This document shows, one piece after another, positions 1 through 64,000 of a stretch of 64,000 nt of DNA. The first letter of the stretch is position 1. Each line of letters starts with the position of its first letter. The notes below the pieces were generated by a model. The model did no database searches. It was given only the letters and a program-made list of their open reading frames with translations, and was not told the DNA's origin. A program made the position numbers and the translations under genes. The DNA is from Ranitomeya imitator (lineage: Eukaryota), in assembly GCF_032444005.1 (NCBI RefSeq), contig NC_091289.1, positions 26,536,001 through 26,600,000 on the forward strand, read 5' to 3'.

Positions 1-904
1 TTAGTACACCAGAGTCTGGCTTTGAAAACTGGCCCAAATTGGAAGCATATGGTGACCAGTGTGCTCATATTAACCAACTAAGTTTCACACCTAACCACCA
101 TTTGATATATTAATGAAAGGTGTAAAGAAAAAAAAATTATAAAAAAAAACTATTAGGTTTAAGGGCAATCACTTTCACGCAGGGCCCTGTAGGTTTGGAT
201 TTCTTTTTTCCTTGATAATAAAAAACTTAACTTAAAAACTGCATTTTGCGGTTACTTGTGTAATCTTTGTCTCATATTAAATTAGATTTGGTGATCTTAA
301 ACATTTAAGTGTGACAAACATGCAAAATAGGAGATCAGGAAGGGGGCACTTTTTCACACAACTGTCTTGGTTCCAGTTACCTCAATTATGCAATTATTTA
401 CCCTATTAAAATGATAGAAATTGCAAAAAAATGATCTACAAGTTGTGGATCATCAGCAATACCCAGGGCCATATTTGCCACTAGGCACGTGAGGGCACGT
501 GCCTAGGGCGCCAGGATCCGGGGGGTGGCACATGAGCAAGGTTTTATTTTATTTATTTATTTTTTTTTTTTTTTAAGGCTGGGGTCCGCCCGCCCACCTT
601 CTTCAACCTGCCCCCTTCCCCACCCACCACCTCCCTACCTCCTTGAAGACCATATACTCACCCTCCAGCGGTGCCTGGTCTCAGCGCCGGCAGCAAGTCC
701 TGTGCTCACAGCGGTCACGTGGTACCGCTCATTAAGGTGATGAATATGGATGCATTTTCATGACCTTAATGAGCGGTGTCATGTGACCGCTCACACAGGA
801 AGCTGGGGAAGAAGCTTCGGCGCTGGGAGTCGGGACAGACGAGCAGGACAGGGAGTCCGTTCAGCGCGCTGTGAGGAGGGTGAGTATGACGGGCGGGGGA
901 GGAG

Positions 905-1040
905 AAGGAGGATGGGGAGCCAGGTATACAAGATGGGGGGGAGCCACGTACACAAGATGGGGGGGAACGGAGTCACGCATACAAGGATGGGAGGAGGGGG
1001 GGGAACGAGCCACGCATAGAAGGATGGGAGGGGGGGACGG
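905..1040. repeat. GA-rich minisatellite, left part (interrupted by a Penelope derivative)
   Basis: Units like GGAGCCACGCATACAAGGATGGGAGGGGG; the same array resumes at 2833. Confidence 0.85.
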
Positions 1041-2832
1041 AAAAAACCAAAACCAACTAATCTAAACAATAACTTTATTTCAAAACCCTTGGATTAAAAC
1101 AAGCACGACACCCCAACTCCTTATGGTAGGAGTGGGTTTATAAAAGCCCGGTTTGGTGAGAACAGGGCAAAGGTGAAGGAAGCAAAAAATGGGATAAAAA
1201 ATCCTATGTATCCCTAGCATCTGCTCCCTGCCTATCTGCGGAGGTTGGCACCCTCTTGGACGCAATATGGCGCCCCCGCTCCTCGTCGACTGGCCCTAAA
1301 TGCCCTGCAAGTCCCTTAATGTGATGATGTCTAATAAAACATACCGACAATACACACACCAAATACCAGGTAAAAAATCAACAACGTACAAACCCAGCCA
1401 GGCTGGTCTGACCGTACAGAGCCCTACAACCTATAATACTACGCTGGTAGCTAAAGCTAACACGCCCTAAGGAGTCCCTAACCAAGAGACCCTGCCTGTC
1501 AGCGGAGGTTGGCACCCTCTTGAACGCAAATGGCGCCCCCGCTCCTCGGCGGCTGCCCCTATTGACCCTCACTGTGTCCCTACACACGTAGGTGGATCCT
1601 ATACACAGGGGGTGCCTTAGGGACTAAAACGGTGACCCGTAACTCTGAACCCTTCTAACTTCGGACAGACCGTAAAAAATACACACAACAACACACAAGC
1701 TGTTATAAACCACACTATATTAAGTATCTTGTTGCAAAGACGATATGTACATGAGTAAAGATATTTTTATTCTAATACTCCTACAAAGATGATATACCCA
1801 ATATCAATAGCTGAGCCATGCAGGGTATTTTTTCAAAGTTCTAAAATGCTTCAAACATGGTGACTGATAAACATAACACTCCCAGCGTCTGAGGAAATAC
1901 AGATAAGCAAAGATACACTAGCCTCAGTGTTGAAGCCGCAACTTGGTATCCAAAAGAACACTCATGTTCAATTTACGTCAATAAAGCGTCTACGATTGGT
2001 GAAATTCACAAATAATAAAATTAAAAAACCCGATCCACTTATCTGCGATCAGGTTTCGCCTCTACGCGTTTCCCCCCCATGATGTGGTTCCTCAGGAAGC
2101 ATATGGGAAATTAGACTTCCGTGTGTTTAAATCACATGTTGTGTGTATTTTTTACGGTCTGTCCGAAGTTAGAAGGGTTCAGAGTTACGGGTCACCGTTT
2201 TAGTCCCTAAGGCACCCCCTGTGTATAGGATCCACCTACGTGTGTAGGGACACAGTGAGGGTCAATAGGGGCAGCCGCCGAGGAGCGGGGGCGCCATTTG
2301 CGTTCAAGAGGGTGCCAACCTCCGCTGACAGGCAGGGTCTCTTGGTTAGGGACTCCTTAGGGCGTGTTAGCCTTAGCTACCAGCGTAGTATTATAGGTTG
2401 TAGGGCTCTGTACGGTCAGACCAGCCCGGCTGGGTTTGCACGTTGGTGATTTATTACCTGGTATTTGGTGTGTGTGTATTGTCGGTATGTTTTATTAGAC
2501 ATCATCACATTAAGGGACTTGCAGGGCATTTAGGGCCAGTCAACGAGGAGCGGGGGCGCCATATTGCGTCCAAGAGGGTGCCAACCTCCGCAGATAGGCA
2601 GGGAGCAGATGCTAGGGATACATAGGATTTTTTATCCCATTTTTTGCTCCCTTCACCTTTGCCCTGTTCTCACCAAACCGGGCTTTTATAAACCCACTCC
2701 TACCATAAGGAGTTGGGGTGTCGTGCTTGTTTTAATCCAAGGGTTTTGAAATAAAGTTATTGTTTAGATTAGTTGGTTTTGGTTTTTTCTATTGATACTA
2801 ATTCTGGTTTATCAGAAACTGTACTTCTTTCA
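1041..2832 (-). mobile_element. Non-coding Penelope-like derivative: pseudo-LTR segment plus an inverted copy of its 3' part
   Basis: Shares the hammerhead island, the two ~55-nt motifs and the AATAAA/U-rich end with the pLTRs at 41016-43106. Arms 1040-1690 and 2137-2789 are reverse complements. Confidence 0.8.
2058..2107 (-). ncRNA. Type I hammerhead ribozyme motif (Penelope-type)
   Basis: Minus strand reads CCCAUAU-GCUUC-CUGAGGA-ACCACAUCAUGGGGGG-GAAACGCGUA-GAGGC. It has the CUGANGA/GAAA core, stem I GCUUC/GAGGC and a palindromic ACGCGU stem III. Confidence 0.75.
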
Positions 2833-4030
2833 GAGGGGGGGACGGAGCCACGCATACAAGGAGTGGAGGGGGGAAGGGAGACACGCATACAAGGATGGGA
2901 GGAGGGGGAGCAGAGCCACGCATACAAGGAGAGGAGGGGGGAACGGAGCCATGCATACAAGGATGGGGGGAGAGGGGAACGGAGCCATGCATACATGGAG
3001 GGTAGGGGGGAAAGGAGCCACGCATACAAGGATGGGAGGAAGGGGAACGGAGCCACGCATACAAGGATGGGAGGAGGGGGAGCAGAGCCACGCATACAAG
3101 GAGAGGGGGAACAGAACCACGCATACAAGGATAGGAGGAGGGGAGGGGGGACGGAGCCACGCATACAAGGATGGGAGGGGGAAGGGAGCCACGCATACAA
3201 AGATGGGAGGAGGGGGGAGCAGAGCCACGCATACAAGGAGGGGAGGAGGGGGAGCAGAGACACGCATACAAGGAGGGGAGGGGGGAACGGAGCCACGCAT
3301 ACAAGGATGGGAGGAGGGGGAAACGGAGCCACGCATACAAGGAGGGGAGAGGGGGAACAGAGCCACGCATACAAGGATAGGAGGAGGGGAGGGGGGAATG
3401 GAGCCACATATACAAGGATGGAGGGGGAAGGGAGCCACGCATACAAAGATGGGAGGAGGGGGGAGCAAAGCCATGCATACAAGGAGTGGAGGGGGGAACA
3501 GAGCCACATATACAAGGGTGGGAGGAGGGGGAATGGAGCCACGCATACAAGGAGGGGAGGGGGGAACGGAGCCACGCATACAAGGATGGGAGGAGGGGAG
3601 GGGGGAACGGAGCCATGCATACAAGGATGGGAGGAGGGGGAGCAGAGCTATGCATACAAAGATGGGAGGAGGGGGAAGCAGAGCCACGCATACAAGGATG
3701 GGAGGAGGGGGGAGCAGAGCCACGCATACAACAAAGATGGGTGGAGGGGGAAGCAGAGCCACGTATACAAAGATGGGAGGGGGGAGCAGTGCCACGCATA
3801 CAAAGATGGGTGGGGGGAGCAGTGCCACGCATACAAAGATGGGAGGAGTGGGAGCAGAGCCACGCATACAAAGATAGGGGGAGCAGAACCATGCATACAA
3901 GGATGGGAGGGGGGAGCTATGCATACAAAGATGGGAGGAGGGGGAGCAGAGCCATGCATACAGGATGGGAGGAGGAAACCATGCATACAAGATGAGACAG
4001 GGGAGCCATGCATACAACAGGGGGAGCCAC
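2833..4030. repeat. GA-rich minisatellite (~30-40 bp variable units)
   Basis: Dozens of GGAGCCACGCATACAAGGA(T)GGGAGG.. units; source of the long repetitive spurious ORFs. Confidence 0.95.
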
Positions 4031-4249
4031 ACAGAGCAGAACAGGATGGGTGGAACTACACATACCGGGATAGGAATGAGGGGACAATGCATACCCGGCT
4101 TATAATCGAGTCAATAAGCTTACCCAGTGGAGCTGAAGACTCCGAAGATTAAGTGCACGGGGATGGGGGATTTATTATGTGTGGAGAATTTGAGTGGGGA
4201 TGGGGGTTTTTAATGTATGAGGTGAGATTTGAGGGCACAAAATGAATAG

Positions 4250-4460
4250 CAAAGGGGGAGATGGGTTAACAGTACAGGGGAATAGGGGGCATGTATGATG
4301 AAACAGTACTGGGGAATGGGGGCATGTATTTGGAAATAGTACTGGGGAATGGGGGGCATATATGAGGAAACAGTACTGGGGAATGGGGGCATGTATGAGG
4401 AAACAGTATGGGGAATGGGGGCATATATGAGGAAACAGTATGGGGGATGGGAGCACACAT
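4250..4460. repeat. Degenerate ~31-bp tandem repeat
   Basis: Recurring GAAACAGTACTGGGGAATGGGGGCATGTAT-like units. Confidence 0.7.
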
Positions 4461-7284
4461 TATGGGGAGCGACAGGGTAATGTATGTGGACACAGTATGA
4501 GTAGCGATGTGAAAAATGTATGTGGACAGATTTGGACGGAGTACGGGGAGTGAGGTGATGGGATGTGTGCAGACAGTATGGGGAGTCAGGTGAGCAGGCA
4601 GTATAGAAAGTGAGGAGGTAAATGTATGAGGAGACAGTATGGTGAACAGGGGGATGTGAGAGGAGAGAGTATGAAGAGGGAGGGGAATAGTGTGAGGAGA
4701 CAGTATGGGGGGGACAAAACTGAGTGGGCACAGAATAGAAACAGTAGTGTGGGCGTAGCTGTGATAAGAGTACAGTATAAATACTGAGCCTTATGGGGGG
4801 ACACCGTGTGAGAGGACAGTGTGAAGAGGGGCCCGGTATGGAATGGAGAGGTCAGTGTAAAGAGCATGTACCATAAGAGGGATAGCGTGGGGGTCATAAT
4901 TTGTGCAGACAATATAGTGAGGGGCAATTTTTTTATTCAGGAGCATTATAATGACACTTGTATCTTTAAGGGCATCATGTGGAGATTTTCTGCAAAAGAG
5001 CGGAAAAGCTGGAAGTCTGCAGAGGCTAGCTGTAGCTGAGAAAACTCATCATGGGGTCTAGACAAGATGAAGAAAAGAAGGAGAACGACTCCAGAGACGA
5101 CGTCACCTATAAGGTACCTGGAAATAAATGTTATTTGTGATACTAACTAATTCTCATGTTTTTATTTATGTTAGGAGAATTAAAGGGGATGTCCAGGTTT
5201 GTAATGAGTCTTCAGTCATTCAATGTGACTGCAGACTTCTGAATTCTCACAGTGTGCAGTGCACGCTGTCAGGATTCTCTCGTGCTGCGATCTACATACA
5301 TGCAGTCATGTGCTGACTAGACATGTGTGGCCTCACTCAATAAAAATGAACTGAGCGAGGCAGGGCACGTCTAGTCGGAATGTGGTCAGAAGTATACATG
5401 AAGGCAGCAAACTTGCTTAATATCCCTGCCTGTTCCAAAAGACCAACTCTAAATGCCAGGCGGGATGCAAACGAAAATCTCACACAAAAGGCCTCTAATA
5501 ACGGCTGACTGAGCAGAATGACATGTTAGAATAAGTCCCCACTACTAACACCCAACTTTGAAAAAAAAAAAGTTGACATTTAAATTAGTTTTGAAAATTT
5601 GAATGCCGGAATGTTTTAGACACTTCATACTTCACCCTGGCACAGAGTCAAAAAATATTACATCAAAAATGAAAATACTATATGTAAATCTGAGAAAATG
5701 TTGCCTTCAGGCCTGTAGAAATCAAAGAGGAAAGAACTTCAAAAGCTAAATCTGCATGATAACCATGCTGGGATCTATGGATAAAGTCCACTGCATGGAT
5801 AATGCAGATATTAACCTGATCACCTTTGGTAAACTAAGAAATAAGTTGTTCTCGAGTTCTTTACATTCTTTTTTTTTTTTTTAACTATTGGCCTCCTGTT
5901 TCAACTGGTCAAGACTTGAGAATGACCCAGAGAGTAAAAAAAGAAATAAAAATCTGTGGCAATGGCTGCAGTATAAAAAATGACCCTTTTGGAGGATGGC
6001 TTGAGAACCAAAGTTCAAAAATACGTCTGGTGTTGTTCTTGTATATAAAAAAAATATAGGGCTAATAAGACCAATGTTTTTACACGGGTCTACTTGGGAA
6101 ACCACTGAGAACAATATGCTGATGCTCACTAAGCCTACCCACACCACTAATAATTAACGGACATTTGAGGTTTTCCAGGCCTTTTTGTCAACCACTGCTC
6201 TAATATGGATACCAATCCTCGAATATAGATGTTGGTTGTGTGACCCAACCTTTCCTCTTCTGGTAGTGTTCTAAATCACGTACTGTACATTTCGAAGCAT
6301 GAATTTGACTGGCTGGTTGCCTGCCCCATAGTATGTGGGGTCATACTTTGCCTTATGCTCATGTACCCCTTACAACGTTGGCTGGTTGCCTGCCCCATAG
6401 TGCGTGTGGTCATACTTTGCGTTATGCTCATGTACCCCTTACAACGTGGTATCTAAACAGTCAGAGCAGTGACACTTGGAGGCTCATGTACATCACAAAT
6501 AGGTGAATGGGAAATCTTAGTATAGGGGGTTCAATTCTGGAACTGTAACTCGCCATTATGCTGAAAGATAAACAATCAGCAAGTTGAAAGCATTGGGTAG
6601 TTGAATAATTATTTAGACTTATATTGGTTCTTTCCTTACAGGGGTTGTCCTTGGAGCAACATGAATATGAATCTTCAAAGCGCATGCAGCTTACGCTATC
6701 AGGATTCTACGGTGCCGGCAGTGAGAGGGCAGGCAAGTGACAGGAAGTATGTCATATGCATATTCCCGGCCAAAATGAGACTAGACTTGTTTGGCCTCAC
6801 TAAAATTTGCTTGGATCGAGCAAGGTTGCACAGGTCTAGTCAGAATGTGGCTGGAAGGATGCCTTTCACATACTTGTTGTCACATGACTGTCCGCTCCCG
6901 CCACCGAAGATGTCTTATAGAATGCTGTGAAGAGGCAAAATTCTGCGGGAACACAGACTGATTGCAGACTTTCATAACAAACTTGAACCACCCTTTTAAT
7001 GCTCACAGTCCAGAGTTTAAAGCGCCATTGATACACAAGTCGGTGTTCTACCAGATATGACAGCCAACAGTCCTTTCACTAAGTGAATGGAAGTTTTAGG
7101 GCTCACCATTCTCAGATTGGAGTCTCACATGTCTGAATTTGTACCGTGCCATAAACGTGTTCTTAGACTTCCAATACTCACATTATTTAGAAATCTAAAT
7201 ATATCACAATATTAAAAAAAAATACAGTCCGGCACACAGCACAAAACCTAATAATGTCTTACAGAAAAGCTCTCAATCCCTTAC

Positions 7285-7408
7285 CTCCAGTAGACCAACA
7301 CAGCGATGAGCAGAACCAAGCAGAAGAAAGTCAAGGCAGAGACGACCATTAAGGGAACAATCCATTCCATCTTGTTGGTGGAAGGGCGGCTGTCCATGCT
7401 CGAGTTAA
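7285..7408 (-). CDS. PTPRG: PTPRG transmembrane exon (124 bp)
   Basis: gacag acceptor and GTAAGG donor. Encodes (V)[40 protein letters not shown](R), the PTPRG TM helix. Confidence 0.95.
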
Positions 7409-10400
7409 CTGTCAAACAAATTTACAACATTGGTCATCGATGATCATAAGTTGTTTTTGTGGTCTTTCTGTTGAGCTCCTAAGCAAACAATTATTACATA
7501 CACACATATAAAACATGTAAGACCCTGTTGTAGTAAATGTACTACCCAAGTTCCATCATGGTGAAAGTCAACAAAAGACACAGGTGAAATATTGCGTCAT
7601 AATAACCGAGGGAGATTCTTCCCTTCTACGTCATGGGTTTTATTTCTTGGCACAACATAGTGTAGTAATATTGGTCCTGATGACATGGAGTCTTCGTTCC
7701 AACATGGCGATATCCTCTGTTCAGTCAACATTTCTAGTCTTTCTGTTGGCAAAAATACTTGAAACCCAACGAGAGCCATTAAAGTCAATGTGTCTTTGCC
7801 GATAGGAATGGAAATATATCCAGAACATCGGTTTTGGTTTCGTCATACATAGAAACAATGATCCCAGTTTGAACAGCCCATGAATGACTTTTTAACCTCT
7901 ACCTATCGTGGGCAAGTATAAATATTCCCTCAAACATATATACTTACAGTACTTATGAATATTCATATGCATATATTAAGTATTGACTTGAGGCTTCAAA
8001 TATACAAAATCCAGCTGCTCATATTAAGGAAGCATAGAGCGGCCCCATACCCAACACTGCTGAGCCAGCTTTCCTCGGTGTTATAATTTACCTCAATGAC
8101 ATTTATGAATGGGAAAGTCAATTATAGACCTGTTATGAATTGCCAGTGAACTAATTAGAAGAATCTGGGAGGTGTCGCACAGCAAATATACAGAATACAA
8201 AATAAACACTGAACAGAACCAAAAAGGTGATGCAAGAAGACACTGGACAGGAAAGCAGAAAGGAAGCAATAGGGAAGGCTAAACCAACAGCACAGCAGGG
8301 GTTTATTATGTTTGCAAATCTAGGCCAGTTATCAGCAGCCACAGATACTGCCCTTTAAAAGAGACACATCTTGCAAGGAGCTAATCAGTCAAATGCATGG
8401 GGATAGCGTGAATTTTCTACCGAGGCGAAAGCTGACTTTTAGACATGTCTACGAATTAATTAGAATGGAACGATCTAATTAGACACGACATAGCCATGTG
8501 TGATCATCATCATATGGAAATGACATAGGGTTTCTTAAAAAAAAAGTGCTATACATAACTGAGCAGTAGCTCACGATGATCTGTTTTTAACATTTAGGTA
8601 GGCCAGGTAATAAAAAAAAGGATGTCAAACAGCTAATCCGGCCACAAGGCCAAGGGTAGGAGATCCATTTAACAGACTGAATGGCTTCATGTTCTACAAG
8701 GAGATTGTACCAAGTGTCTCAATATTCATGCAGACCCAATAGATAAAGGATGGATGTAGTGGACTTCTGGGGCATTAGCCTTAAGACTATTGCTGGTTTT
8801 CTTTGGGCCGGTAACTGGGGTAACTGCGTTCCATGTAACGTTCGTTTTGGCGGTCTAAAGCCAGCAATCTCTGATGAGCGCAATGCTCGTTCTTCGGTTA
8901 CAATGATATTTAATCAGCCTAAAGGGAACCTGCATGCCGATTCATGCTGTCCAAACCAGAGACTGGTTGCATAATTGCAGACAGGTATATTTTTCTCTGA
9001 AATGTGGCAGAAATTCAGAGAACACAGTTTGAAGATCCAGTTGGGGACCATAGGCTGTCCTTTCTCAGAGTCGCTGCAGGTGATTGACATATCTCCTCCT
9101 ATGTATCTACATTATGAGAGACCTGTCAATCAACCAGAGAAGTGCAGGGCGAAGTTGGCCAGAGGCAGCCCCCAGAGTAGTCTCGTTTCTGCCTACGGTT
9201 CCCAGCTGCATCTTCAAATTATACTTTCCCTGAAGTGTCCGGAGTCCCCCGAACTAGTCTCGTTTCTGCCTATGTTCCCCAGCCAGATCTTCAAACTTTA
9301 TTTTCTCTGAAATACTCCTGGCTGTAATTGTGCCGTTTGTTCGGGCAGCATAAATCAGATAAACGGTTCCCTTAAAAAAACAAAAAAACAAAACAAAATC
9401 AGTAACGGCAGGTCATTGGCTTGCGTAAACAGGTGACGTGCTGCCAGGAACAAGTATATTCTATACACACAGAATGACTTTTAGCGATCCGTCTGTGCAC
9501 ATAGAATTCTGGTCCAAACAGGCCATTAAATGACCACCAATTAGCTTGTCAGTAGCTGATCGGTGATTGGTTAATGGTTGTGGATGACCGGGCTAAATCC
9601 AGCATTAGGCCTTCATTATACAAGCCAATCCACCTCGTTGACCGCCAATCAGATCCATTTTTAATGATCATATAGCCTGAGATTAGACTGGTAGACTGAG
9701 GTTCAGATGCACAAAGAACGATCAATAATAGATTGAAAACATATACTCATATACTCACCTTCCGAGGGCCCCTTGTAGTCCTCACCTGTGTGCGGTGCAC
9801 GCGGCAGCTTCCGGTTCCAGGGTTGGTATGAGCGCAGGACCTGCGAGGACGTCGCGGTCACATGACCGTGACGTCATGGAAGGTCCTTCTCGCACAGCAT
9901 CCTTAGCACCGGAACCTGCCGCTTGCACTGCCGAGGACAGGGCGCAACGGCGGAGGGTGAGAATAACGTTTTTTTTAAAATTATTATTATTTGTAACAGT
10001 AGATCTTATTACTATTGATGCTGCATAAGCAGGATCAATAGTAAAAAGTTGGTCACACAGGGTTAATTGCTGCGTAACCGGAGTGCGTTACACCGTGCTC
10101 CGGTAATGCTGGCATTAAGCCTGTGTGAGGGCTGACTGGAGGGGAGTACGGAGCGGGCACTGACTGCGGGGAGGAAGGAGCGGCCATGTTGCTGCCGGAC
10201 TGCGCCCATCGCTGATTGGTCGTGGCAATGGTCGTAGGCATTTTGCCGCGATCAATCAGCGACTTGGATTCCATGACAGATAGAGGCCGCGACCAATGAA
10301 TATCCATGACAGAAAGACAGAAGGACAGACAGAAAGACGGAAGTGACCCTTAGACAATATATATATGTCATTAAAATCAGACTGTACAGCACAATGTAGG

Positions 10401-11494
10401 ACGAAGAAATGTGACGTAGTTGCCCGCACGGACGCCATTAAAAAGCTAACCTACAATAGAACCATAATAGAGATCACAACACACTTCATTTAAAGATTTA
10501 CAAACAACTTATCAAAAAGTTGACCCAACAGATAAAAAATATATAAAATTTTGACAAGAGTTATGAGAACATTAATAGACATTCAAGACACACCATGAAG
10601 TAGACAAAAATGTTATTCATTGACCACCAACAGTAGCAATTCGTAAATTCACTGTGATTAGTGATTTTATGTAAGCTGCCATTTTTTTGGTTGGTAAATG
10701 AAGTAGGATTTTACCTATCATGGCACCCTTTCAGTAAAAAAGAAACATGGGTTTGAATCCAGCCAAGTGAACATCTATATGGAGTTTCCAAGATGTCTGA
10801 ACGTTTATGTGGTTATTGTTGTGTAACTTGAAGATCTTGGACTTCAATACAAAAACTGTAACAGGACTTCCAACTACCTTAACTCTTTATTTTTACTGGT
10901 GGTAGAGCGCCCCTTCCCCATCCTTATGCACCAGAGCCAAGGTATTTAGGCTTATTCCGCAGTAATCTATAGGTAAGTCATCCTCTGGTTAACATGTCTT
11001 TTTCCTACTTTTTAAAAACAGCATGGACACCATGCAGTTTATAGGACTAGCCTAATAACCACAGATGCGTTTCCAGTTCAACCAAGCATGCGTGTGTTGT
11101 CTATTTTGAAAGGGGAGCACACTACCTACAGATAGTTCTGTTGAGACTTATCTCTTTATCGAACATAAGGTTGGGTATTGTTGACTTTCAACATGCCCGA
11201 TCCTTGTCTTCCCTACCCCCTACAACATAAGACACCAAACATCGGCTGAATATCTGAAATAGCTGTGGTTACATTTTAACGTTACGTTACAACCACAAGA
11301 CCAAGGACGTAAAACCGTGGCCATCTAACACACATCTAAAAAACGACCCAAGAGTAAGTTCCATCAGCGTCTTTTTTAAAGAGAAGATACTTCAAGGAAA
11401 AAAGGTGTTTTTCACTTAAAGATTTTTTATCTTCTTTTCAGTCATTCCTTGCGGAGGCTTTGCAGCTAGCGTTTTTAAAAAAAAATTCCATATA

Positions 11495-13100
11495 CAGTGG
11501 GGCAAAAAAGTATTTAGTCAGTCAGCAATAGTGCAAGTTCCACCACTTAAAAAGATGAGAGGCGTCTGTAATTTACATCATAGGTAGACCTCAACTATGG
11601 GAGACAAACTGAGAAAAAAAAATCCAGAAAATCACATTGTCTGTTTTTTTAACATTTTATTTGCATATTATGGTGGAAAATAAGTATTTGGTCAGAAACA
11701 AAATTTCATCTCAATACTTTGTAATATATCCTTTGTTGGCAATGACAGAGGTCAAACGTTTTCTGTAAGTCTTCACAAGGTTGGCACACACTGTTGTTGG
11801 TATGTTGGCCCATTCCTCCATGCAGATCTCCTCTAGAGCAGTGATGTTTTTGGCTTTTCGCTTGGCAACACGGACTTTCAACTCCCTCCAAAGGTTTTCT
11901 ATAGGGTTGAGATCTGGAGACTGGCTAGGCCACTCCAGGACCTTGAAATGCTTCTTACGAAGCCACTCCTTCGTTGCCCTGGCAGTGTGCTTTGGATCAT
12001 TGTCATGTTGAAAGACCCAGCCACGTTTCATCTTCAATGCCCTTGCTGATGGAAGGAGGTTTGCACTCAAAATCTCACGATATATGGCCCCATTCATTCT
12101 TTCATGTACCCGGATCAGTCGTCCTGGCCCCTTTGCAGAGAAACAGCCCCAAAGCATGATGTTTCCACCACCATGCTTTACAGTAGGTATGGTGTTTGAT
12201 GGATGCAACTCAGTATTCTTTTTCCTCCAAACACGACAAGTTGTGTTTCTACCAAACAGTTCCAGTTTGGTTTCATCAGACCATAGGACATTCTCCCAAA
12301 ACTCCTCTGGATCATCCAAATGCTCTCTAGCAAACTTCAGACGGGCCCGGACACGTGCTGGCTTAAGCATTGGGACACGTCTGGCACTGCAGGATCTGAG
12401 TCCATGGTGGCGTAGTGTGTTACTTATGGTAGGCCTTGTTACATTGGTCCCAGCTCTCTGCAGTTCATTCACTAGGTCCCCCCGCGTGGTTCTGGGATTT
12501 TTGCTCATCGTTCTTGTGATCATTCTGACCCCACGGGGTGGGATTTTGCGTGGAGCCCCAGATCGAGGGAGATTATCAGTGGTCTTGTATGTCTTCCATT
12601 TTCTAATTTTTGCTCCCACTGTTGATTTCTTCACTCCAAGCTGGTTGGCTATTGCAGATTCAGTCTTCCCAGCCTGGTGCAGGGCTACAATTTTGTTTCT
12701 GGTGTCCTTTGACAGCTCTTTGGTCTTCACCACAGTGGAGTTTGGAGTCAGACTGTTTGAGGGTGTGCACAGGTGTCTTTTTATACTGATAACAAGTTTA
12801 AACAGGTGCCATTACTACAGGTAATGAGTGGAGGAAAGAGGAGACTCTTAAAGAAGAAGTTACAGGTCTGTGAGAGCCAGAAATCTTGATTGTTTGTTTC
12901 TGACCAAATACTTATTTTCCACCATAATATGCAAATAACATGTTAAAAAAACAGACAATGTGATTTTCTGGATTTTTATTTCTCAGTTTGTCTCCCATAG
13001 TTGAGGTCTACCTATGATGTAAATTACAGACGCCTCTCATCTTTTTAAGTGGTGGAACTTGCACTATTGCTGACTGACTAAATACTTTTTTGCCCCACTG
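11495..13100 (-). mobile_element. Full-length Tc1 (DD34E) transposon, copy A
   Basis: TA|CAGTGGGGCAAAAAAGTATTT...AAATACTTTTTTGCCCCACTG|TA, with ~200-bp TIRs and TA target duplication. Confidence 0.97.
11711..12733 (-). CDS. Intact Tc1 transposase, 340 aa
   Basis: Paired-like HTH N-terminus with GAPRKI linker; WSDETK, HDNDPKH and [11 protein letters not shown] motifs; 34 residues between the second D and the E. Confidence 0.96.
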
Positions 13101-14226
13101 TATGTTAGTGGTGGCTTCAAAGCAAAAGAGGTCTCAAGAAAGGACCGGTCACTTACTTTAAATTCTACGCGGCTTTCGAAAAGAAGTTAACTGAACAGAT
13201 GCAAAGCAAGTCGTGTTGACATGTCTATGCATAAGTCCATTGTTTTTAACATTTATTAAGCACTTTTCCAGGGGGGATTGCAGGCGGAATTTGCCTTAAA
13301 AGAAACAAAAAACCTGCTGTGTGCACATACCCCTTGAATGACTGGTCATTTTGAAACCGCGGGATGTATGCAACAATGATAGCGATCTACAAGCCGACAG
13401 AGACTGATGCGAGTGGTTCCAATTTGTACAATGCTTCAGAAAATACTGCGTTTATACGGTATACATAATGGGAGGAAAAAAAATTAAATTACCTTGACCT
13501 ACAAGCCTTAGCCAAGCTACTGACTTATTGCATTTCTTCGGGAAATTGTATTTTGGAAAACCAGAAGCTTTCACAAAAAAAAGAAAAAAGGCTTAATGTC
13601 GTCAACATGGCGCCTTGGACTCATTTTTATAACCTTCTAATGAAAGCGAGTTTATTAGTATTAATAAATAGGTACTAAAATTTTGACATGCCATCATTAA
13701 TGTGTAATGTATATTTAAATCCAGCGCTAACAATATTTTCACGAGCAGAAAATAAGACTCTAAATATTAGTCTTTGGAGGAGGATGATTGCCGGGAGAAG
13801 AGAAAGTGGCTGCCGTTAAGATCTAGATCATAAAAGCGCCAGCCTTGTAAACTGTTCTAGAAATTTACCAGGGTGTCCACATTTGCAAAAGGTTCATGTT
13901 TGTCCTGAGGTGAGGGTGCATGTAGCTAGAGCTCCACTTTGTTCATGGGAAAATCCCTCTGTGTATAAAGCAAATTTTTATTTAATAGATCTTGGAATAA
14001 TAATTTCCACAATCGAATGTGTTAAAAAAAAAAAATGTTCCTGTGCCGAGATAATCTTATAAATGTGCCCCTGCTATATACCGTGTATTGGCCAATTTAA
14101 GGTGTTGCTTTATGAAGGCAACCAAAGTCCATAAGTCCTGTTAGAGCATATAAATAAAAAAATAAAGGTGGTTTCTGCTCTGAGCCCAAACAAGATGTCC
14201 CTGTTCTTGCACACGCAATTCATATA

Positions 14227-15837
14227 CAGTGGGGCAAAAAAGTATTTAGTCAGTCAGCAATAGTGCAAGTTCCACCACTTAAAAAGATGAGAGGCGTCTG
14301 TACTTTACATCATAGGTAGACCTCAACTATGGGAGACAAACTGAGAAATAAAAATCCAGAAAATCACATTGTCTGTTTTTTTAACATGTTATTTGCATAT
14401 TATGGTGGAAAATAAGTATTTGGTCAGAAACAAACAATCAAGATTTCTGGCTCTCACAGACCTGTAACTTCTTCTTTAAGAGTCTCCTCTTTCCTCCACT
14501 CATTACCTGTAGTAATGGCACCTGTTTAAACTTGTTATCAGTATAAAAAGACACCTGTGCACACCCTCAAACAGTCTGACTCCAAACTCCACTATGGTGA
14601 AGACCAAAGAGTTGTCAAAGGACACCAGAAACAAAATTGTAGCCCTGCACCAGGCTGGGAAGACTGAATCTGCAATAGCCAACCAGCTTGGAGTGAAGAA
14701 ATCAACAGTGGGAGCAATAATTAGAAAATGGAAGACATACAAGACCACTGATAATCTCCCTCGATCTGGGGCTCCACGCAAAATCCCACCCCGTGGGGTC
14801 AGAATGATCACAAGAACGGTGAGCAAAAATCCCAGAACCACGCGGGGGGACCTAGTGAATGAACTGCAGAGAGCTGGGACCAATGTAACAAGGCCTACCA
14901 TAAGTAACACACTACGCCACCATGGACTCAGATCCTGCAGTGCCAGACGTGTCCCACTGCTTAAGCCAGTACATGTCCGGGCCCGTCTGAAGTTTGCTAG
15001 AGAGCATTTGGATGATCCAGAGGAGTTTTGGGAGAATGTCCTATGGTCTGATGAAACCAAACTGGAACTGTTTGGTAGAAACACAACTTGTCGTGTTTGG
15101 AGGAAAAAGAATACTGAGTTGCATCCATCAAACACCATACCTACTGTAAAGCATGGTGGTGGAAACATCATGCTTTGGGGCTGTTTCTCTGCAAAGGGGC
15201 CAGGACGACTGATCCGGGTACATGAAAGAATGAATGGGGCCTTGTATCGTGAGATTTTGAGTGCAAACCTCCTTCCATCAGCAAGGGCATTGAAGATGAA
15301 ACGTGGCTGGGTCTTTCAACATGACAATGATCCAAAGCACACCGCCAGGGCAACGAAGGAGTGGCTTCGTAAGAAGCATTTCAAGGTCCTGGAGTGGCCT
15401 AGCCAGTCTCCAGATCTCAACCCTATAGAAAACCTTTGGAGGGAGTTGAAAGTCCGTGTTGCCAAGCGAAAAGCCAAAAACATCACTGCTCTAGAGGAGA
15501 TCTGCATGGAGGAATGGGCCAACATACCAACAACAGTGTGTGGCAACCTTGTGAAGACTTACAGAAAACGTTTGACCTCTGTCATTGCCAACAAAGGATA
15601 TATTACAAAGTATTGAGATGAAATTTTGTTTCTGACCAAATACTGTACTTATTTTCCACCATAATATGCAAATAAAATGTTAAAAAAACAGACAATGTGA
15701 TTTTCTGGATTTTTTTTTCTCAGTTGGTCTTCCATAGTTGAGGTCTACCTATGATGTAAATTACAGACGCCTCTCATCTTTTTAAGTGGTGGAACTTGCA
15801 CTATTGCTGACTGACTAAATACTTTTTTGCCCCAATG
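14227..15837 (+). mobile_element. Full-length Tc1 (DD34E) transposon, copy B, inverted relative to copy A
   Basis: Same TIRs and TA flanks. The right terminus reads CCCCAATG|TA, one substitution from CCCCACTG. Confidence 0.97.
14594..15616 (+). CDS. Intact Tc1 transposase, 340 aa
   Basis: Same motifs as copy A; about 7 amino-acid differences by eye. Confidence 0.96.
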
Positions 15838-16229
15838 TACATGGACAGCTCATCATGCCACCATGCGGAAATACTTTTCCCTTGCAGAGGGCAGTCTGGC
15901 TGGTCGTAGCTTCCCACCCTCCCCTGCAAAATCTTCTGCTTGGCAAGATTCCAGGAGTGAGCGGGCAAATGTTGGTCTTCTATGTTAAATAGTGACTGGA
16001 TAGGTAAAAGGGCCATTTGGCCGTTTTTTCTGCTTATCCAAGACACGACTTTTTCATTAATGACCATTTCAGGTGGTATTTTTGGTCCTAGAACAATAAG
16101 ACTATCTATCTGTAACCTACACCAGTCCTATTGATTATTAGACAACTATTTTGTTATCAAAGGCTAAACATTTGTTAACGATTTTAGCATAACTATGTGT
16201 TGCATCTCGAGGCAAAGGCCAAGGTAGTA

Positions 16230-16541
16230 TAGTGATGAGCGAATATACTCGTTACGCAAGATTTCCCGAGCATGCTCGAGGGTCCTCAGAGTATTTTTTA
16301 GTGCTCGGAGATTTAGTTTTTCTTGCCGCAGCTGAATGATTTACATCTGTCAGCCAGCACAAGTACACGTGGGGATTACCTAGCAGCCAGGCAACCCCCA
16401 CATGTACTTATGCTGGATAACAGATGTAAATCATTCAGCTGTGGAAATAAAAACTAAATCTCCGAGCACTAAAAAAATCCTCGGAGGACCCCCGAGCGTG
16501 CTCGGGAAATCTCGAGTAACGAGTATATTCGCTCATCACTA
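16230..16541. mobile_element. Palindromic MITE
   Basis: TAGTGATGAGCGAATATACTCG...CGAGTATATTCGCTCATCACTA; almost the whole element is self-complementary. Confidence 0.85.
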
Positions 16542-16864
16542 ATGACGTAGCCAGTGACTAGTGTGGATTTTTAATTATTGCTTTTAAAATGTAAATTATT
16601 TAAAGAAGCCACTATTAAAAAATGTCCTATTGTTTAAAGCAGATTTTGTGTGACAAGTATTTTTTTCTTAAGTTGGGTCGGTGTTTTATCATATCAATCT
16701 TCATTACAGAAAAAAACAAAATTAGAAATCTTGCAATTTTTTACACTGACAACTGTTTTTTTTTTTAAACTCATCCAAAAAGAGAAAGGTCAGCATTCAG
16801 TCCTTCATGAGAAACTGAGTTTATTGTAACTTTATTCCATACCTTCTAAAACCACTGAATACAG

Positions 16865-16918
16865 GTCATCAAACCCCGACGCGTTTCAGAAGTAAACTTC
16901 CTTATTAATAGTTATGAC
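16865..16918 (-). ncRNA. Decayed hammerhead ribozyme relic (different Penelope-type family)
   Basis: Minus strand reads UUAAUAA-GGAAG-UUUA-CUUCU-GAAACGCGUC. Stem II and stem III are intact; the core differs from CUGAUGA by three transitions. Confidence 0.5.
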
Positions 16919-19302
16919 TGAGGTAGTATACTTCCAGAACGCATCAGATTTTCACTATAAACACAGAATTTCTCAAGAAGGACGGAGTGCTGGATTTTCC
17001 CCGCCTGGATTATATTGACAAGTTCTACTCAAGGTGGATGAATCCAATATAGCTGACATGAGCTTTTAGTTTTCTTGTTTGTTTTTTTTAAACTCCTTTC
17101 CTGTTCTTACAGGAAGAGTTTTCAACAGGCTCCTTATCATCAGAGGCAAGATAACAAGATAAGTAAAACCTCTACACACAACTGATAACACAGGATCCAC
17201 CAATCTCAATAGGCGATGTCACAGCTGACCCTGCTCCTCCTTCCCTTCACCATGACCTTTGCCCACAATCAGATACTTCAATGCAAAAGATTGGTTCTGG
17301 ATCTGACTATTGTAGCCACGTATCCACCATCATATTGATGGCTGGCCCTTACACGATAAGCACCTTTTTTTAATCTTTTTTTAACCTTCGGCATCACCCC
17401 CATTTCCTCCCAGATTGTAAGATCGACCTTCACTCCGATTTGTATGTGTTGAATTGTGTTACTCTGTAATGTCTTATTTGTAAATGACCTCTGTGAATTG
17501 TATAGTGCTGAAGAATATGTTGGCGCCATAAAAATAAAAATGACTATGTACATGTATTGTTTCCTGAAAAATAAAAATGACTATGTACATGTATTGTTTC
17601 CTGAAACAATTAGGAACTTAAAAGTTTAAAAAAAACTCCAGTGTACAATGAAAATTGCAAGATTTCTATTTGTTTTATCGTTATGCAGACTGATACGGTA
17701 AACATATTTCTCAAACATTTTTAGGCAATTTTTTTTTAACGCAAAAAGTTGGTTTAATCGGTTAGTTTCGGCGATGCTTTCCCTTTAAGACCATTTTAGT
17801 GAATATCAAGGAGATAGTCATCGTAGAGACAGCTGATGAAAGGATCATATAACCCAGTGTTCCCCAACGCCAGTCCTCAAGAGTCACCAACATTTCATGT
17901 TTTCAGGGTTTCCTCGGTACTGATGATGGAATTAATCACCTGGACTGGAGTTGGGGAACACTGATGTCACCCATAAAGAGAAAGACCCCCGAACAGATAG
18001 GCTCCCAATCTCTCTTCTCAGTGGACCAGTAAAGGAACCAAAATGTTTAGCAGATGGGTGACCTTCTCTACTACCAGAGATGGAAAAATTGATGCCAACA
18101 AGAGCTGGATGGGATGGCGGTATGAACCAGGACAAGGGAAGCCCCATTGTTGTTTTTTTGCCATTGCCCCCTCCTCTGTCATCCTGATAGCAGTATGAAA
18201 AGTGTGTACGGTATGATGAACTCAGCAGGATGAGCCTGAAGAAGGCCAAAAGGTGAAACGATGGGGTGATAGTGCTTGAAATGAACAAGCATTAAGCAGA
18301 TGAAAGAGTATTAAGACCTTTATTATTGAACCTCAATGTTACAATACAGTTCACCGCATATAGAAATTTCTTACAAGTTCATTAATCAGTAGTGATAAAA
18401 TTCTATGGATCAGTTTCATTACTACACATTTAGAACAATTTATACATTTTTTACACTTTTATTTCACTTTTTTTTTTTTGCTTTGCCCCAGGTCAAGTTG
18501 TTTTTAGTCACAGATGTATTATGTTACATCTTTGGTCAATTGGGTGTACAGGACGACCATTATGTAGTACTGGCAAAATATACAAATATGAGCAGAACGT
18601 CTGCATTATATCATGTAGAAGGCTTGATGACCATATCGGTGGATGGCCCGCCAGCTTGTAGGTTCTCTAAGGCCAGACAGGGTTGAGCGACACCATATGT
18701 GCTAATGTTTGGACCCCTATCTTTATAGGCTTCCATGGAGAAAATACTGCAGTGCTCAATTTATAACTAGCACAGATGCCAAACTAAATAGCCATGGTAA
18801 GGATACAGGTACATTACACAGGTTTCAAATACAAGTTAAAAAAGTTATATAAAATTAGAAAAATTGGGCTATTTTAAAAACTAGTTTACAAACAGCGCCC
18901 CTCTTACCCACAGGCTAAATTTGGTATTGCAGCACAACTGCATTCACATAACTGCATCTAAGCTGCAATACCAGACAGCTTATGAGCAAGAAAGGCGCTA
19001 AAAAAACCTCTTACATTTTATACACCGTATTTTTTTTTTTTTAACATTCCAAACAATCGCTGTAAAAAGAAAATTATTCAATAAACATATTTGCAAAAAT
19101 AAAAAACACATTTTACACAAATCTCTTTATACTCCCAAATTAATTTTTTTCTTCCTGTTTTTATTAAACTCATTGTACTAATCAGGAAAGGGAATATTTG
19201 TCTCCAAAAGTGAATGTCCAAGATTAGGGAAAAGAAAAAAAAAAGAAAAGGAAAAAAAAAAACACTTATCCCTGGACTTCAATACAATTTAGAGTTCAGA
19301 AT

Positions 19303-19609
19303 TAGTGATGAGTGAGTATACTCGTTGCTCGGGTTTTCCTGAGCACGCTCGGGTGGTCTCAGAGTATTTGTAACTGCTCGGAGATTTAGTTTTCATCGCC
19401 TCAGCAGCATGATTTGCGGCTACTAGACAGCTTGAACACGTGGGGATTCCCTAGTAACCAGGCAACCCCCACATGTACTCAGCCTGGCTAGTAGCTGTAA
19501 ATCATTCAGCTGCAGCGATGAAAACAAGCTCCGAGCAGTCACAAATACTCGGAGACCACCCGAGCGTGCTCAGGAAAACCCGAGCAACGAGTATACTCGC
19601 TCATCACTA
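19303..19609. mobile_element. Palindromic MITE, same family as 16230-16541
   Basis: TAGTGATGAGTGAGTATACTCG...CGAGTATACTCGCTCATCACTA termini and a shared central GTGGGGATT..GGCAACCCCCAC. Confidence 0.85.
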
Positions 19610-20696
19610 CTCAGCATTATTAGCATGAATCAGAATGAACTGCAATACCAAACAACCCATGGTCAAGAGGGGAGCTATTTTTTAAGGGCGTGGGAAGGGT
19701 GGACTCTGAGAACAGTTTACAATTCCTATCATCCAAGAAAAAATTGGAATTTGTTATATCTGTCATTTGTGGATTGAAAAAAAATTGGAATGGTTTTAGA
19801 TCAATAGAAATACTACTGGATCAATAGCATAGAAAAACCACAAGATCTTTCCAGTGGCAAATCCAATAAAATTAAAATGTTAATCAATATTAATAGCAAT
19901 AAAATGCGACATCCAATACATGACTCAACATCCCCATTGAGTCTTTGGGACCGAAAGGCACACATTTTCACTTTGCTTTAAGACTTGGATTATAAAATTA
20001 GTACTAACTTCTATTTGTAAAAATGGCTTTAAAAACTGCTAGCTCCGTGGAAGAAAAGGATATGTCAAAGGAACCCTCCAGCCAAACTCCATTTTATGCC
20101 TTGGGTAGATCATAAAAGGCGAGGCATGACAAAAAGATACTTTACGCTCTGATGCTTTGACACCACCCATCAACCCTGCACTGGTGACTTAAAAAATCCT
20201 GCTTTTGCAAAAATACAACCTCCAGTACGGCATGCTGGAGGTTGAAATTGTGCAACAGCTGGATAATCACAAGTTGGAAACCACTCTCCTGTAGTAAAAG
20301 GTGAGCCATGTAGAAAATATGCAAAATTTTAAATTTTTCCATCGCAGCAATTTTATATTTCCCCAAATTATCTTCACTCTGCTGACCGATCAGATCATGG
20401 ATGCATTTTTCTTCCAATGACTTGTGTGACCCAAAAGGTCCAGCTGTACAGCAGCACTGACGGTACAGAGTCCACCAGAGCAGGAAGCGCTCTTTTATAG
20501 CCAACAGATAGGATGGAAAGCAAGAGATGTCCTCTATTGAGAAATTTAGACTAGACTTGTCCAATTGGGACAACAATGTTTAACGGGGTAAGCCAGCTAT
20601 GCCAATTTCTACATTGGGAAGTGAGAAATGCTGTGACTTCAAGCCTACAGACATCTGCCTCGCAGGAATCTTGCATCTGTCCTAATCTAGTAAATA

Positions 20697-21669
20697 CAGG
20701 CTGATTCACTCTCTACTTTACTCTGAAAATTTGCTGAACTTCTAAAAAAGACGGTTGACCGAAATTTGGACTGTACATACTTTGGTTCACGAGAAGGGAG
20801 AGTGCAATGAACCTCAGCGACAGTGACGAGAAACGTCCTTGCACCGAGCGGTCTCACCGACTTGTCGCCCTGTCGGTTGTCTCCATTACGAGATAGACTT
20901 GCTGCGTGTCGGTAGTTATTTGTGTTGCTTGCATTTCACTTCTGTCGAATTCCGTCTTCATTTGTTAACAATGTACAGATACAGTTTGGAGGAGCGTGTT
21001 TTCCATTGTGAGACAGGCATGTCGTATTCCATATGTCAACGAGCGGCCAAGAAAGGTCATGTTTGCCCATACAGAGTCACTGTTGTTCAGGAATTGAAAG
21101 GGCCCGATGAAGAGAAAATAATTTGTTATTGTCAGTGGTTCCAGACCTTCACTGCTGGAAAAGAAAACATATTGGACTCTACGTGATACACGGACAAAGC
21201 CTGGTTTCACCTATGTGGCTACGTCAATTCACAAAACGCCTATTTTTGGGCAGATGACAACCTGCACGCATATCACGAGATCCCGGTTCATCCAGAAAAA
21301 TGAGAAGTAATCTCCAAGGGACTGTGGCCACCAAGATTGCCTGATTTAACACCGCCAGATTTTTTTTGCCTTTGAGGCCATTTGAAAGGTCGGGTGTACA
21401 GTAACAAGCCACGAACATCACAAGAACTCCGAGAGAACATACAGCGAGAACTTCAGACTATGACCCAAGATGTCCTGCGGAATACATTCAACAATATGGA
21501 ACGCGCCGTGCAGGCGTGCTTGGATGCGAACGGTGGACATTTTTAACACCTGTTATAAAACATTGGCTTCTCATGAACCAATGTATGTGCAGTCCAAATT
21601 TCGGTACGACTGTCTCTTTTAGAAGTTAAAGACATTTTTTCAGGGTAAAGGAGTGAGGGAATCACCCTG
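20697..21669 (+). mobile_element. Internally deleted mariner-type element (rosa/DD41D- or maT-like)
   Basis: TA|CAGG(C/G)TGATT termini with ~100-bp imperfect TIRs. Relic peptides TDKAWFHLCGYVNSQNAYFW and LWPPRLPDLTPPDFF..GHLKGRVYSNKPRT..ACLDANGGHF. Confidence 0.75.
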
Positions 21670-21756
21670 TAGAACAGGTACACGATCTGGAAGATCTCTT
21701 AAGAAGTGACGTCACTGGCCTTGGTTGCCTCCCGATGCAGAACTGAGCAGAACTGA

Positions 21757-22094
21757 GGCTGGGCTCACATTACGTTGTGGTGTCCGTTAGACGGACTACG
21801 TTACACCGCGGCATAAACGCGGTGTAACAGTCTGTCTAATGCCGCCATTATCCCCTAAGTCGGACGCATCGCTAGCGCACGCCCATAGTGGGCGTGCGCT
21901 AGCGATGTGCCGTCATTGAGTGACGGACCCTGAGACGCGGGCTGCAGCGTTTCCGGGTCAGTCACCGCCAGCGCAGTTAGAGCTAGCAGATGCTCTATCT
22001 GCGCTAGCGCTCTGCATATACCGCCACTTGCGTTGACAGCAGCCCATTAGCATATGTTGAACGGGCTGCTGTTTAACGCAGTGTGAACCCGGCC
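21757..22094. mobile_element. MITE with several internal hairpins (Harbinger-like)
   Basis: Termini GGCTGGGCTCACAT / GTGTGAACCCGGCC with TGA/TAA flanks; internal palindromes such as CGCTAGCGCACGCCCATAGTGGGCGTGCGCTAGCG. Confidence 0.6.
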
Positions 22095-24499
22095 TAACCC
22101 CTATAATGAATATACAATCAAATAATTTTACAACCCATTACTTTAAAAAACAAAAAATGGTTATGTTCTAAAATGTCAAAAGGAGGAACACTCACCTTAC
22201 CAATCTGCTGCTTCTCTGATGCTACCTGTTCCCCTTGATGGTCTCAGTTGACCCCAATCTTATGATGACATACCAATACGACATGCACCCATTGCAGCCA
22301 ATCATCGGCCACAGAAGTGAACTCTGGAGCCTGCTAAATGGACAATAGCACGCAACTAGATACGTTGTGGCAGGAGAGTGGTAGTGGGTTGGCAGGATGA
22401 GCAAAAGTTTTGATATTTTAGACCATCGAAAGGTTTGTAAAAAACACACTGGGGTGGAAAACGGTCTTTAAATAATTAAACAGAGATGCATCGTAAGAAA
22501 CCAAAAAAATATCAGCAACTTGTCGACAGTTTCCAAATCGCAAGTGCACAGGAGAAAAACATGCTGAAAAGTAAATCAAAACCGTAAAAAAAGAGAAAAA
22601 ACTATTCTGGAGATGCAAGAGTGGAGATCTACCAAACAAAGGAATACGGCAACTCAACCTAAAGTTGACCGATTTTATCATCACGTCAGAGATTGCCAGT
22701 AGGTAAGAAGTTAAAAAGTAAACGTTAGCACTGATCTACATTCACACCAGTGGGATAAAGTTAATTATAAAGCCATAGGAAATTACTGCACAAAGCCAAT
22801 GATTAATGGCCATATTTACTACCCACGACCATTAAAGTGCCTCGCTGCACAGCCTCGCGTAATGTTTGGCCTGGAAATGCATTAATGAGCCACTTTGCTG
22901 ATAAAAAGGAGCCGGTAAAATATGCTGTGGTCAAAATACTTATATATAATGGACACATTAGGTCAGTTTTAGCAAGCTGTAACTAAAACTACTAGACCCC
23001 AAGTCCAGAGGCAGGTGGTTATTAAAAAAATGAACTTGGGGTCATGAGTCTTTGCTCCACACAAAGTTTTTGATCATTTCATATGGAGCGCTTTACTTCG
23101 TTATGTACCGTAATTTGACGCAATATTTTGGTTGGCAAGTCCAAGTGTACAGTTTTATAAAATGCTTTGTAAAAATTAATAAAAAGGTCCTGTAGACTAT
23201 TAGGATTAAGAAAAATGATTAAAACTGTTGTCAAAGCTAAGATCTTACGCCTGAAGTCACTATGACTGTAGACTTGTGAATCCTAATAGTGCGCACAGTG
23301 TATGCTGTGAGGATTCTCCGATGCCGAGAGTGTGACCACAAGTATAAGATTTGCATACTCCCGGACACATTCCAACTAGACGTGCATGGCCTTGCTCAAT
23401 ACAAGTGAATCCGGATTCGTCTAGTCGGATTGTGGCCTGAAGTATGCACATCACATACTTGACTGCCAGCGCCGGGCACCGACACTGGAGAATCTTGACA
23501 GCCCGCACTTTGCGCACTGTCAGAATTCACCAGTCTGTAGTCACATACAGTGACTTGAGCGCCAAGCCTGGATGATCCCTTTAACAGATTATAGCAGGAT
23601 TGCTCCCCTTGTGGACAGATTGGGAATAATGCTTTTTTTTAATTTTTTTTAGTAACGCACAATTGTACATTTGTTTTTTTCTTACAATCTGTTAAACAAA
23701 ACCTCTACATTTTTAATATTGTGTGGTCACTTGCCAAATTCTGCATACTTTACTTTTTGTAGGGAATGGGATGAAATCTAATTTCAGAAAATAATCCCGG
23801 CAGTCAAGCTGTGCTGTTCATTGAGTTTAGTCATTAAAACATAAAAAAAGTTTAAATCCTTCATTTATATTCATATTTTTCATTGCTAAAGAATTAGGAG
23901 ATAAGCAGCTTGCTAGACACTATTGGGAAAGTGCTACAAAGAATACCTCCATGGATTTCAATTGGAAGTCTGCAATTCTTCATTTCTCCTGTGGTGGCGC
24001 TGTGGGGAAATTAAACACTTGCTGCTATGCTTTCTTACTTCTGATTTCAAAGGACTGAGACCAGTTTATCTTTAGGGAACTGATCTAGCAAGAAGGAGGT
24101 TGATCAAAGCCCTTGAAGTCCAAGGTAAACTATTATATGAGAACATCGTTTCAAAGGCTAAATATTCCAAGGTCATCCAGAACTTCAAAACGGGAGTTTT
24201 CTGTTGACACATCTTTAAGAAAAATTTACCTTTAAGGTTTTGGTGGTACTTCTCAAAGTGTTTTCAAGTACGATACTTTTCAGAATAAGCTGCCATGTAT
24301 TTGTACACGAGGAATAACACTATCTGGTCATTATGAGACTTAGTACTTGAAGAGGTGAAAACTAGTGAAAATGCAGGATAAATCTCAAAATTTGCAATCG
24401 ACTCCGAGCTGGTAGACCAAAACTAGTTTCTATGAGGTTTGCCATATACAAAACTGGTCACAGAGAGAGATTCCCGATATTCATTCCTTTTTCAGAATT

Positions 24500-25230
24500 C
24501 AGAGAGAAGAAGCAGAGTTATAGAGAAATGTATACATCGGTACTGAGCTGTGTAAATGTGAATCCAGCTCTGAAGTTAGGCAAAAGACTTTGCAATTCTC
24601 CCTCTGTGTCTCACTCCTACTTCCTTCTCCACAGAAATATAATAAAAGTGTAACCGGACACCTCCCTCTAAGACTCTTTGACCTCAAAGAGAAGCAGGGT
24701 TATAGAGAAAAGTATACAGCAGTACTGAGCTGTGTAGATGTGATTCCAGCTTTGAAGTTAGGCAAAATACTTTGCGAGTCTCCCTTGGTGTTCTCATTCC
24801 TTCTTTCCTCTCCACAGAATAAAAGTGTAACCTGACACCTCCCGCTAAGACTCCTTGACCTCAAAGAGAAGCAGCAGGGTTATAGAGAAAAGTATACATC
24901 AGTACTGAGCTGTGTAGATGTGATTCCAGCTCTGAAGTTAGGCAAAATACTTTGCTAGTCTCCCTCTGTGTCTCATTCCTTCTTTCCTCTCCACAGAATA
25001 AAAGTGTAACCTGACACCTCCCTCTAATACTCCTTGACCTCAAAGAGAAGCAGCAGGGTTATAGAGAAAAGTATACAGCAGTACTGAGCTGTGTAGATGT
25101 GATTCCAGCTTTGAGGTTAGGCAAAATACTTTGCGAGTCTCCCTTGGTGTTCTCATTCCTTCTTTCCTCTCCACAGAATAAAAGTGTAACCTGACACCTC
25201 CCTCTAAAGACTCCTTGACCTGACAAGAGG
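24500..25230. repeat. Tandem repeat, ~177-181 bp x about 4
   Basis: The anchor ACCTCAAAGA occurs at 24681, 24858 and 25037, with a degenerate copy at 25218. Confidence 0.9.
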
Positions 25231-26529
25231 AAGCCGAGCTGAGTTTTTTTCAGAATGGATAGTTGGGTTCCAGAGGCAGGGAGAAAGGGAAATATTGTCT
25301 CATAAGTGGGAAATGAAGCAGATTTCTCTACTAAGATAGATCTTACATTCACTTGTACTATTGATTTATTCAAAGTTTGTTAAAAGTTCACTTCCCATTT
25401 AAAAGGTTGATATTCACCTCTAAATAAATTAAACGTTAATTAAAACAAACCAGTTTCTGATAAATTAGTCACACTTTTAATCTAAAAAAACAAAACAAAA
25501 ACCAACCATTATTTTTGCCATTAAGTCAAAATAATGCAGACGATTTTATAAACTGCTTTATCTTATCGTCAGAAAAGTTCAGAAAAGCACTGAGCTGCCC
25601 CCTGCAGGTCACAAGGGAGATTGATCCAATTGAATATACAAAATAAAACATTAAAACTGTTGTCCTTAAATGGACTAATAGTCTCCAATCTGTCTCCTTT
25701 CGGCTGTTTCAAAACTTCAACCCCTAATGTGCTGGAGAGTCACAAATTAGAGACTATTGTTTTCAACAATATTAACATTTCGTATCCAAAAATTTCCAAA
25801 ACCGCTGAAATAATTTGCAAATGACCAGGTGGTAGATATAGAAGACACATCTGTCCTGCTTAGATAACTTTGCAAAATTTATGGACTTTTTACCATGTAT
25901 AGAAAAAAAATATCCATAAAACAATATACATCAGTGTCATAAATATTCCACTTTTTAAAGTCGCACTTTTTAACTCACTTTGGGACTAATCCTCGGAATG
26001 TTTTTTTATATTAATTGTAAAAATTCCATTCCACCTTCTCTCCACCATCACATAATTTGGGAGAGAGGAGGAGCAATGGCGTCTTTCATATACTCGGTAT
26101 ACCATTTTGTGGATAAACAGCATATGCAAGTCATGTATCTTATTTCTTCCAGACGCTTCTATTAATGAGGACAACGTACTCAAATCAGTCCTACAAAAAT
26201 ATATCAAGTCCTGCTGAATCTTGGTTCAGAATATACAACCAACACCAATTATTTCACTAATTCATCTTTTTTTGTTGGCAATGTGTATCTGGTAATATAG
26301 AAATCAATTGATTTGCATCACCTTTCCAGAACTTTGACCCAGTAGTGTCCACAGTGATACTGTAAGGGATGTCCCAAACATAAGGTATTAATAAGAAACC
26401 CCATGGAGAAGTGGTAGAAAGACCTCACCTAATTTTCTATAACTGATATTCATTTAAGAGTATTTAATGAAACCCAGCACTTCCCTTGAGAAAATAATTA
26501 GCATTCACAAATCTTAGTGACTTTTTCAT

Positions 26530-27150
26530 AGAGCTCCCGAGGGGCACAGAGCTCCCGAGCACCACAAAACTCCCGAGTGCCCACAAAAAACTCCCGAGCG
26601 CCCACAAAAAAACTCCCGAGCGCCCACAAAAAACTCCCGAGCGCCCACAAAAAACTCCCGAGGGGCACAGAGCTCCCGAGCGCCACAAAAAACTCCCAAG
26701 CGCCCACAAAAAACTCCCGAGCGCCCACAAAAAACTCCCGAGGGGCACAGAGCTCCCGAGCGCCACAAAAAACTCCCAAGCGCCACAAAAAACTCCCAAG
26801 GGGCACAGAGCTCCCGAGCGCCACAAAAAACTCCCGAGGGGCACAGAGCTCCCGAGGGGCACAGAGCTCCTGAGCGCCACAAAAAACTCCCAAGCACCCA
26901 CAAAAAACTCCCGAGGGGCACAGAGCTCCCGAGCGCCACAAAAAACTCCCAAGCGCCACAAAAAACTCCCAAGGGGCACAGAGCTCCCGAGCGCCACAAA
27001 AAACTCCCGAGGGGCACAGAGCTCCCGAGCGCCACAAAAAAAACCCGAGTGCCCAAAAAAACTCCCGAGGGGCACAGAGCTCCCGAGGGGCACAGAGCTC
27101 CCGAGCGCCAAAAAAACCTCCCGAGTGCCACAGAGCTCCCGAGCGGCACA
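26530..27150. repeat. Compound minisatellite of ~18-20 bp modules
   Basis: Alternating GAGGGGCACAGAGCTCCC and GAGCGCC(C)ACAAAAAAACTCCC modules. Confidence 0.9.
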
Positions 27151-30100
27151 AGACTCAAAGGCATATAGGAGGCTATTGAGTAAAAGTCAGGAGACTAATT
27201 GCTGATTTGGAAATGGTGATCTGCACACAGACTGTAAAACCAGCCTCACATTAATAAACCCTTTTTTACTCGATAAGTACAGATACTCGAGTCACTTAAA
27301 GGGAATCTCTCATCAAGTTTTTGCCACCTAATCTGAGAGCAGCAGATTGTGGAGAAAGAGACCCCAAATTCCAGTGATCTGTCAATTACTGGGCTGCTTG
27401 CTGTAGTTTTGATAAAATCACTTTTTTCAGCAAGCAATCGTCACTAGAGGATTAGTAAACCTGCTGGCATGTAGTCCTACATATTCCTGAGCTCTGTATA
27501 ACCACGCCCACCACCACCGATTGGCAGCCTTCTGCCTATGAACAGTGTACACAGAAAGCTTCCAATCGGGGATGTGGGCGGAGTCTTACAGAGCTCAGCA
27601 TTCAGAGAACTGCTGGATTTACATCAGATAAAAACAGTGATTTTATCAAAACGGCAGCAAGCAGTCCATGAAGTGATACGACAACGGAATTAAAATTTCT
27701 GCCTCTACATCATGCTGCTCTCAGATGGGGTAGATAAAAAAAACTTGGTGGCCTATTTTCTTTAGCTTCTCTTAGGAGGGGCATCAGGTATGGCGCTAGA
27801 GGGAGGACTACCGGGTATTTATCCCAAGTGCTACTGGAGTGAAGAAGATCCCAGATATGGCTCCGGGAGACCAGCCCATGACTAATGTCTATAGCAGCGG
27901 TAAGTGAGTGTAGATATCAACCATGTTGGAAAAGTTGGGCCATCAGAAGTGGTGAATATAGGTAGACGGGTCATATGAGAGAGATATGATCGTTATCGTT
28001 ATTACTATGCTTTGAGAAAACCTTTGTGGGGACAGAACTGGGGAAATTTCTTCATAATTGAACTTTAATTAAAAAGTAAATCACATGACAATTTACTGCA
28101 GAAAGATTTGGATAATCAAAACGCTACAAGATTTTTCCCAATTCTACTAATTTTCATAAAACGTTCTCTTTATTCTTTTGATTTTACTGCTATGAAATAT
28201 ATGAATTATGAATACCTTATACCGTTGTATATTTGGAAGTGCGTTCATCTAAACCACAGAAAAATGAGTCCTGGTAGGCGACTATAGAGTAAAGGTGGAC
28301 GTTTATTAACACTTGGTTCCTCGTGGGCGTATATGCTTTGTAATAGTACAGAGAGTTCCACAAAAATTGGAACACAATCTACCGTAAGCGATAAAAAATT
28401 AAAAAAAAAAATCCAGCAAACTGGTTCCCTCTGCCACTTTTCAAGTTAACATGATACTTCAACCTGCACAAGTGCATGTCTGTCTGAACATCGGCCAACA
28501 AAGGTTCTGCTTTTGTGACCATGTACAGGCCTGTACGCTAGTGAAGGAGTTTGCTTCTGAAAGGGACACTTCCAGTCTCCAGTGTAAGAAAAAAAAAGAA
28601 TTTAGTAATGTTGCGCTCGTGGCCATTAAACTTTCTGATAGTGGTGCAAGTTCTCGTGCTTCGTTTTTAATCATAATCTGCAGACTTTGCAGCATGCCAA
28701 TAAGCAGATGACAGAAAACACACACCTCCCTCTGCTGGTAATCCAGAAAATTGCATGGGTTAGTACCATAATTTCTACTTTGCAGACCCTTACAAAGGTC
28801 CTTTTTAAAAATGAATCTCTCACTATATTTATGCCTCTAATTCACCAGCACGGTTTTATGGAGTCAGAATTTAGCATTTCAGAGACATCCATGTCAATAC
28901 CGGCCATTTGGTAGTAAAAGGACTTTAGGAGAGCAGTCAATTGGCGGACGCTGCATGTACAATGTCTGTTCTCAATGTCACTCCATGTGACTGCAGACTT
29001 CTGAGCGCCGACCGCATGCGGTGCGCACACTGTCAGGATTCACTGGTATTGCTGGTGAGAGCGGGCAGTCACATGACCACAAGTATGCTATTTACATATG
29101 TCCAGCCACATTCTGACTAGACGTGGCAGGTTTCTCTGAATTGACAGAACCCTGACATGTCTAGTCGAGCCAACTCTCACCTGCGATAATGGTGAATACT
29201 GACAGTGTGTGCACCACTTGCTGCCAGCATTTGGAAGTCTGCAGTGACGGCAGACTTGTCAGAAGAGCAGACAACCCCTTTAACTGTGAAGACAAGGACA
29301 GTACTTTACCAATGAACTAATCTACCCTTTAATTATTTAAAGGGGCCCTCTCACCATTGCTTTGCAGAAGCACATTGCTCCCCATGCACCTGGCTTTCTG
29401 CTTGCAAGGGAGTGGTACGATCCAGATTGATAGACCGTTCGGAACAACATCATGATCTGTGCACGCACTGATGCAGCAAGGAGGGAGGCTTGTGATCTTA
29501 TCTTCAGGAGCACCTCTGCTCTCCTGCCTCCTGCTTGGGATATGTTCACACCTGTAAACTGACAGTTTAGACCAGCAGCAAGGTTGCACTGCCGGTACGA
29601 ACTGTGCTTTCTTCCTCGCTCCAAGTTGGTTGTTTTTACAGGCACTTTGCAATTTTACCCATATAAGATGATTAAACAATCTTTCCTGAAACGGCCAATC
29701 TTGACTGACAGTGAGCATGTTTAGAATGCCAAATGCGTAAAGACACACTGATGATTTAATGGCCCCACACCTAGCTGCAGGTTACCTTTAATACATTATC
29801 TAATACGTGACCTTGCATACACTGCCTAAAACCCGTTACTGCCCCCTTAGTATCATCTTACTAGGAGACCGGAGGTTCGGTTTAAAGAAGTTGTCAAGGA
29901 TTAAAAAAAACAAGCTGGCTTTCTACCAAAACTGGCACCACACCTGTCAACAGTTTGTGTGTTCCATTTTAATCCAGCCACATTCATTTCAATGGGATGG
30001 AAGGGAAATATAATAAAACATCCAAAAAGGACAGGTGTGGAACATCTCTAGAAGAAAAGCATCAGGTTTTACCAATTTTGGATAATTGCTTTAAAGGGAC

Positions 30101-30850
30101 GCTATAGTCAGAAAACAACCTACTGATTAAAATCAGGTTTTTATGTGTTAAATAAATTTCATGACATTTTTAGGAGATGTTTTTGTTTCCTTTTTACACA
30201 TCACAATCTGTATTAAAAAATAAAAAAAAATACAGTTTTCACTCCAGTCAATGGGACTTTTCTGACTAGTGTCGTTTTGTTTCAGGAAACAACACATGCA
30301 CATAGCCACTATGGCCATATGCTGACTCTAAATGTGTTTTTTTTTCTTTTTGCATTATTAAAAGATACACAAAAACCTGATAGAAATAATAGGTCATTTT
30401 CTGATGATCACTTTCCTGTAAGTGTGTACTGTCATCACAGTAATATTTCTTGTGCTTAAAATCCACTGCATCAAGTACCACCATTGTGCAGAATTACGCT
30501 TTTATATTTTCTATTGCATTCCCAATCAAATAAAAATTACCGTACATTATTTTTAAAGTTAATAAAAACATCAGAAAATTCTCACATTTGGTAATTAAAA
30601 AAGGAAAAAAAAAAAAGCTTCAGAAAATTGGAAAATTAGTCAACGACAAATTCAAAAGAAAAGGATGGGTGATGTCAAGACATGGAGCAGTGAGGTTAGT
30701 GATATGTACAGGAATCTGGAGCAAAAGGTTAGATATATGTACAGAAGTTCTGAGCAAAGGAAACATTCTTTTTAGTAAGAAAAGTCAGTAGTTTTAAGGA
30801 CACAGAAGATACTGGTTTAGCCCCCGAAGATGATAGATCTAGTCACCAAC

Positions 30851-31568
30851 CTTGGTTAACAGTGGATCTGTTGTCCAAGTCTATCCCATCGTTTTCAGGA
30901 ATATCGTAATCTTCTGTGGATGGCACTGAGGTTTGTAAAGGAACTGTACTCCCAGTAGGCGTAGCCAAGTCACTGACGTATACTAAAGTAGTATTTTGTT
31001 TTTGCTTGGAATCTATTAAAGTTTCAATAGTACCGGGATCTTTTTTCACATCGGCACTTTCTGTAGTCATGGTAGACTCTGTGTGGTTCTGCACATCTGA
31101 AGAATTTGTGGCAACGTCAACCTTCTCCTTCTTTTCGCTGTCTTCGCCTTCCTCCTCTTCCTGTTCTCGTTCACCCTCTTCCCCCTCGCCTTTTTCACCT
31201 TTGTCCCCCTCCTCAGCCCCATCGCTGGTTTTTGTAGGAGAAGCATCGTTGTCTGAGCCTGTGGACGGTAAAGGTTCAGTAGTAGACACTACAGGCCTGG
31301 CGGCCTGTTTACTGGCGGAAGAGGAAGTGGGGAGGCGAGTGGGCCACACAGTGCTAGGAAAAGAAGGTAAACCACCACCACTAAACCCAAGACCAGCAAG
31401 CAGAGTACTTGTCACCACAGAGGCCACGGTAGCTTGGCTCCCACTTGAAGAAGGGCCCATTCCAGTGGCCATTGAAACAAAAGAAAAGGGGATGCCAGAG
31501 GAAGTCCAGGTGGAGGATCCAGAACTGATTGGAGCCATGTCAGCGGAGGAAGCAGGGGAAGCAGTAGG
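30851..31568 (-). CDS. PTPRG: PTPRG large extracellular spacer exon (718 bp)
   Basis: Encodes [62 protein letters not shown]..., then an acidic stretch, ending ...STVNQ. ctacaag acceptor, CAAG|GTTGGT donor, phase 1 out. Confidence 0.93.
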
Positions 31569-32132
31569 CTTGTAGAAGAAAAGAGCAGAAAAAGAAGAGT
31601 CAGTACATTACCTGGAATAAGACTTTTAGAAAGTGCACTGGTGGAAATTTCTTTCTCAACTTTCTCATTCTGTATTTAAGATAAAATAAGACACTATTTT
31701 CAATCATAAGACAAATCAGGGATGATAGGGTTCTCACGGGATATAAATGTGGATTTCACTTTCAAATGGATTCCAAAGTGGAGTATTTCCATATCTTCGA
31801 GTGATGGCAAAGAAAGGGTATTCCCAAAATGTAAGATTAACATCTATTGATAGTTGATGTGACATCTTACAAATGCGACTACTGGGACAACCTGGAAATT
31901 CTGGGAACCAGTTTAGGATCCCAAGAACCAGACTCCACAGCCCTGTCTTGAATCATTCAGAGGTGTGCATACTCAACCTCCGATCCATTTATGTTCTATG
32001 TGTTAAGTGCTATACTGCGTTTTTGGCATTCTCCGCCAGTCCTTGTTGTGAATGGATCAGAGGTTGAACATGCGCATCTCCACCCCACAGATGATGAAGA
32101 TATGGAGCAATCACTAATTTGTAGAAGGTTAA

Positions 32133-32517
32133 AAGGGGCTGTCTTGTGAAAACAAGTTATCACCTAAGAACAAGATATCATATAGTCTTAAGATAGGTGA
32201 TAAATTTATGACCAATGGGAGTCCAATCGCTGGAACCCACATCAAATCATCCGAATAAACAATTTGTGTCCCCCTTAGGAAAGGAGTGGAGTGCTTGACA
32301 GATGCTCCAATCATTCCCTATGGAGCTGCACTTGGATTTTCCCAGACTGAATAGAGCAGCGATTGGTCATGTATTAGTGACCCTCCATTTTGGAACGGAG
32401 ATAAAAGTTTCTCAACCTGCCGATGGCTGCTAGTCCCAGTGGCTGGACCCAAACTAATTGGCCAGTTATTACCTATCCCACGGATAGGCGATTTCTTGTT
32501 TTCACTGGACAACCCCT
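32133..32517. mobile_element. TTAA-flanked MITE (T2/Kolobok-like)
   Basis: TTAA|AAGGGGCTGTCTTGTGAAAACAAG...CTTGTTTTCACTGGACAACCCCT|TTAA. Confidence 0.65.
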
Positions 32518-34289
32518 TTAAAATCCACAGGATAGAGGATAACTTTAGATTCTGGGAATACTGCGTTAATGATTACTGGTGGTCTGACGTCTGTGACTTT
32601 GAATAAAAAAGCCAAAATTCAGCACCACTAAGAAAGGAAAAATAGTGAAGGGCAGCCATTGCCTCTTTTTTTCCCCCTCAGGATCAAGATGGTCCAAGAG
32701 GTCAGACAGTGATCATTCGGTGACGTCAATCCTAGCGATAAAGAGTTTTGCTACATGTCCTGAACTCCATTTTTACCAGGACATTTCGATGACTGAAAGA
32801 GGTTCCCAAGACTATCCACCTTCAGTGTGCTGATTGTCAAGGCCTCATCTCTAACAGTACTTAGAGCAAGCTACCATATGTATTTGTAAAGATCTGAAAA
32901 AAAAAACATTAATTTCATCATACGAGACCGTACTAAAGTCCGTGTGGCATCTTTGTATTCCAGTCCTGTTGGTAGGGAAAAAAATGGCCCATGAGGCAGC
33001 AATCAAGGGAGCACGTTGCCATTTCTGTGCTCCAGGAGGCCATTTTGAAGCATTACATAATTATGGGGCTCCTGGTACATGCACCACCAATTCCTTGGGA
33101 GTTATTTTATTATGGTGTAGACTTTGTGAAACTGAAGTTAACTCTTAGTGAACCAGAGATGAAATTATGCTTCTATATAATAGGGAAATCAGAAACCGCC
33201 AGGTGAATTTTTTTTCTCCTATTGGATGCCACTCTTACAGCAGTAAAATAATGTATACAGATGTATAAAAGTCAGAGGGAGGCCGAGAGGACACCATTTT
33301 AGTCTCCGCCAGGAGAATGGAGGCTTATTGATACATTTGGCATACGGGCCAGGAGCTTTCTGGATACATATGGCTGGCAAACACCTGGACCCGTGGAAGC
33401 GCATTTTGCGTGTAACGGCCGTAGTCCTTCTCCTCTCCCCCGCACCCAATCCTCTTTCCTGCCGCCTCTCCGCATAATGTCTCACATCGCTTTAAGCGAA
33501 TAAAGGACACTATCTTCAGCAAGAATCTGGTGAGTGCTGCATCTTTTGTTATTTAACTGGCTGGCAAACACGGTTTAACCTATTTAATTCAGAATCGAAA
33601 CATAAAAAATTAAATAAAACTGCACAATATAAGTTCTTCATATTGACTAACCCATATATCTCAATCTGTTCAATAGGTTGCAGAAGAAGAAGCCAATTTT
33701 CTTAGCGGAGATTTTAATTACATTTGTGTCCACCGGATGTCACCATTGTGTCATCTACAGTCAGCAAATTTCCCTCGTTAATGTGCCGCTTAGCGACCAA
33801 AAAAAAAAAATTGGCACAGAGTGAAGAATAAGGATTTCCTAACAACATTCAATTTATTTCCTCCGGACGCAGAGTTTAAGGTCCAAAGCTAAACTCGGAT
33901 ATAAAGTGCTACCTGTTTTTATTACAGCTGTGGACAGCAATATGCATGTGATGGGAGATAACTAGTACAGATAGAAGGATATCTAAATAGAGGGGCTATA
34001 ACAGCTGGCAAATGGAAAAAGAGACAGATCATTTGAAAACATTTTGCCAAGACTCGAGACACAAATTTCGGTTTTCGAAAAGTTTGATGCTTCAGTTTCT
34101 ATAGTGGAAATTTGCATTAACTCTAGACTACTATGAAGAGTGATCACTTGAATCGCAAAAAATTGTACAGTCATAAAATTTATTGTAATCACAAAAACCT
34201 AATTTCCACCGAATTTCAGCCCTGCCACAAAAATAAACTGCTTACATAATGTCTGATTTTCTCGGTAGCTGAGGAGATGGTGTTAACAA

Positions 34290-35525
34290 GGACAAGGCAG
34301 CTGATATTACTCAGTCATACTTTATTTATAAGGGCAGACTGGTTACTTTAAAAGGGGAATGATGCATGAAATCATCATCTTCTTCTGTTAACCAAGGAAA
34401 CACATGAAGTCATCATTTTTTTGCATCATAAAGGCTTTACAGGCAAGGACATTGCGGCTTGTAAGATTGCTCTTATATCAACCATTTATCGGCTCATCAA
34501 GAACATCAAACAGGTTCAATATGCAGTGAAGAAAGCCTAAGGGTACTCAAAGTCTAGAAAATGCCAGGACTGTCTCCTAAATAGGATTCAACTGTGGGAT
34601 CGGTTCAACATCAGTGCAGAGCTTACTCAGGAATGGTAGAAGGCAGGTGTCCATGCACCTGTGAGTGAGATAAGGGCTTTTGGAGACTGGCCTTGAGTCA
34701 AGAAGGACAGCAAACAAGTCACTTCCCTACCAAGAAAAACATTAAGGACACACAGACATTATGCATGAACCATAGGGATTGGACTGCTGACTGGGGTAAA
34801 GTTATTTTCTCTGATGAAGCCCCCTTCAGACTGTTTGGACATGTCGAAGAATGACCGTCCAGAGAAGAAAAGATCCACGCTACCATGAGACCTGTGCCAT
34901 GCCAACAGCAAAGCATCCTTACAGCATTCCTGTTTGGGGCTTTTCCTCCAAGGTGGTGGACTCACTCACAATTTTGCCACGAATAAAGTATTGCATCTAA
35001 ACATCATCCAAAAATAACTTCTTCCAAGCATCCAGAATCAATTTGGTGATGAACAATATAATTTGCCGAATAATGGAGCACCATGTCACAAGGTAAAAGG
35101 CATAGCTAAGTGACACAGTGAATAAAACATGGAAATTTTAGGTCCATGATCAGTAAACTCCCCAGATGACAAACCCAATGACAACCTGTGGTCAATCCTC
35201 AAAAAGCAGGCAGAAAAATAAAACCTAAAAATTGTGCTGAAGTCCAAACACTGATCAGATTAAAACGGAGAGACATCAGTCAGGATTTAGCCCAAAAGCG
35301 GATATCCAACATGCCAAGGTGAAGAGGATTAGTCTTAAAAATAAAAAGTCAACACCATAAATATTGAGTATATGCGAAAACTTGATGTATTGGTGAACAA
35401 AAGTTTCAAAAAGTATGAAAAGCTGAGCATTGTATTTCACTAGTAGAAACATCTGCCTAAAAAATGATGCATCGAACTTTGTGAAAACCTACCGTATATT
35501 TGTGTCGATCTCAAAACTTTTGGTC
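34290..35525 (+). mobile_element. Heavily decayed Tc1 remnant (boundaries approximate)
   Basis: Relic VIFSDEAPFRLFG at ~34800 and an NSPD-NP--NLWSILK-like segment at ~35155. Confidence 0.6.
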
Positions 35526-35629
35526 AAAATGGTAGAAACAAACACATAGAACGACAGATACATTTGATAGATAGGAAATGAATGGTTTATGGAAATAAAC
35601 ATTGAAGAACTAGTTATTCTCATACTTAC

Positions 35630-35679
35630 CACTCCTGTCTTGACAATTCTCGTTCCTTCAAAAATGCGAGTTGTGTTGG
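35630..35679 (-). CDS. PTPRG: PTPRG 50-bp coding exon
   Basis: T-tract-ccag acceptor and GTAAGT donor. Encodes (A)NTTRIFEGTRIVKTGV, matching PTPRG. Phase 1 in, phase 0 out. Confidence 0.93.
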
Positions 35680-36829
35680 CTGGAAAAAAAAAAAGATTTT
35701 CAAAGATTTAAAAGAACAAAACAGTTTTATGGAATTTATGATCATGGAAAGCCCCTATAATCCTGTTTTTTCATCATTACTTGTCTCGCCAGACAAGTTG
35801 AACACCTATGGTAATACCACAAAACATTTCTCTTGAACTCAAACAATGGAATTTAATTAAATCAAACATTTATTCCAAGATGGAAGATGAGAAGACGACT
35901 TGGAAGAAGGTGAGAGAAGTTGGACATCTACATGATTTAAAGCCACTTTTCAATGTTTCACATTTCATTATATGCACTGGCAGAATTAGCTGTAAACAGG
36001 TTTTATGAAAGTATCGGACTACATTCACAAAGCAAACGTCATATTTTCTAACTATCTCCTCTGAGTAGCTAGACTGAAGGACACAAAGAACACAAATGAC
36101 GGACAAGGGCATTAGCTACCAGTGATATAGGTGAGACGATGACCCTGGTAATGTCAGCAGTAACTCCCACGGCGTGTGGACAGTGAGACACACACAAGGA
36201 GACATTACAATTTGATTTTTCCATTACGCTGCTTTTTCCTTAATGGGTTATTCTCTTCTTTTTCATTGAAAAACTGCTTGTAAAAGGAAACTTTACTAAT
36301 GACCTCTATTAAATATCCACTCGTTTTACCGGCACTAATCCGTAAGACTGTGGACAAAAATGAAGCGATTTGAGGCTTCTAGAACGCCTTAATCGACCTT
36401 TAATACATAAGTGCTCATTTCTCCACGAATGGTCTGTATCCTTTTCTAGCCCAGAGATATATTTGCACACATAGTATATGAGGGAAATGTGGGCTACCGC
36501 CCAGAGCCCTAGGCTCCGGGAGGCCCGTGGCCAGATCGCCCGCCATCATAACAATGGTGGCGCACATATCCCAACAGGGAGTTTTCCAGGCGCCCCGATG
36601 TTGATACAGAATGGCAGCACAGCACGAGGGGAGCTCCCGTAGCCTCTGCTGTGACATGTCAGCGCAATGAAGTCATCAGAAGGTGCTGGCGAGCACCAGC
36701 ATGTACACGCTGCCTGTAAGTACAAGTGGTGCCTCGGGGATCAGAGCAGAGTGCCAGGGGAACAGGAGTGAGGCGAGTAGTTTTTCTTTTTTTAATATGT
36801 ACATGGCATGTGTGCCAATATATGGGCTA

Positions 36830-38030
36830 TGTGAGGGCTCGTACTGTATATAGGTTGTTATTTGGGGGCTCATCTTGCGCATAGGGAGTTATGTGGAGGC
36901 TTATACTGTATATAGGGGGAATATATGAGGGCTCACACCGTACATAGGTGCCTATGTAAGGGCTCATACTGTATACAGGGGCTCATAATGTATATAGCAG
37001 GACATATGGGGACTCATACTATATATAGGGAGCTATATGTGGGCTCATACTGTATCTAGGGGCTATGCGACAGCTTGTGCTGTATATAGGAGTCTATGTG
37101 GGAGATCATAATTATCTAGGGGACTCATGTTGTATATTGGAGGCTATGTGAGGGATCATGCAGTATATTGGGGCTATAGGGGCTCATACTTTAAGTACGG
37201 GGCTATGTGAGGGCTCATACTGTATTTAGGGACTATATAAGGGATAATACTGTAACTAGGGGGCTATGTAAGGGCTCAAACTGTATATAGGGATTTATGT
37301 GAGGGCTCATACTGTATATAGGGAGTTATGTGAGGGCTCATACTGTATATAGGGAGTTATGTGAGGGCTCATACTGTATATAGGGAGTTATGTGAGGGCT
37401 CATACTGTATATAGGGAGTTATGTGAGGGCTCATACTGTATATAGGGAGTTATGTGGGGCTCATACTGTATATAGGGAGTTATGTGGGGCTCATACTGTA
37501 TATAGGGAGTTATGTGAGGGCTCATACTGTATATAGGGAGTTATGTGAGGGCTCATACTGTATATAGGGAGTTATGTGAGGGCTCATACTGTATATAGGG
37601 AGTTATGTGAGGGCTCATACTGTATATAGGGAGTTATGTGAGGGCTCATACTGTATATAGGGAGTTATGTGAGGGCTCATACTGTATATAGGGAGTTATG
37701 TGAGGGCTCATACTGTATATAGGGAGTTATGTGAGGGCTCATACTGTATATAGGGAGTTATGTGAGGGCTCATACTGTATATAGGGAGTTATGTGGGGCT
37801 CATACTGTATATAGGGAGTTATGTGACGGCTCATACTGTATATAGGGAGTTATGTGAGGGCTCATATTGAATATAGAGAGTTATGTGAGGGCTCACTGTA
37901 TCTAGGAGGTTGCATGTGGGCACATATTGTATGTACAGGGCTATGTGCGGGCTCATACTGTATAGAAGTGGGCTGTATGGGGGCTCATTGTATGTAGGGG
38001 CTATGTGAAGCTCATAATGTATATAGGGGA
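36830..38030. repeat. 31-bp minisatellite with a homogeneous core (~37297-37865) and degenerate flanks
   Basis: Unit GAGGGCTCATACTGTATATAGGGAGTTATGT; period 31 (e.g. 37321 to 37352). Confidence 0.95.
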
Positions 38031-38934
38031 TGTCAGCATACTTAATTCTGCTCAATATTAAGTTATACAATTAATACAAAAAATTATAATTAATATGTTA
38101 ATATTGAGCAGAATTAATTCAGCCTATTGGTTCTGCCTCCACAATAGTTACCGTCTCTCATGTGGCCCCTTGGAATGGAAGTGAACAGGTTTTAGTTTTT
38201 ACTTAAGTGATCGTTTGTTAAGAGACAAGTATATTCTTATTGGTATTTTGTTGCAATTTCTTAGAAAGTAAAGTTTTTCTTTCCCAAAAAATGTTGGAGT
38301 TTCCGACTTGATATATTTGGATATTAATGGGTATCCTGGCAAGGAAGCGATACCCATGTTCTCTACTGTGGTTGGGTCACCGGTAAAGAAAGTTCTGATG
38401 CATGGGGTAAGTAACGTTCTACAGCTCCGGGCCTCTCCAGAGCCAACAACAGATGCACTAATTAAGCTTAACAGATTGATTTAGGATCTTATGTGAAGAC
38501 TTGCAAGTTCAGCAGCTCTCGCTCCATTACTCCTCTGTAGGGGCTGTCAGCAGGCAATGTCTATCCAGATTAATTTTCAGGTTTACCATCCATGAAAACA
38601 TCAACTTTTTACACTCTGCAAAGTACCCAGTAAATATTTGCTTAATTTCCAATTTTGGACTAACAATGCCAGGCTCTTCATTTCCGTTACGGACATCTGA
38701 CGATCCAACGGCTTGCCATGAATCTCTTCGGAAGCAGTCGAACAAACGGTTAATTTATTTTGCATTTCTTAATCACAAAGCGCAACACGCAGATTTGATT
38801 TCTGACAGCTCATTTTTAGGAGTACCGTATAGCGGTTACCGTCAAAGTGGAAATTAATTGGCCGGAGTGAAAATTAAAAAGATAAAATAGGCAAATAAGA
38901 CTACTGAGAAGCGCAAGTGTAAAATGGTAATATA

Positions 38935-40545
38935 CAGTACAGACCAAAAGTTTGGACACACCATCTCATTTAAAGATTTTTCTGTATTTTCATGACTATG
39001 AAAATTGTAAATTTCCACTGAAGGCATCAAAACTATGAATTAACACATACTTAACAAAAAAGTGTGAAACAACTGAAAATATGTCATATTCTGGGCTCTT
39101 CAGAGTAGCCACCTTTTGCTTTGGTGACTGTTTTGCACACTCTTGGCATTCTCTTGATGAGCTTCAAGAGGTAGTCACCGGAAATGGTTTTCACTTCACA
39201 GATGTGCCCTGTCAGGTTTAATAAGTGAGATTTTTTGCCTTATAAATGGGGTTGGGACCATCAGTTGTGTTGTGCAGAAGTCTGGTGGATACACAGCTGA
39301 TAGTCCTACTCAATAGACTGTTAGACTTTGCATTATGGCAAGAAAAAAAGCAGCTAAGTAAAGAAAAACAAGTGGCCATCATTACTTTAAGAAATGAAGA
39401 TCAGTCAGTCCGAAAAATTGGGAAAACTTTGAAAGTGTCCCCAAGTGCAGTTGCAAAAACCATCAAGCACTACAAAAAAAATTGGCTCATTGAGGACCGC
39501 CCCAGGAAAGGAAGACCAAGAGTCACCTCTGCTTCTGAGGAGACGTTTATCCGAGTCACCAGCCTCAGAAATTGCAGGTTAACAGCAGCTCAGATTAGAG
39601 ACCAGGTCAATGCCACACAGAGTTCTAGCGACAGATACATCTCTACAACAACTGTTAAGAGGAGACTTTGTGCAGCAGGCCTTCATGGTAAAATAGCTGC
39701 TAGGAAACCACTGCTAAGGACAGGCACCAAGCAGAAGGGACTTGTTTGGGCTAAAGAACACAAGGAATGGACATTAGACCAGTGGAAATCTGTGCTTTAG
39801 TCTGATGAGTCCAAATTTGAGATCTTTGGTTCCAACCACCTTGTCTTTGTGCGACACAGAAAAGTGAACGGATGGACTCTACATGCCTGGTTCCCACCAT
39901 GAAGCATGGAGGAGGAGGTGTGATGGTGTGGGGGTGCTTTGCTGGTTACACTGTTGGGGATTTATTCAAAAGTGAAGGCATACTGAACCAGCATGGCTAC
40001 CACAGCATCTTGCAGCTGCATGCTATTCCATCTGGTTTGCGTTTAGTTGGACCATCATTTATTTTTCAACAGGACAATGATCCCAAACACACCTCCAGGC
40101 TGTGTAAGGGCTATTTAACCAAGAAGGAGTGTGATGGGCTGCTACGCCAGATGACCTGGCCTCCACAGTCAGCAGACCTGAACCCAATCAAGATGGTTTG
40201 GGGTGAGCTGGACCACAGAGTGAAGGCAAACGGGCCAACAAGTGCTAAGGAACTGGGAACTCCTTCAAGATTGTTGGAAGACCATTTCCGGTGACTACCT
40301 CTTGAAGTTCATCAAGAGAATGCCAAGAGTGTGCAAAGCAGTCATCAAAGCAAAAGGTGGCTACTTTGAAGAACATAGAATATAAGACATAATTTCAGTT
40401 GTTTCACACTTTTTTAAGTATATAATTCCACATGTGTTAGTTCATAGTTTTGATGCCTTCAGTGTGAATGTACAATTTTCATAGTCATGAAAATACAGAA
40501 AAATCATTAAATGAGAAGGTGTGTCCAAACTTTTGGTCTGTACTG
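38935..40545 (+). mobile_element. Full-length Tc1 with a disrupted transposase (ATG at ~39335)
   Basis: TA|CAGTACAGACCAAAAGTTTGGACACACC...GGTGTGTCCAAACTTTTGGTCTGTACTG|TA. Fragments GRPRVTS, KHGGGGVMVWGCF, QQDNDPKH and WPPQSADLNPI are broken by stops and frameshifts. Confidence 0.93.
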
Positions 40546-40642
40546 TATAATTTATGAGAAATTTCAAAAAAATAGATTTTTTTTTCCAAATATGTTATAA
40601 CATACATTGATTAAAGACAAAGGTTTATATAGAAAAAAAAGG

Positions 40643-41015
40643 AAAAAAAATCTATTAATATAAGATATGTATTACAGCTAAAAAATGAGGGCACCTGACC
40701 CAAAAAAAATAACATAGAAAGGCAGATTCTGAGTGACCCGAGTGGTCTCTTCATGCGGTTTAGCCCCTTTAACTTGAAAGGAGATGGGTTGCAATCCTGT
40801 ACAGTGCTTAAAAGCGCAACCAGATGGAGTGAGACAGGATCGCAACTCTCGGACTGCCCAGTGGTTCTCCCAATTAAACACGCAGATACATAAATATATA
40901 AAGCTGTCATGTTCGGGTCGGGAGGGCCTCTGGCCAGTCCGTGCACTGCGTTCCAATTTGGGTCTGATTTATTTGGTCGTCTGACTGTGCCTTAAAGATT
41001 ATATTCTGATTTCCC
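40643..41015. repeat. Left copy of a 373-bp direct duplication flanking the Penelope-like element
   Basis: Matches 48446-48817 apart from one A-run length difference seen. Confidence 0.9.
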
Positions 41016-43106
41016 GTAGAAAGTATAATATCTGATAATCCAAATTAGTATTAAACCAAGAAAAACAAAGAAAACTAATCTATCCAATAAACTTTATTAA
41101 ACAAAATAAGGATAAAAGACTGACACAACACCCAGACCCCTCTAAATGGGGGTGGGTCAATTAAAAAACCTGGCCCAAAAAGATTGTAAAGGGCAAAGGG
41201 TGGGAGGGACAACGGGGCCGATAGCAAAAACCCTACACGTCCCTACAAATATTCCCTGCCTGTCTGCGGAGGTTGGCACCCTCTTGGACGCAATATGGCG
41301 CCCCCGCTCACCGTCGACTCACCCTTAAGGCCCTATAAGTCCCTCTACATGTATAAAGATACTATACCACAAACAACACCCAATACATGGCCTAACCAAA
41401 CTCGGGACCAAAAAAAGAGAAAAAACACCAGGTAGTGATTCACCAGTAAAGACAAACGGTCTGACCGTACCAATCCCTAATGCTAAAGTATAACGCCTGA
41501 AACTAAGGCTAATACACCCTAAGGAGTCCCTAACCGAGTCTCCCTACCTGTCAGCGGAGGTTGGCACCCTCTTGAACGCAAATGGCGCCCCCGCTCCTCG
41601 GCGGCTGCCCCTATTAACCCTGGCTGAATCCCTAAAAGAAGATATATCGGGATACTAAATACGGGTGGTGCCTTAGGGGCTATACTAGTGACCCAGATAA
41701 ATAGGTCCCTATAGCTCGGTCAGACCCTAAAGATAAAGCAAATAGCAACAATACTTAAACCAATGCTTGCACGGCAATAGGAAAGATGTATATAACAGCT
41801 TAACGAATACAACTATATTATGATCACAGTTGGTAAAGTACTCGTATGCAAATACAATGGTTGCGGGGAAAAAAAAACAAAAAAAAAAAAACACAACTGG
41901 TGAAAAACATATAAACTTAAAAGGCCTGAAACACTTATCTGTGTTCAGGTCTCGCCTCTACGCGTTTCCCCCCCATGATGTGGTTCCTCAGGAGGCATAT
42001 GGGAAAAAGAGATACTGTGTGAATAGATCACATCAGAGATACATGTTGTGCCTGGTTGCAGGTCAAGGAAACACTGACTAAAACGCCATTAAATAGTCTC
42101 CTCCCCCCCTCCCCAATAGGGACAAAGGGTTAAGGGGCTAATTACCACCTGTGTTCGCCGCTTAAAAAAAAAAAAAAATATTCATGTTCATATTCATGTC
42201 CACCCCGCTCCAACAGCGCATGTGCCTGGGCGCAATGTTTCTGTCCGGCATCTCATCCCTGGACAAACAGCAAAAGCGCATCGACGCCGACTTAAGGCTA
42301 ATGTAAATAATGCCATAAACACCTTTGCATACAGCTGGGTGCGATATTCATACCCACCCAGCTGTATAAGGGACACCCATACTGGAGCCACAGCAACGGA
42401 GGACAACTATACCGGGGTTACACAGGGACATTAAACCACACATGTTAAACATTATAGCTGGCACATTTTGCGCCCTAGAAGTGTAGTGATTGCGCCATTG
42501 GTTATATTTAAAGGACCCCTTACATGTAATCACAGCTGCACCGTCACATACACATGGCCCAAGTATAATATTATGGACACCTATTGGCGATCCCTTAAAA
42601 CCTGGCGGCCCTTACATGTACTTAAGAAAAAAAAAAAAAAAAAAAAAAAAGATATGGCGTTTACAAAAAATATTGGCATGTGATGCTGTACTACCCACCA
42701 CACAACACGTGGTTTCCATGTATAACTTATAAAAGCACCACATACAAATAGTTTGTTAACCATGTACACTAATTGTATAAAAATAACAATACATATAGAT
42801 GTATTTTTATGCATATATCACCTCCATATGATATTTAAATTCTGAAAAATACACTCAATATATAGTGTACATGTATAAGTATGCGGTGAACTATAGTCAG
42901 CAGAGACCAAAAACCCGCAACCACACTACCCTAAGTCTATTAAACGTAGATGATAAAGAGTATGCACATTGTGCACCACATTCCTATACTCTTATGAACA
43001 TTCCTGCAGGCCATCTACTAGGTCTGCAGCGCTGTATTATTTTAAATCAGGGGAAAAGGGGAGCGAAGACAAACCTGACGAAAACAATTCACACAAAACA
43101 ACCAAA
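41016..43106 (-). repeat. 3' pseudo-LTR (~2.09 kb)
   Basis: Near-identical to 46340-48434 (offset 5324-5328; the differences seen are in A-runs). Begins with the last ORF2 codons. Confidence 0.93.
41954..42003 (-). ncRNA. Type I hammerhead ribozyme motif in the 3' pLTR
   Basis: CCCAUAU-GCCUC-CUGAGGA-ACCACAUCAUGGGGGG-GAAACGCGUA|GAGGC; predicted cleavage after GUA, between 41959 and 41958. Confidence 0.8.
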
Positions 43107-45440
43107 AGTAAGCCGCTCGTTAAGTCCTCCTGGGGCTACTGAATCCATCCTAAATATCCATTGTGTTTCCTTTTGCAGGATGATCCTATCCCAATCACCT
43201 CTCCTACCATTCTGTTTTATTACTTCCAGAACACAGAATGAGAGAGTCTTGCTGTCACCCTGGTGTACCTCCCAAACATGCCGTGCTACGGGGGTATCTC
43301 TATTATTTTTGATATCTCCCAAGTGTTCCCCGATCCTCCTTCTCAACTCCCTTTTGGTCTTCCCTATATAATTCTTCGGGCATGTACACGTAGCCATATA
43401 GACCACACCAATGGTTTTGCAATTAGCAAAGTCTCTACAGAAGAAGTTTCTCCCATTCTGTGCACTCTTAAAGCTCTTACATGGTGTTACATAATCACAG
43501 AACGAACAGTTACCACATCTGAACGTACCATTGATGCGTCTATCAAGCCAAGTTCCCTCTTGTTTCGGTCTCTTATAGTGGCTGTGTACGAGCCGATCTT
43601 TCAAAGACCGTCCTCTGCGGAAGGTAATCTGGGGTCTATTTGGGATGATATCCGCCAGGGTTTCATCCAGCTGTAAGATCCCCCAATGCTTTTTAAGGAC
43701 ACTAAATACCCGGTTCGTTTGGTTGTCATAGGTTCCAATAATCCTAGGGGTATTCTCTGCCTCTAGTTCTCTATGTGTCTGTAGGAGCGTATGTCTCTCT
43801 CTACTCATAGCATTCCTAAAGGCCGGGTCTAAGACCTCATCCGGATACCCACGCTCACGGAACCTCTCCCTCAGATCGTATGCTTGTGTCCTAAAGATAG
43901 CAGGGTCAGAGCAGTTCCTTCTTACTCTTAAATATTGTCCCCGAGGGATCCCCCTTTTCAGGGGAACTGGGTGATGACTCTCCCACCGAAGCAGGGCGTT
44001 ACTAGATGTCGGTTTACGAAATAGCCTTGTATCCAATGTACCACTGGCATTAATGGTAATTTTAACATCCAAGAACGCTAATTCATGTTCATCATTCTCA
44101 GATGTAAACTTTAACCCAAAGCAATTATCATTCAACCCTTGTACAAAGCTGTTAAACTCATTTGCTGTACCATTCCACATGACCAAGACATCGTCTATGT
44201 ATCGATACCAAGCCGATATCTTGTCAGTCCACCATTCTTCTACCCCAGAGAACACTACGGTTTCCTCCCACCAGCCCAGGAGGAGATTTGCATACGAGGG
44301 TGCACAAGAGCAACCCATCGCGGTCCCCCTGAGCTGGTGGAAGTACTTACCGTTAAACAGGAAGTAGTTGTGGGTTAGGACAAACTCCATCAACTCTACT
44401 ACAAATTTACTGTGTTTCTCAAAAAAGACGGCTCTTGTCCTTAGATAGTACTCCAATGCCTTCAGGCCCATACTGTGAGGAATGCTGCTATATAAAGCCT
44501 CGACATCTATTGAACCCAAAATGGTCCCCTGTTCGACCACCACACCGTCTACTTTTTGGAGCAGGTCCGATGTATCACGCACGTATGAGGGTAATGATGT
44601 TACAAATGGACGTAAGATGTTATCGATATAAATGCCAACATTCTGGCTCAATGAACCAACACCTGAAACTATGGGGCGGCCTTTTAAGGGGGAGAGACCC
44701 TTATGGACCTTTGGGAGGGCATAAAAAGTAGGGATTGTCGGGGTACGAGGAACCAAAAACTTATACTCGTTGTAGGAAATCAATTTGTCACGTAGACCAA
44801 TGTCTAAGATAGTCATTAATGACCCAATAAACCTATCCGTAGGGTCATTCTCAAGTACACCATATGTCTCCCTGTCATCAAGGATAGATCTACACATTCC
44901 CACATATCTCTGGTGGTCGAGGATGACCAAATTGCCACCTTTATCAGATGATTTGACAATGATCTGGTCATTCTTCTCTAGTTTCTCCAAGGCCTCCCAT
45001 TCCTCACTATTCAAATTTGGTGATGTATCCCCATTCAGTCGGCCTATTTTTTTAAGGTCATCCTCGACCACTCTCAAAAAAATGTCAATATTCGTGTAAT
45101 CACCTGGGGGAGGCATACGATTGCTTTTTAATTTTAGGTCAGTCTGTGGACCTAGTCCTCTCTCCCTCTCACTGTCCTCCAGAAGGCCCGTCAGAACATT
45201 AAGCCCCTCCAGGTCCTCTTCTGATATACCCAATTCTAAACATTGTTGTTTGTTATGCAAAGAAAAAAACTTCTTCCATTTTAATTTACGACAGTAGAGA
45301 TTTAAATCCTTCACCCAAGTGAATGTATTGTACCATGTTGTAGGAACAAATGTAAGTCCCTTTCTTAGCACACTAATTTCACCAGGTGATAACATATGGC
45401 TACTGAGATTTATGATTTGGTTCTCATCATATATATTCAT
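43089..45440 (-). CDS. PLE ORF2: reverse transcriptase plus GIY-YIG endonuclease (783 aa from the ATG at 45440; frame open from 45668)
   Basis: IINLS..L...E.SVLRKGLTFVP, KSSDKGG, FYALPKVHK..GRPIVS, SIDVEALYSSI, GTAMGCSCAPSYANL, YRYIDD, a Cys-rich linker RCGNCSFC, and VVYMATCTCPKNYIGKT..RRIGEH. Confidence 0.95.
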   Translation of the reverse strand: MNIYDENQIINLSSHMLSPGEISVLRKGLTFVPTTWYNTFTWVKDLNLYCRKLKWKKFFSLHNKQQCLELGISEEDLEGLNVLTGLLEDSERERGLGPQTDLKLKSNRMPPPGDYTNIDIFLRVVEDDLKKIGRLNGDTSPNLNSEEWEALEKLEKNDQIIVKSSDKGGNLVILDHQRYVGMCRSILDDRETYGVLENDPTDRFIGSLMTILDIGLRDKLISYNEYKFLVPRTPTIPTFYALPKVHKGLSPLKGRPIVSGVGSLSQNVGIYIDNILRPFVTSLPSYVRDTSDLLQKVDGVVVEQGTILGSIDVEALYSSIPHSMGLKALEYYLRTRAVFFEKHSKFVVELMEFVLTHNYFLFNGKYFHQLRGTAMGCSCAPSYANLLLGWWEETVVFSGVEEWWTDKISAWYRYIDDVLVMWNGTANEFNSFVQGLNDNCFGLKFTSENDEHELAFLDVKITINASGTLDTRLFRKPTSSNALLRWESHHPVPLKRGIPRGQYLRVRRNCSDPAIFRTQAYDLRERFRERGYPDEVLDPAFRNAMSRERHTLLQTHRELEAENTPRIIGTYDNQTNRVFSVLKKHWGILQLDETLADIIPNRPQITFRRGRSLKDRLVHSHYKRPKQEGTWLDRRINGTFRCGNCSFCDYVTPCKSFKSAQNGRNFFCRDFANCKTIGVVYMATCTCPKNYIGKTKRELRRRIGEHLGDIKNNRDTPVARHVWEVHQGDSKTLSFCVLEVIKQNGRRGDWDRIILQKETQWIFRMDSVAPGGLNERLTFGCFV

Positions 45441-46324
45441 TACATTCGTTTCCTCAACTCGTACCCCGTTGGGGCCCTCTGCTCTAAAAAAGACGAAGAG
45501 TGTGTAGAGGTGGATAATGAGGAAGATGATGGCATTGGGACTAAAGGTCTCGTAGGTGCCCCAAAGCCCGTGGTTACATTCCCTTGGCCCATGAAGCCCT
45601 GCTCCCGACCTCTGCCTCCTTGATATCTGCCCGTATATCCTCTTTGTTTCTGCCATTTTCCTTTTCCCCTATATGATGAAGGCCCACCTCTACCTCTTTG
45701 TCTCCAAAATCCTCCCGGCCTCTCTGTGTCTGAGCCCTCTGCCTCAGAGGAAGAAATTTCAGAGGCGATATCTACGCCTCCTGAGAAATTATACGCACTA
45801 TTAGTTTTAAACTCTTCTGAGTCTCGTATGAATTGTGTATGTTTACGATTCTTAAGTTGGTTTTGATAACGTTCTACTGAGATCTGTAGATTACTCTCCT
45901 TTTTATTAAACTCAGGATCAGATTTAAACAGTAGTGTCTTCTCTATTAATTCATTCAGTTGTTTAGATGTGGTTTCTAGAATCTTTTTTTCTTCCTCTAG
46001 CAGTAATTTCATGAACCTAACAGATGAGGCTATGGACTCTTCCCGCCAGGCCTTCAAAAGGACGGGGTTGCTTACTCTCGGTGATGGAGATATATTTACA
46101 CGCAATCCCTTTGGTACAATGTTGTTCTTAATATAATTCTCCAAAGCTTTTGTTTCCCATAAAGATTTCAAATATTTTTTATAGCATCCAGTAAGTTCTT
46201 TAAATGTGGAGTATATGGATGGGCTCGAGTCGGTACCCGTGTAGCCTGAGTCAACTGAAAACACCCGATCCGCCTCACTCACCCATGATTCAGAACAGAT
46301 AGGCCCTGATAGAAAACCAGCCAT
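45440..46324 (-). CDS. PLE ORF1, 294 aa, coiled-coil plus RG-rich basic protein of unknown function
   Basis: ATG at 46324 in a strong context (actATGG). Contains LENYIKNNIVPKGLRV, a probable coiled coil, a Ser/acidic patch and RGRGG/RG repeats; the TAA stop overlaps the ORF2 ATG. Confidence 0.8.
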   Translation of the reverse strand: MAGFLSGPICSESWVSEADRVFSVDSGYTGTDSSPSIYSTFKELTGCYKKYLKSLWETKALENYIKNNIVPKGLRVNISPSPRVSNPVLLKAWREESIASSVRFMKLLLEEEKKILETTSKQLNELIEKTLLFKSDPEFNKKESNLQISVERYQNQLKNRKHTQFIRDSEEFKTNSAYNFSGGVDIASEISSSEAEGSDTERPGGFWRQRGRGGPSSYRGKGKWQKQRGYTGRYQGGRGREQGFMGQGNVTTGFGAPTRPLVPMPSSSSLSTSTHSSSFLEQRAPTGYELRKRM

Positions 46325-46339
46325 AGTAGTCAAAAAACA

Positions 46340-48434
46340 GTAGAAAGTATAATATCTGATAATCCAAATTAGTATTAAACCAAGAAAAACAAAGAAAACT
46401 AATCTATCCAATAAACTTTATTAAACAAAATAAGGATAAAAGACTGACACAACACCCAGACCCCTCTAAATGGGGGTGGGTCAATTAAAAAACCTGGCCC
46501 AAAAAGATTGTAAAGGGCAAAGGGTGGGAGGGACAACGGGGCCGATAGCAAAAACCCTACACGTCCCTACAAATATTCCCTGCCTGTCTGCGGAGGTTGG
46601 CACCCTCTTGGACGCAATATGGCGCCCCCGCTCACCGTCGACTCACCCTTAAGGCCCTATAAGTCCCTCTACATGTATAAAGATACTATACCACAAACAA
46701 CACCCAATACATGGCCTAACCAAACTCGGGACCAAAAAAAGAGAAAAAACACCAGGTAGTGATTCACCAGTAAAGACAAACGGTCTGACCGTACCAATCC
46801 CTAATGCTAAAGTATAACGCCTGAAACTAAGGCTAATACACCCTAAGGAGTCCCTAACCGAGTCTCCCTACCTGTCAGCGGAGGTTGGCACCCTCTTGAA
46901 CGCAAATGGCGCCCCCGCTCCTCGGCGGCTGCCCCTATTAACCCTGGCTGAATCCCTAAAAGAAGATATATCGGGATACTAAATACGGGTGGTGCCTTAG
47001 GGGCTATACTAGTGACCCAGATAAATAGGTCCCTATAGCTCGGTCAGACCCTAAAGATAAAGCAAATAGCAACAATACTTAAACCAATGCTTGCACGGCA
47101 ATAGGAAAGATGTATATAACAGCTTAACGAATACAACTATATTATGATCACAGTTGGTAAAGTACTCGTATGCAAATACAATGGTTGCGGGGAAAAAAAA
47201 CAAAAAAAAAAAAAAACACACAACTGGTGAAAAACATATAAACTTAAAAGGCCTGAAACACTTATCTGTGTTCAGGTCTCGCCTCTACGCGTTTCCCCCC
47301 CATGATGTGGTTCCTCAGGAGGCATATGGGAAAAAGAGATACTGTGTGAATAGATCACATCAGAGATACATGTTGTGCCTGGTTGCAGGTCAAGGAAACA
47401 CTGACTAAAACGCCATTAAATAGTCTCCTCCCCCCCTCCCCAATAGGGACAAAGGGTTAAGGGGCTAATTACCACCTGTGTTCGCCGCTTAAAAAAAAAA
47501 AAAAAATATTCATGTTCATATTCATGTCCACCCCGCTCCAACAGCGCATGTGCCTGGGCGCAATGTTTCTGTCCGGCATCTCATCCCTGGACAAACAGCA
47601 AAAGCGCATCGACGCCGACTTAAGGCTAATGTAAATAATGCCATAAACACCTTTGCATACAGCTGGGTGCGATATTCATACCCACCCAGCTGTATAAGGG
47701 ACACCCATACTGGAGCCACAGCAACGGAGGACAACTATACCGGGGTTACACAGGGACATTAAACCACACATGTTAAACATTATAGCTGGCACATTTTGCG
47801 CCCTAGAAGTGTAGTGATTGCGCCATTGGTTATATTTAAAGGACCCCTTACATGTAATCACAGCTGCACCGTCACATACACATGGCCCAAGTATAATATT
47901 ATGGACACCTATTGGCGATCCCTTAAAACCTGGCGGCCCTTACATGTACTTAAGAAAAAAAAAAAAAAAAAAAAAAAAGATATGGCGTTTACAAAAAATA
48001 TTGGCATGTGATGCTGTACTACCCACCACACAACACGTGGTTTCCATGTATAACTTATAAAAGCACCACATACAAATAGTTTGTTAACCATGTACACTAA
48101 TTGTATAAAAATAACAATACATATAGATGTATTTTTATGCATATATCACCTCCATATGATATTTAAATTCTGAAAAATACACTCAATATATAGTGTACAT
48201 GTATAAGTATGCGGTGAACTATAGTCAGCAGAGACCAAAAACCCGCAACCACACTACCCTAAGTCTATTAAACGTAGATGATAAAGAGTATGCACATTGT
48301 GCACCACATTCCTATACTCTTATGAACATTCCTGCAGGCCATCTACTAGGTCTGCAGCGCTGTATTATTTTAAATCAGGGGAAAAGGGGAGCGAAGACAA
48401 ACCTGACGAAAACAATTCACACAAAACAACCAAA
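46340..48434 (-). repeat. 5' pseudo-LTR (~2.09 kb)
   Basis: Direct repeat of 41016-43106; ends 16 nt before the ORF1 ATG. Confidence 0.93.
47281..47330 (-). ncRNA. Type I hammerhead ribozyme motif in the 5' pLTR
   Basis: Identical to 41954-42003; predicted cleavage between 47286 and 47285. Confidence 0.8.
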
Positions 48435-48445
48435 TCTATTAATAT

Positions 48446-48817
48446 AAAAAAAATCTATTAATATAAGATATGTATTACAGCTAAAAAATGAGGGCACCTG
48501 ACCCAAAAAAATAACATAGAAAGGCAGATTCTGAGTGACCCGAGTGGTCTCTTCATGCGGTTTAGCCCCTTTAACTTGAAAGGAGATGGGTTGCAATCCT
48601 GTACAGTGCTTAAAAGCGCAACCAGATGGAGTGAGACAGGATCGCAACTCTCGGACTGCCCAGTGGTTCTCCCAATTAAACACGCAGATACATAAATATA
48701 TAAAGCTGTCATGTTCGGGTCGGGAGGGCCTCTGGCCAGTCCGTGCACTGCGTTCCAATTTGGGTCTGATTTATTTGGTCGTCTGACTGTGCCTTAAAGA
48801 TTATATTCTGATTTCCC
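48446..48817. repeat. Right copy of the 373-bp flanking duplication
   Basis: Direct repeat of 40643-41015, preceded by an extra 11-nt TCTATTAATAT (48435-48445). Confidence 0.9.
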
Positions 48818-49289
48818 CCCTCCATGGTTTATGGCACTAATAGACATAGCCACTTACTCGATAATATGGTTGACGTTAACATTGCGGGGTTTTTACTTTA
48901 GCTTCTTTTTGCTGGTTGAGCAATGAGATAAAAAATTACCATTAGAGTACAGAGTTGAGCAAAAAGATTTGCAGGACCCTAATCCAGCGACTAAATCATT
49001 GATCCATTGCCGCTGGATCAGATTATTGCAAACCTCCTACCGGCAACCCCAGCGCTTCTTTCAAATAGGTGGCCAGTTTGACGTCAATACATTACGGCTT
49101 GAGACACTTGGGATTTTGTGGGGTCCTAATTAAATCAGAAAAGGCACCTTTGATCTGCAAGAAGTAGGAGTTTACCAGAACTCTAATCCGGCAGCCACGA
49201 ACTACCAACAAGGTTGCCAGAACGAGGTCCTACAAATCTTTTTGCTCACTTCAAATGTATCCATTACCCAAACCGGAAAGGTTTCTTAC

Positions 49290-49398
49290 CTTGAAAAAGC
49301 ATTGTTTGGCTAAAGTCACTCCGCATGTCATTGCGACATACCGCCTGCACTCTGAACAGGTATAGGATATCGGGTGAGACGTGGTTAATGGTGACATT
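49290..49398 (-). CDS. PTPRG: PTPRG coding exon, C-terminal part of the FN3 domain (109 bp)
   Basis: Polypyrimidine-ctacag acceptor and GTAAGA donor. Encodes [36 protein letters not shown](A). Phases match the flanking exons. Confidence 0.95.
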
Positions 49399-52300
49399 CT
49401 GTAGAGAAGAAGAAAAGAAAAAAACATAGTGACAAGGGTCGTTAGCAACACTGAGACTACTACTTGAAATGAGGCAGACAACAACAGCGGTGAATATTCC
49501 CCGATTCCTAGTGTACCTTATGATATTTATATATTCACATCACACTCTCAGACACTCACCCAAAAAGCTCCGAGTCCCTAAATACACTACAAGGTATTAA
49601 TTTAAAACTGTCATGGATGTCATTAAAAAAGCAATTTTAAGAGCTCAATAATGCTCGCCTTCACAAAGAAACGTCGGAAAATATTTATGCGGCCAATAAA
49701 ATGATAGATCAGTTGGAATCTATGTATTTTTCACTTGTTTGTCTCTTTGGCTTTTATGCCTTTTTTATGGAGCAATAAAACCGATGAAGTGTCTTGTGCT
49801 ACATGCCCAAGCCAAAGGCGATATCATAAGTAGCCCCCATAAATAATGAGCGCGGAGCACACCCCTCTCTACCTCAATTCACTTCTCAAGTAGAACATTG
49901 AAATGTCCTTTGTTACAGGAAAAAAAATGTCACTGGCGAAGCGGAAGACAGCAGACCTCTCTGTCCCCAGACTCCCCTCGCGTAATTAGGCTATCACACA
50001 ATGCACTATACACAGACTGAACAAAGTGGTGTGATATTCTAGAGGATGGCCGACCACAAATACATTCAGGTTTTGGTGTGCCGAAAGCTGATAAATTAAA
50101 AAAGTACAATTTAAATTAGCTTTACATTTATTTGACCAGTTTTCTACCACAAGTTAAAGAGGTTGACCACTTCATTATTGATGACGCATCCTTAGTATAG
50201 GCAATCCATATCAGATTAGTGAAGGTGCGACCTGCGGCAGCACCAACAATCAGCCGTTACTGGACCGGATAGAAGTTCTCAGATGCTCCCGGGAAAGCAG
50301 CAGCACCGTCAAAACTATAGTGGTCGTTGCCGAATTATATAGATCAATCCCCTATTCATTTAAATAAGGGTGGATCTCCACTACTCAGCCGCGGTCACAA
50401 TATAAATGACTGAATCACTATGTTCAGCCTCAGCCACCAGCTGAGATCTTTGGACCAGCACAGATAAGATCTGATGGGCAGAGGAATCGGGTGTCGCACC
50501 CTCACTGATCAGAGATCTATGTCCTATCCTGAGGATAGACTATCAAAAAAAAAAAAAGTAGTGGCCAACCCCTCCAAGACTGAATTCACATCCATATGTG
50601 ACATCTTGCCCAAAAAACTAACAGGTTCATATACACCGAAGAGACTGTTAGTTTGAGTCAGAAGACACGTAGTCGGTCTAGGGATTATGGTCTTCACATG
50701 TTCCGTAAAATATGAGCCTGTGATTTAAGCTTAAAAAGATTGAGATCTGGACCCGACTTGTTGACAACAACCTCAGGGGCGGTCTAAGGTTGCTCGGAGG
50801 TGGGACTACCAACTTAATAGATCGTAAGCAATTTCTTTATATAGAAAATAGTAAAATCATATAAGCAAAGTTCCAACAACTACACAAGGTTTGAATGAGC
50901 AAATTGGTCCACAGCTACAGTCTATAGACTGGTAACGGTACCCAATTTTGTATTAAAAGAGAATCTGTCACTATGAAAATTGTCGCTGAACTAATACAAT
51001 ATGTAGACAACTGATGAAAGATTCCAACAGTGTAATTCTATCGGAGCTCGCTCTGTTTCTCACGTAAGCCGGCACACAGTCCATGGTGTGCACTGTAATG
51101 CATCCTCCGGACTCCTAAACTCAGAGATAAAATCCAGCATGGACTCCTACGCGGTTCAGTTCATTATAGACTACAGGTCAATTGCAGATCTACTCTATGG
51201 GAGGATTTAACTGTGAAAGGGACATCAGAGAGAATTACGTAGTTGTAGTTCAGCTCTCCACATATTATAGTAGTTCACAGGCAAATTCATTTTAGCTGCT
51301 ACCTGCTATTATGTTGCATACACATTGAACACCTTTAGTAATTGGTTACTACTATATTACCATATGCAATAGAATTGAGTGGCTTTTAATACATGCATAT
51401 GGCACCTTGAAAATATGAGGGCAACAACTGGTTAAGTCTGGATGGAGCCTAGAGCACTATATAGTAATATACAGTAGTAGATACAGTAGGATTGAAGAAG
51501 AAAAAACTCTATAGCAAAGATACCAATTGAATCATTATCGAACAGCTTTGTACACAAAGTGACTACATCGGAAACGTCAACTCAACCCATGATTGGTGAC
51601 CTGCCCTCAACCAGCGATTGACTGAGAGGATCTGTCCAGCCATTACTAGTGGGTTGAGGATGGGACCGGGAAGTACCGACTAGTGAAACTGGGTAAAATC
51701 TGAAACAAAACCCATGAGGGATTCAAGAGGGTAATTATTTTTACCTAGCCTGAGTAAGCAAACCTCTGTAAGGGATGCCACAGGGAATTAGGTCATTTAT
51801 ATGGGCTGGCAGGTAAAAAGTTGAAATAAAGGACACTTTGATTTCTGCGATCCGATGTCTAATTCCAGAGAAATCCATATTTTTCTAAATATGTAAATGA
51901 GCTGTTAAGATCTATGGTCCAGGAATAGATCTTCCTGAGAATCAACCTTCAGAGCTTATTTGAAATGAAACGTGGTGTTACCAGTATGAGACATGTAATG
52001 ACTGACAGTCTGCTCTACTGATCTACATGCTTTACACGTGTAATGTGCTCTTTCAGTTAAAATAAGCTCTGCAGGCAGCTTCTTTGGATGATCTATGTTC
52101 CTCCCATAGATCTTAAAAGCTAATTTACATATTAAGAAAAACATGGATTTCTCTGGAATAAGACATCGGATCACGTATCAAGTTATCATTTTATTCAGCT
52201 TCCTATGACCTATATGCTCCTACAGTGGGTTTAGAAAGATTGATCCTGCTGACAGATTGTCTAACTTTCAAAACGTATTATACAGCCATTCTGACATGCA

Positions 52301-54624
52301 TTTTCAAAATGTGTGCATTAGCATCAGCAGGTCTAAGATATATTTATTAATGTGTGCAGTTTGTAATCTAAAAAGGTATCTTCTCGTATTGGACATTAAT
52401 GAACACAAAGCAAAGTAATACATTTGTCGACATAGCTGGTATTGAAAAGTCTTAAAAGGGTGGTCTGGTGCCTAAAATGTATTAACAAAATATATATCCT
52501 TACATCTTAACCCCTTTTGTAATTTGCTATATTAAACAACAACCTACACTTATTCCCCTTATCTAGCTAATCCCTAGGTATTTTTTATTGTACTTCCTGA
52601 AATGTTTCGTTTGAAAGGAGTCTCAAAACATGACATCACAGGAAGCCGGGGCTGCACTCACTCCCTGCAGCATCCATTGCACTTCCTGAAATGGGATGTC
52701 ATCAGGGGGCAGCGCTGCAGTTACTCATTAGTTTCTTCCATTGTTGCCCCTCTGAAAACATCCAGGATAATGGGTGATGGACACAGTCAGAGATGCTCTG
52801 AAAACATCCAGGATAATGGGTGATGGACACAGTTAGAGATGCGAGTGCAGCGTCGGCATTCCGCTTCCATCTCCGCTAGTTTTTTATTTTTTTAATCAAG
52901 ATTGAAATTTCAATTTACTTGGATTTTAGGACAAAAAAAAAGGACATTCATTTTTTTCATGTGAACATTGATATCAATATAGGAACATCTCATATTGGTG
53001 CCTAAGGTTACTGTGTATCAAAGGGGAACAAAATGGAGGCTTTTTTTGGAAGGGACGCCAACACGCTAATAACAGATAAAAGCGATATGCAATGCCAAGA
53101 TAAAACATTCCTAGTTTTCAATTAATTTGACATAATTAATATCGTGTTCCCTACATCTATACGTGTTCATGAATTGACAGTGATCTGAACTATATTCGCA
53201 AGGCAAGTTGCTTTTGCTAATTATTGCTCGCCCAACTTTATCTTCCCCCAACTGCCGTCCCTTATGATAATGTAATAGTTACAAAGAAAATCATCCTGGA
53301 ACATTGTAACCTTGTGCGTCGTTCAATTGATTCCTTCTCTATTCTCTGAACCAGAGTGGTTCCTTACGTGACCCAGATAACAATGTCTAGTGGGGGAACA
53401 GAAAATATAAATGGAAATGAAGGAAAGTAATCTTTATCTGGGAGTGTTATTGTGGAAGTTATGGAGCTGGCCCAGAGGACTGCACATTCAGATATAAAAT
53501 CCGAAAAAAAAAAAGTCATTAGGCGATGTATTGTAGGCGCTGGCATTTTTCATGTACACACACAATTCCAGATTCCGTTATTTTACCAGCCGGTTCAGAT
53601 TAACGTTAAATGAAGCCCTCGGAAACCTGCAAGTGTTACTTTGATTTCTTGCAAGGGCAAAGAAATGTGTGCTGGTTTAAAGAGGAGAATGCTGAATGAG
53701 GAAATCCTAAAATAGTTTGGAGCTGAAATAATATTTGCATTTAAAAGCAATCTGGCCAAGTCATTTTTTTTCTCTGACTGGTCAAGTCTTTCCTTAACCC
53801 TTAGGATACTAGGGATTGCCCTCAACCATACATGACTAACTATGGGTTCCCCATTTGAAGAAGTTTGTTGTGTCCAAAAAAGTAGTTAATCTGATGATGG
53901 TTTGGAAGCTAAATGTCACATATTCCTTCATTTACTTTTTGCTCTAGGGGCAAAATATATATATATATATTCCTTTTGTGCTATTGAAGAGTCGGAGATT
54001 CCGATTTAGCCTGGATTTAAATGGGTCATGCGTTGCGAAAAAGAAAAAGTGACTGAGGCAGAAATCAGGATGGAGTGCAACTGCGTAATACAGATCAGAT
54101 CTAAATTCAGTCTCCCTACACAGATCACAAGGCTTGATGACGACTGTGGCAAACGTGGAAGTGTAGAAGGACTTGCTCTAGTAGGAAAGCCAATCGGTGG
54201 CTCTGTGGGTAGTAAAACACTTCTTAGAAGAGGTCTTCGAAAATACCTTTTCACTATTGTTTCCATCATAAACTTTACAAGTTGTCAAAATTTTATTTTA
54301 GTGGCCTAGTGTTATTTCTTGATTCAAAACTATAATATAGATAAGACCACATTTTGGTTAATTAGCAAACATTTTTTTAAATTTCAAGAGATTGTCTACT
54401 TTTGTATGGTCTGAATTCAAGTGAAATTTCAGAGTATGTAGAAATGAGTGATTTTTTTTTTCAAGTAGAATGGAATTTTTCCAAAAAATGTGCATGTAAG
54501 GGGTGGCAGAAACTGGTGTATGCCCAACCACCCCTTTATACATGTCCTGGTTCACAGTTTGTATATTGTTGTTTTTACTATGCCATTACAAGTGTTGCTG
54601 TGTATTTCTATATTACCTTTGTGT

Positions 54625-55450
54625 ATATGAAGTTCTAGGGAAAGTACAGTGCTAAATTTAGCCACTAGATGGGGGCACAGAGAACATTGCACTGTAGACG
54701 TTATAGGAGGAATAAGGATACTAGCATGTAAATAGTTAATGATAGGAGGGACTTGGTGGATAAGGCAGGAAGGACTTCCTGATAGATCTCAGTCATGGCT
54801 GGGTGCCCGTAGAGCGTAGAAGGGCGCGCCTTCGCCCTTGGTTGACACCATGCCACGTAACGTTATGAAGGACAAGGCCCAGTCATCTGTTATCTAGTGG
54901 ATCAGCAGCAGTGGAAGCAGTGCAGCAGGGTGGGCAGTGCAGAATAAGTGGGTCTGCAGTTGCCACCAGAAGACTAAGCAGTACGGGCAGGTCATCCAGG
55001 ATGTGGCAGCTTATCGCGTGGGCGGATGCCCTCAGGACTGTGACAAAGCGGTAGTGGGGGCCCTCTTAACGGATTAAGCCTGCACAGGGTTGACGCTGAG
55101 GATACAGAAGGTACGGTCCGCCCCAGAAGCAAGCTTAGTGACAGGAACAGAAAAGCAGGGAAAGTGACAGAATTGTGCACTGTGGAACCTGATGTAACCA
55201 CTGTAAAGAATATGGATGTGCTGCGTACAGGAATAAGTAAAGCTGTTGTTGTTAAAGTTGAGCTGGACTGTGTCTCTCATTGTGCAATACAGTCTTCAAG
55301 GAGCCTACGGAAACACAGAATGGACCCTGATGGCGCAGAGACACAGGACGCAGGTACGCAGCAGAATGGACACTATTGTATTGTGAGGGGAGGCCAGGGT
55401 GTGATCCAGAAATTGCCCTCAGCCATGACTACCTCTTTGGCCCAACCTTA
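54625..55450 (+). mobile_element. Possible solo LTR (boundaries uncertain)
   Basis: GC-richer island with a late AATAAGTAAAGCTGTT..GGACTGTGTCTCTCATTG segment, ending ...ACCTTACA. No clean TSD found. Confidence 0.35.
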
Positions 55451-56912
55451 CATGTATTCTCCAGAATCTGGAATGTTTTCAATTTGCTTAGAGAGCATTC
55501 AAAATAATGGCTGCACGAATAAAAAATAAATAAATTAATCACCTTACCGCTAACCTGTCCCACCACCCTATGCAGCCCGCTTTCCAACCCACTGTACTTC
55601 TTTTCACCTTCGTGGGTATTCTCTTTGGCCTCTTCACTCCAGATCCTGGCTTTCTGCTCTACAAGGTCTCTGTGCACCATGAAGTTTCGCAGCATTTCGG
55701 GATGTCACAACGCTACGATTCTCATCTCCTGAGTGATAGTACAGAGATGTCTAAGGTCTAGATGAGCCGCAAGTCAAAAGCCAAAGAGAACACGCCCAAC
55801 AGGGGAAAAGAAGAGGTGCAAAGGACTGAATGGGGAACTGCAGGAACATCCACACAAGTGAGCGGGAAGCATTTTTTTCCCTTTACATCCCAGAGACCAC
55901 AGAGCATAATAAGGAACTTTCAACATACATCGAATAACTTTGCTGCACATCGAATTTCCCAGTAAAGTTTATGCAATTTGGCAAATTCAAATTTTGTCAG
56001 ATTCGATCATCTGCAACACCATGTATATCTACGAGAAGGAGAATCACTGCTAAACTTAATTGTACTCCTGCATCTGGAGAAGACTATGAAAATTTAAGAA
56101 ATGATTATCCTGAAACCGACATCCTTAAATTAACTATATATCTTGGTACCGTGTTAGCCAGTGGATAGAAAAATATCTAGAATTGAGAGTAGGTATCAAC
56201 TACTGAGGACTCTCAATTCTAAATATTTTTCTATCCTTAAATTAAAGCAGAGATGTACCACAAAAGGATCTCTTGCTCTGTTGGACCAGGTGTGTCCATG
56301 CATTACCAGGACAGCTCATGAATTTTATTAGGACTGCTATAATGCTTACGGTAATTTCCTCTGTGATGGTACTGCAAAAGAATTAACACTTGCTGACGAG
56401 TTCCCAGCACAGATTACACAGACTCTTGATGGTCACAGAAGCAGAATGCGGTGTTCAGCTTCACAATAAGACATTCCAATATAAAAAAAAGGTTGCCCAT
56501 TATTGACAATCCCAATGTTTTTCTCCCCAAGAAAAAAACCCATACCTGTTCATGGGCTGGATCAAATACAGTAGAATATCTCAGAGATGAGCTACAATAT
56601 TGCCCATAGACCAATGTAATAATAATAATATATATATATACACATTTATTTATTCATATTCTGGTTTTAAAGTGTAAGCCATGACCAACATTGATACAGT
56701 TTGCTAGTCAAAAGATTAATTATACGGAGGAGGCCTTTCTGGCAGAGGACCGTCTGACCCGAATTTAGAATTGCAACTAGCAAGGGAAGTCCAAAGTCCA
56801 AAAGTGGACAACTTCCATAGTAAGAGCAGAAAGAGAAGAAACTTACCCCACCCCACCCACAACTACTAACAGGAGTCCCCACAACATAAATGATTGCCCA
56901 GGATAACATTAC

Positions 56913-57103
56913 CAGTTCCTTTTCGCTGTCATTGTCTTTAATGTATGTCTTCTCCTTTTCTTCATCATTTTTGGTCCAGCTGTAAGATACCATGTAGTTC
57001 ATGATTGGAGGGTGGTAAACAAAGGTTGGCTTCTTCCAAGAAACAACTAAAGCCGTCTTGTTAACTGGTTGCACTGTCATGCTGACTGGTGGGGAGCTGC
57101 AGA
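56913..57103 (-). CDS. PTPRG: PTPRG coding exon, N-terminal part of the FN3 domain (191 bp)
   Basis: ttttag acceptor and GTAATG donor. Encodes (V)[63 protein letters not shown], recognised as PTPRG FN3. Phase 1 in, phase 0 out. Confidence 0.95.
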
Positions 57104-57973
57104 CTAAAAGACAAAATACATGGTTACTCTCTGGGATTTAATTACTAGAATGTCAACTATACATCAATCTGAGCCTCTTAGTTACAAGGTTCTATGGAAA
57201 GGCGGGACGCTTTACAGAATGCATCTTAAATGGTTTCCCATGTGCATGGATAACAAACACATGCTCCAGAAGAAGCCATTGTATCCTTGCTACCTCAAGA
57301 AGCCTTTGCTCATAGATGGCCTATTGTACCTGGAAATGGGCAAAAACAACAGATAAGGGAGGGTGGGGCGTCATGGGAGCAATTTTCAGAATTTAACATG
57401 TGTAACACATAGCTGTTCTCTCATGAAGTCTTTAAGGACCTCGATCATATGAGGTGGTGGAGAATGTAAAAATGGTTTGAAGACATCCATTAGCACAAAA
57501 TCACTGTTCAAACCAAACACATGCACTCCGTTAGTACACCTTCACACCTACTTTTTCTACATTTCTCTCAGCCCCCACTCTTCCCTAATTGCCAGCCAGA
57601 AAGGGGCAAAAACAGGTGAAAAACAAGCAGGTCGGAAGGTGCGCTGAACTTCTCGGCCCGGCCACAACAACAGTGCACCGATGCTTGGTTTGAACAGTAA
57701 TTTTGTACCAACAGATGCTCTTTGTAAAAGCTCCACAAGTGTCTTGTAGACATTGTTAGACCTTGAAGACTCTTCAGGTTAAAAAATAACACATAGTGGT
57801 ATTACTGGTGAAACAGAAGCAACCTCAGGAAACTTTCGCCAAGGAAGAAAAAAAAAAGAGAAATATTATTTATCTGCACAAATAAGGACTGAAAAAGTTA
57901 GCGTTTGAGGGATACGATCTCCAGCTAGAAATTGATTTTTTTTCTTGAAAAAATTCTGTTTAATTCATAAATA

Positions 57974-59560
57974 CACTACTGTTCAAAAGTTTATGGTCAC
58001 CCAGACAATTTTATGTTTTCCATGAAAACTCTTACTTTTATTAATCAAATGAGTTGCCAAATGAATTGAAAATCTAGTCCAGACATTGACAAGGTTCGAA
58101 AAAAAGATTTTTATTTGAAATAATAATTTTCTCATTCAAACTTTGCTTTCGTCAAAGAATGCTACCTTTGCAGCAATTCCAGCATTGAAGACCTTTGGCA
58201 TTCTAGCAGTTAATTTGCTGAGATAATCTGGAAAAATTTCACCCCATGCTTCGAGAAGCCTCTCCCACAAGTTGGTTTGGCTTGATGGGCACTTTTGCGT
58301 ACCATACGGTCAAGCTGCTCCCACAACAGCTCAAAGGGGTTGAGATCTGGTGACTGCGCTGGCCACTCCACTACAGATAGAATACCAGCTGCCGGCTTCT
58401 TCCCTAAATAGTTCTTGCATAATTTGGAGCTTTGGGTCATTGTCCTGATGTAGGATGAAATTGGCTCCAATCAAGCGCTGTCCACAGGGTATGGCATGGC
58501 ATTGGAAAATGGAGTGATAGCCTTCCTTATTCAAAATCCCTTTTACCTTGTACAAATCTCCCACTTTACCAGCACCAAAGCAAACCCAAACCATCACATT
58601 ACCTCCACCATGCTTGACAGATGGCGTCAGGCACTCTTCCAGCATCTTTTCAGTTGTTCTACATCTCACGAATGTTCTTCTGTGTGATCCAAACACCTCA
58701 AACTTGGATTTGTCTGTCCATAACACTTTTTTTCCAATCTTCCTCTGTCCAATGTCTGTGTTCTTTTGCCCATATTAATCTTTTCCTTTTATTAGCCAGT
58801 CTCAGATATGGCTTTTTCTTTGCTACTCTGCCCTGAAGGCCAGCATCCCGGAGTCTCCTCTTCACTGTAGACGTTGACACTAGTGTTTTGCGTGTACTAT
58901 TTAATGAAGCTGCCAGTTGAGGACCTGTGAGGCGTCGATGTACTTGTCTTGTTGCTCAGTTGTGCAGCGGGGCCTCCCACTTCTCTTTCTACTCTGGTTA
59001 GAGCCTGTTTGTGCTCTCCTCTGAGGGGAGTAGTACACACCGTTGTAGGAAATCTGCAGTTTCTTGGCAACTTCTCGCATGGAATAGCCTTCATTTCTAA
59101 GAACAAGAATATAATGTCGAGTTTCACATGAAAGTTCTTTTTTTCTGGCCATTTTGAGAGTTTAATGGAACCAACACATGTAATGCTTCAGATTCTCAAC
59201 TAACTCAAAGGAAGGTCAGGTTTATAGGTTGTATAATCAGCCAAACTGTTTTCAGCTGTGCTAACATACTTGCACAAGGGTTTTCAAGGGTATTCTAACC
59301 ATCCATTAGCCTTCTTACACAGCAAATACAAAGTACCATAAGAACAGTGGAGTGATGGTTGTTGGAAATGAGCCTTCATATACCTAGGAAGATATTGCAT
59401 TACAAACCAGACATTTGCTGCTAGAATAGTCATTTACCACATTAACAATGTATAGCATGTATTTCTGAATTATTTAATGTTGGCTTCATTGGAAAAAACT
59501 GAGCTTTTCTTTCAAAAATAAGGAAATTTCTAAGTGACCCTAAATTCTTGAACGGTAGTG
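57974..59560 (-). mobile_element. Full-length decayed Tc1
   Basis: TA|CACTACTGTTCAAAAGTT...TTCTTGAACGGTAGTG|TA. Minus-strand fragments MARKKELSCETR, WTDKSKFEVFG, KHGGGNVMVW, HQDNDPK and WPAQSPDLNPFELLW. Confidence 0.9.
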
Positions 59561-62511
59561 TATTTTTCTAATAAAAACAGATATTTGACAAAAGGAAAAA
59601 AATATCAAAATGTCATAAGCAGCCTGTGCAGAGACCAGTCAAGGAAAAAAAAAAAAAAGAGATTGGAAATAAACAAATGTCGATGTAAGAGTCGGTAACC
59701 ACAATGTCGTAAAATGGATGCTGAATAATGAAAGCAATCAACTCAAGACAGAAAGTTAACCATGGCATTGATCACAATGTGCTAGAATGAGAACATCTTG
59801 GTCTAGAAAAAGAATGATGGCCAAGTAGGAATGAGAAAGGAGGAGAAAAGAAGGGAGAGAAATGCAAAAATAAAAGGATTTTTCTCCCTTTAAGTAGAGA
59901 AATGGTAAGTACCATGAAGCCTTTGGGCATGTCCCCCCGCATGGTTTGGGACCTGAAGAACATGTTGGCTTATATGTTGTTGTTCGTTCTTAAAGCATAG
60001 CCAATAATGTCATAACTAAAGACATTTTCCAAAATTATGTAAAATCTAGGATTTGGTTCACCTTTTTGGTGTATAGGGATAACCTTTTCCCAAAAGCTCA
60101 ATATGTATAAATTATCAAACTATTGAATTAAGATACGTCTAATTCTACATTAGAATTCTAAGGGACGTCTAATTCTACATAGTCTGAGTTACGAGGGATG
60201 AATCAGAGTCCCAAAATTTGTTGCATTTCTGACAATCCCCCAAAAATATGCAAAATGGTTCACTCATGTGATGCCTCTTCCATTGGCATTGAGGAAGGTC
60301 GAAAGGAAGGTCTTTTCAGTTTTGGTTGAGTCGTTTTCTATTGAAGCGGTTCAGCTTCATTTATAGAATAATGTTTCACCCCAGTTGGCCCAAAAGACTG
60401 AAATCGAAATCTCAGGACCCTTCTTTGTACTATATTGCACCCAAAACACTCAAGTTCTTTTATTGAGGGGTCAATTAAAAAGGGACAAAGCTTAAGGTAA
60501 AGTAGACTCTGGGAGTGTCCCCAGGTTGGCTCTGAAATGTCCATAATTTGGACATTCAGATGTTGGTAGTATAAGTTCTTGTTACATAAGGTCAAGGTCA
60601 CACGTTCAGTAATTGGTCATTATTTCACATCAGTATTTGTAAGCCAAAATTAGGAGTGGAACTATCAGAGGAAAAGTATCATAGAAACACGCCACCACTT
60701 CGCATTTTTCACCCACTCCTGGTTTTGGCTTATAAATACTGATGTGAAATACTGACCAAATACTGATAGTGTGAACATGGCCTAAGTGTTGAGTTGACAA
60801 TCATGGTCTTCAATGATCTTCTTGAAATATAGAACTGCAGACACAACATAAGTATTATATTTGTCACCTACAGGCGGAGACGAGTCTTCTGATAAATGGT
60901 ATCTATCTGAAGACTTGTGATGTGAGATACAGAGATAAGGCCATGGCCTGAGGCTACTAGTAGACATTTTCTAATATAACGCAAAAAGAAGTGATCACAG
61001 CTTATACTTCAGGCATGGGAGACGCAAGAACTTTAATTATACATATTATTAAAAGTCATGTTCAGACATATTACACCCTTGGCTGGTTGAAGCAATGCTG
61101 TGAGGTTCAGTTTTCGATCATTTCCTCGTTCTTCGAATGAGCATCTTGTCTTTAAATTTTATTACTCAAATACATCAATTCTAAATGACAAGGTGACAAA
61201 TGGCGAGGAACTTCAACTCAATCTGATCCTGCCTACGAAAATGAAGAAACGAATGAATTAGACTTTGGGACTTTCTTCACTCCCTCCCGGCAAACTCTTT
61301 CACATGCTCCGGTAGACTGACAGTTTGAGATGAAATTCAGACTTTTGCATTAAAACCCATCATTTTCATAAATGATCGGCTCCTGGAAACACGAGTCAAA
61401 CCAATCTTCCATGCTTCCGACACCTGCAACGCATGGTGGCCAATAACCATGTAGGTTTTCAATTTTTTTTCGCCATTACGAAGACTCAAATCTTTACGCT
61501 ATATTTTTTTTAATCCAAATTCCCGACTATACAGTGTTTTTACAGGATCAACAAGAGTTTATTATGAGGCATTTCTATAACCAAGTACTTCATCCCATAT
61601 CCATGGCCAAGTGAGAACCTACACTGTACTGGATAAGAAAGGGGGTAAAACAAAATACTTTGGGGTCAGCGGATGAATAATAGAGTGCTTCTAAATATTA
61701 TACCAGTATTTAGGTGGCCATTCACATTAGTTTTAGGTCATTCGAATGACTAATATTTAGAGAGATGTTTCTACCTTCCCTCATGGTGGAAGAGATCAGT
61801 AAAAAAAAAGTATCTGGCTGGTGGATTTTAACATGTAAAATCTTTTTGTTCTTACGGGTGGTAAGCCTTCAACAGATTGACCACAGCGGCTTAGGCTAAG
61901 CACACACTGAATTTCGGACTACTTTTGGGAGTAAATGCTCAAGATGTATGCTCCTAACAAACGTCAGTCTGGATGGACTCAGTGGTATCCGACCACCATA
62001 GTATACACTTTACCAGGCATACATGTTTTTGTAAGTACACTCTATACATTTAGCGTTACTCACTTTTCTTCTTTCAGAACACATGCACACTGAGCCTGAT
62101 GGAGGGAAAGAAAAGTGCGCAACTGACTATTGCAATAAAAAGTATACACCTACCACTAATGAACAGAGAAGAAAAACATGGCTGCATCTTCTTTTCTAAG
62201 CCGTGTCATATCTATTTGGTTGTTTCTGGTATTGCAGTTCGGCTCAAATGAAGATAATTAGGGAAGAGTTCCAATACCACACACAACCGGACGGCTGGAA
62301 TGGCACGGTTTTTGAAATCCTGTTCGACTTGGGAAGTCATAAATCCATTCAATATGTAACTTTAAAAAAGCACTCTCTTGAAAGATTTTACCCTCTTAAT
62401 ATATTGCAATCATCATATTTTATAGCGCTGCGTAAGTACACTTTCATATTTTGCCTTTCTACCCAGTTAATGCTTCTCTTTTCTATTATTTCGATGATAT
62501 CACGTGATTAA

Positions 62512-62762
62512 AAACAGACTAGCTGAATCCTTCTAAGCTCTATGTAGAAAGAGGAAGTCTCTTTTCCCTGCATGAGTCATTAGAACTGCAATCCTATATC
62601 ACTGGCAGGAGAGGATCAGCTTTGTCAGGAGTTGGAGAGGAGGTGGAGCTAAGCTGCCAGAGACTTTGCAGTGATGTAGAATTGTAGTTCTAATGACAAC
62701 TCATGCAGGGAAAAGAGACTTCATTTTACTACATAGAGCTTAGAATGATTCAAACAGTGTTT
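62512..62762. mobile_element. TTAA-flanked palindromic MITE
   Basis: Arm TTCTAAGCTCTATGTAG..AAGTCTCTTTTCCCTGCATGAG and its reverse complement; TTAA at both ends. Confidence 0.65.
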
Positions 62763-62865
62763 TTAATCAGGTGTCAGACCTAATGGAAAAGAAGCATTAA
62801 CTGAGTAGAAAGGCAAAATGAGAAATTGTAAGTACACAGTGCTATGTAACATGATCAACAATATA

Positions 62866-64000
62866 CAGTACAGACCAAAAGTTTGGACACACCTTCTCAT
62901 TTAAAGATTTTTCTGTATTTTCATGACTATGAAAATTGTACATTCTCACTGAAGGCATCAAAACTATGAATTAACACATGTGGAATTATATACTTAACAA
63001 AAAAGTGTGAAACAACTGAAAATATGTCTTATATTCTAGGTTCTTCAAAGTAGCCACCTTTTTGCTTTGATGACTGCTTTGCACACTCTTGGCATTCTCT
63101 TGATGAGCTTCAAGAGGTAGTCACCGGGAATGCTTTTCAATTCATAGGTGTGCCCTGTCAGGATTAATAAATGGGATTTCTTGCCTTATAAATGGGGTTG
63201 GGACCATCAGTTGTGTTGTGCAGAAGTCTGGTGGATACACAGCTGATAGTCCTACTGAATAGACTGTAAATACAAGTTCAATGGCAAGATAAAAGCAGCC
63301 AAGTAAAGAAAAACGAGTGGCCATCATTACTGAAATGAAGGTCAGTCAGTCCGAAAAATTGGGAAAACTTTGAAAGTGTCCCCAAGTGCAGTAGCAAAAA
63401 CCATTAAGCGCTACAAAGAAACTGGCTCACATGAGGACCGCCCCAGGAAAGGAAGACCAAGAGTCACCTCTGCTTCTGAAGATAATGCCACAAAGAGTTC
63501 TAGCAGCAGACATCTCTCTACAACAACTGTTAAGAGCAGACTTTGTGCAGCGGGCCTTCATGGTAAAATAGCTGCTAGGAACCACTGCTAAGGACAGGCA
63601 ACAAGCAGAAGAGAATTGTTTGGGCTAAACAACAGAAGGAATGGACATTAGACCAGTGGAAATCTGTGCTTTGGTCTGATGAGTCCAAATTTGAGATCTT
63701 TGGTTCCAACCACCGTGTCTTTGTGCGACGCAGAAAAGGTGAACGGATGGACTCTACATGCCTGGTTCCCACCGTGAAGCATGGAGGAGAAGATGTGATG
63801 GTGTGGGGGGGCTTTGCTGGTGACACTGTGAACCAGCATGGCTACCACAGCATCTTGTAGTGGCATGCTATTCCATCCGGTTTGCGTTTAGTTGAACCAT
63901 CATTTATTTTTCAACAGGACAATGATCCCAAACACACCTCCAGGCTGCGTAAGAGCTATTTGACCAAGAAGGAGAGTGATGGGGTGCCACACCAGATGAC
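62866..64000 (+). mobile_element. Decayed Tc1, same family as 38935-40545, running off the window end
   Basis: Starts TA|CAGTACAGACCAAAAGTTTGGACACACC. Fragments GRPRVTS, WSDESKFEIFG, KHGGEDVMVW and QQDNDPKH. Confidence 0.9.

Follow-up and report, generated by a model that had tools for sequence, protein, structure and literature searches.

A conserved U UUU UUA heptamer as the probable −1 frameshift site of a two-ORF Penelope-like retroelement in Ranitomeya imitator

The window analysed here, 64,000 nucleotides of the Ranitomeya imitator genome (NC_091289.1, positions 26,536,001 to 26,600,000), contains a retroelement whose reverse transcriptase (RT) lies in the −1 frame relative to an upstream ORF1. 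Programmed −1 frameshifting at a conserved U UUU UUA heptamer is very probably the best explanation of this arrangement, judging from comparison of related copies. Ribosomes translating ORF1 would slip back one base at the heptamer (45491–45485), which would yield a minor ORF1–RT–endonuclease fusion of about 1,078 amino acids beside abundant ORF1 protein. Unshifted ORF1 would terminate 16 codons past the slip site, in a Y-x-L-R motif missing from the fusion, and the fusion would correspond to the single in-frame protein of a sister clade. In the clade to which the window element belongs, a second product would be likely: an RT with a hydrophobic leader, begun at a −1-frame AUG (45656).

The element is on the minus strand and is flanked by direct repeats of 2.1 kb that are 99.7% identical. 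Its encoded domains and repeats mark it as a young Penelope-like retroelement that has two ORFs and features of Neptune: an RT with a C-terminal GIY-YIG endonuclease (EN), direct pseudo-LTRs and a cysteine-rich, zinc-finger-like linker. The canonical single-ORF layout of EN+ Penelope-like elements is found in clade C of its relatives, and clades A, B and D have two ORFs. The parts of the element are as follows.

41016–43106, minus strand: 3' pseudo-LTR, from the direct-repeat comparison, overlapping the end of ORF2.
43089–45668, minus strand: ORF2 frame, −1 to ORF1, with RT, Cys-rich linker and GIY-YIG endonuclease.
43497–43517, minus strand: C-x2-C-x2-C linker motif at the RT/endonuclease boundary (ORF2 residue 642); a Cys-rich linker here is given as a hallmark common to Neptune and Nematis in the accessible text of PMC8557442.
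45440–46324, minus strand: ORF1, 294 amino acids, homologous to the N terminus of single-ORF relatives.
46340–48434, minus strand: 5' pseudo-LTR, with 99.7% identity to 41016–43106.
47270–47330, minus strand: hammerhead-core-like motif in the pseudo-LTR, with a second copy near 41991.

The hammerhead core pattern occurs in both pseudo-LTRs; RNAfold did not recover a hammerhead fold and there was no Rfam hit to one. A match to Rfam RT-2 at 25 bits, against a cut-off of 40, was taken as chance. A DNA search for the element returned at least 41 matches, 22 of them at 99–100% over the full query, with 40 of the 112 candidates scored. The named ORF1 relatives come from frogs, a protein atlas search gave one match only (0.77), and a metagenome scan found no loci. 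All DNA comparisons and trees concern loci of one genome, and the trees are unrooted.

We examined 151 loci and left out 15 that did not have an adjacent ORF1 and ORF2. Relative to ORF1, ORF2 lies in the −1 frame in 126 of the 136 placed loci, in the +1 frame in 4 and in frame 0 in 6; three of the frame-0 loci (L102, L117 and L131) are fused via private indels, one of them by an extra T in the run. The window family itself has the −1 layout in 34 of 37 placed copies, and the two-ORF layout is thus the family norm, as supposed in the preliminary description of the window, rather than the state of a mutant copy. We defined lineages as clusters at 80% nucleotide identity, with 28 in clade A, which includes the window element, and 20 in clade B. 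The ORF1 tree separates the two clades at full support; on the RT tree clade A is weak (76) and the grouping of A with B is strong. Because some loci were fetched twice (for example, L038/L072, L033/L082 and L192/L204), lineage counts rather than locus counts carry the argument. The junction was located via amino acids alone (F-L-[EDG]...Y-x-[LF]-R). This motif is missing from 5 of the 136 loci (L029, L032, L078, which has TGA in the heptamer, L094 and L131); also left out were 1 of 50 in a further set of loci and 4 of 60 in the set from clade C and family D, as were clusters L140 and L186, which have no intact ORF1, and L027 and L037, which are window-family members. The features of the junction in the window are listed here.

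45438–45442, minus strand: TAATG, in which the ORF1 stop overlaps an ATG; subfamily-specific.
45452–45463, minus strand: Y-E-L-R motif, in unshifted ORF1 only (compared in 53 sequences).
45463–45475, minus strand: 5-bp hairpin GCCCC-AAC-GGGGU, 9 nt 3' of the slip site, in the clade of the window element only.
45485–45491, minus strand: U UUU UUA, the slippery heptamer where the −1 frameshift is predicted, at S-F-L of ORF1; kept in 47 of 48 lineages and 179 of 180 motif loci.
45486–45656, minus strand: −1-frame AUG (45656–45654) and overprinted 57-codon leader in frame with the RT; the AUG is present in 28 of 28 clade-A lineages.
45662–45668, minus strand: G GGA AAA heptamer, likely incidental, in the youngest subfamily only.

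The preliminary description had located U UUU UUA correctly, in ORF1 phase, and had named conservation of the heptamers as a check. As ORF1 contains five strict in-frame XXXYYYZ heptamers, a single one says little by itself, and conservation had to decide. Among 131 motif loci, all 131 have the heptamer, as T TTT TTA in 115 and T TTT TTG in 16; 49 further loci have TTA in 47, TTG in 1 and G TTT TTA in 1. Counted by lineage, it is present in 28 of 28 in clade A and 19 of 20 in clade B, where the exception, represented by L182, is G TTT TTA. The chance expectation is 0.09–0.10 per lineage, and other x-F-L sites, used as a control, have a heptamer in 21 of 199 cases. U UUU UUR is therefore kept well above codon chance, although products of these probabilities would overstate the significance because the lineages are related. 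The residue ahead of F is variable (S, H, T, R, G, N or V), yet its third base is constantly T, and C is never tolerated inside the T run. TTA has changed to TTG at four separate places in the tree, with the U6 run kept and the AG lost; heptamers with a final G are generally weaker in eukaryotes. The junction thus has an in-phase X XXY YYZ sequence kept at the nucleotide level and a −1 frame that is open into the second gene.

As first described, ORF2 is in the −1 frame and open from 45668, directly after a TAG at 45671–45669, which gives an overlap of 75–76 codons. The chance of such an overlap is 0.026 at uniform codon use, in agreement with the roughly 3% given earlier, and 2e-4 if the stop rate that the element itself shows in the −1 frame (0.106 per codon) is used. 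Between the slip site and the ORF1 stop, −1-frame stops were found at 0 of 95 opportunities in clade A and 0 of 92 in clade B (0 of 187 in total). The length of the overlap is not explained by a slip at its 5' end; a conserved AUG in the −1 frame, which the preliminary description had not noted, marks its start. In 19 of the 20 clade-B lineages the −1 frame opens only 0–21 codons above the heptamer (exactly at it in 3), and an upstream Met occurs in 0 of 20, so that the heptamer would be nearly the sole entry to the RT; a Met ahead of the first conserved RT motif is present in 3 of 20. The ORF1 stop follows the slip site by 13–23 codons, mostly 16–18. A stop placed one ribosome length past the slip site, a spacing of roughly 10 codons, was considered and is not supported, as the observed spacing is longer.

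Contigs from 4 of 17 runs, presumed to be RNA, carry the junction unspliced and without a joint at 45484 or 45668; such contigs drop rare forms, and we draw no evidence from them. One of them ends at 45669 at a depth of 6.8 and is not interpretable.

In clade A, the −1-frame AUG sits 18–61 codons above the slip site. It is created by an A-ending codon (20 AGA, 4 AAA and 4 GGA) that all 28 lineages have immediately ahead of the final Trp in the ORF1 tail; 14.8 would be expected from tail usage, and a control gives 42 of 97. The A is kept while the residue shifts among R, K and G. From the AUG to the slip site, a synonymous T that would make a −1-frame stop is used at 0 of 175 positions (68 expected), and T occupies 253 of 790 neutral positions in the same region, for which the +1 frame has 22 stops. 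Immediately above the AUG, −1 stops are about as frequent as expected (397 versus 375). With one lineage taken per deep clade, the avoidance of stops in the leader has a log10 P of about −7.7. The leader has a basic part and then approximately 15 hydrophobic residues, ending in FF-R/G. Hydrophobicity of the −1 frame is 1.24, compared with 1.01 ± 0.05 in third-position shuffles; a 15-residue stretch exceeds 1.6 in 27 of 28 lineages, and charged residues make up only 6 of the 392 ahead of the slip site. For Ser, the leader region uses 213 TCN and 2 AGY codons, and the core 355 and 105. A purine is found at −3 of the AUG in 22 of 28 lineages.

The invariant A-ending codon, the avoided stops, the hydrophobic leader and the purine at −3 suggest that the AUG is translated into the RT as a second route to this enzyme, and we slightly favour an RT of approximately 855 amino acids, with its basic-then-hydrophobic leader, begun at 45656 alongside the frameshift in clade A. 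The leader might perhaps serve as a membrane anchor or signal. However, runs of TCN necessarily read as hydrophobic in the −1 frame and can be created by repeat slippage; since poly-Ser is hydrophobic in that frame in any case, the argument for an anchor is weaker than that for translation. A membrane-directed RT would also be without an obvious role, so translation of the leader could be regulatory. Further points against the AUG start are that it is missing in clade B and that no route by which ribosomes would reach it was found: there is no conserved splice acceptor above the leader AUG, and upstream out-of-frame ATGs are no rarer than synonymous expectation (10 versus 12.8, and 3 versus 4.2). 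An apparent scarcity of ATGs in the 300 nt above the leader AUG (13 in 8,400 nt, compared with 79 in 8,400 nt further up) was considered as a sign of selection for a first AUG and rejected, as it equals synonymous expectation, also in clade B. The conserved AUG of clade A offers what may be a frameshift-free route to the RT, and to that extent counts against frameshifting. As the only route to the RT it is quite unlikely, and by itself it leaves the strict U6 run unexplained.

Frameshifting at U UUU UUA has further competitors, several of which invoke other features near the junction that had been noted in the window and are indeed there, but prove to be local. G GGA AAA, in ORF1 phase at 45668–45662, directly follows the −1-frame TAG and could shift ribosomes at the very start of the overlap. 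It is confined to the youngest subfamily (25 of the 33 loci in that cluster) and missing from sister subfamilies, and no RNA structure was found downstream of it, which makes a shift there extremely improbable. Termination and reinitiation at TAATG (45442–45438) would make a free RT, and the stop–start overlap is present in 26 of the 33 loci of the window's 90% cluster; it is missing from the next subfamilies (the L037, L038, L073, L080, L084 and L086 clusters), occurs in 1 other cluster only, and a Met lies between the slip site and the first RT motif in 1 of 28 clade-A lineages. We consider this route very unlikely. It is highly improbable that the family has a single ORF, of which the window copy would be a frameshift mutant, or that the U run acts through polymerase slippage. 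The three fused copies, one of them made by an extra T, would fit either version, and RT slippage at U6A is reported for HIV (PMC5737442). The prevalence of the −1 frame largely refutes the mutant version, and both are opposed by the Y-x-L-R that ORF1 keeps past the site and by the phase of the heptamer, which matters to ribosomes only.

A different origin for the RT would be a spliced mRNA for which UUUUUUAG is a conserved 3' splice acceptor. Clade A has a pyrimidine tract ahead of it and 20 of 32 rows carry an acceptor score; Penelope-like elements are also described as keeping introns, with an alternative isoform in Chlamys-3, in the accessible text of PMC8557442. Splicing is disfavoured because TTG lineages, at four places in the tree, no longer have the AG, because two lineages (L132 and L225) have no YAG beside the site, and because clade B has no pyrimidine tract, with only 4–10 pyrimidines in the 15 nt above. 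Nor would an acceptor account for the exclusion of C from the T run or for the use of A AAA AAC in family D. We regard it as quite unlikely, and return to frameshifting at the heptamer.

The hairpin at 45475–45463, previously proposed to act on slipping from 9 nt past the heptamer, exists and is a possible local stimulator. Pairing reaches 90% among 20 sequences from the clade of the window element, yet without any compensatory change; other clades have lost the hairpin, and 326 of 500 shuffles equal the whole structure. The AAC/GUU pseudoknot suggested with it fails, its pairing being broken at one position in 10 of 20 sequences; a fully paired three-base loop is also sterically doubtful. In the window, shuffles fold as well as the 70 nt past the slip site (z 0.0 to 0.1), and by lineage the mean z is −0.2 in clade A and +0.2 in clade B, with values below −2 at 70 nt in 2 of 28 and 0 of 20. 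Across the 48 lineages we found no common 3' structure, and RNAalifold returned no pairs. Given this, slipping may rest on the U6 run together with lineage-specific structures. In one subclade, a long stem from +8 to about +80, with its structure taken from a single sequence, is 64% paired (58 of 500 shuffles are as high) and is a lead only. Of the features first described at the junction, U UUU UUA is conserved (47 of 48 lineages); there is no such conservation of G GGA AAA, TAATG, the hairpin or the pseudoknot.

Relatives of the element provide natural comparisons. In the sister clade C, an ORF1-homologous domain is joined in frame to the RT in 28 of 30 loci; hhalign relates ORF1 to this fusion at 98.6%, and many clade-C open frames are about 1,020–1,070 codons long, compared with about 1,078 amino acids for the predicted window fusion. 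The distant family D again has a −1 split, and in 20 of 26 placed loci A AAA AAC stands one codon past the frame opening. A GC-rich stem follows this heptamer; three variants of it have z of −2.1, −2.2 and +0.3. Family D amounts to essentially a single family. The fusion in clade C and the split in family D would both support frameshifting as the mechanism.

ORF1 consists of four helices (residues 11–173), an acidic Ser patch, an RG-rich tail, poly-Ser, F-L-E and the terminal Y-x-L-R, and is modelled as a helical domain with a disordered tail. Searches found no PDB match at E ≤ 0.001 and no Pfam family above cut-off. The earlier term 'Gag-like' therefore holds for the expression logic only, as ORF1 has no capsid or zinc-knuckle match. 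Among 53 ORF1 sequences, Y288, L290 and R291 are invariant or nearly so. The C terminus of foamy virus Gag, as presented in the accessible text of PMC6042332, has Gly–Arg-rich boxes and a chromatin-binding motif whose invariant Y and R, three residues apart, resemble Y-x-L-R of ORF1. This likeness is at the level of the motif, with no homology shown, and foamy virus Pol comes from a spliced mRNA. By analogy, the Y-x-L-R tail recalls the Gag chromatin-binding motif, and the frameshift would strip it from the enzyme form.

Taken together, we give an even chance to a model in which each junction makes three proteins: ORF1 with a chromatin-binding-like Y-x-L-R tail, a frameshift fusion made without a conserved stimulator, and an AUG-started RT whose hydrophobic leader, overprinted on the poly-Ser tract of ORF1, anchors it to a membrane or regulates the slip, with sister clades being fused, U UUU UUR-split or A AAA AAC-split. 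Penelope-like elements are the closest relatives of telomerase RT, and their protein expression has barely been studied. The family lends itself directly to tests of the predicted frameshift: it is young, its intact, nearly identical copies are numerous, and fused forms can be compared with split ones in nature. With a U6R slip site that is conserved and a stimulator that is not, it would be a clean case for other drivers of −1 frameshifting, and the overprinted hydrophobic leader, if translated, would give an unexpected RT isoform. Gene models and repeat libraries in which the RT begins at the following Met, or in which an intron is invented here, would mis-describe the protein.

The ORF1 frameshift with a pseudoknot in Penelope-like elements reportedly belongs to Athena/Terminon (attributed to Arkhipova, 2017). 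That ORF1 and RT can be separated by a frameshift in these elements has already been stated: Craig et al. 2021 (PMC8557442), in its accessible text, gives an ORF1 separable by a frameshift with a pseudoknot, marks coiled coils, does not name the clade concerned and treats canonical EN+ elements as single-ORF. Its elements share pseudo-LTRs, RT and GIY-YIG with the window element, which differs in having no conserved pseudoknot and in an AUG leader that this text does not mention. In the literature on Neptune elements we found no account of the heptamer site, the fused and split series or the AUG leader, although specialist papers or Repbase may describe them. The Neptune element of Fundulus (PMC12602865, accessible text) likewise has a Neptune-type RT with GIY-YIG and an upstream ORF1 without known homology; its ORFs, of 420 and 2,004 nt, do not overlap and no frameshift is mentioned there. 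HIV-1 gag-pol belongs to an unrelated class of element, and the window element lacks a conserved stem-loop, a protease and a capsid or zinc-knuckle fold. The two nevertheless share a layout, in which a structural protein is accompanied by a minor fusion carrying the enzyme, and an identical heptamer, since HIV shifts at U_UUU_UUA; A_AAA_AAC, the heptamer of family D, ranks among the shiftiest (PMC5009743, accessible text).

At the ORF1/ORF2 junction of a distant family (L261–L283), the reading frames are split at A AAA AAC, and a GC-rich stem lies approximately 9 nt 3′ of this heptamer; together these form a predicted −1 frameshift cassette of textbook form. Past the U UUU UUA heptamer, from +8 to approximately +80 nt, L133, L138, L142, L145 and L146 have a long stem of up to 14–15 bp, the partner strand of which is formed by the first conserved RT codons. 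Tested against shuffles, the long stem of these loci had no significance; it is possibly a stimulator specific to the subclade. Some lineages of clade B, the related split clade, carry the heptamers G GGU UUU and U UUU UUA in tandem, set one codon apart (L183, L189, L191, L193 and L153).

At the protein level, 96 distant ORF1-like sequences originating elsewhere (P0019 and P0032–P0161) were compared, and 33 of them keep an F-L-[DEG] motif in the tail. A single-ORF clade (L231–L260), in which the RT is joined to an ORF1-homologous helical domain, is abundant in genome G000, with numerous intact frames of approximately 1,020–1,070 codons.

The window has the following features within and around its Penelope-like unit.

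1040–2826: inverted pair, 650 bp, approximately 70–73% similar to the pseudo-LTR (pLTR)
11487–15845: inverted repeat, 1.6 kb, 98.7% identity, with 215-bp terminal repeats
38929–40549 and 62860–64000: broken transposase copies of the Tc1/mariner type, with matches to HTH and DDE_3
40643–41015 and 48446–48817: 373-bp flanking segment beyond the pLTRs, one copy at each end, 99.7%
46375–46357, minus strand: branch-point-like and acceptor-like sequence directly upstream of the ORF1 start
approximately 46645, minus strand: donor-like site inside the pLTR

Judged by sequence, the 650-bp inverted pair is a remnant of a related Penelope-like element. Candidate readings of the 373-bp flanking repeat are a long duplication or a tail extension. 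The Penelope-like unit adjoins one of the broken transposase copies. The donor-like and branch-point/acceptor-like sites may delimit an intron retained in the 5′ UTR, like the one that Penelope has.
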